A DNA stretch of 64,000 nucleotides from Eledone cirrhosa (Eukaryota), in contig OZ024741.1 of NCBI GenBank assembly GCA_964016885.1, positions 376,340,001 through 376,404,000 of the forward strand. The letters are read 5' to 3'. Below are positions 1 to 64,000 of this stretch, one piece after another. The notes under the pieces are model-generated. The model was not told where the DNA came from, did no database searches, and was given only the letters and a program-made list of their open reading frames with translations. A program made the translations under genes and the position numbers. Every line of letters begins with the position of its first letter. The first letter of the stretch is position 1.

Positions 1-130
1 AAATAAAAGAAACATATCTACATCTCTCTCTCTCTCTCTATCTATCTATCTAATTACCTACCTAACTCTCTATCTAACTACATCTCTCTCTCTCTCTATC
101 TTTGTCTATCTACCTATCTACCTATCTAAC
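1..130 (+). repeat. Extreme 3' tail of a Tx1-like LINE subfamily followed by a degenerate (TC)n/(ATCT)n microsatellite
   Basis: Bases 1-20 (aaataaaagaaacatatcta) match the 3' end at ~11744-11763, which is also followed by (ATCT)n. Confidence 0.5.
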
Positions 131-2187
131 TATAATGTAGATGTATTTTTTTAAATAAAAATATATATTTAGATTTACACATTATTTTGCACAGAAATAT
201 AATACCTATATGTCAACATTATTTCCCAATTTATGTTAATTTTTTAATATATTAATTAATCTATACATTAAAACCTAGAGCAGAATGAATTTCATTTACG
301 ATTGAGTTAATTTGGCTCTATTCTTGCAAATAATTAGTAAGCTATTAAGATGCCATCTCAACGTAATTAACTCGAAATACAAGAAGAATTACACACTAAT
401 TTCAACTGACACATATATTCAAGACAGTTGTGTCAGCAGTAAATCTGGTTGATGATATCTACTGATAATTTACAAAAGTTTATCTTCTTGAAACGTCGTT
501 GAGAGATCAATTTGAAACATTACACCGGTTAATATTATATCCATCACTCATTCAATTAACTATTGCCTATTAACTATTGCCTATTAAAGTCAGAGCTTAT
601 TATAGTTAAACAGAAATTATGGTTCAAGACGATGTTTGAAATTCCGCCGTCACCATCACATAAAATTTATTATAATTTGCTCTCATAATGAAGTCAATTT
701 TTTCGCTTATCCGTAACATGTCAATTAGCCCTATTTAAACCAATACTTAAACCACACTGCATTGTTCAATAGTGTATTATAAATTGTGAAATGGCTTTCT
801 AAAATACGGAACGCCACAATATTTAATTGACGCTAAAATTAAAGACTGTTGATTCTGTCATTGAAGAGTTTAAATTCCATAGATTACTTTAGCATAAATT
901 CACAAATTGTAGGCACAGTATGTTAAATTATGGGAGACAGAATTGAGATTGCAATACTGGAACTGTGTAAATCAGGGTACATTTTAGGCAAAGCTGGCCA
1001 CATCATGATGACCTTTAGATATTACAAAATGCCTCGCCATAACGATCAATATGCAAATATCCCCGGTTTAATAGACTTTCGAATCTTCTCCATACCTCGT
1101 TTATAAAATATGCTATCGTGAATAGTATAAATATTTTGACATTATAATGCTTTTATGATTTAACTGGAGGAATAAAGAAAATGCCCCTGTATTTTGGAGG
1201 TTCTCCAAGATTGGTGAGATGGAAGTATTAATGCTGTGTTTGATTTTTTGAAGATTAATACTGGGAAAATATGGCTGTGGAAAAAATAGGTCGAATGACA
1301 TGCGACTCTTTCTGTGATTGATTATTGGATGCGTCGGTAAACACTGTTTTAGCTAGGTTGAACAGAGGCGTTGGTTTATATGAGAGAAGATACAATCCGA
1401 GCAAACCACATACGTATGACAGCAGATGATACAAAGAATACGAAAGGTCAGTCATATATGTTTTGTGTGTGCGTGTAAAAGTTGAAACAACCCATATATT
1501 TGATCGAACTTTAAATGTGGTTTGAAAAATATTTTGAAGGGAACAATAATTTCTTATGTTAGCCATGGACTGAAAGACCAGATGTTTCTGGAAGTAAAAT
1601 TATTAATGGAATACGAGATTACTATGTAGTCACATTATACCATAAGTGGTGTAGCATGCCTGAAGACAATACTATTTCATTCAATTGTTGTTCATGTCTA
1701 GGAAGTGTGAAATTCAATACTGAATCATAGTTATGTAAAATATCTGTGTAATGGTTATATTTATGCCGATTAAAGTGACATGTGGTGCTTGGATGTAATT
1801 ATGCGGCCTGTTTCCATGGTTCTCAGCGTACCTCTGACATGCAGCAGTTGGTTTAAATAAGGTGTAAATATATTTGAGGAAGATGTTGATATAATATAGG
1901 GAAGAATTCGTTATGAAGAAAGACTCATCAGAAGAATCAGGAAGTGTTTAGATGATGTAGGTTAGACTGAGTATGGGATTCAGAAAATCTATACTAATAT
2001 ACATTTGCATCGGTACATGTCGGAAAAGCAGTTGCAGAGCTACTGTGGATTATGGTGATGTGGCACATCAACAGGGAATTTCCTATCTGGCCAGAATTTG
2101 AAAATAAGGTTATTCTTCACAATTATTCTCTCGGCGAAATGATGATCGTCATTGAGGCATGTGCCAGTGGTTATTTGACTAGATAAT

Positions 2188-2671
<484 letters not shown>

Positions 2672-2966
2672 TAAAAACAAATAACGAAACGAAATTAAAT
2701 TTTGTTTCATTTGTAACTCACTTTTGTATGACTGACGCTTAAACAATTAAGTTAAAGATGTACATCCATATATGTATACTGAAATACTAGTATGTATATG
2801 AATACACACACGTATACATATGTAGATGTACCAAGTTTTTTCACTGGTCACTTTACTGTGAGTGGCCAGCTATTCTGTATGTAAACACACAGACAAACCG
2901 GTTTTTAGAGTCATACTGGTTTTTGAGGAAACACCTTTCCTCTATTCTCTAGAAAGCCAGACAAGG

Positions 2967-3011
2967 AATATTGAACTAGTTTCGTTGTTGTTACAACTCA
3001 TCAGCAATATT
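2967..3011 (-). ncRNA. Minimal type I hammerhead ribozyme, array copy 1
   Basis: Minus strand reads AAUAUUG-CUGAUGA-GUUGU aaca ACAAC-GAAA-CUAG-UU-CAAUAUU: 7-bp stem I, intact core, 5-bp stem II, palindromic stem III ACUAGU, GUU cleavage triplet. Confidence 0.9.
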
Positions 3012-3433
3012 TACCTATCTTCCGGCCTCTCTAGAGAATCGTAAAAGCACATATCGTTATATGCTTTTTCTATGAAAATTAGTAGTGGGCATACTAATTT
3101 GCATAGAGTGTGAGTAAGTACCGGTTCAACGGAGACGATAAAAACAAATAACGAAACGAAATTAAATTTTGTTTCATTTGTAACTCACTTTTGTATGACT
3201 GACGCTTAAACAATTAAGTTAAAGATGTACATCCATATATGTATACTGAAATACTAGTATGTATATGAATACACACACGTATACATATGTAGATGTACCA
3301 AGTTTTTTCACTGGTCACTTTACTGTGAGTGGCCAGCTATTCTGTATGTAAACACACAGACAAACCGGTTTTTAGAGTCATACTGGTTTTTGAGGAAACA
3401 CCTTTCCTCTATTCTCTAGAAAGCCAGACAAGG

Positions 3434-3478
3434 AATATTGAACTAGTTTCGTTGTTGTTACAACTCATCAGCAATATT
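3434..3478 (-). ncRNA. Minimal type I hammerhead ribozyme, array copy 2
   Basis: Identical to 2967-3011, offset +467. Confidence 0.9.
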
Positions 3479-3900
3479 TACCTATCTTCCGGCCTCTCTA
3501 GAGAATCGTAAAAGCACATATCGTTATATGCTTTTTCTATGAAAATTAGTAGTGGGCATACTAATTTGCATAGAGTGTGAGTAAGTACCGGTTCAACGGA
3601 GACGATAAAAACAAATAACGAAACGAAATTAAATTTTGTTTCATTTGTAACTCACTTTTGTATGACTGACGCTTAAACAATTAAGTTAAAGATGTACATC
3701 CATATATGTATACTGAAATACTAGTATGTATATGAATACACACACGTATACATATGTAGATGTACCAAGTTTTTTCACTGGTCACTTTACTGTGAGTGGC
3801 CAGCTATTCTGTATGTAAACACACAGACAAACCGGTTTTTAGAGTCATACTGGTTTTTGAGGAAACACCTTTCCTCTATTCTCTAGAAAGCCAGACAAGG

Positions 3901-3945
3901 AATATTGAACTAGTTTCGTTGTTGTTACAACTCATCAGCAATATT
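3901..3945 (-). ncRNA. Minimal type I hammerhead ribozyme, array copy 3
   Basis: Identical to 2967-3011, offset +934. Confidence 0.9.
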
Positions 3946-4367
3946 TACCTATCTTCCGGCCTCTCTAGAGAATCGTAAAAGCACATATCGTTATATGCTT
4001 TTTCTATGAAAATTAGTAGTGGGCATACTAATTTGCATAGAGTGTGAGTAAGTACCGGTTCAACGGAGGCGATAAAAACAAATAACGAAACGAAATTAAA
4101 TTTTGTTTCATTTGTAACTCACTTTTGTATGACTGACGCTTAAACAATTAAGTTAAAGATGTACATCCATATATGTATACTGAAATACTAGTATGTATAT
4201 GAATACACACACGTATACATATGTAGATGTACCAAGTTTTTTCACTGGTCACTTTACTGTGAGTGGCCAGCTATTCTGTATGTAAACACACAGACAAACC
4301 GGTTTTTAGAGTCATACTGGTTTTTGAGGAAACACCTTTCCTCTATTCTCTAGAAAGCCAGACAAGG

Positions 4368-4412
4368 AATATTGAACTAGTTTCGTTGTTGTTACAACTC
4401 ATCAGCAATATT
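4368..4412 (-). ncRNA. Minimal type I hammerhead ribozyme, array copy 4
   Basis: Identical to 2967-3011, offset +1401. Confidence 0.9.
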
Positions 4413-4871
4413 TACCTATCTTCCGGCCTCTCTAGAGAATCGTAAAAGCACATATCGTTATATGCTTTTTCTATGAAAATTAGTAGTGGGCATACTAATT
4501 TGCATAGAGTGTGAGTAAGTACCGGTTCAACGGAGACGATAAAAACAAATAACGAAACGAAATTAAATTTTGTTTCATTTGTAACTCACTTTTGTATGAC
4601 TGACGCTTAAACAATTAAGTTAAAGATGTACATCCATATATGTATACTGAAATACTAGTATGTATATGAATACACACACGTATACATATGTAGATGTACC
4701 AAGTTTTTTCACTGGTCACTTTACTGTGAGTGGCCAGCTATTCTGTATGTAAACACACAGACAAACCGGTTTTTAGAGTCATACTGGTTTTTGAGGAAAC
4801 ACCTTTCCTCTATTCTCTAGAAAACCAGACAAGGAATATTGAATATTGAAAAAACTTGGAATATTGAATAT

Positions 4872-4976
4872 TGAAAAAAACTTGGTACATCTACATATGT
4901 ATACGTGTGTGTATTCATATACATACTAGTATTTCAGTATACATATATGGATGTACATCTTTAACTTAATTGTTTA
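4872..4976 (+). repeat. Inverted ~105-bp piece of the 467-bp unit
   Basis: Reverse complement of ~2740-2843 (taaacaattaag...ccaagttttttca). Confidence 0.9.
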
Positions 4977-5383
<407 letters not shown>

Positions 5384-5387
5384 TGAC

Positions 5388-5694
5388 AGGAATTCCAACT
5401 TTGTCTGATTTACTCGTTTTATTTACAATCCTTTAACATTTATAATGGTATTATAGTGAAATAGTATGATAGAATATTAAATGTTAAGTGTTAATTGAAC
5501 AAGTACCTTCATGCTTTCGTAATCTTCAGGTTCATAATGTGTGGTGAGAGTCAAGTTTGAATTTTCTAGCAAACTTGACTTGTTCAATTAACACTTAACA
5601 TTTAATATTCTATCATACTATTTCACTATAATACCATTATATATTTTAAAGGATTGTAAATAAAACGAGTAAATCAGACAAAGTTGGAATTCCT
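5388..5694. repeat. Inverted repeat with ~117-bp arms (5388-5504, 5578-5694); probable short Penelope-type footprint
   Basis: Arms are reverse complements with few mismatches. The spacer holds an HHR-like core and a snap-back hairpin (5549-5580). Confidence 0.75.
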
Positions 5695-5994
5695 CTTATT
5701 AATATAATCTTCTATACACAATCCCGTGTATATCTATCTATCTATCTATCTATCTATTTATCAAAATCTAGCTGTCGTCTGTTCTACAGTGTGGATGTCA
5801 TTCACTTCGCACAGAAGTTTTGTTCAAATTTATTGAGGAAATTTTGTGAGTTCAAACTTAATTTTGATACAATTGTGTAGCTTGACCCTCCGTCTGAACT
5901 GTCAGGCGGTGGGTCAGCTCGTCTTTACCCCTCCTAGAGGTGAAAAACCTGTTTTAAAAAATTTTGTGTAAAAAATTTCAATCGTCTAACAGAA

Positions 5995-7899
5995 ATGTTA
6001 AACGCAGCGAACAAAAATAGTGGTGGGGGGACAGCGGTAAGAGTTGTAAGCTCGCACGCTTTAGTCCCCCCTTCCTTCCCAACTAACGTCATAGAGAAGG
6101 AAGGAAAAATTAAAATTAAAACAGACGAATCTGCGGACAAAAAAAAAAAATGACGAAAACACAAATCTGGACTTGGATTCCAACAACGAAAAAAAAAAAA
6201 TTTGAAAAATTGCATGACAATACTAATAACGCAAACAAAGACACAACAAACACAGAAATAACATTTGAAAATAACACCATATCAGAAAACAAAGCAGACG
6301 ACAAGATTTCATTTGCACAGAAAACAAAGAAATCTTTGACTTATATAGCGGAAAACATTTCAGATGTGGTACGAAGGATCACGGACGCCAAACAATACAT
6401 AAGTGAAGGAGAGAATGGTATTTTATCGGTAAAAATGCCTCAAGAATTCACGAAAGACATTGAAAGCCGAACGGTCAAGTTTCGGACCATCAACAACAGT
6501 ACAAAAAAACCTGAACAGCCTTCTCAAGCAGATATCAAAATAGTACTCACAGAAGTACTTAATGAAACCACTTTCATAAGAAAAGACAGACTGTATGGAA
6601 GCCTAGCAATTATCATGAAGAACGAATCGGCGGCAAAAAAAATGTGCTTTGTCACCGATTCGTTCGAAAAACTTCACCTTTTATCCATCTTATATGGGGA
6701 AAAGAACTCAACGCATATGGCTGGATGCAATGATGCCAGATGTGGACTACTGCTGGCTCATAGCTGGCTTCATCGATCCAGTGAATGACAACGTGATTTC
6801 CATTGGGAAAACCACAGGCAATGCGTTCAGTGGAACAGGTATAGAGCTGGTAGTACAAATGAAGCCTGAACGCATCGCCCAAATACCCGACAGAATCCTA
6901 TTAGAGGACCACGGGTATATAAACATTAGCGTGGAGGGGAGAAGGCCGTCCTGCCATATCTGTGCAGGCAGAGGGCACCTGAAGGCCGCTTGTCCCCAAC
7001 TCAACAAAAAGAAAACCCTGCTACCAACACCAGCTCCACCACCACCACCACAACAGATAAACAAACAACAAAACTCGGTCCCACCCAATCCGTCCCTCAG
7101 TAAAACCACAACACCACCACAACACAAACAGTCACAACACATTGCCCCAAAACAAAATATAGGCCCACCCAACCTCTCACTCAATAAAACAACACAACCA
7201 CCGCAGACACAACACACAACACAGTCTAACATAGTGATATCCATCTCCCCCACAAAGAAAACCAACACGGAAACATTACCAGCAAACATACCTCTTCCCT
7301 CCAACACTGAAGATAACCCAACGAATTCGGAGGAAGAAACGGAGTCCTTCAGATAGATTAAAAGGAAAAAAAGAAAACATGTACAAAACACACAAGGACA
7401 AACAACCCCCACCCAAATCTCAACACAATCCAACAAAACAGAAAACACCCCTCCAGCAACAAACAAAACCAAACCTGCCCCTCCCCTCTTCGAAGCACTC
7501 ACACCATCGGAAAAAAAGACATTACACTATACTTACATCAACAGAAACAATAATAAATTAAATGAGCTCATATACAGTAATCCTTCGGTACAAACCGAAG
7601 GTGTAAACTTTGTTTCGTCAGAAAACTACCCACATTTAAAACTAATAAAGATCCCAATGAACCTCTACCAAAAACTAAAAAAGGATTTTAAGGAGGACGT
7701 AGGACCACCCTCTGTCAAACCCATAAACCGCGTCCTACTAAAAAGCTTTCCCCCTCCCCTTCCCCTCCCCAACACAACTCCAAACACCCCAACCCTATCA
7801 CACACTGACGACCCCACACCACCACAAGACACCCCTTCACCCAACACCCCCGACCCCATGGAAGTCGTGCAACCCGAACCCCTGGAAGCGGAAGGGTAG
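5995..7899 (+). pseudogene. LINE ORF1 (gag-like, zinc knuckle, Pro/Thr-rich tail), disrupted
   Basis: CHICAGRGHLKAAC knuckle. Frameshifts in A-runs near 6140-6200 and 6640 relative to copy 2, and an in-frame TAG at 7354-7356. Confidence 0.8.
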
Positions 7900-7932
7900 G
7901 TCTCTACACTCTCCTTTGGCTCTACCGCCCAC

Positions 7933-10900
7933 ATGGATGTGTTAAGAGTAGGATGTTTGAATGCACGTGGCCTGGGCTCAACTTGGAAGCAAGCAAAGCT
8001 TCTAAATGACCTCAGGTCATGTAGTATAAATGTAATGGTTATCTGTGAAACTCGAATCAGCGTCGTGCGGCAGCTGGCCCCCACCTTCGATGACTTTGCG
8101 GTGCATGCATCTCTCTGTCAACCTGGAGGTGGGGGTGGGGTTGTCGTACTGCTGCAAAAACACCTGGGTCTTGCCGTACAGGTTGTGCACTCGGACCCGG
8201 AGGGTCGTTTGTTGGTGCTAGACGTTGGCAGTAGTGAAAGTGCGGCCTTGAGATTGGTCGCCGTCTACTCCCCTTCCGGAGCTGAACGGCCCGACTTCTT
8301 CCAGCGTTTGGAGACTTTTCTGGGAACGTCGCGTTCCCTGCTTCTAGCGGGGGATTGGAATGACATCCTGGATGCACGTTGGGACTATGCAGGAGCATGT
8401 CCTAATAGAGAGGGGTGTAACAGCCTCAAAGGGTTACTCGACCGTTTTAACTTGGTCGATAGATATCGACTAGATTTTCCAACTGTGCCTACCTGGACTT
8501 GGAGAAACCACAGTGGTCAATCTAGATCGTACTTAGATAGATTCTTAGTTAGAAGTAAGGATAGGGACATATTAAGCTGTCCAGAAATGCGCACGGTTGG
8601 CTACACGGATCACAAATTAGTGACCTGCGTGGTCAATCTCGAGAAAACACATAGACAGGGTCCCGGTTACTGGAAACTTAATTTGTCTTTACCGGCAAAA
8701 GATACTTACAGAAACCGGATTAGCAGATTAGTTAAGGAGAGGTTGACGGGTGCAATCGTCAACAACCGATGGTGGGCATCTCTCAAAAGAGAAATTAGAA
8801 CAGAATCAATAAGTTATAGCAAGATGTTAGCTGCCGATAGGAATAGAAACGAGAAAGAATTAACAGGTAAATTAGAAGAGGCAATCAAGAGCGAAGATGT
8901 GGCCAGAGTGCTGGCATCGAGGACGGCCTTGAACCAGTTTTTCGATGCAAAGCACGAAGGCTGCGTCATTCGAAGTAAAATACGTGCTCTAGGTAATGAG
9001 GGGGCCAAAGCCGTTGGATGGGGCGGCGTGACAGAAGCTAAGAGTGGAAATCGATCCACCATCCGGTCGTTGCAAGACGAAGATGGACGGGTGATCCGGG
9101 AGCCTAAGCAGATGTGCGAGGCCTTTCAAAGGCACTTTGCCCGATTGTTCGGGGGAGGCGAGGGTCCGGGCGGGGGCGTGGATTTCGGTCCATACCTCGA
9201 CGACCTGCCGCGTCTCTCGAACGAAGAGGCAGAGTCCTGCGAGGGACCAATCTCGGCTGATGAGATCGGAGATGCGCTGAGCCAATGGAGCAGACGCAAA
9301 TCTCCAGGTCTCGATGGTATACCTTACGAACTTTATTTAGCAATGCCGGTCTTCTTCTCCGAACTCCTCGAAGCGGTCTACTGCAATTGGCAGCAGAACG
9401 GGAGAATTACTTGTTCTGTAGCCAAGGGCGTAGTCACGCTGGTGAGGAAGGACGAGAACAAGGGGGATAGTATAAATAATTTTCGGCCCATAACCCTGCT
9501 AAACACAGAGTTAAAGATTTTGGCCAAGGTGTTAGCAAAGAGGTTGGCGCTTGTCGTGGGTGGCCTGGTGGGAGATGCGCAGACATGTGCTATCCCATCC
9601 AGGTCCATTCACGATAACCTCCACCTCATGCGATACATCATAGAGAGGGTTGGCAACAAACCCGGCCTCGGTGGGGCCCTGATCAACTTGGATCAGTCTA
9701 AGGCCTTCGATAGGGTCGACCATGGTTACCTGGATGCGGTGCTAGCGGCGGCTGGGTTCGGTCCTGTTTTCAGAGGCTGGATCACTGCCCTACATAGCAA
9801 CCACATCTGTTCTAGGATCAAGGTGAACGGCTACCTTTCGAAGCCGTTCGAAATCACACGATCCATTCGACAGGGGTGCCCTCTCTCCTCCCTTCTGTAC
9901 GTATTGACTCTCGATCCTTTACTGAGGAAGTTGGAGTTGTTGCAGGGTATCCCCCTGGAACCAGGATTGAGCAAAGCGGTGTCGGCCTACGCCGATGACG
10001 TAACAGTAATGGTATCGACCGACTCGGAGATCGAGGCGATCGGTACCTTACTGGAGGAGTACGAAAGGTTGTCAGGAGCGAAACTGAACCGGGAAAAATC
10101 CATCGGGCTGCAACTCGGAACGTGGAGAGGCAGACCGATGCCTCCTGACGGTGTCGTCGGACACTGGACGGAGGGCCCGGTAAAGTTGTTTGGGGTCTGG
10201 TTTGGACCGGACCTCCAGGTGGAAAAGAACTGGAACGAGGTTACGAACAAGGTGTTTGCACTAACCCAGAAATGGGCCAAGTGTAAGCTGTCCCTAAAAG
10301 GCCGGGCGGAGGTGGCGAACATTTACATAGCGTCCGTCACTTACTACCGCCTGACTGTCGTGCCTAGCCCTAAGGAAACACTCACCACCATGGAACGCAT
10401 GCTCTTCCAATTTCTTTGGAAGAAGCGTCCTCCTATGGTGAGAAGATCCATCTGCTGCCAACAACCTTCGAAAGGAGGGCTGGGGATGCCGTGGTTGATG
10501 ATGCGTAGGCACGCATTAAGGCTACGGCACCTACAGGTATTCCTCACTGGTCAACCGGTGTGGGCTCCGTTCGTGAAACGAGCCTTTCCGAGACTCGTCT
10601 CGCTCACCGAGCTACAGTCCTGGGTCAAGCAAAGATCCGGAAAACTGGGAGACTGGCACACTGAGTGTGCTCAGGCGCTCAGGGCTCTCTGGCAAGCGGG
10701 CCAGGCCATCGGTGGAGAATCCACCTCATCATTCTATAGAGGGCTGGTTGCTAGCAGGGGCGATGACACCCTTGGAGAGTCGCTGGACATGGAAGAAGAC
10801 GAACTGGCCAGCCTGTTCGGTAGGACTTTCGGCCCAGGACCAATGGACAACTTCCAGAAGTCACTGGCCTGGCAGTGCTACCGGGGGGCTCTACCCGTTC

Positions 10901-11370
10901 GAGAGAGGTTCTACAGACACGGGCGCCTGGGCAGGGATCCCTCAAAACAGATTTGCCCTAGATGCGTGCGTCACGAAGAAACCGTTGCGCACGCATTGGT
11001 GCAATGTCCGGGCGTGGCTGATCTGTGGGGCTACGCCGAACGACTGCTGTCGCGGGTGGCGCCGATTAAATTGACCGCCGAGTCCGTGATGACAATCAAA
11101 CCGCCTCCCCTCTTCACAAATGAAGCAAAGGCGGTTTTTCTGTGCGTAATAGCCATGTTGAAAGAGGTTGTCTGGTGGACACGATTGAAAGGTCTGAGGT
11201 CAGGCAACTTCCTCTCTGGCCATAGTCTGGTCTACTTCTTCCGATATCACTTCGGAAGAAGGATAAGAATGGAGAGAGAGGTGCTTGGCCACAGGCAGTT
11301 TTATGAAAGGTGGGTGATAGTGGCGAGAATGGCTCGTGTAAATGGGCCTTCTCTGTATACCATCCTGTAG
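7933..11370 (+). CDS. LINE ORF2: AP endonuclease, reverse transcriptase and C-terminal zinc finger (1145 aa, open)
   Basis: LNARGL, CET, GDWN, YLDRF, TDH (APE); SPGLDG, FRPITLLN, KAFDRV, RQGCPLS, YADD (RT); CPRC-x7-H-x4-C. Confidence 0.95.
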   Translation: MDVLRVGCLNARGLGSTWKQAKLLNDLRSCSINVMVICETRISVVRQLAPTFDDFAVHASLCQPGGGGGVVVLLQKHLGLAVQVVHSDPEGRLLVLDVGSSESAALRLVAVYSPSGAERPDFFQRLETFLGTSRSLLLAGDWNDILDARWDYAGACPNREGCNSLKGLLDRFNLVDRYRLDFPTVPTWTWRNHSGQSRSYLDRFLVRSKDRDILSCPEMRTVGYTDHKLVTCVVNLEKTHRQGPGYWKLNLSLPAKDTYRNRISRLVKERLTGAIVNNRWWASLKREIRTESISYSKMLAADRNRNEKELTGKLEEAIKSEDVARVLASRTALNQFFDAKHEGCVIRSKIRALGNEGAKAVGWGGVTEAKSGNRSTIRSLQDEDGRVIREPKQMCEAFQRHFARLFGGGEGPGGGVDFGPYLDDLPRLSNEEAESCEGPISADEIGDALSQWSRRKSPGLDGIPYELYLAMPVFFSELLEAVYCNWQQNGRITCSVAKGVVTLVRKDENKGDSINNFRPITLLNTELKILAKVLAKRLALVVGGLVGDAQTCAIPSRSIHDNLHLMRYIIERVGNKPGLGGALINLDQSKAFDRVDHGYLDAVLAAAGFGPVFRGWITALHSNHICSRIKVNGYLSKPFEITRSIRQGCPLSSLLYVLTLDPLLRKLELLQGIPLEPGLSKAVSAYADDVTVMVSTDSEIEAIGTLLEEYERLSGAKLNREKSIGLQLGTWRGRPMPPDGVVGHWTEGPVKLFGVWFGPDLQVEKNWNEVTNKVFALTQKWAKCKLSLKGRAEVANIYIASVTYYRLTVVPSPKETLTTMERMLFQFLWKKRPPMVRRSICCQQPSKGGLGMPWLMMRRHALRLRHLQVFLTGQPVWAPFVKRAFPRLVSLTELQSWVKQRSGKLGDWHTECAQALRALWQAGQAIGGESTSSFYRGLVASRGDDTLGESLDMEEDELASLFGRTFGPGPMDNFQKSLAWQCYRGALPVRERFYRHGRLGRDPSKQICPRCVRHEETVAHALVQCPGVADLWGYAERLLSRVAPIKLTAESVMTIKPPPLFTNEAKAVFLCVIAMLKEVVWWTRLKGLRSGNFLSGHSLVYFFRYHFGRRIRMEREVLGHRQFYERWVIVARMARVNGPSLYTIL

Positions 11371-11590
11371 GTAAAGAAGTAAAGGAGAGGGGAGCACCTT
11401 CTCCATGTGCTCCCCGGGCAAAGGATTGCACACTTTTTCGGGGGTGTGTGCAACCCCCATCACGTCCCTCCCTTTTGAAGTTATTTTCGATTATTTTCAT
11501 GTTACACCCTTTTTACTCGATTATATGTAAACTCCCCCTTTGTATTTGTCCCTTCTTTTTATGCCTTTATGGTAAATAAAGAAATCTATC

Positions 11591-11637
<47 letters not shown>

Positions 11638-11757
11638 ATCTTATTTTATTTTTATATTTTGTTATTGCCTCCTCCTTATTGAGGACGCCTCTTTGTGTAA
11701 ACTACCCCCATTGTACTTGTCCCACTTTTGATGCCCTAGTGGCAAATAAAAGAAACA
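11638..11757 (+). mobile_element. 5'-truncated 3' UTR of a related Tx1-like subfamily between (ATCT)n tracts
   Basis: tgtaaactacccccattgtacttgtccc...gcaaataaaagaaa aligns to LINE 3' UTR 11526-11583. Confidence 0.7.
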
Positions 11758-11836
11758 TATCTATCTATCTATCTATATATATATATATATATGTATATTA
11801 TACATATATATATATATATATAGATAATTTATAAAC

Positions 11837-11916
<80 letters not shown>

Positions 11917-11984
11917 GTATGTATATTATACATATATATATATATAAATAATATATAAACATATATATATATATATTTATATAT

Positions 11985-12184
11985 TTAATTAGAAATTGAA
12001 CAACACAAAATATAACTACTCCATTACCAAAAGTTTCTGGATCACAGACGATAATAATATACGTCTGGATCGGTCGTCAGACAGAGATGTTATCTATTTA
12101 GTGTTGTTCAATTTCTAATTAAATAGCTCTATTCTATACATAGAGCACTCCTTTTTCCTTTGCTTTTACTTCGGAAATACCTAA

Positions 12185-12187
<3 letters not shown>
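11985..12187. mobile_element. Short inverted Penelope-type footprint: HHR part on the minus strand, 3' tail on the plus strand
   Basis: 11985-12008 is inverted at 12100-12124. The sequence aligns with the pLTR/leader of the element at 48320-48400 (shared gagtgctctatgta and cattacca..gtttc). Flanked by (TA)n. Confidence 0.65.
12019..12086 (-). ncRNA. Type I hammerhead ribozyme with extended stem II
   Basis: CUCUGU-CUGACGA-cc GAUC CAGACG..CGUCUG u GAUC ca-GAAA-CUUUUGG-UA-AUGGAG. The base of stem II is mismatched. Confidence 0.6.
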
Positions 12188-12260
<73 letters not shown>

Positions 12261-12569
12261 TATTAGGAGAGGGAAAGTGGGTAAATCTAAATATCTTGAA
12301 TATGCAGTTTCTGAGTAAAGAAAGGACATCAACAGGAATATATTTGCTACTTACATCAACAGAAGATATATTTGTCACTTACAATATATTTCAGTAAATA
12401 ATTAAAAGAAGCCGGCGTTCGTTTTGTCTTGGAATTTTGTGTTTTACATTCTGTATACATACATACATATACGCATACAGAATACTTGTATACATACGTA
12501 TATAAATGTGGGTAGGTTGTTAGGTGTGTATGCAATTATACATACACACATAGTCAGGCAGACACAAAC

Positions 12570-12600
<31 letters not shown>

Positions 12601-12642
12601 ATATTCAAATTTTCTATTGTTTTCTTATGTTATGTTTTCTTC

Positions 12643-12755
<113 letters not shown>

Positions 12756-14154
12756 ATTAATGTATATATATATATATGCGTTGTGTGTATGTGTATGTAT
12801 GTGCGTACTTATGTATGTATATTTCTTTCCATTACAGAACACTCCCATATCGTGGTATTAAAGAAGAAAAATAAATATCACAGCGTGGTGTCCATTATTA
12901 TAAGTAGAAGAATGAAAATTTGGAATATCACTATTACAATCCCAACAGAAACGAAAATAATAGCGAGGAGATGTTTGAAAACTTGTTACGTGATAAATCA
13001 ATGTCTGTGGCTTTTGACAAAGATTAATGGTATTCTGGTTAAATAGGATAAAGGGAGGGAGAAAAGTGAAGAAGAAATTATGTTTTAAATATGAAGAAGG
13101 AGTTTGGTATTATTAGCGAGCGTAAAGAATTCAGAACTGGGTAAAATATAACACAAGTTGAATTATAGTATATGAAACTTTTATTAAGTAAATGCTTGAA
13201 ACATCATAACTGAAACTCTATAGATGGGAATGGATTTCATATCTTGGTGTTTGGTATTGTTGCTGATGTTAAGCCCAAGTTCCGTACTGTAGCAACCGAT
13301 TTATAATCCAAAGAAATCCTGGGGTGAGCACTTTGTATAATTCATAACATTTTGTTTCCGATATATGATGCAGTTTGAGAAAGAGTTGTCTTTTCCAGAA
13401 AATTGAGACACACCGTAAACGGTCACTCATTAGCTCGGTTTCATCCTGTGAGCGATTGAATTTAACATCAATGTGTTCAAATAATGCATTAAGCAGCACT
13501 GCATTTCATTGTACGGTGGTTGGCATGATAATTATTATGCAAGTGTTGCTGCCGATGCATTGCATTGAACACCCAAAGATGATGAAAATATTCACTATGT
13601 GGACGTAGAAATCCTTTTCATTATGAATGCGTGCAACAGAAATCCTTTAATATTTTAGTATTACTTTTCCCCATCTTGATTGTATCACTCATAAGAATTA
13701 GCTTTGTTTTTATTCGCTTTCTTTGCTTCTAAACTAGTTATTAATTATTAATTTATGTTTGGTTATGCGGCTATAAATTTATTACCAAAATACCCAGTCT
13801 GGCCTTGTATTCTATTGTTATTTACGGACTCATTTACATCATTTAATACAAAAACAATGGAAACAATTGCAACTTATCGACGCATTTCATTTTCTAATGT
13901 CAGAAGAGAAATGCAATACCTATGATAATTTTCGCTGCAACCGTAACTGATATAATGAAGGACGAAATATATAATCCGACCTGAGAATTGCTTTGAATGC
14001 TAGCAACGGCACTCCATTATGCATATCATGAACTTAAACCGGACAACAGATTAAGTCAAGAACCCATAATTGTCGGTAAGGTTGAATGCCTTTGTAAGTT
14101 GGTCAGTATAACGTCTACGTATATTTATTATTAAATCTGGCAGTAAATTACCCA

Positions 14155-14222
14155 GTAAATAAAGTACCAGTAATGTACTGGATAATTTGCTGGCCTTCTG
14201 CCAAAAGTAGAAACAATTATTA
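14155..14222 (+). mobile_element. 3' fragment of the tRNA-derived SINE
   Basis: aaataaagtaccagtaatgtactgg..ttgctggcctt..aaacaattat matches the end of 54190-54350. Confidence 0.6.
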
Positions 14223-14704
14223 AATCTTAATAGGACAATTAACATAAAAAAAGCCATAGAATGCTAATACAAGTTTTGCAGTATTTAGATGCTCTCCGAT
14301 AGCTAGATCTTTTCATCTTCGTAAGATAGATAGATTAGTAACCAGAAGCATACACTCATTGAATGTACACACTAAATCCAATTCCTCTAGAAAGAAATAT
14401 ATGATATATGAAAAATAATGTCTAGTATGTCTTTAAAATTTGTAAAGAATATGATCTTGGTTCAATGATCACTGAGCTTCCTTTGTTGAGTAACATAATC
14501 AATATATATTCTCGCTATATATATTAAACCTTATTAGAGTATATAACTGCTCCAAATTTTAAATTTGTAGAATAGCAATACAGGGACTGGTTTTGGATGC
14601 TATTTTTAGTAGTCTTTACATATCAACGTTTACATTTGCAATTAGCAACAGTTGTTAATGGTTCAGCAACTATCGTGTGAAATGGAAATAGAGCGTTGGT
14701 TTAT

Positions 14705-14757
<53 letters not shown>

Positions 14758-14758
14758 C

Positions 14759-14805
<47 letters not shown>

Positions 14806-14997
14806 ACTTCGCACAGAAGTTTTGTTCAAATTTATTGAGGAAATTTTGTGAGTTCAAACTTAATTTTGATACAATTGTGTAGCTTGACCCTCCGTCTGAA
14901 CTGTCAGGCGGTGGGTCAGCTCATCTTTACCCCTCCTAGAGGTGAAAAACCTGTTTTAAAAAATTTTGTGTAAAAAAATTTCAATCGTCTAACAGAA

Positions 14998-16899
14998 ATG
15001 TTAAACGCAGCGAACGAAAATAGTGGTGGGGGGACAGCGGTAAGAGTTGTAAGCTCGCACGCTTTAGTCCTCCCTTCCTTCCCAACTAACGTCATAGAGA
15101 AGGAAGGAAAAATTAAAATAAAAACAGACGAATCTGCGGAGAAAAAATTAAATGACGAAAACACAAATCTGGACTTGGATTCCAACAACGAAAAAAAAAA
15201 GTTTGAAAAATTGCATGACAATACTAATAACACAAACAAAGACACAACAAACACAAAAATAACAGTTGAAAATAACACCATATCAGAAAACAAAGCAGAC
15301 GACAAGATTTCATTTGCACAGAAAACAAAGAAATCTTTGACTTATATAGCGGAAAACATTTCAGATGTGGTACGAAGGATCACGGACGCCAAACAATACA
15401 TAAGTGAAGGAGAGAATGGTATTTTATCGGTAAAAATGCCTCAAGAATTCACGAAAGACATTGAAAGCCGAACGGTCAAGTTTCGGACCATCAACAACAG
15501 TACAAAAAAACCTGAACAGCCTTCTCAAGCAGATATCAAAACAGTACTCACAGAAGTACTTAATGAAACCACTTTCATAAGAAAAGACAGACTGTATGGA
15601 AGCCTAGCAATTATCATGGAGAACGAATCGGCGGCAAAAAAATGTGCTTTGTCACCGATTCGTTCGAAAAATTTCACCTTTTATCCATCTTATATGGGGA
15701 AAAGAACTCAACGCATATGGCTGGATGCAATGATGCCAGATGTGGACTACTGCTGGCTCATAGCTGGCTTCATCGATCCAGTGAATGACAACGTGATTTC
15801 CATTGGGAAAACCACAGGCAATGCGTTCAGTGGAACAGGTATAGAGCTGGTAGTACAAATGAAGCCTGAACGCATCGCCCAAATACCCGACAGAATCCTA
15901 TTAGAGGACCACGGGTATATAAACATTAGCGTGGAGGGGAGAAGGCCGTCCTGCCATATCTGTGCAGGCAGAGGGCACCTGAAGGCCGCTTGTCCCCAAC
16001 TCAACAAAAAGAAAACCCTGCTACCAACACCAGCTCCACCACCACCACCACAACAGATAAACAAACAACAAAACTCAGTCCCACCCAACCCGTCCCTCAG
16101 TAAAGCCACAACACCACCACAACACAAACAGTCACAACACATTACCCCAAGACAAAATACAGGCCCACCCAACCTCTCACTCAATAAAACAACACAACCA
16201 CCGCAGACACAACACACAACACAGTCTAGCATAGTGATATCCATCTCCCCCACAAAGAAAACCAACACGGAAACATTACCAGCAAATATACCTCTTCCCT
16301 CCAACACTGAAGATAACCCAACGAATTCGGAGGAAGAAACGGAGTCCTTCAGATAGATTAAAAGGAAAAAAAGAAAACATGTACAAAACACACAAGGACA
16401 AACAACCCCCACCCAAATCTCAACACAATCCAACAAAACAGAAAACACCCCTCCAGCAACAAACAAAACCAAACCTGCCCCTCCCCTCTTCGAAACACTC
16501 ACACCATCGGAAAAAAAGACATTACACTATACTTACATCAACAGAAACAATAATAAATTAAATGAGCTCATATACAATAATCCTTCGGTACAAACCGAAG
16601 GTGTAAACTTTGTTTCGTCAGAAAACTACCTACATTTAAAACTAATAAAGATCCCAATGAACCTCTACCAAAAACTAAAAAAGGATTTTAAGGAGGACGT
16701 AGGACCACCCTCTGTCAAACCCATAAACCGCGTCCTACTAAAAAGCTTTCCCCCTCCCCTTCCCCTCCCCAACACAACTCCAAACACCCCAGCCCCATCA
16801 CACACTGACGACCCCACACCACCACAAGACACCCCTTCACCCAACACCCCCGACCCCATGGAAGTCGTGCAACCCGAACCCCGGGAAGCGGAAGGGTAG
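14998..16899 (+). pseudogene. LINE ORF1, copy 2: 452 aa open, in-frame TAG at 16354-16356, then open to 16899
   Basis: ORF track plus manual translation past the stop; CCHC knuckle present. Confidence 0.8.
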
Positions 16900-16932
16900 G
16901 TCTCTACACTCTCCTTTGGCTCTGCCGCCCAC

Positions 16933-19900
16933 ATGGATGTGTTAAGAGTAGGATGTTTGAATGCACGTGGCCTGGGCTCAACTTGGAAGCAAGCAAAGCT
17001 TCTAAATGACCTCAGGTCATGTAGTATAAATGTAATGGTTATCTGTGAGACTCGAATCAGCGTCGTGCGACAGCTGGCCCCCACCTTCGATGACTTTGAG
17101 GTGCATGCATCTCTCTGTCAACCTGGAGGTGGGGTGGGGTTGTCGTACTGCTGCAAAAACACCTGGGTCTTGCCGTACAGGTTGTGCACTCGGACCCGGA
17201 GGGTCGTTTGTTGGTGCTAGACGTTGGCAGTAGTGAAAGTGCGGCCTTGAGACTGGTCGCCGTCTACTCCCCTTCCGGAGCTGAACGGCCCGACTTCTTC
17301 CGGCGTTTGGAGACTTTTCTGGGAACGTCGCGTTCCCTGCTTCTAGCGGGGGATTGGAATGACATCCTGGATGCACGTTGGGACTATGCAGGAGCATGTC
17401 CTAATAGAGAGGGGTGTAACAGCCTCAAGGGGTTACTCGACCGTTTTAACTTGGTCGATAGATATCGACTAGATTTTCCAACTGTGCCTACCTGGACTTG
17501 GAGAAACCACAGTGGTCAATCTAGATCGTACTTAGATAGATTCTTAGTTAGAAGTAAGTATAGGGACATATTAAGCTGTCCAGAAATGCGCACGGTTGGC
17601 TACACGGATCACAAATTAGTGACCTGCGTGGTCAATCTCGAGAAAACACATAGACAGGGTCCCGGTTACTGGAAACTTAATTTGTCTTTACCGGCAAAAG
17701 AGACTTACAGAAACCGGATTAGCAGATTAGTTAAGGAGAGGTTGACGGGTGCAATCGTCAACAACCGATGGTGGGCATCTCTCAAAAGAGAGATTAGAAC
17801 AGAATCAATAAGTTATAGCAAGATGTTAGCTGCCGATAGGAATAGAAACGAGAAAGAATTAACAGGTAAATTAGAAGAGGCAATCAAGAGCGAAGATGTG
17901 GCCAGAGTGCTGGCATCGAGGACGGCCTTGAACCAGTTTTTCGATGCAAAGCACGAAGGCTGCGTCATTCAAAGTAAAATACGTGCTCTAGGTAATGAGG
18001 GGGCCAAAGCCGATGGATGGGCCCGCGTGACAGAAGCTAAGAGTGGAAATCGATCCACCATCCGGTCGTTGCAAGACGAAGATGGACGGGTGATCCGGGA
18101 GCCTAAGCAGATGTGCGAGGCCTTTCAAAGGCACTTTGCCCGATTGTTCGGGGGAGGCGAGGGTCCGGGCGGGGGCGTGGATTTCGGTCCATACCTCGAC
18201 GACCTGCCGCGTCTCTCGAACGAAGAGGCAGAGTCCTGCGAGGGACCAATCTCGGCTGATGAGATCGGAGATGCGCTGAGCCAATGGAGCAGACGCAAAT
18301 CTCCAGGTCTCGATGGTATACCTTACGAACTTTATTTAGCAATGCCGGTCTTCTTCTCCGAACTCCTCGAAGCGGTCTACTGCAATTGGCAGCAGAACGG
18401 GAGAATTACTTGTTCTGTAGCCAAGGGCGTAGTCACGCTGGTGAGGAAGGACGAGAACAAGGGGGATAGAATAAATAATTTTCGGCCCATAACCCTGCTA
18501 AACACAGAGTTAAAGATTTTGGCCAAGGTTGGCGCTTGTCGTGGGTGGCCTGGTGGGAGATGCGCAGACATGTGCTATCCCATCCAGGTCCATTCACGAT
18601 AACCTCCACCTCATGCGATACATCATAGAGAGGGTTGGCAACAAACCCGGCTTCGGTGGGGCCCTGATCAACTTGGATCAGTCTAAGGCCTTCGATAGGG
18701 TCGACCATGGTTACCTGGATGCGGTGCTAGCGGCGGCTGGGTTCGGTCCTGTTTTCAGAGGCTGGATCACTGCCCTACATAGCAACCACATCTGTTCTAG
18801 GATCAAGGTGAACGGCTACCTTTCGAAGCCGTTCGAAATCACACGATCCATTCGACAGGGGTGCCCTCTCTCCTCCCTTCTGTACATATTGACTCTCGAG
18901 CCTTTACTGAGGAAGTTGGAGTTGTTGCAGGGTATCCCCCTGGAACCAGGATTGAGCAAAGCGGTGTCGGCCTACGCCGATGACGTAACAGTAATGGTAT
19001 CAACCGACTCGGAGATCGAGGCGATCGGTACCTTACTGGAGGAGTACGAAAGGTTGTCAGGAGCGAAACTGAACCGGGAAAAATCCATCGGGCTGCAACT
19101 CGGAACGTGGAGAGGCAGACCGATGCCTCCTGACGGTGTCGTCGGACACTGGACGGAGGGCCCGGTAAAGTTGCTTGGGGTCTGGTTTGGACAGGACCTC
19201 CAGGTGGAAAAGAACTGGAACGAGGTTACGAACAAGGTGTTTGCACTAACCCAGAAATGGGCCAAGTGTAAGCTGTCCCTAAAAGGCCGGGCGGAGGTGG
19301 CGAACATTTACATAGCGTCCGTCACTTACTACCGCCTGACTGTCCTGCCTTGCCCTAAGGAAACACTCACCACCATGGAACGCATGCTCTTCCAATTTCT
19401 TTGGAAGAAGCGTCCTCCTATGGTGAGAAGATCCATCTGCTGCCAACAACCTTCGAAAGGAGGGCTGGGGATGCCGTGGTTGATGATGCGTAGGCACGCA
19501 TTAAGGCTACGGCACCTACAGGTATTCCTCACTGGTCAACCGGTGTGGGCTCCGTTCGTGAAACGAGCCTTTCCGAGACTCGTCTCGCTCACCGAGCTAC
19601 AGTCCTGGGTCAAGCAAAGATCCGGAAAACTGGGAGACTGGCACACTGAGTGTGCTCAGGCGCTCAGGGCTCTCTGGCAAGCGGGCCGGGCCATCGGTGG
19701 AGAATCCACCTCATCATTCTATAGAGGGCTGGTGGCTAGCAGGGGCGATGACACCCTTGGAGAGTCGCTGGACATGGAAGAAGACGAACTGGCCAGCCTA
19801 TTCGGTAGGACTTTCGGTCCAGGACCAATGGACAACTTCCAGAAGTCACTGGCCTGGCAGTGCTACCGGGGGGCTCTACCCGTTCGAGAGAGGCTCTACA

Positions 19901-20355
19901 GACACGGGCGCCCGGGCAGGGATCCCTCAAAAAAGATTTGCCCTAGATGCGTGCGTCACGAAGAAACCGTTGCGCACGCATTGGTGCAATGTCCGGGCGT
20001 GGCTGATCTGTGGGGCTACGCCGAACGACTGCTGTCGCGGGTGGCGCCTATTAAATTGACCGCCGAGTCCGTGATGACAATCAAACCGCCTCCCCTCTTC
20101 ACAAAGGAAGCAAAGGCGGTTTTTCTGTGCGTAATAGCCATGTTGAAAGAGGTTGTCTGGTGGACACGATTGAAAGGTCTGAGGTCAGGCAACTTCCTCT
20201 CTGGCCATAGTCTGGTCTACTTCTTCCGATATCACTTCGGAAGAAGGATAAGAATGGAGAGAGAGGTGCTTGGCCACAGGCAGTTTTATGAAAGGTGGGT
20301 GATAGTGGCGAGAATGGCTCGTGTAAATGGGCCTTCTCTGTATACCATCCTGTAG
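16933..20355 (+). pseudogene. LINE ORF2, copy 2, frameshifted
   Basis: 1-bp loss in the G-run near 17131 and a 14-bp microhomology (aggt) deletion near 18528 relative to copy 1. Confidence 0.9.
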
Positions 20356-20574
20356 GTAAAGAAGTAAAGGAGAGGGGAGCACCTTCTCCATGTGCTCCCC
20401 GGGCAAAGGATTGCACACTTTTTCGGGGGGGGGGGGTGTGCAACCCCCATCACGTCCCCTCCCTTTTGAGGTTATTTTCGATTATTTTCATGTTACACCC
20501 TTTTTACTCGATTATATGTAAACTCCCCCTTTGTATTTGTCCCTTCTTTTTATGCCTTTATGGTAAATAAAGAA

Positions 20575-20641
<67 letters not shown>

Positions 20642-20642
20642 A

Positions 20643-20970
<328 letters not shown>

Positions 20971-21839
20971 GGAGAGCGAAAGGAAGAGAGAAAGCGTTGT
21001 GCATTTCAAAGTGTTTTTCAGCGAAAAGTGAACTCCCCAGATTCCCTCCTCCACAAATACTTACAGTTATCCATAGCTCCTGATGATCTGTTGGTAAGAG
21101 TGACACTGAAAAATTATACAGTTGTGATGAATATCATACTAATGACTATATTAGGTCGATATGAACTCTAATTAATATGTATTGTGTCCTCATTATATTT
21201 AGACGTCTTCAGTATTTAGATAAAAATACGACCCAAATGCACACACATATATATATGAGTGTGTGTATCTGTTTAGGTAGCTAAATAGAATATGTGGAAG
21301 TGATGTAATTCAGAGGAAATATGTAAAAGTATAGATATTCTTTCAACAACGTTCTTACTGGAATATATGAGTTTGGTGGAGATTCACATTAATTATTTCA
21401 CTTATCTGTTCAGCGAATTATTGTGGGATCCTATCTAGTAGAATTATAAAATCGATGAAAATTGACGTGAAGTGTGTCTTCATTGGCATCAGTTATTGAA
21501 ACTATTCCAGTGTGATCAATAATCTAAGTGATAACAATTCTACATTTGTCTGTAAGACATAATTACATTTGATTCATTATAATTTAAACTACGAGGAAAT
21601 AAATTTATATTGGCGTAATCTATAGTAACGTACTTATGATCATTTAGGAAATGTTATATCAGTGTGAAACTTATTTTAATGATCAACATGTTATAACGAT
21701 ATCACTTCTCTTACATTGACACGCCGAAGAAGCGTAAATTTTATCAACTTGATGTGTCAAAAATTAACATCATCTACATGTGTCGATGTTAAAACATTCT
21801 ACTATTAAACAATTATATTTCACCTTGCTGTTCTGTGGA

Positions 21840-22255
21840 TGGTTAGTGATGGAAAAAGCGACGACGTACTTGAAGAAACTCTGGGCGTCGACGAAAATCA
21901 ACTAGCCATTTTCTTTAATTTGCAGAAATACCTGGCTTGGCAGTGCTACTTGGCGTTGCCGACCCTAGATAAACTCTACAGGTTTGTAAGTGCTGTTATC
22001 TGAGCATGACCGAGATCCGCGCAGGAAAATGAAACCGTCGTGCACGCATTCGTCCAGGTTCCGAGTATAGCTGACAGGGGTTTATCTCGAACACTTGTCA
22101 TGTAAAGTAGGGATCCGACTGTCAACTGAGTCCATTATTGAAATCCCCCCACATCCCTTCTTTACTCAAGGAGGGTAGGCTGTATTTGTCTGTCTATTGG
22201 CCATGGTGAAAGAGGACGTATGGTGGACGCGTCTGAAAGGGCACTTTCCTCTTCC
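21840..22255 (+). mobile_element. Decayed 3' ORF2 fragment of an older relative of the Tx1-like LINE
   Basis: Translates in pieces to QKYLAWQCY, ETVVHAFVQ and MVKEDVWWTRLKG, matching the ORF2 C-terminus. Confidence 0.75.
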
Positions 22256-22269
22256 CACCCCCGATTCAC

Positions 22270-23145
22270 TTCTTCTTCTTCTTGAGAGGGTCGTTGGGAC
22301 AGAGTCCTCAAACATTCCTTCCAGCGGTTCCCTCCAGAAGCAGCCGTCCCCCACTGATCCGGCTGGATCTTGCTCGGTGTCAACACCTGGGCTTCCTGTC
22401 GGTTGTGTTTGCCCGTAAAATCTCTCCAGCAATTCTTTCATGAGACATTCTAACGACATGCCGATAGTACCGGAGTTGTGAACTTTGAATTTGCATCAGT
22501 AATAGCTCCACATGAAATGACTCACTGATCTCCGGGCTACGCACTCTATCGAGTAATGTTACTCTAAAGATCCTTCGGAGGAACCCCATTTAGGCGGCTT
22601 GTCTTCGCGATCGTATTCTTTCTGTCATTACCCAAGATTCATGTCCATTCATAAGGGTTGTCACGAATACCGAATTGGAGCAATCTCTAATGTCTCCTCT
22701 CTTTTTAAAAATTGAGATTATCACTCCCGACTGCCATTTCTTTGGTGTCTTTCCAGTACACACGAACCAACGAAAAAAAAACATTTTCTATTTAGGGCTT
22801 GTGGCATCTCGGGCCAGATTTCATATTCCCTGGCGGCCTTTATACATTTAAGCTATTGAAATGATTTTGTGACCTCAGCCTCTGAGAGATTAGTCACCGC
22901 TCCCAGGTGCATCTTATGTACATCAGAAGATGTTGTTGTGATTGGATTTAGGAAATATTCTCACCAGCTAACGTGGATGCACGTCTCTCTAAGAGGAGAA
23001 TCCCAGACGCGTTTAGCAAATGTGGAGGTTTAGCAAATGTGGAGGAGGGCTTCCTATTACGAAATTGGCGGAGCACTTTATTTACTGATCTGAAGTAGGC
23101 TTTCAGCTTAACCCGAACGTCCTCTTATGCCTTAAAGTTGGTCGC
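22270..23145 (-). mobile_element. Decayed RTE-clade LINE 3' fragment (Expander/Rex3-like)
   Basis: KKWQSGVIISIFKKRGDIRDCSN, GHESWVMTERIRSR, MGFLRRI..LLDRVRS..SQLRYYRHVVRM; ends in (GAA)n. Confidence 0.75.
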
Positions 23146-24206
23146 CTTTACTGTCTCTGATGTGAGTTTTCGTGCCGGCTTGTACTGCATATGCAAGAAG
23201 GAGGGCTTAGTACCAAGTCAAGATTTGTAAGCCTCTTTCTTTGCTCGGATGGCATCTCTTGTTTAAAGAGGAACATCCTCCTACTAATGTGATCCAATCT
23301 ATAACACATTCTAGAATGAAATGAATGTGATTTTCTCCACTTTCCCACCCCGGTAAAAGGGAAAATACGAAACGACAGATATGTGTTGTAAACTTGGAAG
23401 CTTTCTGAATGGCTCACCTAAGTCGTCTAAATGAAATCCTTCTGATGTTTTTACCCCAACTTTTCAGTCATAATTTATCTTTCTATTATCCTTACGAAAG
23501 TAATTCTAGAAATCATTATGTTTACGATCGAGGAAAACAACGTGTACGAATTCTGAGAAAACAAATAAAAACAACCTGAGTTACCACCCTTTTTTAATGT
23601 GGGCACGAATGTAAATTAACCCTTGCGGTCCGCCTGATGATGAATCATATCGTATGCGGCTCGCTTCTTGAAAAAGGTTGTCCATGCCTGATCTAGTTAT
23701 TTAAGTTATATCTTATCTCGTATTACATTTTCCAGTATACACTTTGGTTTTTGAAAGAGGGTAGAATATGACTTGAAAGAATATACATAGCCATGTCTAA
23801 CAGATGAAGCAAACACGCAAAAACATCATACATAGAAGCATTAAACCTAAAGAGGGTCGATAGGAAAGCATTCCATATCGCTTAGGGTGGTTTAGATCTT
23901 TTTACTTCGAAAACAAAATCTGTTATTTTGTTGTTTTGTGCCTCATCATATAATTCTTTACAAGGACTGGGGCAATGATGCTTTCATCATGTTAGGCTCT
24001 ATAATCGATATATATATTCAGTATCTTCCAGATGTTTATATCCTGCTATGTAAGAAGTTGAACATCGATAAATTTTGTCTTAATGTATTTTGGCGTATGT
24101 TCCTTAAACTGTAAGATCTTTTCTGGTCAGAAAATGTGAATGTCCTTTGCTGTAACCATGTTTTTCTTTTATTCAATTCCTATTTTCTCCAAAATATTTC
24201 CTTCAC

Positions 24207-24309
<103 letters not shown>

Positions 24310-24338
24310 TATGTATGTATATATAAATATACATTCAT

Positions 24339-24371
<33 letters not shown>

Positions 24372-24849
24372 CGCATGTATGGATTTGTCGATATATGCAT
24401 AAAGTAGTTTGTGTATGTGTATGAGTGTGTAGTATGTAGGTGCGTATCTCTGTGTCCATGTATGCGTGTGCACTTGTGTGTTTCTATCAAAAGGCATTTG
24501 TCTAGAACTGCATTACACTTCTTCAATTTATCTTAAAATTTTATGGTGTAAGTGAATTTCCTGTTATTCAGTGAATGATCAACAACGAGATACGATTGGA
24601 AAATGTTTAATGGTACTATGTGCACTTGATAAATGAAGTTAAGAAAAGTATATTTGAAACTTAAGTCTAATGTGCATGTGTGTTGAAATAATGTGAACTT
24701 CAGGAATATCAGAGATGGCTGATGTAAATATATTTATTTACCATAGCTCACTCAGAAATCTCTTTATATATGCAGGCATCACATGTTTGTGCTATCATAT
24801 TGTGTCATTATAAAATATTTCTGAAATATTTGTATAGCATGTGGTGCTA

Positions 24850-24928
<79 letters not shown>

Positions 24929-27900
24929 TATACATGTACATGTATATATATATATATATATAAGAGCTTCTACAGGAATAGAACTGTTTCATTCGTGAGA
25001 AACCATCATGTATTGAGTACCTTACTTACTGTGGTTACCTCCGATTCAACCCGGGATAAAGTTGGACTAAATAAACAGCCTTTTCCCAATTAATAAACAA
25101 TTATAATAAATAAAATATATTTTGTAACTGACGACGATAAAGTATAGGCATGAACATCTAAATAGTCTTCATAAATTAATTCGGTAATATTTAGATTTAA
25201 ATTTATTTTAAAAAAGGGCATTTTAAAACGGCAAAAAAAAAATTGTCATAACCTTGTATAAAGATCAGTATTATACTGTTATACGGCGTTGCTGAAATAT
25301 AGAGGGGTGAATTGGAAAATAATCTCCTTAAATGTATTTGCATTTTTTTCCAGCTCTCAACGTCCTAATCTGAGAGCAAATCCCAATGAGGTTAATTTGC
25401 TTTTATCCTTTCAGTCTCGAAAGTAAAGTGTCCGCCCAGGGGCGATGGGTTGGCGTAACTATTAAATCTGACGGTTTGTTGTGCAAACCTGTCCAGGTGT
25501 TTCTCCCCGAAAATAGTGTTCACACTTCTGCCAAAATTGCAAGCGGCATATAATGTTTGCAATAGATCGACCAATGAAAACATAGTTTCCTTGGTAAGTC
25601 TTGAGGTTTGACACATGTACGTTTTACAATTTAATATAACTCGCAACCTTATACATATCAATCAAATATATTCGTATTGAGATGGAAATAAAGAAAGAGA
25701 ATATGCAGTTGCTATGCATGATAATTGAAGTGAAATTCTATATGCAATCTTTGGGAAGAGCGGCATATCGTTTGTAGAGATTTACTGATTCTCATTACGG
25801 AAAAACATCGACGATGAAAGCTAAAAAACATTTTAAAATATTCAGAAGTGATCGAAATATAAACCTTTTAGTAATATACAACTTTATGGACAGAAGTAGA
25901 ACTTCTAAAATACCTATCACCAGTATACATTACCACAATACATATTAATCCCATTTATCACCAATATCAAGCATCATGTAGATCTAGACAATCCATAACT
26001 AGTAAAAAATATTTTTGACGTATGTGAATCTCGGAAACCATATTCCATTAGATGAATAATCAATACAGAAAACATAACACATATCCATCATATTTAAGCT
26101 TAAGAAATGCGCATATTTTTTCCCGCCAATCTGAATTTATAGATATATTATTTGAGGAAGACAAACACAATTTCCAACACATATCTCTCGTTCCGTATTT
26201 TTGCTTTTACTGGGGTGGGAAAGTGGAGAAAATCACATTCATTTCATTCGAGGATGTTCGTTGTAGCTAGCCTTATTGAAAGTTGTCCTAGTAAACATTA
26301 GACGATTCATAATAGTTGATTCTGCGTTGGTTTATCTAAAAGCATTGAAAAAGATTTCTTGCTACATACTAACATTATTTATTCCATGTGTTGGTTCGCT
26401 AACTGAATACTGAATCCACTCGTGATTTCAATAGGAACATTGTTAACTGAACTATTGGCTTTCTAGTTTATAATCAAGAATTGCCATCACGTAGATTCCG
26501 TATTATTCAACTGTTCAAAGAAAAATCTATAGTATTGTTTTGTTTCCGTATTTCGTAGGATTGTTTAAGGTAATACAACAACACGGGATCTAAATTTTAT
26601 TTCTGATAGTAGAATTCTTAAACCGGCTTATAAAAGGATAAACGTAATGCTATGTCCGATTTCTCATTCATGTTATTCCAACGTATCTCCTGACCACAGC
26701 CAACAGCATTTACTCATTATCCATCCATTCAACAGACGTGCTTGTGCACTTAACAAACGACTAAAATACATTTCAATTATTTCCTCTATTGTTGTCCTTT
26801 GAAATTCATTTTACCATTATGCATGGCGTTTAAATAAAAGTTGGGCAAATATCAATTACATGCATAGAAACGCACTATCACAATTCATATGTATTTTCAT
26901 TGAGCTTTTAGCCTTACATTTGATGAATTATAAAATATTTCGAAGCATATTGGAATATTGTGTACTTCAGAAGATATTTCTATGTATTAAGTTATCTACA
27001 TACATTAAGATATCTATTCATTTCTCGGGTACAAATTAATGCAGCATGTTATTAAAGATTCCAGTAGTCAAACACATAACGTTTCAGCACTTCTTAGAAA
27101 AGAGGTTTTCTAATGGAAGTGGAGTAGTTGGAATAGTTTTACTCTTCATAACTAATTTGAAACTGTATGACATAATTGTCTGTACTGCCTTATTGTCTAT
27201 TATTATCATTATTATACTCGAATGTGACAGAAAGTATCTACACACTACTATGTAGTGTTAAAAATAGCAGGCAAGCCACAACGTATCGTTAAACCACATC
27301 CTGTTATCTTCAAAATAGTAAGAACTCTATGAATAATGTAGTTCTAGATGATATTATGACTGAATAATAAACGGAATTGTCATGGTCGGGAAGCCTCTTT
27401 ATCAGGGTGGACATGGGTCTAGTAAACAAAAACAACATACATTTGCAACAATAAAAGCAACACTAAAGACAACAAGAAGTAAAACTATATTTTTGTCTTC
27501 TTCACCACTGTTATTCAAATCAATAATATAATGCATAATATCATTAGCTCCACCAGACATCTTTCGCTTGCATTAATGAGGCTATTCACTATTTCAACCA
27601 AAGTTTCCTGAATATTATTTCATTCTTTGTACAAATCAGATAGATATTTTCCATTATTTTTCATCGTTCCGTTGTTATATATGACATAAAACACACAAAA
27701 ATACAGATTAGAATAACGCAAATACCATTTCTGTATTTTATTGATACTAAATTATAGAGGAAAGTTAAACATCAAAATAACATCGAAATAAACAATCTAT
27801 TTTATGTTCAGGGTATTGGAGTTTAATGGTAGAGACAATAGATACCGACCTAAGTCATTGAAAGTGGCAAAAATGGCCATGGGTTTCGAGTACATGAAAA

Positions 27901-28326
27901 ACACGAGAGAGCTCAGGGAATCGCCTCTGATAACCGTGATCATAATATGTTCACAATAAAAAATGATAACCGTTCATGTTCGCAAAATCGTGGCTTGCTT
28001 AATATTTAAAAAAAAAAACAAGACAAATAAACAACTATCAAAATGCTTAGAAGTAGCGTACCACCTTCCATACGGTGCTTGCACAGATATTGTAAGTATA
28101 ATGAAATTAAACAAATGATTTAAATGGTTAAATCATACTTAATTACTTTCAAGTTTGGGTGTTGCTACAATAAAACATATCAGGTATGTAGTGAAGTACA
28201 TCCAACTGAAAACAGCTTCTAAACACATTAAGGTAGGCGATTTTCTTGGAATTCCGGGTATTAGGTTAATAATATGAATTTTACAATCAGTTCCTTTAGT
28301 CAGCTTCTATGGGGATTGAAGCTCAC

Positions 28327-28443
28327 ATCCGGCAAACTGGATCTAAGGATACTGGATTATCAAACGGGCATTTTAGATATTTTGGTTTGAACATACTACT
28401 GCATCCCACCGTCACCTTAATCCATATTACAGTGTTAAGATCA
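28327..28443 (-). CDS. Possible isolated 117-bp internal exon of an unidentified host gene
   Basis: ttgcAG acceptor, GTGAG donor, length a multiple of 3, open frame DLNTVIWIKVTVGCSSMFKPKYLKCPFDNPVSLDPVCR; no recognised domain. Confidence 0.25.
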
Positions 28444-30030
28444 CTGCAATTTAAGTATCTTAAATATAGATATATAGGAATATAGGTGAAACGAAACGAA
28501 GAGCTCACCTCATGATGACAACATGCGGCGCTCCTCATTAATGAAACTAAGGAATATAGTATGTCAAGCGTATTAATTTCTTTACATATTATCATGTACT
28601 TGAAGTTTCTGCTGTTTTAGTAGAAACGCCTATGACGTCAATAACCGTTCATTGCTTTACAAACACACTTACCTAACTGTTCACAGTATAGCAAATACAT
28701 GCATTCATGATATTTTCTCTATTTTTTCCTAATATTCTACACAGAATTATGGCGCATTCTGTTCTTTTTAGATATATTAACTTTACCAGACCACATTAAA
28801 AAGCATTACAAATATTCTGGAATAAATATTTTAATAAAATAAGTTTTAAAAAATATACGCAACAGTTTTAAAATGTGTAAATACGTTTATACCTCTAGAG
28901 AACAATACAGCAAGCCATAAAGTTGACACAAAATAACAACACGACACACTTTTATAATATTGGTTGAAGCTATTTACACTCCGCTTGCAAAACTATGGCA
29001 TTCACGTCACATAAAATTGAATTTCGTCATCTTCTACTAAAATATGAGACATTTGGGGAACATTTTTAAAAAAGTAATGTATGAAATATATTTACATTCT
29101 GTTTTATTCCTCGATAGCTCCACAGAATGAGAAACCAATGAGAAAGAAAATTGATTTCGTTTCCTTCTTGCAATCGATTCTCGTATCTTATTGCACTAAG
29201 TCCACTAAACGCTCATTTTTATTTCATTGAGAAACAGGACATTTTAATCAAAAAGGTGAATTTCCTAACACGAATATTGCCATACAAATATTTAGATAAC
29301 AGCAGATTTAATATATAAATTCCATACAATTGGAAAAACTGAAGTTGTATACAAATAAACACAGTGGTGAGAGCATTTCGAAAATGATATATTCTTCGAT
29401 CCAATTTAGCAAAGAGTAGGTAGCAAAATGTCTAATGTTTAGCTTTCTCCAATGCGAAGGCTTTTGGACGGGTTGTTACAGGGTGAATATCTTCTAGCAA
29501 GCTAAGGTTGCTATATTAGGTTGATAATAATGAATCTGTACACGGCACTTATCTTTCAGTCTTGCAATATCTGAAACGTGTTTCCAGAACGTGTAAAACA
29601 TGATGGTTTCAATTAGACAAGGCTGCCCTCATGGCAGTCACCTAGTATGCCACACACATTGAAAGGTGCTAATCTCAACCCTATATTCAAGAATTCTGTT
29701 TGGAAAGAATGTGTGAATTATCGTAGGATTTAACATCTAGCTATATCCCGGAGAATTCTGGCAAGATTAAATGACTGAAAACAAAATGTATAGTAATGCT
29801 TCAACCGGACATGAAATGTGGGTTTAGAAGAGGTTTTGATATGACCAAACCTACGCAAAACTTGACATGACATTATATAAAGGAGATCCTTGCAAAACCA
29901 CACAAAACAATACGAAACAATTCATACTATGATACAAGTCACACATGTATATCTACACAGACTTAGATGAATTCACACACTTTGGTATATACATACAGAT
30001 ATACATGCATACATGAACATACATACACTC

Positions 30031-30117
<87 letters not shown>

Positions 30118-30124
<7 letters not shown>

Positions 30125-30481
30125 ATACTTGGGGATGGCCATATTTGTGTAATATTGCCAGAATTAATAACAGAAAACACTCACTGTTTGGGTGGTTTTC
30201 GCTTTTCGCCGCTTCTGTGTCTTTTATATCGGTAATCTAATTTATTCTGTCCTCAATGTTGCCATTGACTGACCGGGGGTAAAAAATAATATAGATACAA
30301 TATAGACAAAAACACATATATATAGTTTATCAGAGTTCTTTCGTTGCACATCTGCAACATCGTCAGTGGTGCTATTGTTTCCTCCCGTTGCATTGTATGT
30401 CTACGCCATACACAAATATGACCCTCCCCAAGTGTAACAGTATTTGTTTCGACACACGATTTCATATAAAAAACCTCGCAA

Positions 30482-30486
<5 letters not shown>
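30118..30486. mobile_element. Non-autonomous HHR element with 5' inversion (ATGGCGTAG...HHR...ATGACCCTC family)
   Basis: Minus part (30118-30408) and plus tail (30409-30486) together match the colinear copy at 52667-52997; (TA)n on both sides. Confidence 0.75.
30322..30375 (-). ncRNA. Minimal type I hammerhead ribozyme
   Basis: AUAGcacCA-CUGACGA-u GUUGCA gaug UGCAAC-GAAA-GAAC-UC-UGauaaaCUAU. Confidence 0.7.
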
Positions 30487-30515
<29 letters not shown>

Positions 30516-30564
30516 TAATAAAGTAATGAATAAACAAAGAAACAGTTCCTTATCTTAAAAAAAA

Positions 30565-30706
30565 TCATCATTTTACGATCGTTTCTAGAATATATATGTG
30601 TTAGTGTTGGTATGCATATTCTATAGATCTATGTAAAATATTTATACAAACTATCAGAGGGAATATACATACCTACACATATATATGCTGTCTTCAGAAA
30701 TAATGA
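30565..30706 (-). ncRNA. pLTR hammerhead with ~105-nt stem II region
   Basis: Reverse complement of 37047-37188. Confidence 0.65.
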
Positions 30707-31396
30707 TATTTGTTTATTGAAAAAAAACAAAGATTTAATACAATAGGTCTGTTTGGTAACAGGTTTTGAATTGACCAATAGAAAGATAGTGAAGGTCAAG
30801 ATAGTAATATAGTAGTAAAAGAACCTTAATGTATGGGTAGAGGAAGGTAGATTACATTTTTGGATGGAAAAGAATATTATGAATGAAAGATTATTTTAGG
30901 GATTAAAATAGGTCGTATGCTGACCTCAGAAATAATTATATTTGTTCATTGAATAAAACCAACAAAGATTTAATATAGGCTGTCTGTTTGGTAACAGGTT
31001 TAGAATTAACCAATAGAAAGTTAATAATTGGCCAAATGGTAAAATAGTAGTAATTGAAGTTTATTTTAGGGGTAGAAGAAGGTAGATTTCAGTTTTGAAT
31101 GGAGTGTGAAGAATGAGGAGGTTATTTTAGGGGTGAAAATAGGTCAGGTCAGTAAAAAGTATACGAACAGTTGCTGTTATAAAATAGTAATGCGAATGCA
31201 AATATCTAAGGAGACTAAACTTTTACGATAAGAGTGTTAGTAACAAAATTCCTCCATGAAAAGAATATAAATTAATTTAATTGATGGGTATATTTATATT
31301 GATAAAATTATACTAATGCATATAGATATGATAAATAAGAGTTAGATGTAGTTGAAGAGTGCTGTTAAAGATGAGGGGAAATTAAAAGAATATAAA

Positions 31397-31441
<45 letters not shown>

Positions 31442-31446
31442 CATAT

Positions 31447-31479
<33 letters not shown>

Positions 31480-31782
31480 CATATATATATATACACATAT
31501 ATACATATATATATACACATATACATACATACACATACATATAATTATTTGGGGGGGGGGGTTAAATATATTAGTGAGAAATAATAAATATATAGAGACT
31601 TCAAGGAACATAGAGTCATAACCTGAAATTAAAGCATTATATATGTTTACTTAATGGTATCAGTTTTAGGAAATGATAGTCGTAAGAAGGAAAGTAAAAT
31701 TATGTAGTTCATCAGTAGTAGAATATTAATTATAGGTTAACTAAATTAAAAACAGTTTATATATTAATTTCTAAAGTGTATA

Positions 31783-34237
31783 TTAATTAGGTTGATAATA
31801 TTTAAAGGTTTTTCTCAGTTTATGATTACACGATATTATTAATTCCTGTCGCTTATTTAGTAGGATATCCTTAGATTTCATTATTTCAAAAAGTTCTTGG
31901 GAACATAATCTACATTCATATCTATTATTTTGATAAGGGGTGGCCCTTTTGAACACACTCCAGGTCAGGTCATTATCTATATTCCTCTTTCTATAATTAT
32001 TAATTATTTCAGCTAGAGATGTTGTATTAGCTAGTGCGGCATTTTTAAAACTATGTTTGTGGGTATTAAATCTTACCTTAAAATTGTTAGAGGTAGCTGC
32101 TATATATGAATAAATTGAGTCCTTAGTGTTAACTTTACATTTATATACTATGTTATTAACAAGGCAATTTCCTTTTAATGGGCAGTTTGCCTTGTTTCTA
32201 CAGTTACAACTTTTCGTGAATCCTGTATCCGAGGAGATATTATGGTTAGTTTGATGTACTGGTGGTATACTCATGGTTTTTTTACATTTATATGCATTGT
32301 AGGCACTTATATTTTGTTTTATGTTTTTGGTTGTTGAGTAGGAGAATTTAACCGTTGATCTATTTAAAATTTGATGGTATTTGTGGTTTGGCGGGAAGTT
32401 CTTCTCTAGGATATTAAAGAATTTTTTAGGTATATTATCCTTAATTTGTAAATTAAATGGAGCATTATACGAAGTAACTCGTCTATTACAGTTTCGATGT
32501 TGTTTATTGTTTTTATAGGATATATCTTGATGTTTATTAAGAGAATTATTGTTAATGACTTCACCACACACATTTTTAGTTAGATTTATTGATTTAGGTG
32601 TTTTAGCTTGTTTATTAGGAGTTTTATTATTACCATTTATTAGAGTTGTAGGATGAGTGGTTTTTTGAGAGTTACTATATTGTATATTAGAAGAGTTAGA
32701 GAAATTTGGTTTTATGTTGGTATGTTGGGGTATAGTGTGAGTGGCATTTAGGTGTGTATGTTTCATTTGTTGTTTGTTGATAATATTAGGTTGTGTCTTT
32801 GTAGTGTTATTGGTACAAGGTATATATACTAATTTATTTTTGTGGCCACTTATAGCTAGAGCTTCGTTATAAAATGTCGCATTTTTATCAAATACATCCT
32901 GGTTAGACGAAAGGTTAGAAATTCTAAGTGATATATTATATGCAAGGTTTTTAAGGATTGATTTAGGGTGATTAGATTGTGAGTGTATGTAGTGTAAATT
33001 TTGGTTAGGTTTATGGTAAGGTTGGTAGATACCCGTAGATAAGTCTAATGTTATATCAAGGAAATTAACTACTTTACTTGTGTTTTCAAATGTAATATCT
33101 AGACTATAATAGTCTTTGAGGAAAGTTCTAATAAGCTTTTTATTTTTTTCTATCTCTGAAAGGCTAAGGTTATAGGAAAGAGGAAGACAGTCGTCACGAT
33201 ATAAACCACTTTTAAGGTGGGGAAAGGAAGCATTTATGTTGAAAAGAAGAAAGAGGCCCACAAGATCAGTAATTTGGGCAGAATCGCATGAGCCCATAGT
33301 AATATCGAATAGATTACTATATGTGTTTCTGGTCCAGTATTCATTTTGAAATTCCAATAGCGTTAGTCTGGCATGTGTAATAATATTAATGTCAACCAAA
33401 GTTAAGTTAAATCTATTTTTAGCAAATATCAAGGCTTTGTTCAGGAGTATAGGTGATATAGAATAATAATAATTATCTATATCAAATTGTAGAAATGAAG
33501 CAGAGGATCTATTTCTAATATTATTAAACCAGTTAATTACCTGGGATGTGTTTTCCCAGAGTGGTAAATTAACATGTTTTCTTAGTTGTGGGATGACTCT
33601 ATCTAAAATTGTTTTACTAATGATTCCAATATCAGATTTGGAAGGGCATATAAGCCTTATAGAAGGATTAGAGTTAAAGTTAGATTTATGATCTTTCAGG
33701 TCGAAATGTTGTCTTTTCAGTGCCAATATTAAGTCTATTCACTATGCTGTGTGTTTTGTTGTTGATGTTTGTAAGTGATGCATTGTTTGTTTTTCTATAA
33801 TTCTTCCTGAGTTCTTTATATATGAACTCATTGTAATTTTCAATATCCATGTGATACAGATTTCCAGTTTTGTCCGAGTGGACACGGATTATTTTAGATT
33901 TTTTTAGATCCAATAGGGTAGAATCAAGATCCTTTTGAAAATTAGATGTATACCTCTTAAATTTGAGGTGTTTGATTAAATTAGAAATGTCTTTCTCAAA
34001 GTTATCAAGTAAGGAGTTGTGTGGTGGATTTTTATATGTAGTGAAATCATATAAATACTTCTTATCAGTACATTTTGTTTTTTTATCGAAGTGGTAGGGC
34101 CTCCATCTGACCCTTCTGATAAATTGATTGTTTTTTTGTATCATAAGAAGTAAGAAATCATCCTTAGAAGGTAATGGTATATTCTTTAAAGAAGTTCCCA
34201 AATATTGTTTTTCCATTGTGATATGGATAATGGACAA
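31783..34237 (-). pseudogene. Penelope-like RT plus GIY-YIG endonuclease ORF, one frameshift near 33700
   Basis: SLKNIP N-terminus, LKDHK, FDIDNYY, MGS, LYRDD, FLDI, CNC-x5-CP-x3-C, IVY..YIA, CRLC, CNH. Confidence 0.9.
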
Positions 34238-34564
34238 GAAAAAGAGCTCAACTATTTATATATGGAGTTATAAAGTTATACACATATATATATATACATA
34301 TAACTATATATACACATACACATACATATACATTCACAAAAATAAGAATATTCCCATAAAAATAGGAGCAAAGTATGTAGATAAATCTAACAAAAATTCA
34401 CGGTAGTGTCCAATCCGTATGAAGAACTCAATGTAATCCGGATATCATGAAAAGAGAAGATGCATTCAAAAACTATTTTCGGTGAAAATTAACGGAAAAC
34501 AGAGTCAAGATAAATTAATAAAGTAATGAATAAACAAAGAAACAGTTCCTTATATTAAACAAAT

Positions 34565-34706
34565 TCATCCTTTTACGATCGTTTCTAGGATATATATGTG
34601 TTAGTGTTGGTATGCATATTCTATAGATCTATGTAAAATATTTATACAAACTATCAGAGGGGATATACATACCTATACATATATATGCTGTCTTCAGAAA
34701 TAATGA
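34565..34706 (-). ncRNA. pLTR hammerhead with ~105-nt stem II region (upstream pLTR)
   Basis: Same motif as 37047-37188 with one stem I mismatch. Confidence 0.6.
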
Positions 34707-36318
34707 TATTTGTTTATTGAAAAAAAACAAAGATTTAATACAATAGGTCTGTTTGGGAACAGGTTTTGAATTGACCAATAGAAGGATAGTGAAGGTCAAG
34801 ATAGTAATATAGTAGTAAAAGAACCTTAATTTATGGGTAGAGGAAGATAGATTACATTTTTGGATGGAAAAGAATATTATGAATGAAAGATTATTTTAGG
34901 GATGAAAATAGGTCGTATGCTGACCTCAGAAATAATTATATTTGTTCATTGAATAAAACCAACAAAGATTCAATATAGTCTGTCTGTTTGGTAACAGGTT
35001 TAGAATTAACCAATAGAAAGTTAATAATTGGCCAAATGGTAAAATAGTAGTAATTGAAGTTTATTTTAGGGGTAGAAGAAGGTAGATTTCAGTTTTGAAT
35101 GGAGTGTGAAGAATGAGAAGGTTATTTTAGGGGTGAAAATAGGACAGGTCAGTAAAAGGTATACGAACAGTTGCTGTTATAAAATAGTAATGCCAATGCA
35201 AATATCTAAGGAGACTAATATTTTACAGTAAGAGTGTTAGTGAAAAAATTCTTCAATGAAAAGGATATAAATTTATTTAATTGATGGGTATATTTATATT
35301 GATAAAATTATACTAATGCATATAGATATGATAAATATGAGTAGATGTAGTTGAACAGTGCAGTTAAAGATGAGGGGAATTAAAAGAATATAAAAATAAT
35401 ATATATATATATACATACATATACACACACATACACACACACATATATATATACACACATATATACATATATATATACACATATACACAGATACACATAC
35501 ATATAATTATTGGGGAGGGAAAAGTTAAATTTATTAGTGAGAAATAATAAATATATAGAGATTTCAAGGAACATAGAGTCATAACCTGAAATTAAAGCAT
35601 TATATATGTTTACTTAATGGTATCAGTTTTAGGAAATGATAGTTGTAAGAAGGAAAGTAAAATTATGTAGTTCATCAGTAGTAGAATATTAATTATAGGT
35701 TAACTGAATTAAAAACAGTTTATATATTAATTAATAAAATGTATATTAATTAGGTTTATAATATTTAAAGGTTTTTCTCAGTTTATGACCTGGAGTGTGC
35801 TCAAAAGGGCCAGCCCTTATCAAAATAATAGATATGAATATAGATTATGTTCCCAAGAACTTTTTGAAATAATGAAATCTAAGGATATCCTACTAAATAA
35901 GCGACAGGAATTAATAATATCGTGTAATCATAAACTGAGAAAAACCTTTAAATATTATCAACCTAATTAATATACATTTTAGAAATTAATATATAAACTG
36001 TTTTTAATTTAGTTAACCTATAATTAATATTCTACTACTGATGAACTACATAATTTTACTTTCCTTCTCACAACTATCATTTCCTAAAACTGATACCATT
36101 AAGTAAACATATATAATGCTTTAATTTTAGGTTATGACTCTATGTTCCTTGAAGTCTCTATATATTTATTATTTCTCACTAATAAATTTAACTCCCCCCC
36201 CCAATAATTATATGTATGTGTATGTATGTATATGTGTATATATATATATGTATATATGTGTGTATATATATATATGTATATATATGTGTATGTGTATGTG
36301 TGTGTATATGTATGTATG

Positions 36319-36357
<39 letters not shown>

Positions 36358-37046
36358 TTTATATTCTTTTAATTTCCCCTCATCTTTAACAGCACTTTTC
36401 AACTACATCTAACTCTTATTTATCATATCTATATGTATTAGTATAATTTTATCAATATAAATATACCCATCAATTAAATTAATTTATATTCTTTTCATGG
36501 AGGAATTTTTTCACTAACACTCTTATCGTAAAATTTTAGTCTCCTTAGATATTTGCATTGGCATTACTATTTTATAACAGCAACTGTTCGTATACTTTTT
36601 ACTCACCTGACCTATTTTCACCCCTAAAATAACCTTCTCATTCTTCACACTCCATTCAAAACTGAAATCTACCTTCTTCTACCCCTAAAATAAACTTCAA
36701 TTACTACTATTTTACCATTTGGCCAATTATTAACTTTCTATTGGTTAATTCTAAACCTGTTACCAAACAGACAGACTATATTAAATCTTTGTTGGTTTTA
36801 TTCAAGGAAAAAATATAATTATTTCTGAGGTCAGCATACGACCTATTTTCATCCCTAAAATAATCTTTCATTCATAATATTCTTTTCCATCCAAAAATGT
36901 AATCTACCTTCCTCTACCCATAAATTAAGGTTCTTTTACTACTATATTACTATCTTGACCTTCACTATCTTTCTATTGGTCAATTCAAAACCTGTTCCCA
37001 AACAGACGTATTGTATTAAATCTTTGTTTTTTTCAATAAACAAATA

Positions 37047-37188
37047 TCATTATTTCTGAAGACAGCATATATATGTGTAAGTATGTATATTCCCTCTGAT
37101 AGTTTGTATAAATATTTTACATAGATCTATAGAATATGCATACCAACACTAACACATATATATCCTAGAAACGATCGTAAAATGATGA
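37047..37188 (+). ncRNA. pLTR hammerhead with ~105-nt stem II region (inverted pLTR)
   Basis: UCAUUAUUU-CUGAAGA-cagc AUAUAUAUGUGU...ACACAUAUAUAU ccua-GAAA-CGAUCG-UA-AAAUGAUGA; 9-bp stem I, palindromic stem III. Confidence 0.7.
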
Positions 37189-37396
37189 ATTTTTTTAATA
37201 TAAGGAACTGTTTCTTTGTTTATTCATTACTTTATTAATTTATCTTGACTCTGTTTTCCGTTAATTTTCACCGAAAATAGTTTTTGAATGCATCTTCTCT
37301 TTTCATGATATCCAGATTACATTGAGTTCTTAATAGGGATTGGACACTACCGTAAATTGTTGGTAAATTTATCTACATATATATATATATTTTTTT

Positions 37397-37604
37397 TATT
37401 TATTAAAATAACAGATTCAAGTTTAAGCAAAGAATCGCTGCTTTTACTGGTAACGTATCTTCTGAAACACAAAAAAATCAATCTGTGAACGCAGAGTTAA
37501 ATATTTCGAAAAACGTTGCAGACGAAGTAAAACATATATATATTTGATATATATTTATCTTTATCGAGCCCTCTTTGGATTTTAGTCTCCAAATATATTA
37601 TTAT

Positions 37605-37647
<43 letters not shown>

Positions 37648-37743
37648 GTAATAATATAAATTTGAAGACTAAAATCCAAAGAGGGCTCGATAAGGGTGAA
37701 AGCAGCGATTCTTTGATTAAACTTTAATCTGTTATTTTAATAA

Positions 37744-37746
<3 letters not shown>
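37397..37746. repeat. Nested inverted repeats (37397-37446/37695-37746 and 37561-37610/37645-37693)
   Basis: Direct reverse-complement matches; (TA)n at the centre and flanks. Confidence 0.7.
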
Positions 37747-37775
<29 letters not shown>

Positions 37776-37789
37776 ATATATATATATAA

Positions 37790-38783
37790 CTTTAATAATT
37801 CTGATAGATTTCGGCCAGTATTGGCCCAGGCCATGTCTAACTTAATAGCACCACATGGCGAAGTCTTTTAAATCAGGATTTGGGCACCATGGCACACTCA
37901 AGGAGAGAGTTATTGTTTACAGAGGCATACCCAGGTGTAGGAGGTTTATCCGGGATAAAGGAATTTGTCCAAACACTTCTTGAACTTTATGATGTCTGTT
38001 TTCGTTTTAATGTGTTTTGGTGTAATGTTAAAGAGAGCGGGGTCAATTGAAGTGAAATAATTGTGCCGTATTGTTGTTATGAGATGCGAGGGAGATTTTT
38101 GTTGTGGGCGGATAGCACGTGGCCCAGCCCTTGGGTGTACCTTAAAGGTGATGCCTACATCATTTGGGCAAAGTTGATGGAATATTTTCCACATAATGCA
38201 GATAATGTAGCGCTCACAGCGACGTTGGAGAGAATAAAGATTGAGCTTTTCTAATCGACTCCAATAGTCAAGGCCTAGCATGCCATCTATCCTTTTTGTA
38301 ATTGACCTTTAGAGTGCTTCAACATTCATGGTACTTTGTTTCGTGCGGGGAGACAACAGTGGACAGCAGTATTCAAGGTTGGATCGGGCAAAAGTGGAGA
38401 AGAGAAGGATAACAGTGTGGATATCTCTCGACTGGAAGGTTCTGAGAATCCAGGAACACGTTCTGCGTCTATGTCAACTTTGCCGTTTATCTGAGTGGCC
38501 CAGCTTATGTTGTTGTCCACAACTACTCCCAGTTCTCTGATGTTGTTGGATGTCACGAGAGATTCACCTGAAGGGAGAGACTATGTGAATTTCAGGGCTA
38601 TCTTTTTTCCAAAGTGTATTAATTCGAACTTATCCACATTTTGCAGCTAAATTGTTCTTGTCTGCCCATTGGATAACAACCAGTAGGTCTGACTGAAGGT
38701 AAGTGCTGTCACCCACCTCATTGATGACCCTGTGGAGGTTGGAATCATCTGCAAAGATTCTTATGTTGCTGTGCTTGATGACG

Positions 38784-38785
<2 letters not shown>
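37790..38785 (-). mobile_element. Decayed CR1/L2-group LINE 3' fragment (RT C-terminal part)
   Basis: IFADD, LQSDL..WADKN, IRELGVVVDNNISW, LDYWSRLEKLNLYSLQRR, FKKCLDKFL across frameshifts. Confidence 0.8.
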
Positions 38786-38860
<75 letters not shown>

Positions 38861-38952
38861 GGATAACAAAATATCGTTATAGGTAATCAGTGAAACAATT
38901 GTTAGACTGTAAATAAAACCCTTTTTTGTACTTTTAACCATGTTATTCTTTA

Positions 38953-39090
<138 letters not shown>

Positions 39091-39121
39091 ATTTGAATGG
39101 ATACAGTTTAGTTGAAAGGAA

Positions 39122-39244
39122 TTTATTGACACGTGTTTCTATAACAGTTACATAACCTGAAAACAGCTGCTATCTACAAAGTTTTAGTTATGCAGACATT
39201 CAATATTTCAATGTTATTATTTACTGTCATTTCATCAGAATAAT
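39122..39244 (-). ncRNA. Type I hammerhead with ~90-nt stem II region
   Basis: UUAUU-CUGAUGA-a AUGACAGU...ACUGUUAU a-GAAA-CACGUG-UC-AAUAA. Confidence 0.7.
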
Positions 39245-40048
39245 ATTATTGAGGACCTATTTGGTTTTTATAGAGAATATTAGGAGGGAGGGGTGAAGTT
39301 GTTAGAAGAATAGTTGAGGGAGTGGTTTGTTGATAGCAGTGAGAATTTTTGGTGGCAGTGAGTAATTAGATTCCCATCTGTTGTTTTGACATTTTTATAG
39401 AATATATTATTGGTTATTTTTCTAAATTTATAGAAGGATTAGAGATAGTAAAGATATGCGTGGTTGGTTTTGTGTTTGCACTTAATTAACATTCAGACTT
39501 AAATTTTTCTTTTTTCTTTCAAGTGTACGTATCCTTTCACCCACGCATTCACACACAAATATATTTGCACACCTCTACAAAATACATATACTCACATTCA
39601 CATATTCATACTTACATACATATACACACGCATACATATATATATACACACATGTATTCATGGACATACATACGCGTTCATGTGTATACATTTTCATACT
39701 CAACTTATCTTTATATACACACGCATAGACACACACATATATACATACATACTCTAGTCTATGTGTACACTTGAAAGAAAAAAGAAAAATTTAAGTCTGA
39801 ATGTTAATTAAGTGCAAACACAAAACCAACCACGCATATCTTTACTATCTCTAATCCTTCTATAAATTTAGAAAAATAACCAATAATATATTCTATAAAA
39901 ATGTCAAAACAACAGATGGGAATCTAATTATTCACTGCCACCAAAAATTCTCACTGCTATCAACAAACCACTCCCTCAACTATTCTTCTAACAACTTCAC
40001 CCCTCCCTCCTAATATTCTCTATAAAAACCAAATAGGTCCTCAATAAT

Positions 40049-40172
40049 ATTATGCTGATGAAATGACAGTAAATAATAACATTGAAATATTGAATGTCTG
40101 CATAACTAAAACTTTGTAGATAGCAGCTGTTTTCAGGTTATGTAACTGTTATAGAAACACGTGTCAATAAAT
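40049..40172 (+). ncRNA. Type I hammerhead with ~90-nt stem II region (inverted copy)
   Basis: Same as 39122-39244 with the first stem I pair mutated. Confidence 0.6.
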
Positions 40173-40317
40173 TCCTTTCAACTAAACTGTATCCATTCAA
40201 ATCTTTCTATTTTTCTCCGGATTACTTTTGGAACTACAACTGGAACCGTCGAGCAAACTCTACGTGAGCTGTCAATCTACTGTGTGTAATATTTATATTA
40301 CAATACAACGGAAAATA

Positions 40318-40357
<40 letters not shown>

Positions 40358-40519
40358 CTGGACTGCCGGTCGCTATATTTGATTTGCAAAGCTGTCTAAA
40401 CGTATTGTTATAACTCTGGGGTATTATTCTCCATCGAGTGCTAAAGCTACATTCCGAATCTGCATTCGTTAGCTTAGCCGCAGCCTAAAGCTTTGTTAAT
40501 GCTGTACTAAAATTTCTAT

Positions 40520-40570
<51 letters not shown>

Positions 40571-41440
40571 CGACTTTACATGGAGCGACACTCTGATTTC
40601 GAGCTACGCACTCTCTCAGGTAACCTTGCTCCAAAGATAATTTGGAGGGATACCATTTCGGCCGTTTGTTGGTCAATAGCCAACATTTATGACCATAGTT
40701 AAAAGGTAGAATGGTTACTGAATTGAAGATAATTAGTTTGGTTTTTACACCTACATTAACACCGAATTTGTGGGCCATCACTGAACCAAAGATATTCTCT
40801 GTTCATCTAATTGTGACGTAGCCAGGCCATTAAAATATATGTAATGATTTGTGCCACAATAAAACTTTAAAAGGATATCTCCTGTCCGGCCTTCTGTTTG
40901 AATTGTGAACTACACACACACACACTCACGCACACGCACACGCAGACACACATATATACAGATGCCAGTTACTATATTGTATATTCGTAAGAGTTGCGTT
41001 ATGACGTCCCGTAGATAAACATTTATACGCAAGTAAGGGCATTCCAAGCCTGTCGTATATATCCAGCATAAATGTCAAAACCAAGGGAATTTCCATGCAG
41101 AAAATAAAAGTTAATACATATATTACATAATCATATGTTTTTAATTATATCTGTTTTAGTGACATGGGTGTGGAGCTGATGTGCAATCATTAGAACACCA
41201 AACAGCACCGGTATGATATCCGATATTAACACAATTATGTGAAGTTACATATCGCTTCCATGTTTGTGACATGTCAACTCACTCACTTCAATATGTTAAG
41301 ATTTGATGGCACATTTTGGCGGTTGGTGTTTTAATGATTGCATAACGGTTCTACGCGTGTGTCATCGAAATTTATTTAATTCAATAAATACGATTAAGTA
41401 ACATCAGTCATAACGTTTATACATGGAGTATATATATATA

Positions 41441-42064
<624 letters not shown>

Positions 42065-42099
42065 AACATATATATATATACAAACATATATATATATAT

Positions 42100-43030
42100 A
42101 TAGGAAAATATATGACCTCGACGGCAGAGCTCAATTGAGATTAGGAGATAATAAATAAATAAGAGAAAATATATAAAAATATAAAATTGGATAGTAAGAA
42201 GTCATAAAAAAACTGTAGAGTCTAAAACCGCTACTATATTTAGTTGGTGTTGCGTTTTGGGCCAATGCTATAGAATAGGTTAATAAGTTGAGAATAGAAG
42301 ATACTAAATAAATAAAAGATTTTGAAATTATAGAATTGGGTAGTAAAAAGTAATGCAAAATCTCTGGGGTCTAAAACAGCTGCTATTAATTAGTTTGTAT
42401 TGCGTTTTCAGTCAATGCTATCTTTAATTTACTGGGTTGGGGGTACTGAGGCTTCAGAGGCCCGAAAGGGGGAAAAGGAAGAGGAAGGAGAGCGGGAGTG
42501 GAAGGAAGCGATACGAGGAGACAAAGGGAAGAATAAAACAGAAAGGAAAAGAAAAGAGGCATATCTACCTATGTAAGCTGGTGTTTCCACTATCTTATTC
42601 GGCAAGTGGGATGTTTCAGCCATTGTCTACCCACCAGGGTCGTTAGGGGGTTTGAGGGCGAGGTAATTCCTATGCAATCGGTGTTTGCATGCAGTTACCA
42701 GTTCGTCTGTTTTGTTTAGGATTTGGTCCTTCGTAAACAGCATTTGTAATGTTTCCTCCGAGCATAAGTTACACGGACGGCGTCCTCTCGTGTGGGAGTT
42801 AGCCCTGGACAGTAATCTCCAAGTAAGATTGTATGTTATTTTATTATCTTGGAGGTCCCAGATGTGGCCCGAAAGTGATCTACCAGTGATCTACCCGTGC
42901 AACGTGAGGACGGACACCTCCAACAAAGCTTATATAGGATTAACCACTTGTGACTTTAAGACCCGGCTCTACCAACACCGACATACGTTCCGAAACCCGG
43001 CCCGATGACATGCCACTACACTTTCTGGTC
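42100..43030 (-). mobile_element. Third Penelope-like family: GIY-YIG 3' fragment with 5' inversion
   Basis: Plus 42884-43028 gives VIYPCNV..YIGLTTCDFKTRLYQHRHTF..ATTLS. Minus 42877-42627 continues LSGHIWDLQD..CNLCSEE..LNKTDELVTACKH. Confidence 0.8.
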
Positions 43031-43428
43031 TCGAGCTGTCCGCCGGCGAAACAATTGTAACACACAATAAATTGAGTTCAGATGCATCACTGATTTTTCG
43101 TTTTCTATTCTATGTATATATAAATATATGTATATACATGTATATATATATGTATATATATATATATATATATGTATGTATGAGAGAGGGAGAGAGAGGG
43201 AGAGAGAGGGAGAGAGTGTGTGGTCGAGAGAGAGAGAGAGGTATAGAGAGAGTGAGAGTTAGAGAGAGAGAGAGAGAGAGAGATAGAGAAAAGGTGAAGC
43301 TGGAAATAGCACGGAAAATATAATTTAGGGTCTGTTTTTCTTTTTTTTTTCTTTGATTCGGGAAAGTGACATTATTGAACAAATTTTTTCAATAATGTCA
43401 TCTTTTCAATAATGTCATCTTTTCAATA

Positions 43429-43531
43429 ATTGTTTCTACTTTAGGCACAAGGCCAGCAATTAGCCAGTGCATTACTGGTACTTTATTTTATCGACCCTGT
43501 AAGGATGAAAGGCAAAGTCAACATCGGCGTT
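43429..43531 (-). mobile_element. Partial tRNA-derived SINE (central domain and tail)
   Basis: Matches 52203-52310. Confidence 0.75.
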
Positions 43532-43851
43532 TAAATAATGTCACTTTGACAAATCAAAGAAAGGGAAAAAAAAGAAAAACAGACCCAAAAATATATTTTC
43601 CGTGCTATTTCAACTTCACATTTTCTCTGTATCCACAATTTTGGATAGAACCTTAATTCCCTTTTGTAATGTATATATATACATACACACATACATATAT
43701 TTATACACACACACAGATACACCAACTACGCCAAATTACACAAAAAGACACACATACGCCCACACACCAAAGAATAGGGACGATGCCTATATATATATAT
43801 ATACCTTCTCAGCCCACATACCACAACTAAAATATATATTTTGTCACATCC

Positions 43852-43940
43852 CCAGTCTGATGAGCAGGTCGACACAGGAGTGGGTCCATCAGTCTGATGG
43901 GTTGGCTTGAGCCAATCTTCTGCGAAACGCGCGTAACAGG
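43852..43940 (+). ncRNA. Type I hammerhead with branched stem II
   Basis: CCAGU-CUGAUGA-GCAG..[CCAUCAG/CUGAUGG][UUGGCU/AGCCAA]..CUGC-GAAA-CGCGCG-UA-ACAGG. Confidence 0.75.
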
Positions 43941-43993
43941 TCTATACGCAATAAATAATTTTCATATGTAAATGAAACCTCCTCGTTTTTTTC

Positions 43994-44040
<47 letters not shown>

Positions 44041-44247
44041 TTATATATATATGTATAAATATATATATATGTGTGTATATATATATATATATTGTTATAC
44101 TTTGGGAGGGTCATGTTGCCAATAAGAAACACACGCACCAGTTGCTTTCACTTCAATTTAATTTAATATATATTTATAAATTTACAAATTTATAAATTTC
44201 TGGTTGGTTGGTTGGTTCCACAACCAGATAGTTGTTTATATATATAT

Positions 44248-44292
44248 AATCATAGTTCTTTCGTCACACACTCTGTGACCTCTTCAGTGACT
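44248..44292 (-). ncRNA. Minimal type I hammerhead (left arm)
   Basis: Reverse complement of 44408-44452 with one G-U substitution in stem I. Confidence 0.8.
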
Positions 44293-44407
44293 GGGGATTT
44301 CTTTCTTCGTTTCTGTGCCTTTCCTTTCTTCTATCCTACGCCATTTTGTTGGTAAATGGCGTAGGATAGAAGAAAGGAAAGGCACAGAAACGAAGAAAGA
44401 AATCCCC

Positions 44408-44452
44408 AGTCACTGAAGAGGTCACAGAGTGTGTGACGAAAGAACTATGACT
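44408..44452 (+). ncRNA. Minimal type I hammerhead (right arm)
   Basis: AGUCA-CUGAAGA-g GUCAC agagugu GUGAC-GAAA-GAAC-UA-UGACU. Confidence 0.8.
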
Positions 44453-44716
44453 ATATATATATAAACAACTATCTGGTTGTGGAACCAACCAACCAACCAG
44501 AAATTTATAAATTTGTAAATTTATAAATATATATTAAATTAAATTGAAGTGAAAGCAACTGGTGCGTGTGTTTCTTATTGGCAACATGACCCTCCCAAAG
44601 TATAACAATATCGGTTTCAACACACGATTTCAGATAAAGAATCTTGCTAAACAAATTCAGAAACGAAATATATATATATATATATACATATAATGTATAA
44701 AAATCAATACAATATA

Positions 44717-44794
44717 ATTACCTCATTACCAGAGGTTTCCCGAATGAGGCGAATACGAAAGAAACGTCTTCATTCGTTCGTCAGACGAGGCAAT
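44717..44794 (-). ncRNA. pLTR type I hammerhead
   Basis: AUUGCCUCGU-CUGACGA-a CGAAUGA..UCAUUCG g-GAAA-CCUCUGG-UA-AUGAGGUAAU; 10-bp stem I. Confidence 0.8.
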
Positions 44795-46020
44795 ATAAAA
44801 CATGGGTAAATACTTGGAAAGTCTCATCAAGAAAATCAAAAAAATCAAAAAAAGGATATAGACAAATGAATTAGAAATTGAAATATATAAAAATCTATCA
44901 AGAAATATAGTTAGGTGTGTGTATATGTATGTATATACGCTCACAGATGTGCATATATGTGTATGCACATGTGTATACGTATAGTGAAAAAGTGTGCGTA
45001 AATATAAAATTTAGGGCAAATGTATCTGTATGTCTGTAATCGACAGACAGAATAGATACATCATAAGAATATGAATATGAAGGCGCGCGCATAAACACAC
45101 CTACACACACGTACACTTAGATGCGGAAGTAAAAGAGGTAAGGGAGTGTAATAATTAAAGGAAAGTATCAATCTCGATATATTTATAAAAATGGAACAAT
45201 AAATTAGAAAGAACAAATTTTTAGAAAGAAAAAATTAAAGAAAAGTAGACAAAAAAGGGGTACATACACAGACACGCATATCTCACAAAAGAAACGCAAA
45301 AATATACATGCTTATATACACATGCACACTTACACATCCATACGTTCGATACATACATACACACACACACATACTTACACTCACGCATATTGACCTGTTT
45401 GCATGCACACGCATAACAAATGAGTAAGTAAAAAAGGGGGGGGGGAGAAAAAAGGAACAAAACAGAAAACCTAGATGTCAAAACACGGATATAAAGACAC
45501 ATACACATACGCATAATATATACCTACACACACACACATATATATACACACATATATATATATATATATATATACATACACGCACGCGCGCGCACATACG
45601 TAGTCGCTCATGTACATATATAGAAAGTATACACACATTAAGGCGTTCAGCCATATTGATACAGAGTGTAAACAACTTGTGGATAAGTAAGTACAAATAT
45701 AAAATTGTAAGATTGGCTGCGCAAAAATAAAAAAATAAATAAAAAAAATAAAAAAAAATAAAAATAAAAATGAAAAATATATCTGGATGGAAAACACAAA
45801 TGACCTTTGTAATCAGTTAGTGAAGGAAAAAGGGAAGTAAAAAAAAAGGGGAAGTAAAAAATGGAAAGTGAATCGGAGAATAAAGGGGGGGGGGGGTTAT
45901 TGGTGGATGTGAAGTAAAAATAAAAAAATAAAAATAAGAATAAAAATAAATGAAAATATTTTACAAGGATAACAATGAAAGTAAGTCAGAAAGGGTAATT
46001 AAAAAGAGAATAATAAGAGT

Positions 46021-48159
46021 TTATAGAGGATAAGTATCTGAAAGTGTGTTAAGTTTATATGAGCTGGAAAGCAGGTGTGATTTCATGTGTGGGCAACTGG
46101 TGAACATTTCCGTCTTTGTGTTCAGGCAGGTCTTTGGTGATTTTAGATTTTGCAATATCCAATATTTTTCATTTATGCAGAGCGTGCATTTTCTTGTTCC
46201 TCTAGCATATTCTTTAGATTGGTTCAAAATTGACTAATCTAATTTATATTGGATGCCTTGGTCTTTCAAATCCCAAATTCTGCTAGCCAGAGCTGTTGTA
46301 AATCTTTTTTCTGGATGTCGAAAGGATGCGACATGTGAGTAATAACGCGTTTTGAATTTGTCTTGCGTCATACCCACATATCGTTCACTGGTGGCTGGAT
46401 GGTTGTTGCTGATGGTTGTCACTTTAGTCGCATATACAATGGCTTTGGTGTTGCATTTGCCTTGTAATGGGCATTCACTTTTGATTCTACAGGAGCAAGT
46501 TTGATTTTCTCTAGGTGATATTTTGTTGAGGATATAGGACTTAATAGGGGGACCGCAGGAATAGCTAATTTTGACACAGTTTCTGTTAAAGATCTTATAG
46601 TATCTATGTGTTCTAGGGAAATGTTTATCTAGGAGCACAAGGAATGTTTTGCCTACATTAGTTTTAACTGCTAGAGAGTAGGGGGGTGTGAACCAGATTA
46701 TTTTTCTTTTCCTATTTTTATGTTTAATAGAGTTAGTATAGTTAGGTATGTATTTAATCGGTTCGCTAAAACCGCTATTTTGGAGGGCTTTATTATAGTA
46801 GGGGGATGCCTTATTAAAAATAGCTTCTGAGGAAGAGAGGGTGGAGATCCTACGGCTAATATTAGGGATAAGGTTTTTAAAAACTATAGGTGGATGGCAA
46901 GATCCTTTATTTATATATTTTAAGTTTTCATTAGGTTTATGGTATGGTTTATAAGAAGCAGTAGGCAAATATAGGTTTATATCTAGGAAATCTACGTTGG
47001 AAAGTTTAGTGTCAATAGTAATTTTAAGATTAAAACTAGCGAAGGTTTTTATTAAGTCTTTCCTTAATCTATCTAAGTTATGGCCTATGGTGGTATGGGA
47101 AAGTATTAGACCATCGTCGCGATAGTGCCCAAAAATATGGTTAGGAAATTTTTCTTTAAGTGTATGTAAGAGGAATAGGCCGACCAGATCACAAACATCA
47201 GCACTGTCATAAGAGCCCATTGAGACATCGAATGGGTTCTCTGGGTTAGATATTTTTACCCAAGTGTCATTATCATTAAAAAGTAGAGTGTTCCTAGCAT
47301 GCAAGATGATATTCTCTTCAATATCGGAAATATTAGTAAACCCTCTAGCGAAATTTAAAGCTTTCGCTAAAAGGGTCTGAGTAATAGATGGGTAGAAATC
47401 TACAATGTCAAATTGGGTGAATCTAGGACTGATTTTGTTTTTAATATTATTAAACCAATGTACTACGGAAGAGCTATTTATCCATTGGAGTAATTTAGAC
47501 TTACTTCTAATGTGTGTATTTAATTTATTTAAAATTTTTTTGCTGGCAAGACCAATATCAGTCTTAGCAGGGTTGATTAATCTACAACTAGGACGAGTAA
47601 TAAAGTCGGGTTTATGATCTTTAAGGGTGATATACGCAGAACGTTTAGCAAGTTTTTCTGTCCTATTATCTATTTTTAAAGAAACAGCTAATTCTTTAGC
47701 TTCCTTATTTATATTATGGTACGTATTTATATTAGCTATTTGGTATTTAGAAGTGATATTATCTATTAATAGTTGGTCGTGTAAATTATTATTAACTTCA
47801 TATAGGTTTTTAGTTTTATCGGAGAAGATGAACTTATTATTAGAAGATTTGAAAGTTGAAATATCATTAGATAATTTAGATTGAAAGGGGTTAGAGTACT
47901 TAAGAAAATTGATATTGTTGATTAGGTTAACTAGGTCTAATTCAAAGGCGGTCATATCTTTTACTCTTTGCGGGTATTTATGAGTTTTGATGTCAAAATA
48001 TTCCGTGGAATCCGTGTTAAATTGTCCATCGAGAATCAAAGCTTTCCATCTCATTCTTTTAACAACCTTCTCTAATTTGTCTATCAGTATTTTCGTGTAG
48101 AGAGTGTTAGAAGGTGTTGGGATATTCTTTACAGAGTAGTCCAAAGGGTATTTATCCAT
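46021..48159 (-). pseudogene. Penelope-like RT plus GIY-YIG ORF (~712 codons), single TGG>TAG stop at 46234-46236
   Basis: SVKNIP, TLKDHK, FDIVDFYPSI, MGSYD, HYRDD, FLDI, CSC-x5-CP-x3-C, IVY..YVG, CTLC, CPH. The pLTR copy near 49990 keeps Trp at the stop position. Confidence 0.92.
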
Positions 48160-48378
48160 GTTCGGTATTGGTTTAAAATCCTAAGACTGAAGAGTGCTCG
48201 ACTTTAAAAGGGCTGGAAGGTGCCAATCTCTTAAAGATGTAGAATATGCTGCGATCATTCCCTTGGGAGCTTCATAAGTATTGAAATTTCTGTTGGAAAC
48301 AGAAAAGGTCATAGAAATGAAGAGTGCTCTATGTAAATATCAGAGCAAAATTTAATGTATAAAAATCAATACAATATA

Positions 48379-48456
48379 ATTACCTCATTACCAGAGGTTT
48401 CCCGAATGAGGCGAATACGAAAGAAACGTCTTCATTCGTTCGTCAGACGAGGCAAT
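48379..48456 (-). ncRNA. pLTR type I hammerhead (upstream pLTR, ~225 nt before the ORF)
   Basis: Identical to 44717-44794, offset 3662. Confidence 0.8.
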
Positions 48457-49215
48457 ATAAAACATGGGTAAATACTTGGAAAGTCTCATCAAGAAAATCA
48501 AAAAAATCAAAAATAGGATATAGACAAATGAATTAGAAATTGAAATATATAAAAATCTATCAAGAAATATAGTTAGGTGTGTGTATATGTATGTATATAC
48601 GCTCACAGATGTGCATATATGTGTATGCACATGTGTATACGTATAGTGAAAAAGTGTGCGTAAATATAAAATTTAGGGCAAATGTATCTGTATGTCTGTA
48701 ATCTACAGACAGAATAGATACATCATAAGAATATGAATATGAAGGCGCGCGCATAAACACACCTACACACACGTACACTTAGATGCGGAAGTAAAAGAGG
48801 TAAGGGAGTGTAATAATTAAAGGAAAGTATCAATGTCGATATATTTATAAAAATGGAACAATAAATTAGAAAGAACAAATTTTTAGAAAGAAAAAATTAA
48901 AGAAAAGTAGACAAAAAAGGGGTATATACATACACAGACACGCATATCTCACAAAAGAACGCAAAAATATACATGCTTATATACACATGCACACTTACAC
49001 ATCCATACGTTCGATACGTACATACACACACACACACACATACTTACACTCACGCATATTGACCTGTTTGCATGCACACGCATAAAAAATGAGTAAGTAA
49101 AAAGGGGGGGGGGGGAGAAAAAAGGAACAAAACATAAACCCTAGATGTCAAAACACGGATATAAAGACACATACACATACGCATAATATATACGTACACA
49201 CACACACATATATAT

Positions 49216-49286
<71 letters not shown>

Positions 49287-50197
49287 CACGCACGCGCGCG
49301 CACATACGTAGTCGCTCATGTACATATATAGAAAGTATACACACATTAAGGCGTTCAGCCATATTGATACAGGGTGTAAAAAACTTGTGGATAAGTAAGT
49401 ACACATATAAAATTGTAAGATTGGCTGCGCAAAAATAAAAAATTAAAAAAATAAAAAAATAAAAAAATAAAAAAATAAAAAAATAAAAAAATAAAAAAAT
49501 AAAAAAATAAAAAAATAAAAAATAAAAATGAAAAAAATATCTGGATGGAAAACACAAATGACCTGTGTAATCAGTTAGTGAAGGAAAAAGGGAAGTAAAA
49601 AAGGGGGAAGTAAAAAATGGAAAGTGAATCGGAGAATAAAGGGGGGGGGGGTTATTGGTGGATGTGAAGTAAAAATAAAAAAATAAAAATAAGAATAAAA
49701 ATAAATGAAATTATTGACAAGGATAACAATGAAAGTAAGTAAGAAAGGGTAATTAAAAAGAGAATAATAAGAATTTATAGAGGATAAGTATCTGAAAGTG
49801 TGTTAAGTTTATATGAGCTGGAAAGCAGGTGTGATTTCATGTGTGGGCAACTGGTGAACATTTCCGTCTTTGTGTTCAGGCAGGTCTTTGGTGATTTTAG
49901 ATTTTGCAATATCCAATATTTTTCATTTATGCAGAGTGTGCATTTTCTTGTTCCTCTAGCATATTCTTTAGATTGGTTCAAAATTGACCAATCTAATTTA
50001 TATTGGATGCCTTGGTCTTTCAAATCCCAAATTCTGCTAGCCAGAGCTGTTGTAAATCTTTTTTCTGGATGTCGAAAGGATGCGACATGTGAATAATAAC
50101 GCGTTTTGAATTTGTCTTGCGTTCACTGGTGGCTGGATGGTTGTTGCTGATGGTTGTCACTTTAGCCGCATATACAATGGTTTGTAAAAAAAACCTC

Positions 50198-50228
<31 letters not shown>

Positions 50229-50238
50229 AAAACCCTCA

Positions 50239-50309
<71 letters not shown>

Positions 50310-50338
50310 TCACTTTCTAATATATATATATATATATA

Positions 50339-51388
50339 TTAGAAAGTGAGGTTTTTTTTACAAATTGAAAAATAACTGAGGTGTCCTACACGAGTGAAAG
50401 TATAAAGAAAAAGAGATGAAATCGAAAATGCAACTGGAGTCTTATTTTTATATATATATTTATTTGGTTCCTTTACCGGTTTCGCAGTTCTTCTGCTTTT
50501 CAAAAGGTGAGTTGAGATGGAGGGTCTGTGGTTTTTATCACATCTGGTTGGTCTCTGAATGTTACTTGTTTTATATGGAAAAAGTGGCTCGAAATGCCAG
50601 GTTTTCGAGAAGTAATTTGATTGGTTTGTCAGTAATTATAATAAATTTCGCGCCAGTTCGCGTTACAATAGTTCTTCAAATAAGAGGTGGGTTGTCACAG
50701 GTTGTTTTTTCATATATGAGTGTTTGAATTTATTTTTACTTGAAAAAAGGGGCTCACGAAGGTTTTTTTTTGGTTGGTTATAAATGAAATTATGGTTGTT
50801 ACGTGAACAAGTTTTCATTAAATTTTCGTGCCCTTATTTGGAAATCCATTCTGTAGCCTTTTTATTTAGAGAATTTTTTTGATAAGTGAAAGATAATGGT
50901 CAAGAGAAAGGGCTGGGAGAATTGTTCTGGTTCAGTGAATATGTTTAGTTCGCTGGGGTGTCAGAATACAGATTTTCTATTGAATAAAGAAAGTAAAGAT
51001 ATGTATGTTTATTTGTGTGCGCGTGTGTGTGTGCGTGTGTGTGTGTGTTGTGTGTGTGTTTGAATTTCTTTACTTAAAAAAAAAGGTGGTTCACGAAGGC
51101 TTTTTTTTTAATAAACGTGATTTCATTGGTTATAAATGCAATTTAGCTGTCACGTGAACAAGTTTTCATTACATTGTCGCGTCCTTATTTGGAAATCTAT
51201 TCTGTAGCCTTTATAGAGAATGTTATGACAAGGGAAAGATAGTGGTCAAGAGAAGTGGGATTGGGAGAAATGTTCTGGTTCAGTGAATATGGTTAGTTCG
51301 CTGGGGTGTCAGAGTTCAGATTTTCTATTGAGACTGAAGATATGTATGTTTATTTGTGTGCTTGTGTGTGTGTGTGTGTGTGTGTGTC

Positions 51389-51420
<32 letters not shown>

Positions 51421-51460
51421 TGTGTGTGTGTGTATGTGTGCGTATGTGTGTATTGGAAGA
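50339..51460 (-). mobile_element. HHR-bearing repeat with an internal diverged ~335-bp tandem duplication (~50725-51060, ~51061-51400)
   Basis: Shares 145 bp with 20783-20930. The duplicated blocks share cacgaagg, cgtgaacaagttttcatta and ttctggttcagtgaatatg. Confidence 0.6.
50470..50507 (-). ncRNA. Minimal type I hammerhead, U3-A8 core variant
   Basis: CCUU-UUGAAAA-GCAG aagaa CUGC-GAAA-CCGG-UA-AAGG. Confidence 0.7.
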
Positions 51461-51567
51461 TGATTCTATTAGTAGAAATGGGGGAGGGAGCTGTGGGTGT
51501 GGGGGTTCTTATGTGTGTGTATGGGTGTTATGTGTGTGGGAGTATGGTTAGCATGTTAAGATGAACA

Positions 51568-51608
<41 letters not shown>

Positions 51609-51712
51609 GTGTGTGTGTGTGTGTGTGTAGGAAAATGATTCCTTTAGTAGGAATATTTTTGAATGAACATATTTTCCTTACTTATTCGTACACAAATAAA
51701 CATACATATCTT

Positions 51713-51815
<103 letters not shown>

Positions 51816-52202
51816 CATATATATATGTATAAAGTGAAGAATAACATGGTTGGCAGTACAAACATGGATATTTATTTACAGTCTTAAAATTGTTTCCAGG
51901 ATAGAATTGTCTATAAATTGCTAAATACTGGAGACAGTATAACTCAATTTACAATACATCTATGTTCAATCATTTCATCAGAAACTATTAAGAAATATAA
52001 AATATATGCGTAACCGTAATCTAAAAAATTCAAATTACTACATCAATAATAGTATTAATGATAAATAAATAAAGGAAGGGGGACAGATAGAAATGAGAGA
52101 GAAAGAAAGAAAATGATGAAAGAAGGAACGAAGATATAGTTAAATGTATAACCGGCAAAGTTAGGAAATCAAACTATCACATCAAAATAAATATAATATT
52201 AA

Positions 52203-52380
52203 TAATTGTTTATACTTAAGGAACAAGGCCAGCAATTAACCAGTGCATTACTGGTACTTTATTTTATCGACCCCGTAAGGATGAAAGGCAAAGTCAACCT
52301 CGGCGGGATTTGAACTCAGATCGTAAAGGGACGTAACTATGCTGGAAAGCATGGCGTCCGAACCTCTACCGGTACTGCCA
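52203..52380 (-). mobile_element. tRNA-derived SINE with Meta-like central domain
   Basis: A box TGGCAGTACCGG, B box GAGTTCAAATCC, then gcctttcatccttacggggtcgataaaataaagtaccag. Confidence 0.8.
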
Positions 52381-52666
52381 ATAATATAGATTATATGTAG
52401 AAAGAGAGAAGGAGGGGGGATATAGCATAGGCAAAGAGGAAGGATAAGTAAGGAAGACGAGAAAGAGATAGAGGAAGATTAAGAGGGATGAGGAAGCAGA
52501 GGGGAGAGAAATGAATCATGAGTATGGGGATATGAAGAAGAGAGAAAATAAAATAAACATACGGACGAATATACATTACTATGTACGCGAACACACACCA
52601 AACACTATACACACGCAAACGTATGCGCAGAGAAGAAGAAAAAAAAAAATAAACAGATAAAATAAA

Positions 52667-52997
52667 AATGGCGTAGATATACAATACAACAGGAGGAACA
52701 TAATAGTACCACTGATGATGTTGCAGATGTGCAATGAAAGAACTTTGTTAGACTATATATATATGTGTTTATATCTATATTATATCTGTATTTTTGACCG
52801 TTGGTCAGTCAATGGTAAACATTGAGGACCGAATGAATTAACTGCGGAGATATAAACGATACAGAAGCGAAAACCAACCAAAGAGTGAGTGTGTTCTGTT
52901 ATTATTTCTGGCAATATTATTACAACAATATGACCCTCAGCAAGTTTAACAATATTTGTTTCGACACACGATTTCATTTCAAAAACCTCGCAAAACA
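52667..52997 (+). mobile_element. Colinear copy of the ATGGCGTAG-HHR-ATGACCCTC non-autonomous element
   Basis: Aligns with 30118-30486; ends in (TA)n. Confidence 0.75.
52703..52756 (+). ncRNA. Minimal type I hammerhead ribozyme
   Basis: AUAGUacCA-CUGAUGA-u GUUGCA gaug UGCAAU-GAAA-GAAC-UU-UGuuagACUAU. Confidence 0.7.
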
Positions 52998-53059
52998 AAT
53001 ATATATATATATATAATATGTACACACGCATATATATACACACACACGCACACACACAT

Positions 53060-53090
<31 letters not shown>

Positions 53091-54189
53091 CATACATACC
53101 AGTGTTGGGCTAAATGTATGTGTCTGTGTCCCTCTCGTACCAATAACTGTGTTAAACTTAATGGCGTAAATTAGTGAGAGTAGAATCTTCGACGCAAAAT
53201 AACTAAACCGTATTATGTTTTTTATATATAAATTAAATACAATCATCTGTTAATACTTTTAGCTCATACAAACAAGAATATACTTTTAACAGAGTATTCT
53301 TGCATCCTTACAAAACAGTAATTTCTATGCTACTTACTTCTTTGCTTGCGGTAAGAAATGAGACGTATACGCATCTAATTAAAGTCTCGGGAATTTGGCA
53401 GATAAGACAAAATATAAAAAAAAATATATAACACGAATCTTTGCAGACATTGATAAGCCTTTGTCAGTTTGAATAATAAATAAATATTAATGGGAAAAAA
53501 TATTGTCTTTCTTTAATGTATTTGTATTTTCTCGTTATATAATATCAGTGGTATTTTACTTCTTGCTTTGCTGTTATTGATTATCACAGAGGTTTGTTAG
53601 AAATTACGGTAAACAAGAGAAAAAAGATATGAAGTATATAAATGAAAGAAGCAAAAGTAAACAACAACAAACATAACCATTAACAATCAACATTACTCAA
53701 AGTGAAAAAAAATATCTCTCGGTACAATTTGATGACCAGTGACAATGACAATAGCAATGACAATAGAAAATCATATATTACGGGCCTGTTATTTCGTTTA
53801 TCTCATTTCTGCACATTGTGAATAGTGACCAAAGAGAGCGCTGTGGAGTGACTTTTAACTTCCTGTGTGTGAATCTCAAATTTCGTGATATTTGTCTTTC
53901 CTGTGTCATTGACGTTCACGTCACCTACACCTCCATATCTCATCAACAGGACAGGATTATAAAATAAACTACATACAATTTTGTCGTTCTAATAATGTAT
54001 TGCATAAAACATTCGGATATTTTGAATATAGAAATGCAATTCTTGTCGAGGCATGTGTAAGCGAATCAATTGCTCACTAGGCCATCGTTTCACTATAAGA
54101 AACCCCAGCTTTCTGCTATACAGCAAAATAAACTGAGCATATCTGAATCCAGTTCCAAAGTATACAGAATAACGTAGTTTAAACCTGAT

Positions 54190-54350
54190 TAGCAGTATCG
54201 GTAGAGGCTCTGACGCCATGCTTTGTTGCATAGAGTTCAAATCCCGCCGAGTATGACTTTGCCTTCCATCCTTACGGGGTCGATAAAATAAAGCACCAGT
54301 AATGTACTGGAGTAATTGCTGGCCTTGTGCCAAAAATATAAACAATTATA
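54190..54350 (+). mobile_element. tRNA-derived SINE with Meta-like central domain
   Basis: A box TAGCAGTATCGG, B box GAGTTCAAATCC; same family as 52203-52380. Confidence 0.8.
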
Positions 54351-56161
54351 ATTTAAGGAAGTCCAGTGACGACGGCAACTCCTATTACTTTCACCAGCTA
54401 TAAATAGACCAAGGATTGCAAATTACGAAAATAAGATGGAGAGCCTATAGTAGCAAAACTGCAAAGCTTTGAACCAGTTTCTTATCGAGTAAGGAAGAAA
54501 TGCTACAAAGCATTTTGTCCGAAGCACTAATGATTCTGCTACAATAAATCGTGATACAACTTAGGATGATAATGGGTTAAATGATATCTCTTTTAGGTTT
54601 GCTGAAATAGGGCTGGTACTGGTGCTAAAATACTGTGCCATAATTTCTCTTATACCCTTTTCACTTAAATCCTGCCAAGTATACCAAGAAAATGGAAATA
54701 TTTGGGACATTTCAGAGCAGCTGTAATCAGAGAGATTATGATGCTACTTAAATGTGTTCCGAACATTTCCCAACAGAAGCTATTGTTCGGATAAACCATT
54801 TAATTTCAATAATTATATTGAACCCTTTGTCGGATAATGTTATATGCATTTAAGATTCTTTAAACACAGGTTTAGTAATTCGGCTAAAGCCACTCCTCAA
54901 TGAGAACATTGATGGATGAATTTAATTAAGAAATCTCTGACTTGTCCCTACATACAACACTTACACGAGATATTAGGATTTACATTCTATAAGGAAACGG
55001 AACAGAATGTGAATTCATATTCATCAACAAAATTTATTTGCGGTGCTTTTCAAATATTTATTTTGAATCATTGAAAATTCCATACTTGTTTTATCTATCA
55101 TTACTAATAATTAATGTGCTATATAGAGTATTACAGGTATTTCTTTAATCCTCATAGTAGAGATGGATGGCAAAGTCATTATCGGCGTGTGTTCAGTTGC
55201 TAGATAATGGGGAGTCAATGTTCAATTATCAGCAATGCTGATATCCCCTCACAATCAATATATGAATACATTTTGAATACATATGTTTTATGAATCAGCT
55301 ATATGTCACCATTCTAAACACTTTCACACAAAAAAGTTTAGATGAAGTTCCAATAACAATTTAATATGAAGGACGTGATCCTATAGAATTTGTCGACCAG
55401 ATTCCCCTGAGAAGATCTGTATGAGCTATATGAATTTAGACTCTTCTATGAAACTAATGTCAATGGCATCGGTAGCTTCCATTAAAATATAAAAGAATAC
55501 CCCATTAAGTTTATCTCTAAAATTTATCTTGCCCAAGGGGACAGTAGTCTGATTTCGTTTTTATATTGGCAACAGGAACATTCTTTCCCATTAACAAAAA
55601 TAATAACAATAATAGTAATAATAGCAATAATAATAATAACAATTTGACAACAACAACATCCTTCCATTCATTCCATTTCATAAGTTTTTGCTGTGTCCCT
55701 GCTAATCGTGCAACCTTTATTCATTTAACCAAAATGAGACGCACTGATCTGTTAAAGAAGAGTGCTATTTGACTCATTTCCATGGCCAACTCTGTGCGAA
55801 GCCAAATATCTTCAGATTATCGTCTCCTTGTAAACTTTTGTGTTGATCAAATTGTATAAATCTGCCAAATAGCATTAGTTAACGCAGCATTGAACCACTG
55901 GTTATCGCTCTAGCGAAAAAAAGATTAACCAAAATAAAAAGAAATATGATTCATGGATTCTTGTATATGAAGGAGCAATCATGTTATAGAAATATACTTT
56001 AAGTTATATAGCTTTCACGTATACAAGTTTCCCCTACACCAAAGATTGAATACACCATTTCTCCTCCCAAACCAACCCTTGAACACTTCAAATGTACTAC
56101 AAAAATACACAACCAAACATATGTTGCCTTTTATTATAGTTATTATTGTTTGTGTGGTTTA

Positions 56162-56217
<56 letters not shown>

Positions 56218-58212
56218 ATATATTTCTATTCTCGCTTGAATGATTGTTATCGTTTTTTTGCCATTGGCTTTTCATTACTTTTGTTTTAGTAAGTCTTTTT
56301 CAGAAAAATATGTTATATTTACATGTTTGTATCACGAAAACATATACTATGAGACCAGAGAATATTTTGTTTATTGATACCGCCAAAAGAAGACACCCTC
56401 ATTAGACGGTTATTAAACAATCAGGCCCAACTGCGCATTAACGTAGGTTAAATAAACCCCAATGGGTTCAAAAGACATTCGAAAAGTACGGTGTTAGTGA
56501 ACGCCAGAGTAGTGGACTATGATAAAATAAATTAGGAGATGCATAAAATGTGGGATGCCTTATACGGAACCCCTATCTACACCGCCAGAAAGCCCAAGTA
56601 CCATTGGCTGTACGCTGTTTCATTATGGGCAGTAAAAAATGGGCATAGTAAAGGTAAGCAAAATATGTGCCTAGGAACCCATCTTTGGTCACGTCGAACT
56701 GAATTTCTCTGATCTTTGAAAATAAACAAAAACTAACAGATTCCTTAAACAATGCCAGCATGAAAATAAAGAAATGTTCGCTGTGGACCTAGTTAAACAT
56801 TTACCACGACAAGTTTGTGGGCTTGCAATTTCTCGGCAACCTGGGTCACGGATCATTGCATCGTGGGTCGACTATAAAATGCTTGGGATTTGATTTGAAC
56901 AGAACTCTATATTGGAACTGACATGTAGTTACAGGATGGCTCTAATTGACAATGTTAGTATGCAGATAAGGGAAAACGTTCGGAAATCCTAGATATTGAA
57001 GCGATAACGAAGGACTTTACAGACTCGTTATGAATTCTAAAGGCATGGATGTGCCATAGGCTAGGCCAATATAAGATGTAAACATAGCAACACATAAATA
57101 TTCAGTGTTAAAATATTGCTGATACACAGCGTTAAGTATCTATCTAAAATGCTTTTCATTATAGGAAGGATTCGGCTATTGTCTGAATCCAGCACGAGAA
57201 TCGCAATACTACACTTGAAGTAGGTAATGAAAGGTAGTGCTCCTCTCACGGGCAGTGGTAGGCTGTTCAGGTTCCCAGGGAGCCCACGATAATATTTAGG
57301 AGCCCACTGTAGTATTTTAGGGTCCAAGGTTTTGCATTATAGAAATACCTGAAGTTATAGAGAAAAAATAACATTTTCTAAAAAATAAATAAAACAATTA
57401 AGCAAAGCATCTGGTCAAACAATTCCCTGGGGAATTAATAGAAACTAAAATATTAGATAATGCTAACAGACGGAATCACTGGTTGCACATCGTATTAAAT
57501 TTATAGCTTGCCGTATTCATTCATGCATACATATCTACATACATCCATACATAGACACACACACGTATATATACATGTGTATGTACATATATATACACAT
57601 ACACAAACACATATTCCAACACACATACACACACGCGCGCGCGCATACACACACATGTCTAAATATATATATACAGAGAGGGGGCACATGCACACACACA
57701 CACACACAAACATACACACACATATATATATATATATAATGTCAATTAGTGGTCAGTTCTTCAGTCTAGAGTCCCTAGGGAGAATGAGTCACGAAATAAT
57801 TTGTGTACAAGCTGAATCATATATGTATACATGTATATAAATATATAAATCTACCTATACACATGTACATGCACACACATACAAACACTCCCAGATATAT
57901 ATATTGAGTGACTGTGAAAGACCATATGTCATTATTGAAAGACCTTGGTGTGTATATTTCGCAAGGGTACTTTATATTTTTATGGGAGCAGGTAAGAACG
58001 ATCATCTGCATACTCTACTCTAAATAACAGTATACTATACATTCAAAATTATTTAAAAAATCAATTATACGATTCTGTATTTACATTAGGTATTACCATA
58101 TACTGCCAGAATTATGTACAGTATATTTATACTATAATTAGTAAAAAATACACATTTTACAACAGAAATTTGATTGCACTGTTTTGTTACCACTTGTGTA
58201 TATTTGAAAATG

Positions 58213-58968
58213 TTATATATATATAAAACTGAAATTGTCTGTGTGTGTGAGTGCGTGTCTTAATGTTGGCAAAGTCTATACAAATCCACATTTCTACTCC
58301 GATTGACTTCAAACTTGAGTTTATATATTCCGTGCGGTCTAAATATATTAACTGCAGCTTTTATTTTTCAATTTTCTGTTGTTAAAGGCGTTTTTCTTTT
58401 CACTAAAACTTTAAGCTCTTTTTGTCAGCTCAGTTCGGCATTTTGTCTACAATGTTCAAGAGAGACAACTCTTTAGTATTTTGAAAGAGCTACCTATATT
58501 ATCCCTACTTAAACGTACATCCCTTGAAATTGTTGATGGTGACCCAAATAGTAACTCCGAAGCGTTCGGCATCCGAAATAAGAGTTCGGTCTATATCAGA
58601 TTGGGTAAATTTTTGTAACCTTAAAAGTATCCAACTAAATTCCTTCATGCTCTCCACCACTGCAGTCCCACATGCTTACTGCTCTGTAATCTTCATTGTA
58701 CCATAGCACAACAAATACATGTTCGGTTTGTCGAATGCCATTTTACTTAACCCTATCGTCTCGGCTTTCGTGGGTTGAACATTTTACTCTCAGGCACCCA
58801 ATTAAGTTAAACCCTGGTAATATACGACGAATGTTTTGTATAAGCACAAAATGTAGACTCCATCCCCAGGCCGAGGTATGCCGCACTTCTTTGTACTGTT
58901 TCAGAATGGAGGGATAAACATGCCAATCTATGTTTATAAGCACGAACAACGCCGGGCAATTCTGCTAG
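58213..58968 (+). mobile_element. Possible non-autonomous Helitron
   Basis: 5' TATATATATAAAA start; 3' GC-rich imperfect hairpin gcacgaacaacgccgggc, then CTAG|T. Confidence 0.4.
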
Positions 58969-59424
58969 TTCATTATAAAAATGAAATGATAGCATCCTAA
59001 ACGTGGGTGGGACTTTTTGTCTCTTGACAACTACTATTTGTAGACCCAGTCCGTCACGATTAAATATGTTTGTAATCAATCACCTCTGGGAAGATGGTGA
59101 AGGTTGAAAGAGTGTATCTAGTAAATTTGGTGAAAAGATGGGTGAGTATGGTGAGTCTAGCACGGGTGAACAGGCCGCAATCAGCATGCGTCACTAGGTG
59201 GATGGTCCTGCAAGAAATAGGCGCTTACTCTTACTAGTAAGAACAACCGGGAATCGTTGGTCCATTTAGCTGTTCCCTATTAGGATACTGCATTTAATTT
59301 CCTTTTATATTTTTCCATTTACAAACCTCTTTGGTAAAGCTCGATTCTGTACAAAGCGCCATGGGTTTTATAATTTTTTCTTGCAATGTTACCTCATAGC
59401 TAACACTTGCGGCAGTAATACCAT

Positions 59425-59495
<71 letters not shown>

Positions 59496-59647
59496 ATCAG
59501 AAAATATATTTCTATCATTCAAACACTTATTCCACATAACAAAATCACGTAGGAAGATACATGCATGCATGTATGTATGTATGTATGTATGTATGTATGT
59601 ATGTATGTATGTATGTATGTATGTATGTATGTATGTATGCATGTATG
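59425..59647. repeat. (TAG)n and (ATGT)n microsatellites
   Basis: Direct reading. Confidence 0.95.
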
Positions 59648-60045
59648 TCAAAGGGCAAAGGAGCTCTTAAGAGTCAATGGCCATCCAAAATCACCGGGAG
59701 AGATGACCCCTTAGCTTTTGTCAAGGCAGAATTCTAGGAGAAAGAAAACTCTGATATAACACTTGCAACCCTGATGGTATCCAATGATGTTGACTTGTTC
59801 TTCTTTTTGGTAAATATCATCTTGGTTAAGAGAGTGGGACTGGCTTTGTGCAGTGCCTTTGCTCACTATAAAAGCTTCACGCCATAGGCATTGCTTTATA
59901 TCTGGAGATCTCTCTGTGTTTGTACCAGAGTTTTCAAGTCGCTGGCTGGACTAAAAAGTCACACTCGTTCAGCGCATCGGTTGGGGTTCTCCTACATGGA
60001 TATAAATGAGTGGACGTACTCGAAAACGAGTTGGCAGCCACCATG
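59648..60045 (+). mobile_element. Bipartite RTE-derived element: 5'-region part joined to an RTE 3' end with a C2H2-like motif
   Basis: 59648-59893 is similar to 60215-60603; then CVCTRVFKSLAGLKSHTRSAH and an (ATGT)n tail. Confidence 0.6.
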
Positions 60046-60064
60046 TATGTATGTATGTATGTAT

Positions 60065-60612
60065 GTCGGGTCACTCTTGAGTGCTACTGGTAACATGTAA
60101 CGCAGTACATCCTGTCGTATGGTCGGGTCGTCGGCGACTAAACTGGCAACCCCACCAAGTTTACTTGGTGAGGAGGGTGATTTTGGACACCCTGCAGGAC
60201 AAAAACAAAACCTGACAAAGGGCGGAAGAACTCATAAGTGTCAACGGCCATCCAAAAGTGTTGTAAATATGTATATACAGATGTCCATATGTATGTATAT
60301 GTGTATATACATGGGTGCATGTGTATGTATATGCGGGGGGACATAGAAATAGTCGGGCTTGACACCCGATAGCGCGATTATACCACTGGGAGTAAAGGAC
60401 CCCTAGCCTTTGTCAGGGCATTCTTCTAGAAGGCAACTCAGGAAACTGGGATAACTCCAATATTAAACCTGCGGCTCAGAAGTTACCGATGATGTTGATC
60501 TTTTCTTCTTTTCGGGTTATAGCTACTGTCATTCAGAGAGTGGGATTGGCTCAGTGCACAGTCTTTCCTCACTTTAAAAATATTCGTCACGCACAGGCAT
60601 TGCACGAGTGCA
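60065..60612 (+). mobile_element. RTE-related 5' region, same family as 41441-41966; possibly the 5' UTR of the downstream RTE
   Basis: gtcgggtcactc..gctactggtaacatgtaac..ttttggacaccctgcaggacaaaa is shared. Confidence 0.65.
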
Positions 60613-60899
60613 TTAATAATTAAATAAAGTACCAGTAAAACGCTGGGTAATTGCTGGCCTTGTGCCAAAAGTAGAAACAATTAATAATTAATTAATAGTG
60701 TACCATCATTATTATTATAATTATTACTATTATTATTACTTTTTTTTTTTTTTTTCTCCAATTCAATGATGTTCCAGAACAATATAAAAGAGATAATTGG
60801 CAATTTAGGTTCTGGAACAAAACGATAATTGGCAATAAGGGCAGGGCCCCAGGTTATCACAGCCTGGGCCCGCTCGTCATCGTGCCATTGTAATAGAGC

Positions 60900-63800
60900 C
60901 AAACAAGGCATTTAGTCTTGGCAGCTGGAACGTACGGACGCTGCTTGACAGGGATTCCTTGGAGCGTCCTGAACGAAGGACCGCTCTTGTTGCAAAGGAG
61001 CGTCGACGTTACGATCTTGACATCGTGGCTTTATCTGAGACGAGGTTAGCTGGAGATGGTCATCTTACGGAATTTTGTGGAGAATATACATTCTTCTGGA
61101 AAGGAAGAGATGAAGGAACCAGAAGAGAGGCTGGGGTAGGATTTGCTGTTAAGACTGTACTTGTGAATAAATTAGAAGAATTCCCAGTAGGGATTAGTGA
61201 GCGTCTTATGTCCATGAGAGTTCCGCTGGACAAGGGAAGATATGCTACCCTGGTGAGTGTGTATGCTCCAACTATGAATTCTGTCGATGAAGAAAAAGTG
61301 TCCTTTTACCATGCCTTGAAAGGTGTTTTAAGAAATATCCCTCAGGAAGACAAAGTCATCGTGCTTGGTGACTTTAATGCTAGAGTGGGTAGGGATTTTA
61401 ACACATGGAATGTAAAAGGCATGGGGTGGGAAAGTATAACAACGATGGTATGCTCCTGCTGCAGATGTCTGAGGAGCTGGATCTGTGTGTTACCAACACC
61501 ATGTTCCAACAAAAGAACAAATTCAAGACCACATGGATGCATCCTGCATCTAAGGAATGGCATCTTTTGGACTACATCCTAGTCAGGATGCGTGACAGAC
61601 AGGATGTGCAGTGTGTTCGTGCTCTTCGTGGAGCTGAGTGCTGGACGGATCACCGCTTGGTACGCGCAAAAGTGAAACTAATCACTAAACGTAAAATCCG
61701 GGCTCCTGGTGTTGCCCTGCCCAAAAGATTGAATGCTGCTCGTCTTAAGGATAAAAATGTGAAGAGGACATTGGAAGAAGAGATGCAGGCTGCAGATCTT
61801 GATGATGATTGGCCGACCCTTAAAAAGTCGGTTTATGATGTAGGCAGGCGTGTTCTGGGATTGGTGCAGAGAAAACATCAGGACTGGTTTAATGAGAATG
61901 ATGTACATATAGAAGACTTGTTGGCTGATAAGAGGCGTGCTCTGTCACGCTACTTGACGGCAAAACAACAGGAGAGGAATACGTTGCATGAGGAACTCAG
62001 GGATGTAAAATCACGTGTTAGGCGGAGTCTTTCTCAGATGAAGGATCAGTGGTGGAGTGAGAAGGCTGGTGAGATACAAACTGCGTCAGATTCCAATAAC
62101 ACAAAGCTGTTGTACAGTCTCTTGCGTGACGTTTATGGACCGTCTTCTTTGGTGACACCGCTTCGCAGCAAGGATGGCAAAGAACTTTTTCGTGACTCAC
62201 AAAGAATTCTACGAAGGTGGCGAGAGCACTTTGATGATCTTTTGAATCAGCCGTCTGTCGTCAGTGAAGATTTCCTCAATCTCATTCCAGAAAGTCCTGT
62301 GAAAGTTGCTCTCGCAGAACCTCCGACGCTTGTGGAGGTTGCAGTGGCTATTTCGAAGCTGAACAGTGGAAGATCTCCAGGTATGGATGGCATACATGCT
62401 GAGCTCCTACAATATGGTGGTGAGAGACTCCTGCAACATCTTCACTCTTTGTTTGGCAGGATATGGGCTAATGAATCAGTACCTGAGGACTGGAGAGATG
62501 CAGTAATGGTGGTCTTGTACAAGGGAAAGGGTAACAGGAATGATTGTGGGAACTACAGAGGTATATCATTGCTTTCTGTCGTGGGAAAGGTTTATGTAGG
62601 GTGCTTCTGGACCGTCTGCTGACACACATTGCAGATTGTGTTCTTCCTGAAAGTCAATCTGGTTTTCGTACTGGACGCGGCACTACTGATATGATCTTCT
62701 CAGCTAGACAGCTCCAGGAGAAGTGCATGGAACAAGGCTTGGATCTGTATCAGGTTTTTGTCGATCTGACAAAAGCTTTCGATACTGTTAACAGAGATGC
62801 ATTATGGAAGGTTCTCCAGAAACTTGGTTGGCCTGATAAGTTCCTTGCTTTAGTTAGGTCTTTCCATGACGACATGAAGGATTGGGTTAATGTCGGAGGT
62901 AACATGTCGGAGCCTGTCTCAGTAAAAAATGGAGTGAAACAGGGGGATATTCCGGCACCGACCCTGTTTGCCATATACTTTGCAATGGTTTTCTGTATTG
63001 CATTCAGGAATTGCGAGCATGGTGTTTACATCCAATATCGAACCTCAGGCAACATAATTAACATCAGGCGCTTTGCTGCGAAGACAAAAGTATTTACATC
63101 AATCATAAGAGACCTCTTGTATGCAGATGATTGCGATTTTGTATCGCACACAGAGAGTGATATGCAGCACATTTTGAATGCATTTTCTGACGCTTGCACT
63201 GCCCTAGGATTGACTGTCAGTCTCAAGAAAACTGTCGTCATGTACCAACCTGCCCCTGGTAAGCAGTACACTGAACCACACATCTATGTGTATGGCAAAC
63301 GACTTTAGTGGTTGATCAGTTTGTCTACCTGGGAAGCACTGTCAATCGATACGGCAACCTTGACAGTGAAATCTCACTTAGGATTAGGAAAGCAAGTGAT
63401 GCTTTCGAAAAGCTAGAAAGGCGACTCTGGGGTCGGCGAGACATATGCAGGAGGACAAAGGTAAAGGTGTACAGGGCATGTGTGCTCTCTTGTCTTCTTT
63501 ATGCCTGCGAGACCTGGGTCACATATCGACACCACCTTAAGCAATTGGAGCGTTTCCATCAGATGTGTCTCAGACGGATCCATGGCGTTCACTGGAGGGA
63601 CCACATCAGTGATGTCGAGATTTTGGAAAGCTCTATGTGTGACAGTATAGAAGCTCTTGTGCTTAAGCAACGACTCCGTTGGAGTTGTCACCTTGCCAGG
63701 ATGAAGGATTCTAGAATACCAAAACAACTCTTTTATGGAGAGTTGGTTAAAGGAAAACGACCGCCACATAAACCAAAAAAAGAGGTATAAGGATTCCTTG

Positions 63801-64000
63801 AAAGCCTCTCTGAAAGACGCTAACATCTCTGCTGATACATGGCAAAATGTTGCTGCTGATCGTAATAAATGGAGAAAGACTGTATATGAGGGAAAAGTTG
63901 CCTTTGAGGCATCTCGAATCGCATCCGAGAAAATAAAGCGGGATGTGAGGAAGGGCATTGCTGTTGCACTTCCAAACGGTGAGGGTCCTCCTATGGTGCT
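60900..64000 (+). pseudogene. RTE-clade LINE ORF (AP endonuclease plus RT), disrupted, runs off the window
   Basis: SWNVRTL, ERRTALVA, ALSETR, YAPT, GDFNARVG, TDH, SPGMDG, NYRGISLL, ESQSGFR, KAFD, GVKQG, YADD. Frameshifts near 61405, 62595 and 63780; stop at 63306-63308. Confidence 0.92.

Follow-up and report, generated by a model that had tools for sequence, protein, structure and literature searches.

The 64,000-nucleotide stretch of the Eledone cirrhosa genome analyzed here (contig OZ024741.1, positions 376,340,001 to 376,404,000 of the forward strand; hereafter, the window) contains a repeat array at positions 2672 to 4843, in which 4.65 tandem units follow each other with a period of 467 and are 99.9% alike. 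This array is the longer of two unequal, head-to-head arms of what is probably a single insertion, bounded by a 12-bp direct duplication. In what follows, "phase" is the position counted along the RNA, starting at the first base past the predicted ribozyme cut. The features of the locus are as follows.

2180..2638, no strand: left arm of the host-site inverted repeat, with its partner at 4977..5361; contains the end of another repeat family
2662..2673, plus strand: left target-site duplication, 12 bp, the same as 4976..4987; the bordering bases differ
2672..4843, minus strand: arm A, 4.65 tandem 467-bp units; outer end at start site A, phase 302/303
2967..3011, minus strand: first copy of the type I hammerhead motif; predicted cut at 2973/2974 and again at +467, +934, and +1401
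4835..4843, minus strand: arm A's inner end, which falls at predicted cut number five (4841/4842); microhomology leaves an ambiguity of 3 to 4 nt
4844..4874, no strand: junction insert from local slips, with a 7-nt duplication and a 25-nt duplication
4875..4976, plus strand: arm B, inverted, 102 nt, phases 133 to 234; outer end at start site B
4976..4987, plus strand: right target-site duplication, 12 bp, identical to 2662..2673

Arm B is 100% identical to the unit, and the last 2 nt of the left target-site duplication match the unit as well. The host inverted repeat is near perfect, includes microsatellites, and carries two ends, both of the long type, that belong to a third repeat family; it likely predates the retrozyme insertion, which sits near its center. 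An inverted duplication of the flank was considered as a part of the mechanism and rejected, the window being the sole clear case among 109 loci. Among the sequencing-run contigs listed, none spans the window junction; run X1 shows loose ends at both start sites. Elsewhere in the window, LINE-type frames with endonuclease and/or RT domains lie at 7900 to 11370 (an open frame of 1,156 aa), 17100 to 20355, and 62544 to 63308.

The repeat unit and its predicted hammerhead

Every 467-bp unit contains a type I hammerhead, with the minus strand as the RNA sense. The motif is made up of a 7-bp stem I, CUGAUGA, a stem II of 4 to 5 bp, GAAA, a stem III of only 2 bp with a palindromic loop, and a GUU triplet. 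A search of the unit in Rfam gave no match at the gathering score; the hammerhead was found by its motif and by covariation among subfamilies. Its core is kept across 199 fetched loci, and among subfamilies, stem II varies in a compensatory manner and the triplet switches between GUU and GUC. In the available text of PMC4209133, metazoan type I motifs are described as pairing through the palindrome of stem III. For two copies of the present hammerhead joined via this palindrome, co-folding predicts −20.4 kcal/mol, versus −8.5 kcal/mol for a single copy.

No protein-coding frame overlaps the array at a threshold of 250 aa, nor does it hold the ORF for an RT with a GIY-YIG endonuclease that defines autonomous Penelope-like elements. 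The array ends are RT start sites, and there is no LTR structure. By every feature that can be tested in DNA, the 467-nt element is a non-LTR retrozyme.

Family census and pairing of the arms

The family comprises at least 2,176 insertions, a count based on one exact end pattern alone. We mapped 206 loci, made up of 37 obtained via DNA searches and two sets of 89 and 80 selected by the outer end only; that is, 169 loci were picked by the A end and 37 without regard to the end. Before counting, we set aside the window, L089 (whose long array is cut off on either side), L121 (a duplicate of L120), segments shorter than 25 nt, and any end coinciding with the limit of the sequence fetched. One further locus, L162, was dropped from the counts of start phases, arm matches, read-through, inner phases, junctions, and duplications.

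Most loci consist of two head-to-head arms. Their outer (RNA-3′) ends (n = 341) lie at site A in 199 cases, at site B in 120, and elsewhere in 22. Site A is phase 303 in 192 of the 199 A-type ends, while the 120 arms of the other type start at phases 226 to 235, chiefly 229, 231, and 234. The two start sites are 70 nt apart, and each arm has one of them. When both ends of a head-to-head pair are canonical, the combination is A+B in 102 cases, B+B in one, and never A+A. The 37 loci that were not selected by their ends include 21 A+B pairs and, again, no A+A pair.

When arms are compared, partners within a locus prove reciprocally closest, outright or in a tie, in 82 of 116 loci (median identity, 99.5% versus 96.2%), which indicates that both arms derive from one template variant. 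The remaining 34 of the 116 arm pairs are not best matches and count against the reading that we prefer below. The same is true of 48 A arms without an adjoining arm of at least 20 nt, 15 of which are accompanied by a short B remnant and the rest by none. In one case, L369, a variant without site B has a single arm. At L277, the whole insertion has a second, inverted copy at a distance of 4 kb, and the two contain 0.82 and 1.82 units; unit numbers can therefore change after insertion, and arm length is not purely a product of the RT.

Target sites are mostly (TA)n, and a TA-like flank is present in 92 of the 102 complete loci. Informative direct duplications were found in 35 of these loci, compared with 10.2 (maximum, 16) in shuffles, and their commonest length is 12 bp. 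The inner junctions (n = 140) show microhomology in 77 cases, mainly of 1 to 6 nt; another 14 are blunt, and 49 contain an insert.

RNA-5′ ends and the predicted cut

The original prediction concerned the inner end of arm A. Because this end coincides with a predicted cleavage site, where a random breakpoint would land within a 3-nt window in well under 1% of cases, the junction was taken as genomic evidence of cleavage in vivo. The structure itself is as it was described: the predicted cuts fall at 2973/2974 plus multiples of 467, the fifth is indeed 4841/4842, and identity to the unit persists up to 4843 and is lost at 4844. Likewise, the stutter at the junction (25 nt) and the inverted piece of the unit (102 nt at 4875 to 4976) are real, with TGAA on both sides. 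The figure for chance (3/467, or 0.6%) is correct for one end, but it does not place this end beyond chance genome-wide. With at least 2,176 insertions and about 1.7 RNA-5′ ends in each, about 24 ends are expected in any 3-nt window, so that one end at the cut is not above chance.

As a check, it had been proposed to plot the 5′ boundaries of all arrays against the cut, with a uniform distribution named as the outcome that would speak against cleavage. Near uniformity is what we found. Of 348 RNA-5′ ends in the 206 other loci, 4 are no more than 2 nt from the cut, where 3.7 are expected, and 2 no more than 1 nt from it, where 2.2 are expected; the distribution of the 348 ends is indistinguishable from flat (15-bin chi-square, P = 0.13). 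We also searched the genome with a pattern for the cut and three control patterns of equal design, the control positions having similar word conservation. Internal variants were removed from the matches (10 of 23 for the cut and 4 of 10, 3 of 18, and 0 of 14 for the controls; one control end, L211, is borderline), which left 13 true ends at the cut (that of the window among them) versus 6, 15, and 14 at the controls (P = 0.42). Since there is no excess over either the expectation or the controls, ends at the cut were rejected as a rule of the family. Moreover, the cut is read through by 250 of 319 arms and twice by 116 of them.

Arm A of the window itself reads through the cut four times, and its partner, arm B, stops at phase 133. 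Inserts of at least 8 nt are present at 18 of 140 junctions, several of them copied from neighboring sequence, which makes the stutter in the window ordinary. Together with the near-uniform ends and the comparable controls, these observations deprive the window junction of its value as evidence of cleavage. If the two arms were primed from the two target strands, as proposed below, that arm A stops at the cut is most likely a coincidence.

A minority class of loci near the cut

A rare class of insertions at other loci, to which that in the window does not belong, possibly records cleavage in vivo, although weakly, as the class was defined post hoc and replication failed. At C1:218.587 Mb (L182/L183), there are three stops of copying at phase 1 and two restarts at phase 439/440. 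When a pattern permitting offsets of 0 to 22 nt was used, all four matches showed an offset of 0 to 1; they stem from two loci, this one and L369 (C5:81.646 Mb), and the joints from the cut to 439/440 are without microhomology. The units at these two loci lack the ribozyme core and are joined exactly at the cut to 439/440.

A second, post hoc pattern concerns both arms. For loci with an end at the cut or at phase 23 to 25, the partner arm halts at phase 7 to 25 in the first pass in 8 of 21 cases, whereas this is so in none of about 20 far controls. The flanks of these eight loci are unrelated, yet four of them share one junction. Only 2 of 136 pairs in the unselected sets are of this kind. First-pass ends near the cut were in excess in the discovery sets (12 versus 5.1), but when this excess was fixed beforehand as a test, it failed in 80 new loci (4 versus 5.3); later-pass ends near the cut numbered 7 versus 3.0 in the same 80 loci. 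Ends at phases 1 to 30 outnumber those at phases 438 to 467 (33 versus 13, with 22 expected for each), which we counted against our preferred reading; in the replication set, the numbers are 10 versus 5 (P = 0.3).

The excess at phases 1 to 30 could also come from a stall at the predicted stem. For this minority class only, both the excess of ends close to the cut and the pairs of ends there may be ascribed to stalling of the RT at the long stem flanking the ribozyme, combined with favored microhomologies, an account that we regard as possible but somewhat doubtful. It agrees with the predicted pairing of phases 1 to 30, with the absence of the first-pass excess upon replication, and with the recurrent junctions that were found at a control site too. 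However, stalling would not confine both arms to the first pass, nor would it yield microhomology-free joints exactly at the cut, as in the four of four matches at offset 0 to 1.

Sister families and Penelope-like elements in the same genome

A sister family with a 420-nt unit (L214:564-984 and L361:2692-3264) has its own type I hammerhead and the same palindromic stem III. Its start sites are homologous to A and B, and one A+B pair was present among the copies met by chance. In a third small family, for which 10 other loci were fetched, seven head-to-head pairs combine one long and one short end. This family (L327 to L334) has a possible minimal hammerhead, and its long ends mostly adjoin (CA)n, its short ends (TA)n.

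The genome contains 10,595 GIY-YIG candidates. Those that were translated carry a Cys linker, a feature described for Neptune-type Penelope-like elements in the available text of PMC8557442. Head-to-head pairs of the autonomous GIY-YIG elements join a long to a short end in all eight resolved cases, two more being ambiguous. A Penelope-type insertion would be expected to share sequence with the pLTR of an autonomous partner. Comparison of the unit with the Penelope-like sequences in 50 loci, out of the 10,595 candidates, revealed no likeness above chance and no autonomous partner, which counts against the reading that we prefer. A strong match in L361 was rejected as a partner because it belongs to the neighboring sister retrozyme, and a 22-nt match in another family was rejected as evidence for one because it lies inside the ORF of that family.

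Judging from their long open GIY-YIG Penelope-like frames (1,096, 938, and 844 aa, respectively), L371, L372, and L373 are candidate active elements. In the window, short head-to-head 3′ ends of an autonomous Penelope-like family, 85 to 91% like L385, occupy positions 5381 to 5753, with the short end on the left and the tailed end on the right. A minimal hammerhead motif is present in the left arm of this pair. The core has disappeared from the right arm, where the sequence is rejoined roughly 2 nt away from the predicted cut, with a microhomology of 3 nt.

Proposed priming from both target strands

We consider it likely that the window holds one two-arm insertion, with different fixed start sites and a 12-bp duplication, for which a Penelope-type enzyme cut and copied from both strands of a (TA)n target. 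The architecture, the two start sites and how they pair, the duplication, read-through of the cut, the near uniformity of the inner ends, and the short microhomologies are observed; from them, we infer the following priming steps. A Penelope-type endonuclease/RT would cut both strands of the (TA)n target with a 12-nt stagger, leaving two 3′ ends. One 3′ end would prime at site A (phase 303) and the other at site B (phases of about 229 to 234), the two sites flanking a predicted hairpin in the RNA. Both cDNAs would then be extended round and round an RNA that is circular or uncleaved, halt at positions that are close to random, and be joined end to end by microhomology with local slips. The enzyme would probably act as a dimer on one RNA.

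These steps have parallels in vitro. According to the available text of PMC11167929, a Penelope-like protein cuts and extends both strands, synthesis starts at two internal sites bounding the tail, and ribozyme cleavage is unneeded; the protein is also predicted to dimerize. The rule of one site per arm was counted here on 103 pairs, whereas the in vitro study, as far as its available text goes, is a bulk one with no strand difference. A bulk measurement of start sites says nothing on pairing within one event.

It is also plausible, though we put it forward more tentatively, that two-end rollout by a Penelope-type dimer, bound to one RNA circle at two fixed sites and cutting the target with a 12-nt stagger, gave rise to Penelope and retrozyme arrays alike, the rare class near the cut reflecting cleaved linear RNA and ribozyme-less mini-circles closed at the cut.

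The original prediction offered a different template, one with a 5′ end produced by hammerhead cleavage. At this locus, it would be a multimeric RNA in which the four ribozymes farther downstream had escaped cutting, with the RT running off the cleaved end and slipping. Our data uphold both RT-driven retroposition and microhomology joining, but a template 5′ end from cleavage is mostly unsupported, and we think this model unlikely. The end in the window does lie within 2 nt of the cut, the same 7-nt stutter recurs in 4 of 13 cut-ending loci versus 3 of 35 control ends (P = 0.07), and other loci suggest that cleaved RNAs exist. R2 elements provide a precedent in that, in the available text of PMC3774820, a 5′ HDV-like ribozyme could set the template's 5′ end, and their junctions are variable and involve chance microhomologies, as here. 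R2 junctions follow the cleavage site, however, whereas retrozyme junctions do not (4 of 348 versus 3.7 expected). Besides this lack of an excess at the cut, 4 ends lie there following two or more passes, versus 4, 11, and 5 at the controls. Finally, two of the stutter loci, L201 and L202, were copied 3 to 5 nt past the cut, which requires a continuous template.

Self-priming or fold-back at a palindrome, the cause proposed for the inverted copies of Penelope-like elements in the available text of PMC8557442 and PMC3846280, is a very improbable origin of the head-to-head arms: inner ends lie within 12 nt of each other in 9 of 91 pairs versus 4.9 expected and some junctions recur at palindromic spots, but the difference between the inner phases is otherwise flat, the near independence of the two phases argues against fold-back, and the fixed second site of the second arm, flush with the target duplication, would be left unexplained.

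Comparison with known systems

As described in the available text of PMC7229834 and 10.64898/2026.07.22.740005, animal non-LTR retrozymes are likewise short, tandem type I hammerhead units of low GC content that are non-coding, and their target duplications exceed 4 bp, as here. The 467-bp unit is slightly above the 150 to 450 bp given for them. A circular template and a Penelope-like origin have been proposed for these elements in the same sources, whose available text describes them as tandem copies, without head-to-head arms or paired fixed start sites.

Endonuclease-bearing Penelope-like elements likewise have an inverted, 5′-truncated copy adjoining the main one and a "tail" at one end only (available text of PMC8557442, PMC3846280, and PMC11167929). 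They also share the (TA)n bias and the two internal RT start sites, although the duplications reported for them are 8 to 10 bp compared with 12 bp here. Unlike these elements, the retrozyme is non-coding, its tail is 70 nt rather than the 30 to 40 nt given for them, and its arms roll round a small unit up to 12 times or more. A further parallel is L1 twin priming, in which both target strands prime cDNA to produce a 5′ inversion joined by microhomology. The second priming site of L1 is variable, whereas in the retrozyme neither site varies and most insertions have two arms. Our literature search, which was thin on subscription journals, found no report of a two-arm retrozyme architecture or of its origin by two-strand priming.

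The formation of tandem or inverted tailed Penelope-like insertions is called undefined in the available text of PMC8557442, and arguments on how animal retrozymes are mobilized have drawn on their phylogeny and type of ribozyme. Being small, non-coding, and present in thousands of young copies, the element offers countable evidence on Penelope-type insertion: the strict pairing of one start site per arm, the 12-bp stagger, arms from the same template, and ribozyme read-through. The pairing rule is directly testable with the existing in vitro system. At the same time, in so large a family, a single end at the cleavage site is no evidence of cleavage. Should the reading of a dimer on one RNA circle be true, a single mechanism would account for the tandem arrays of both kinds of element as well as for the copy in head-to-head orientation and the tail on one side only.
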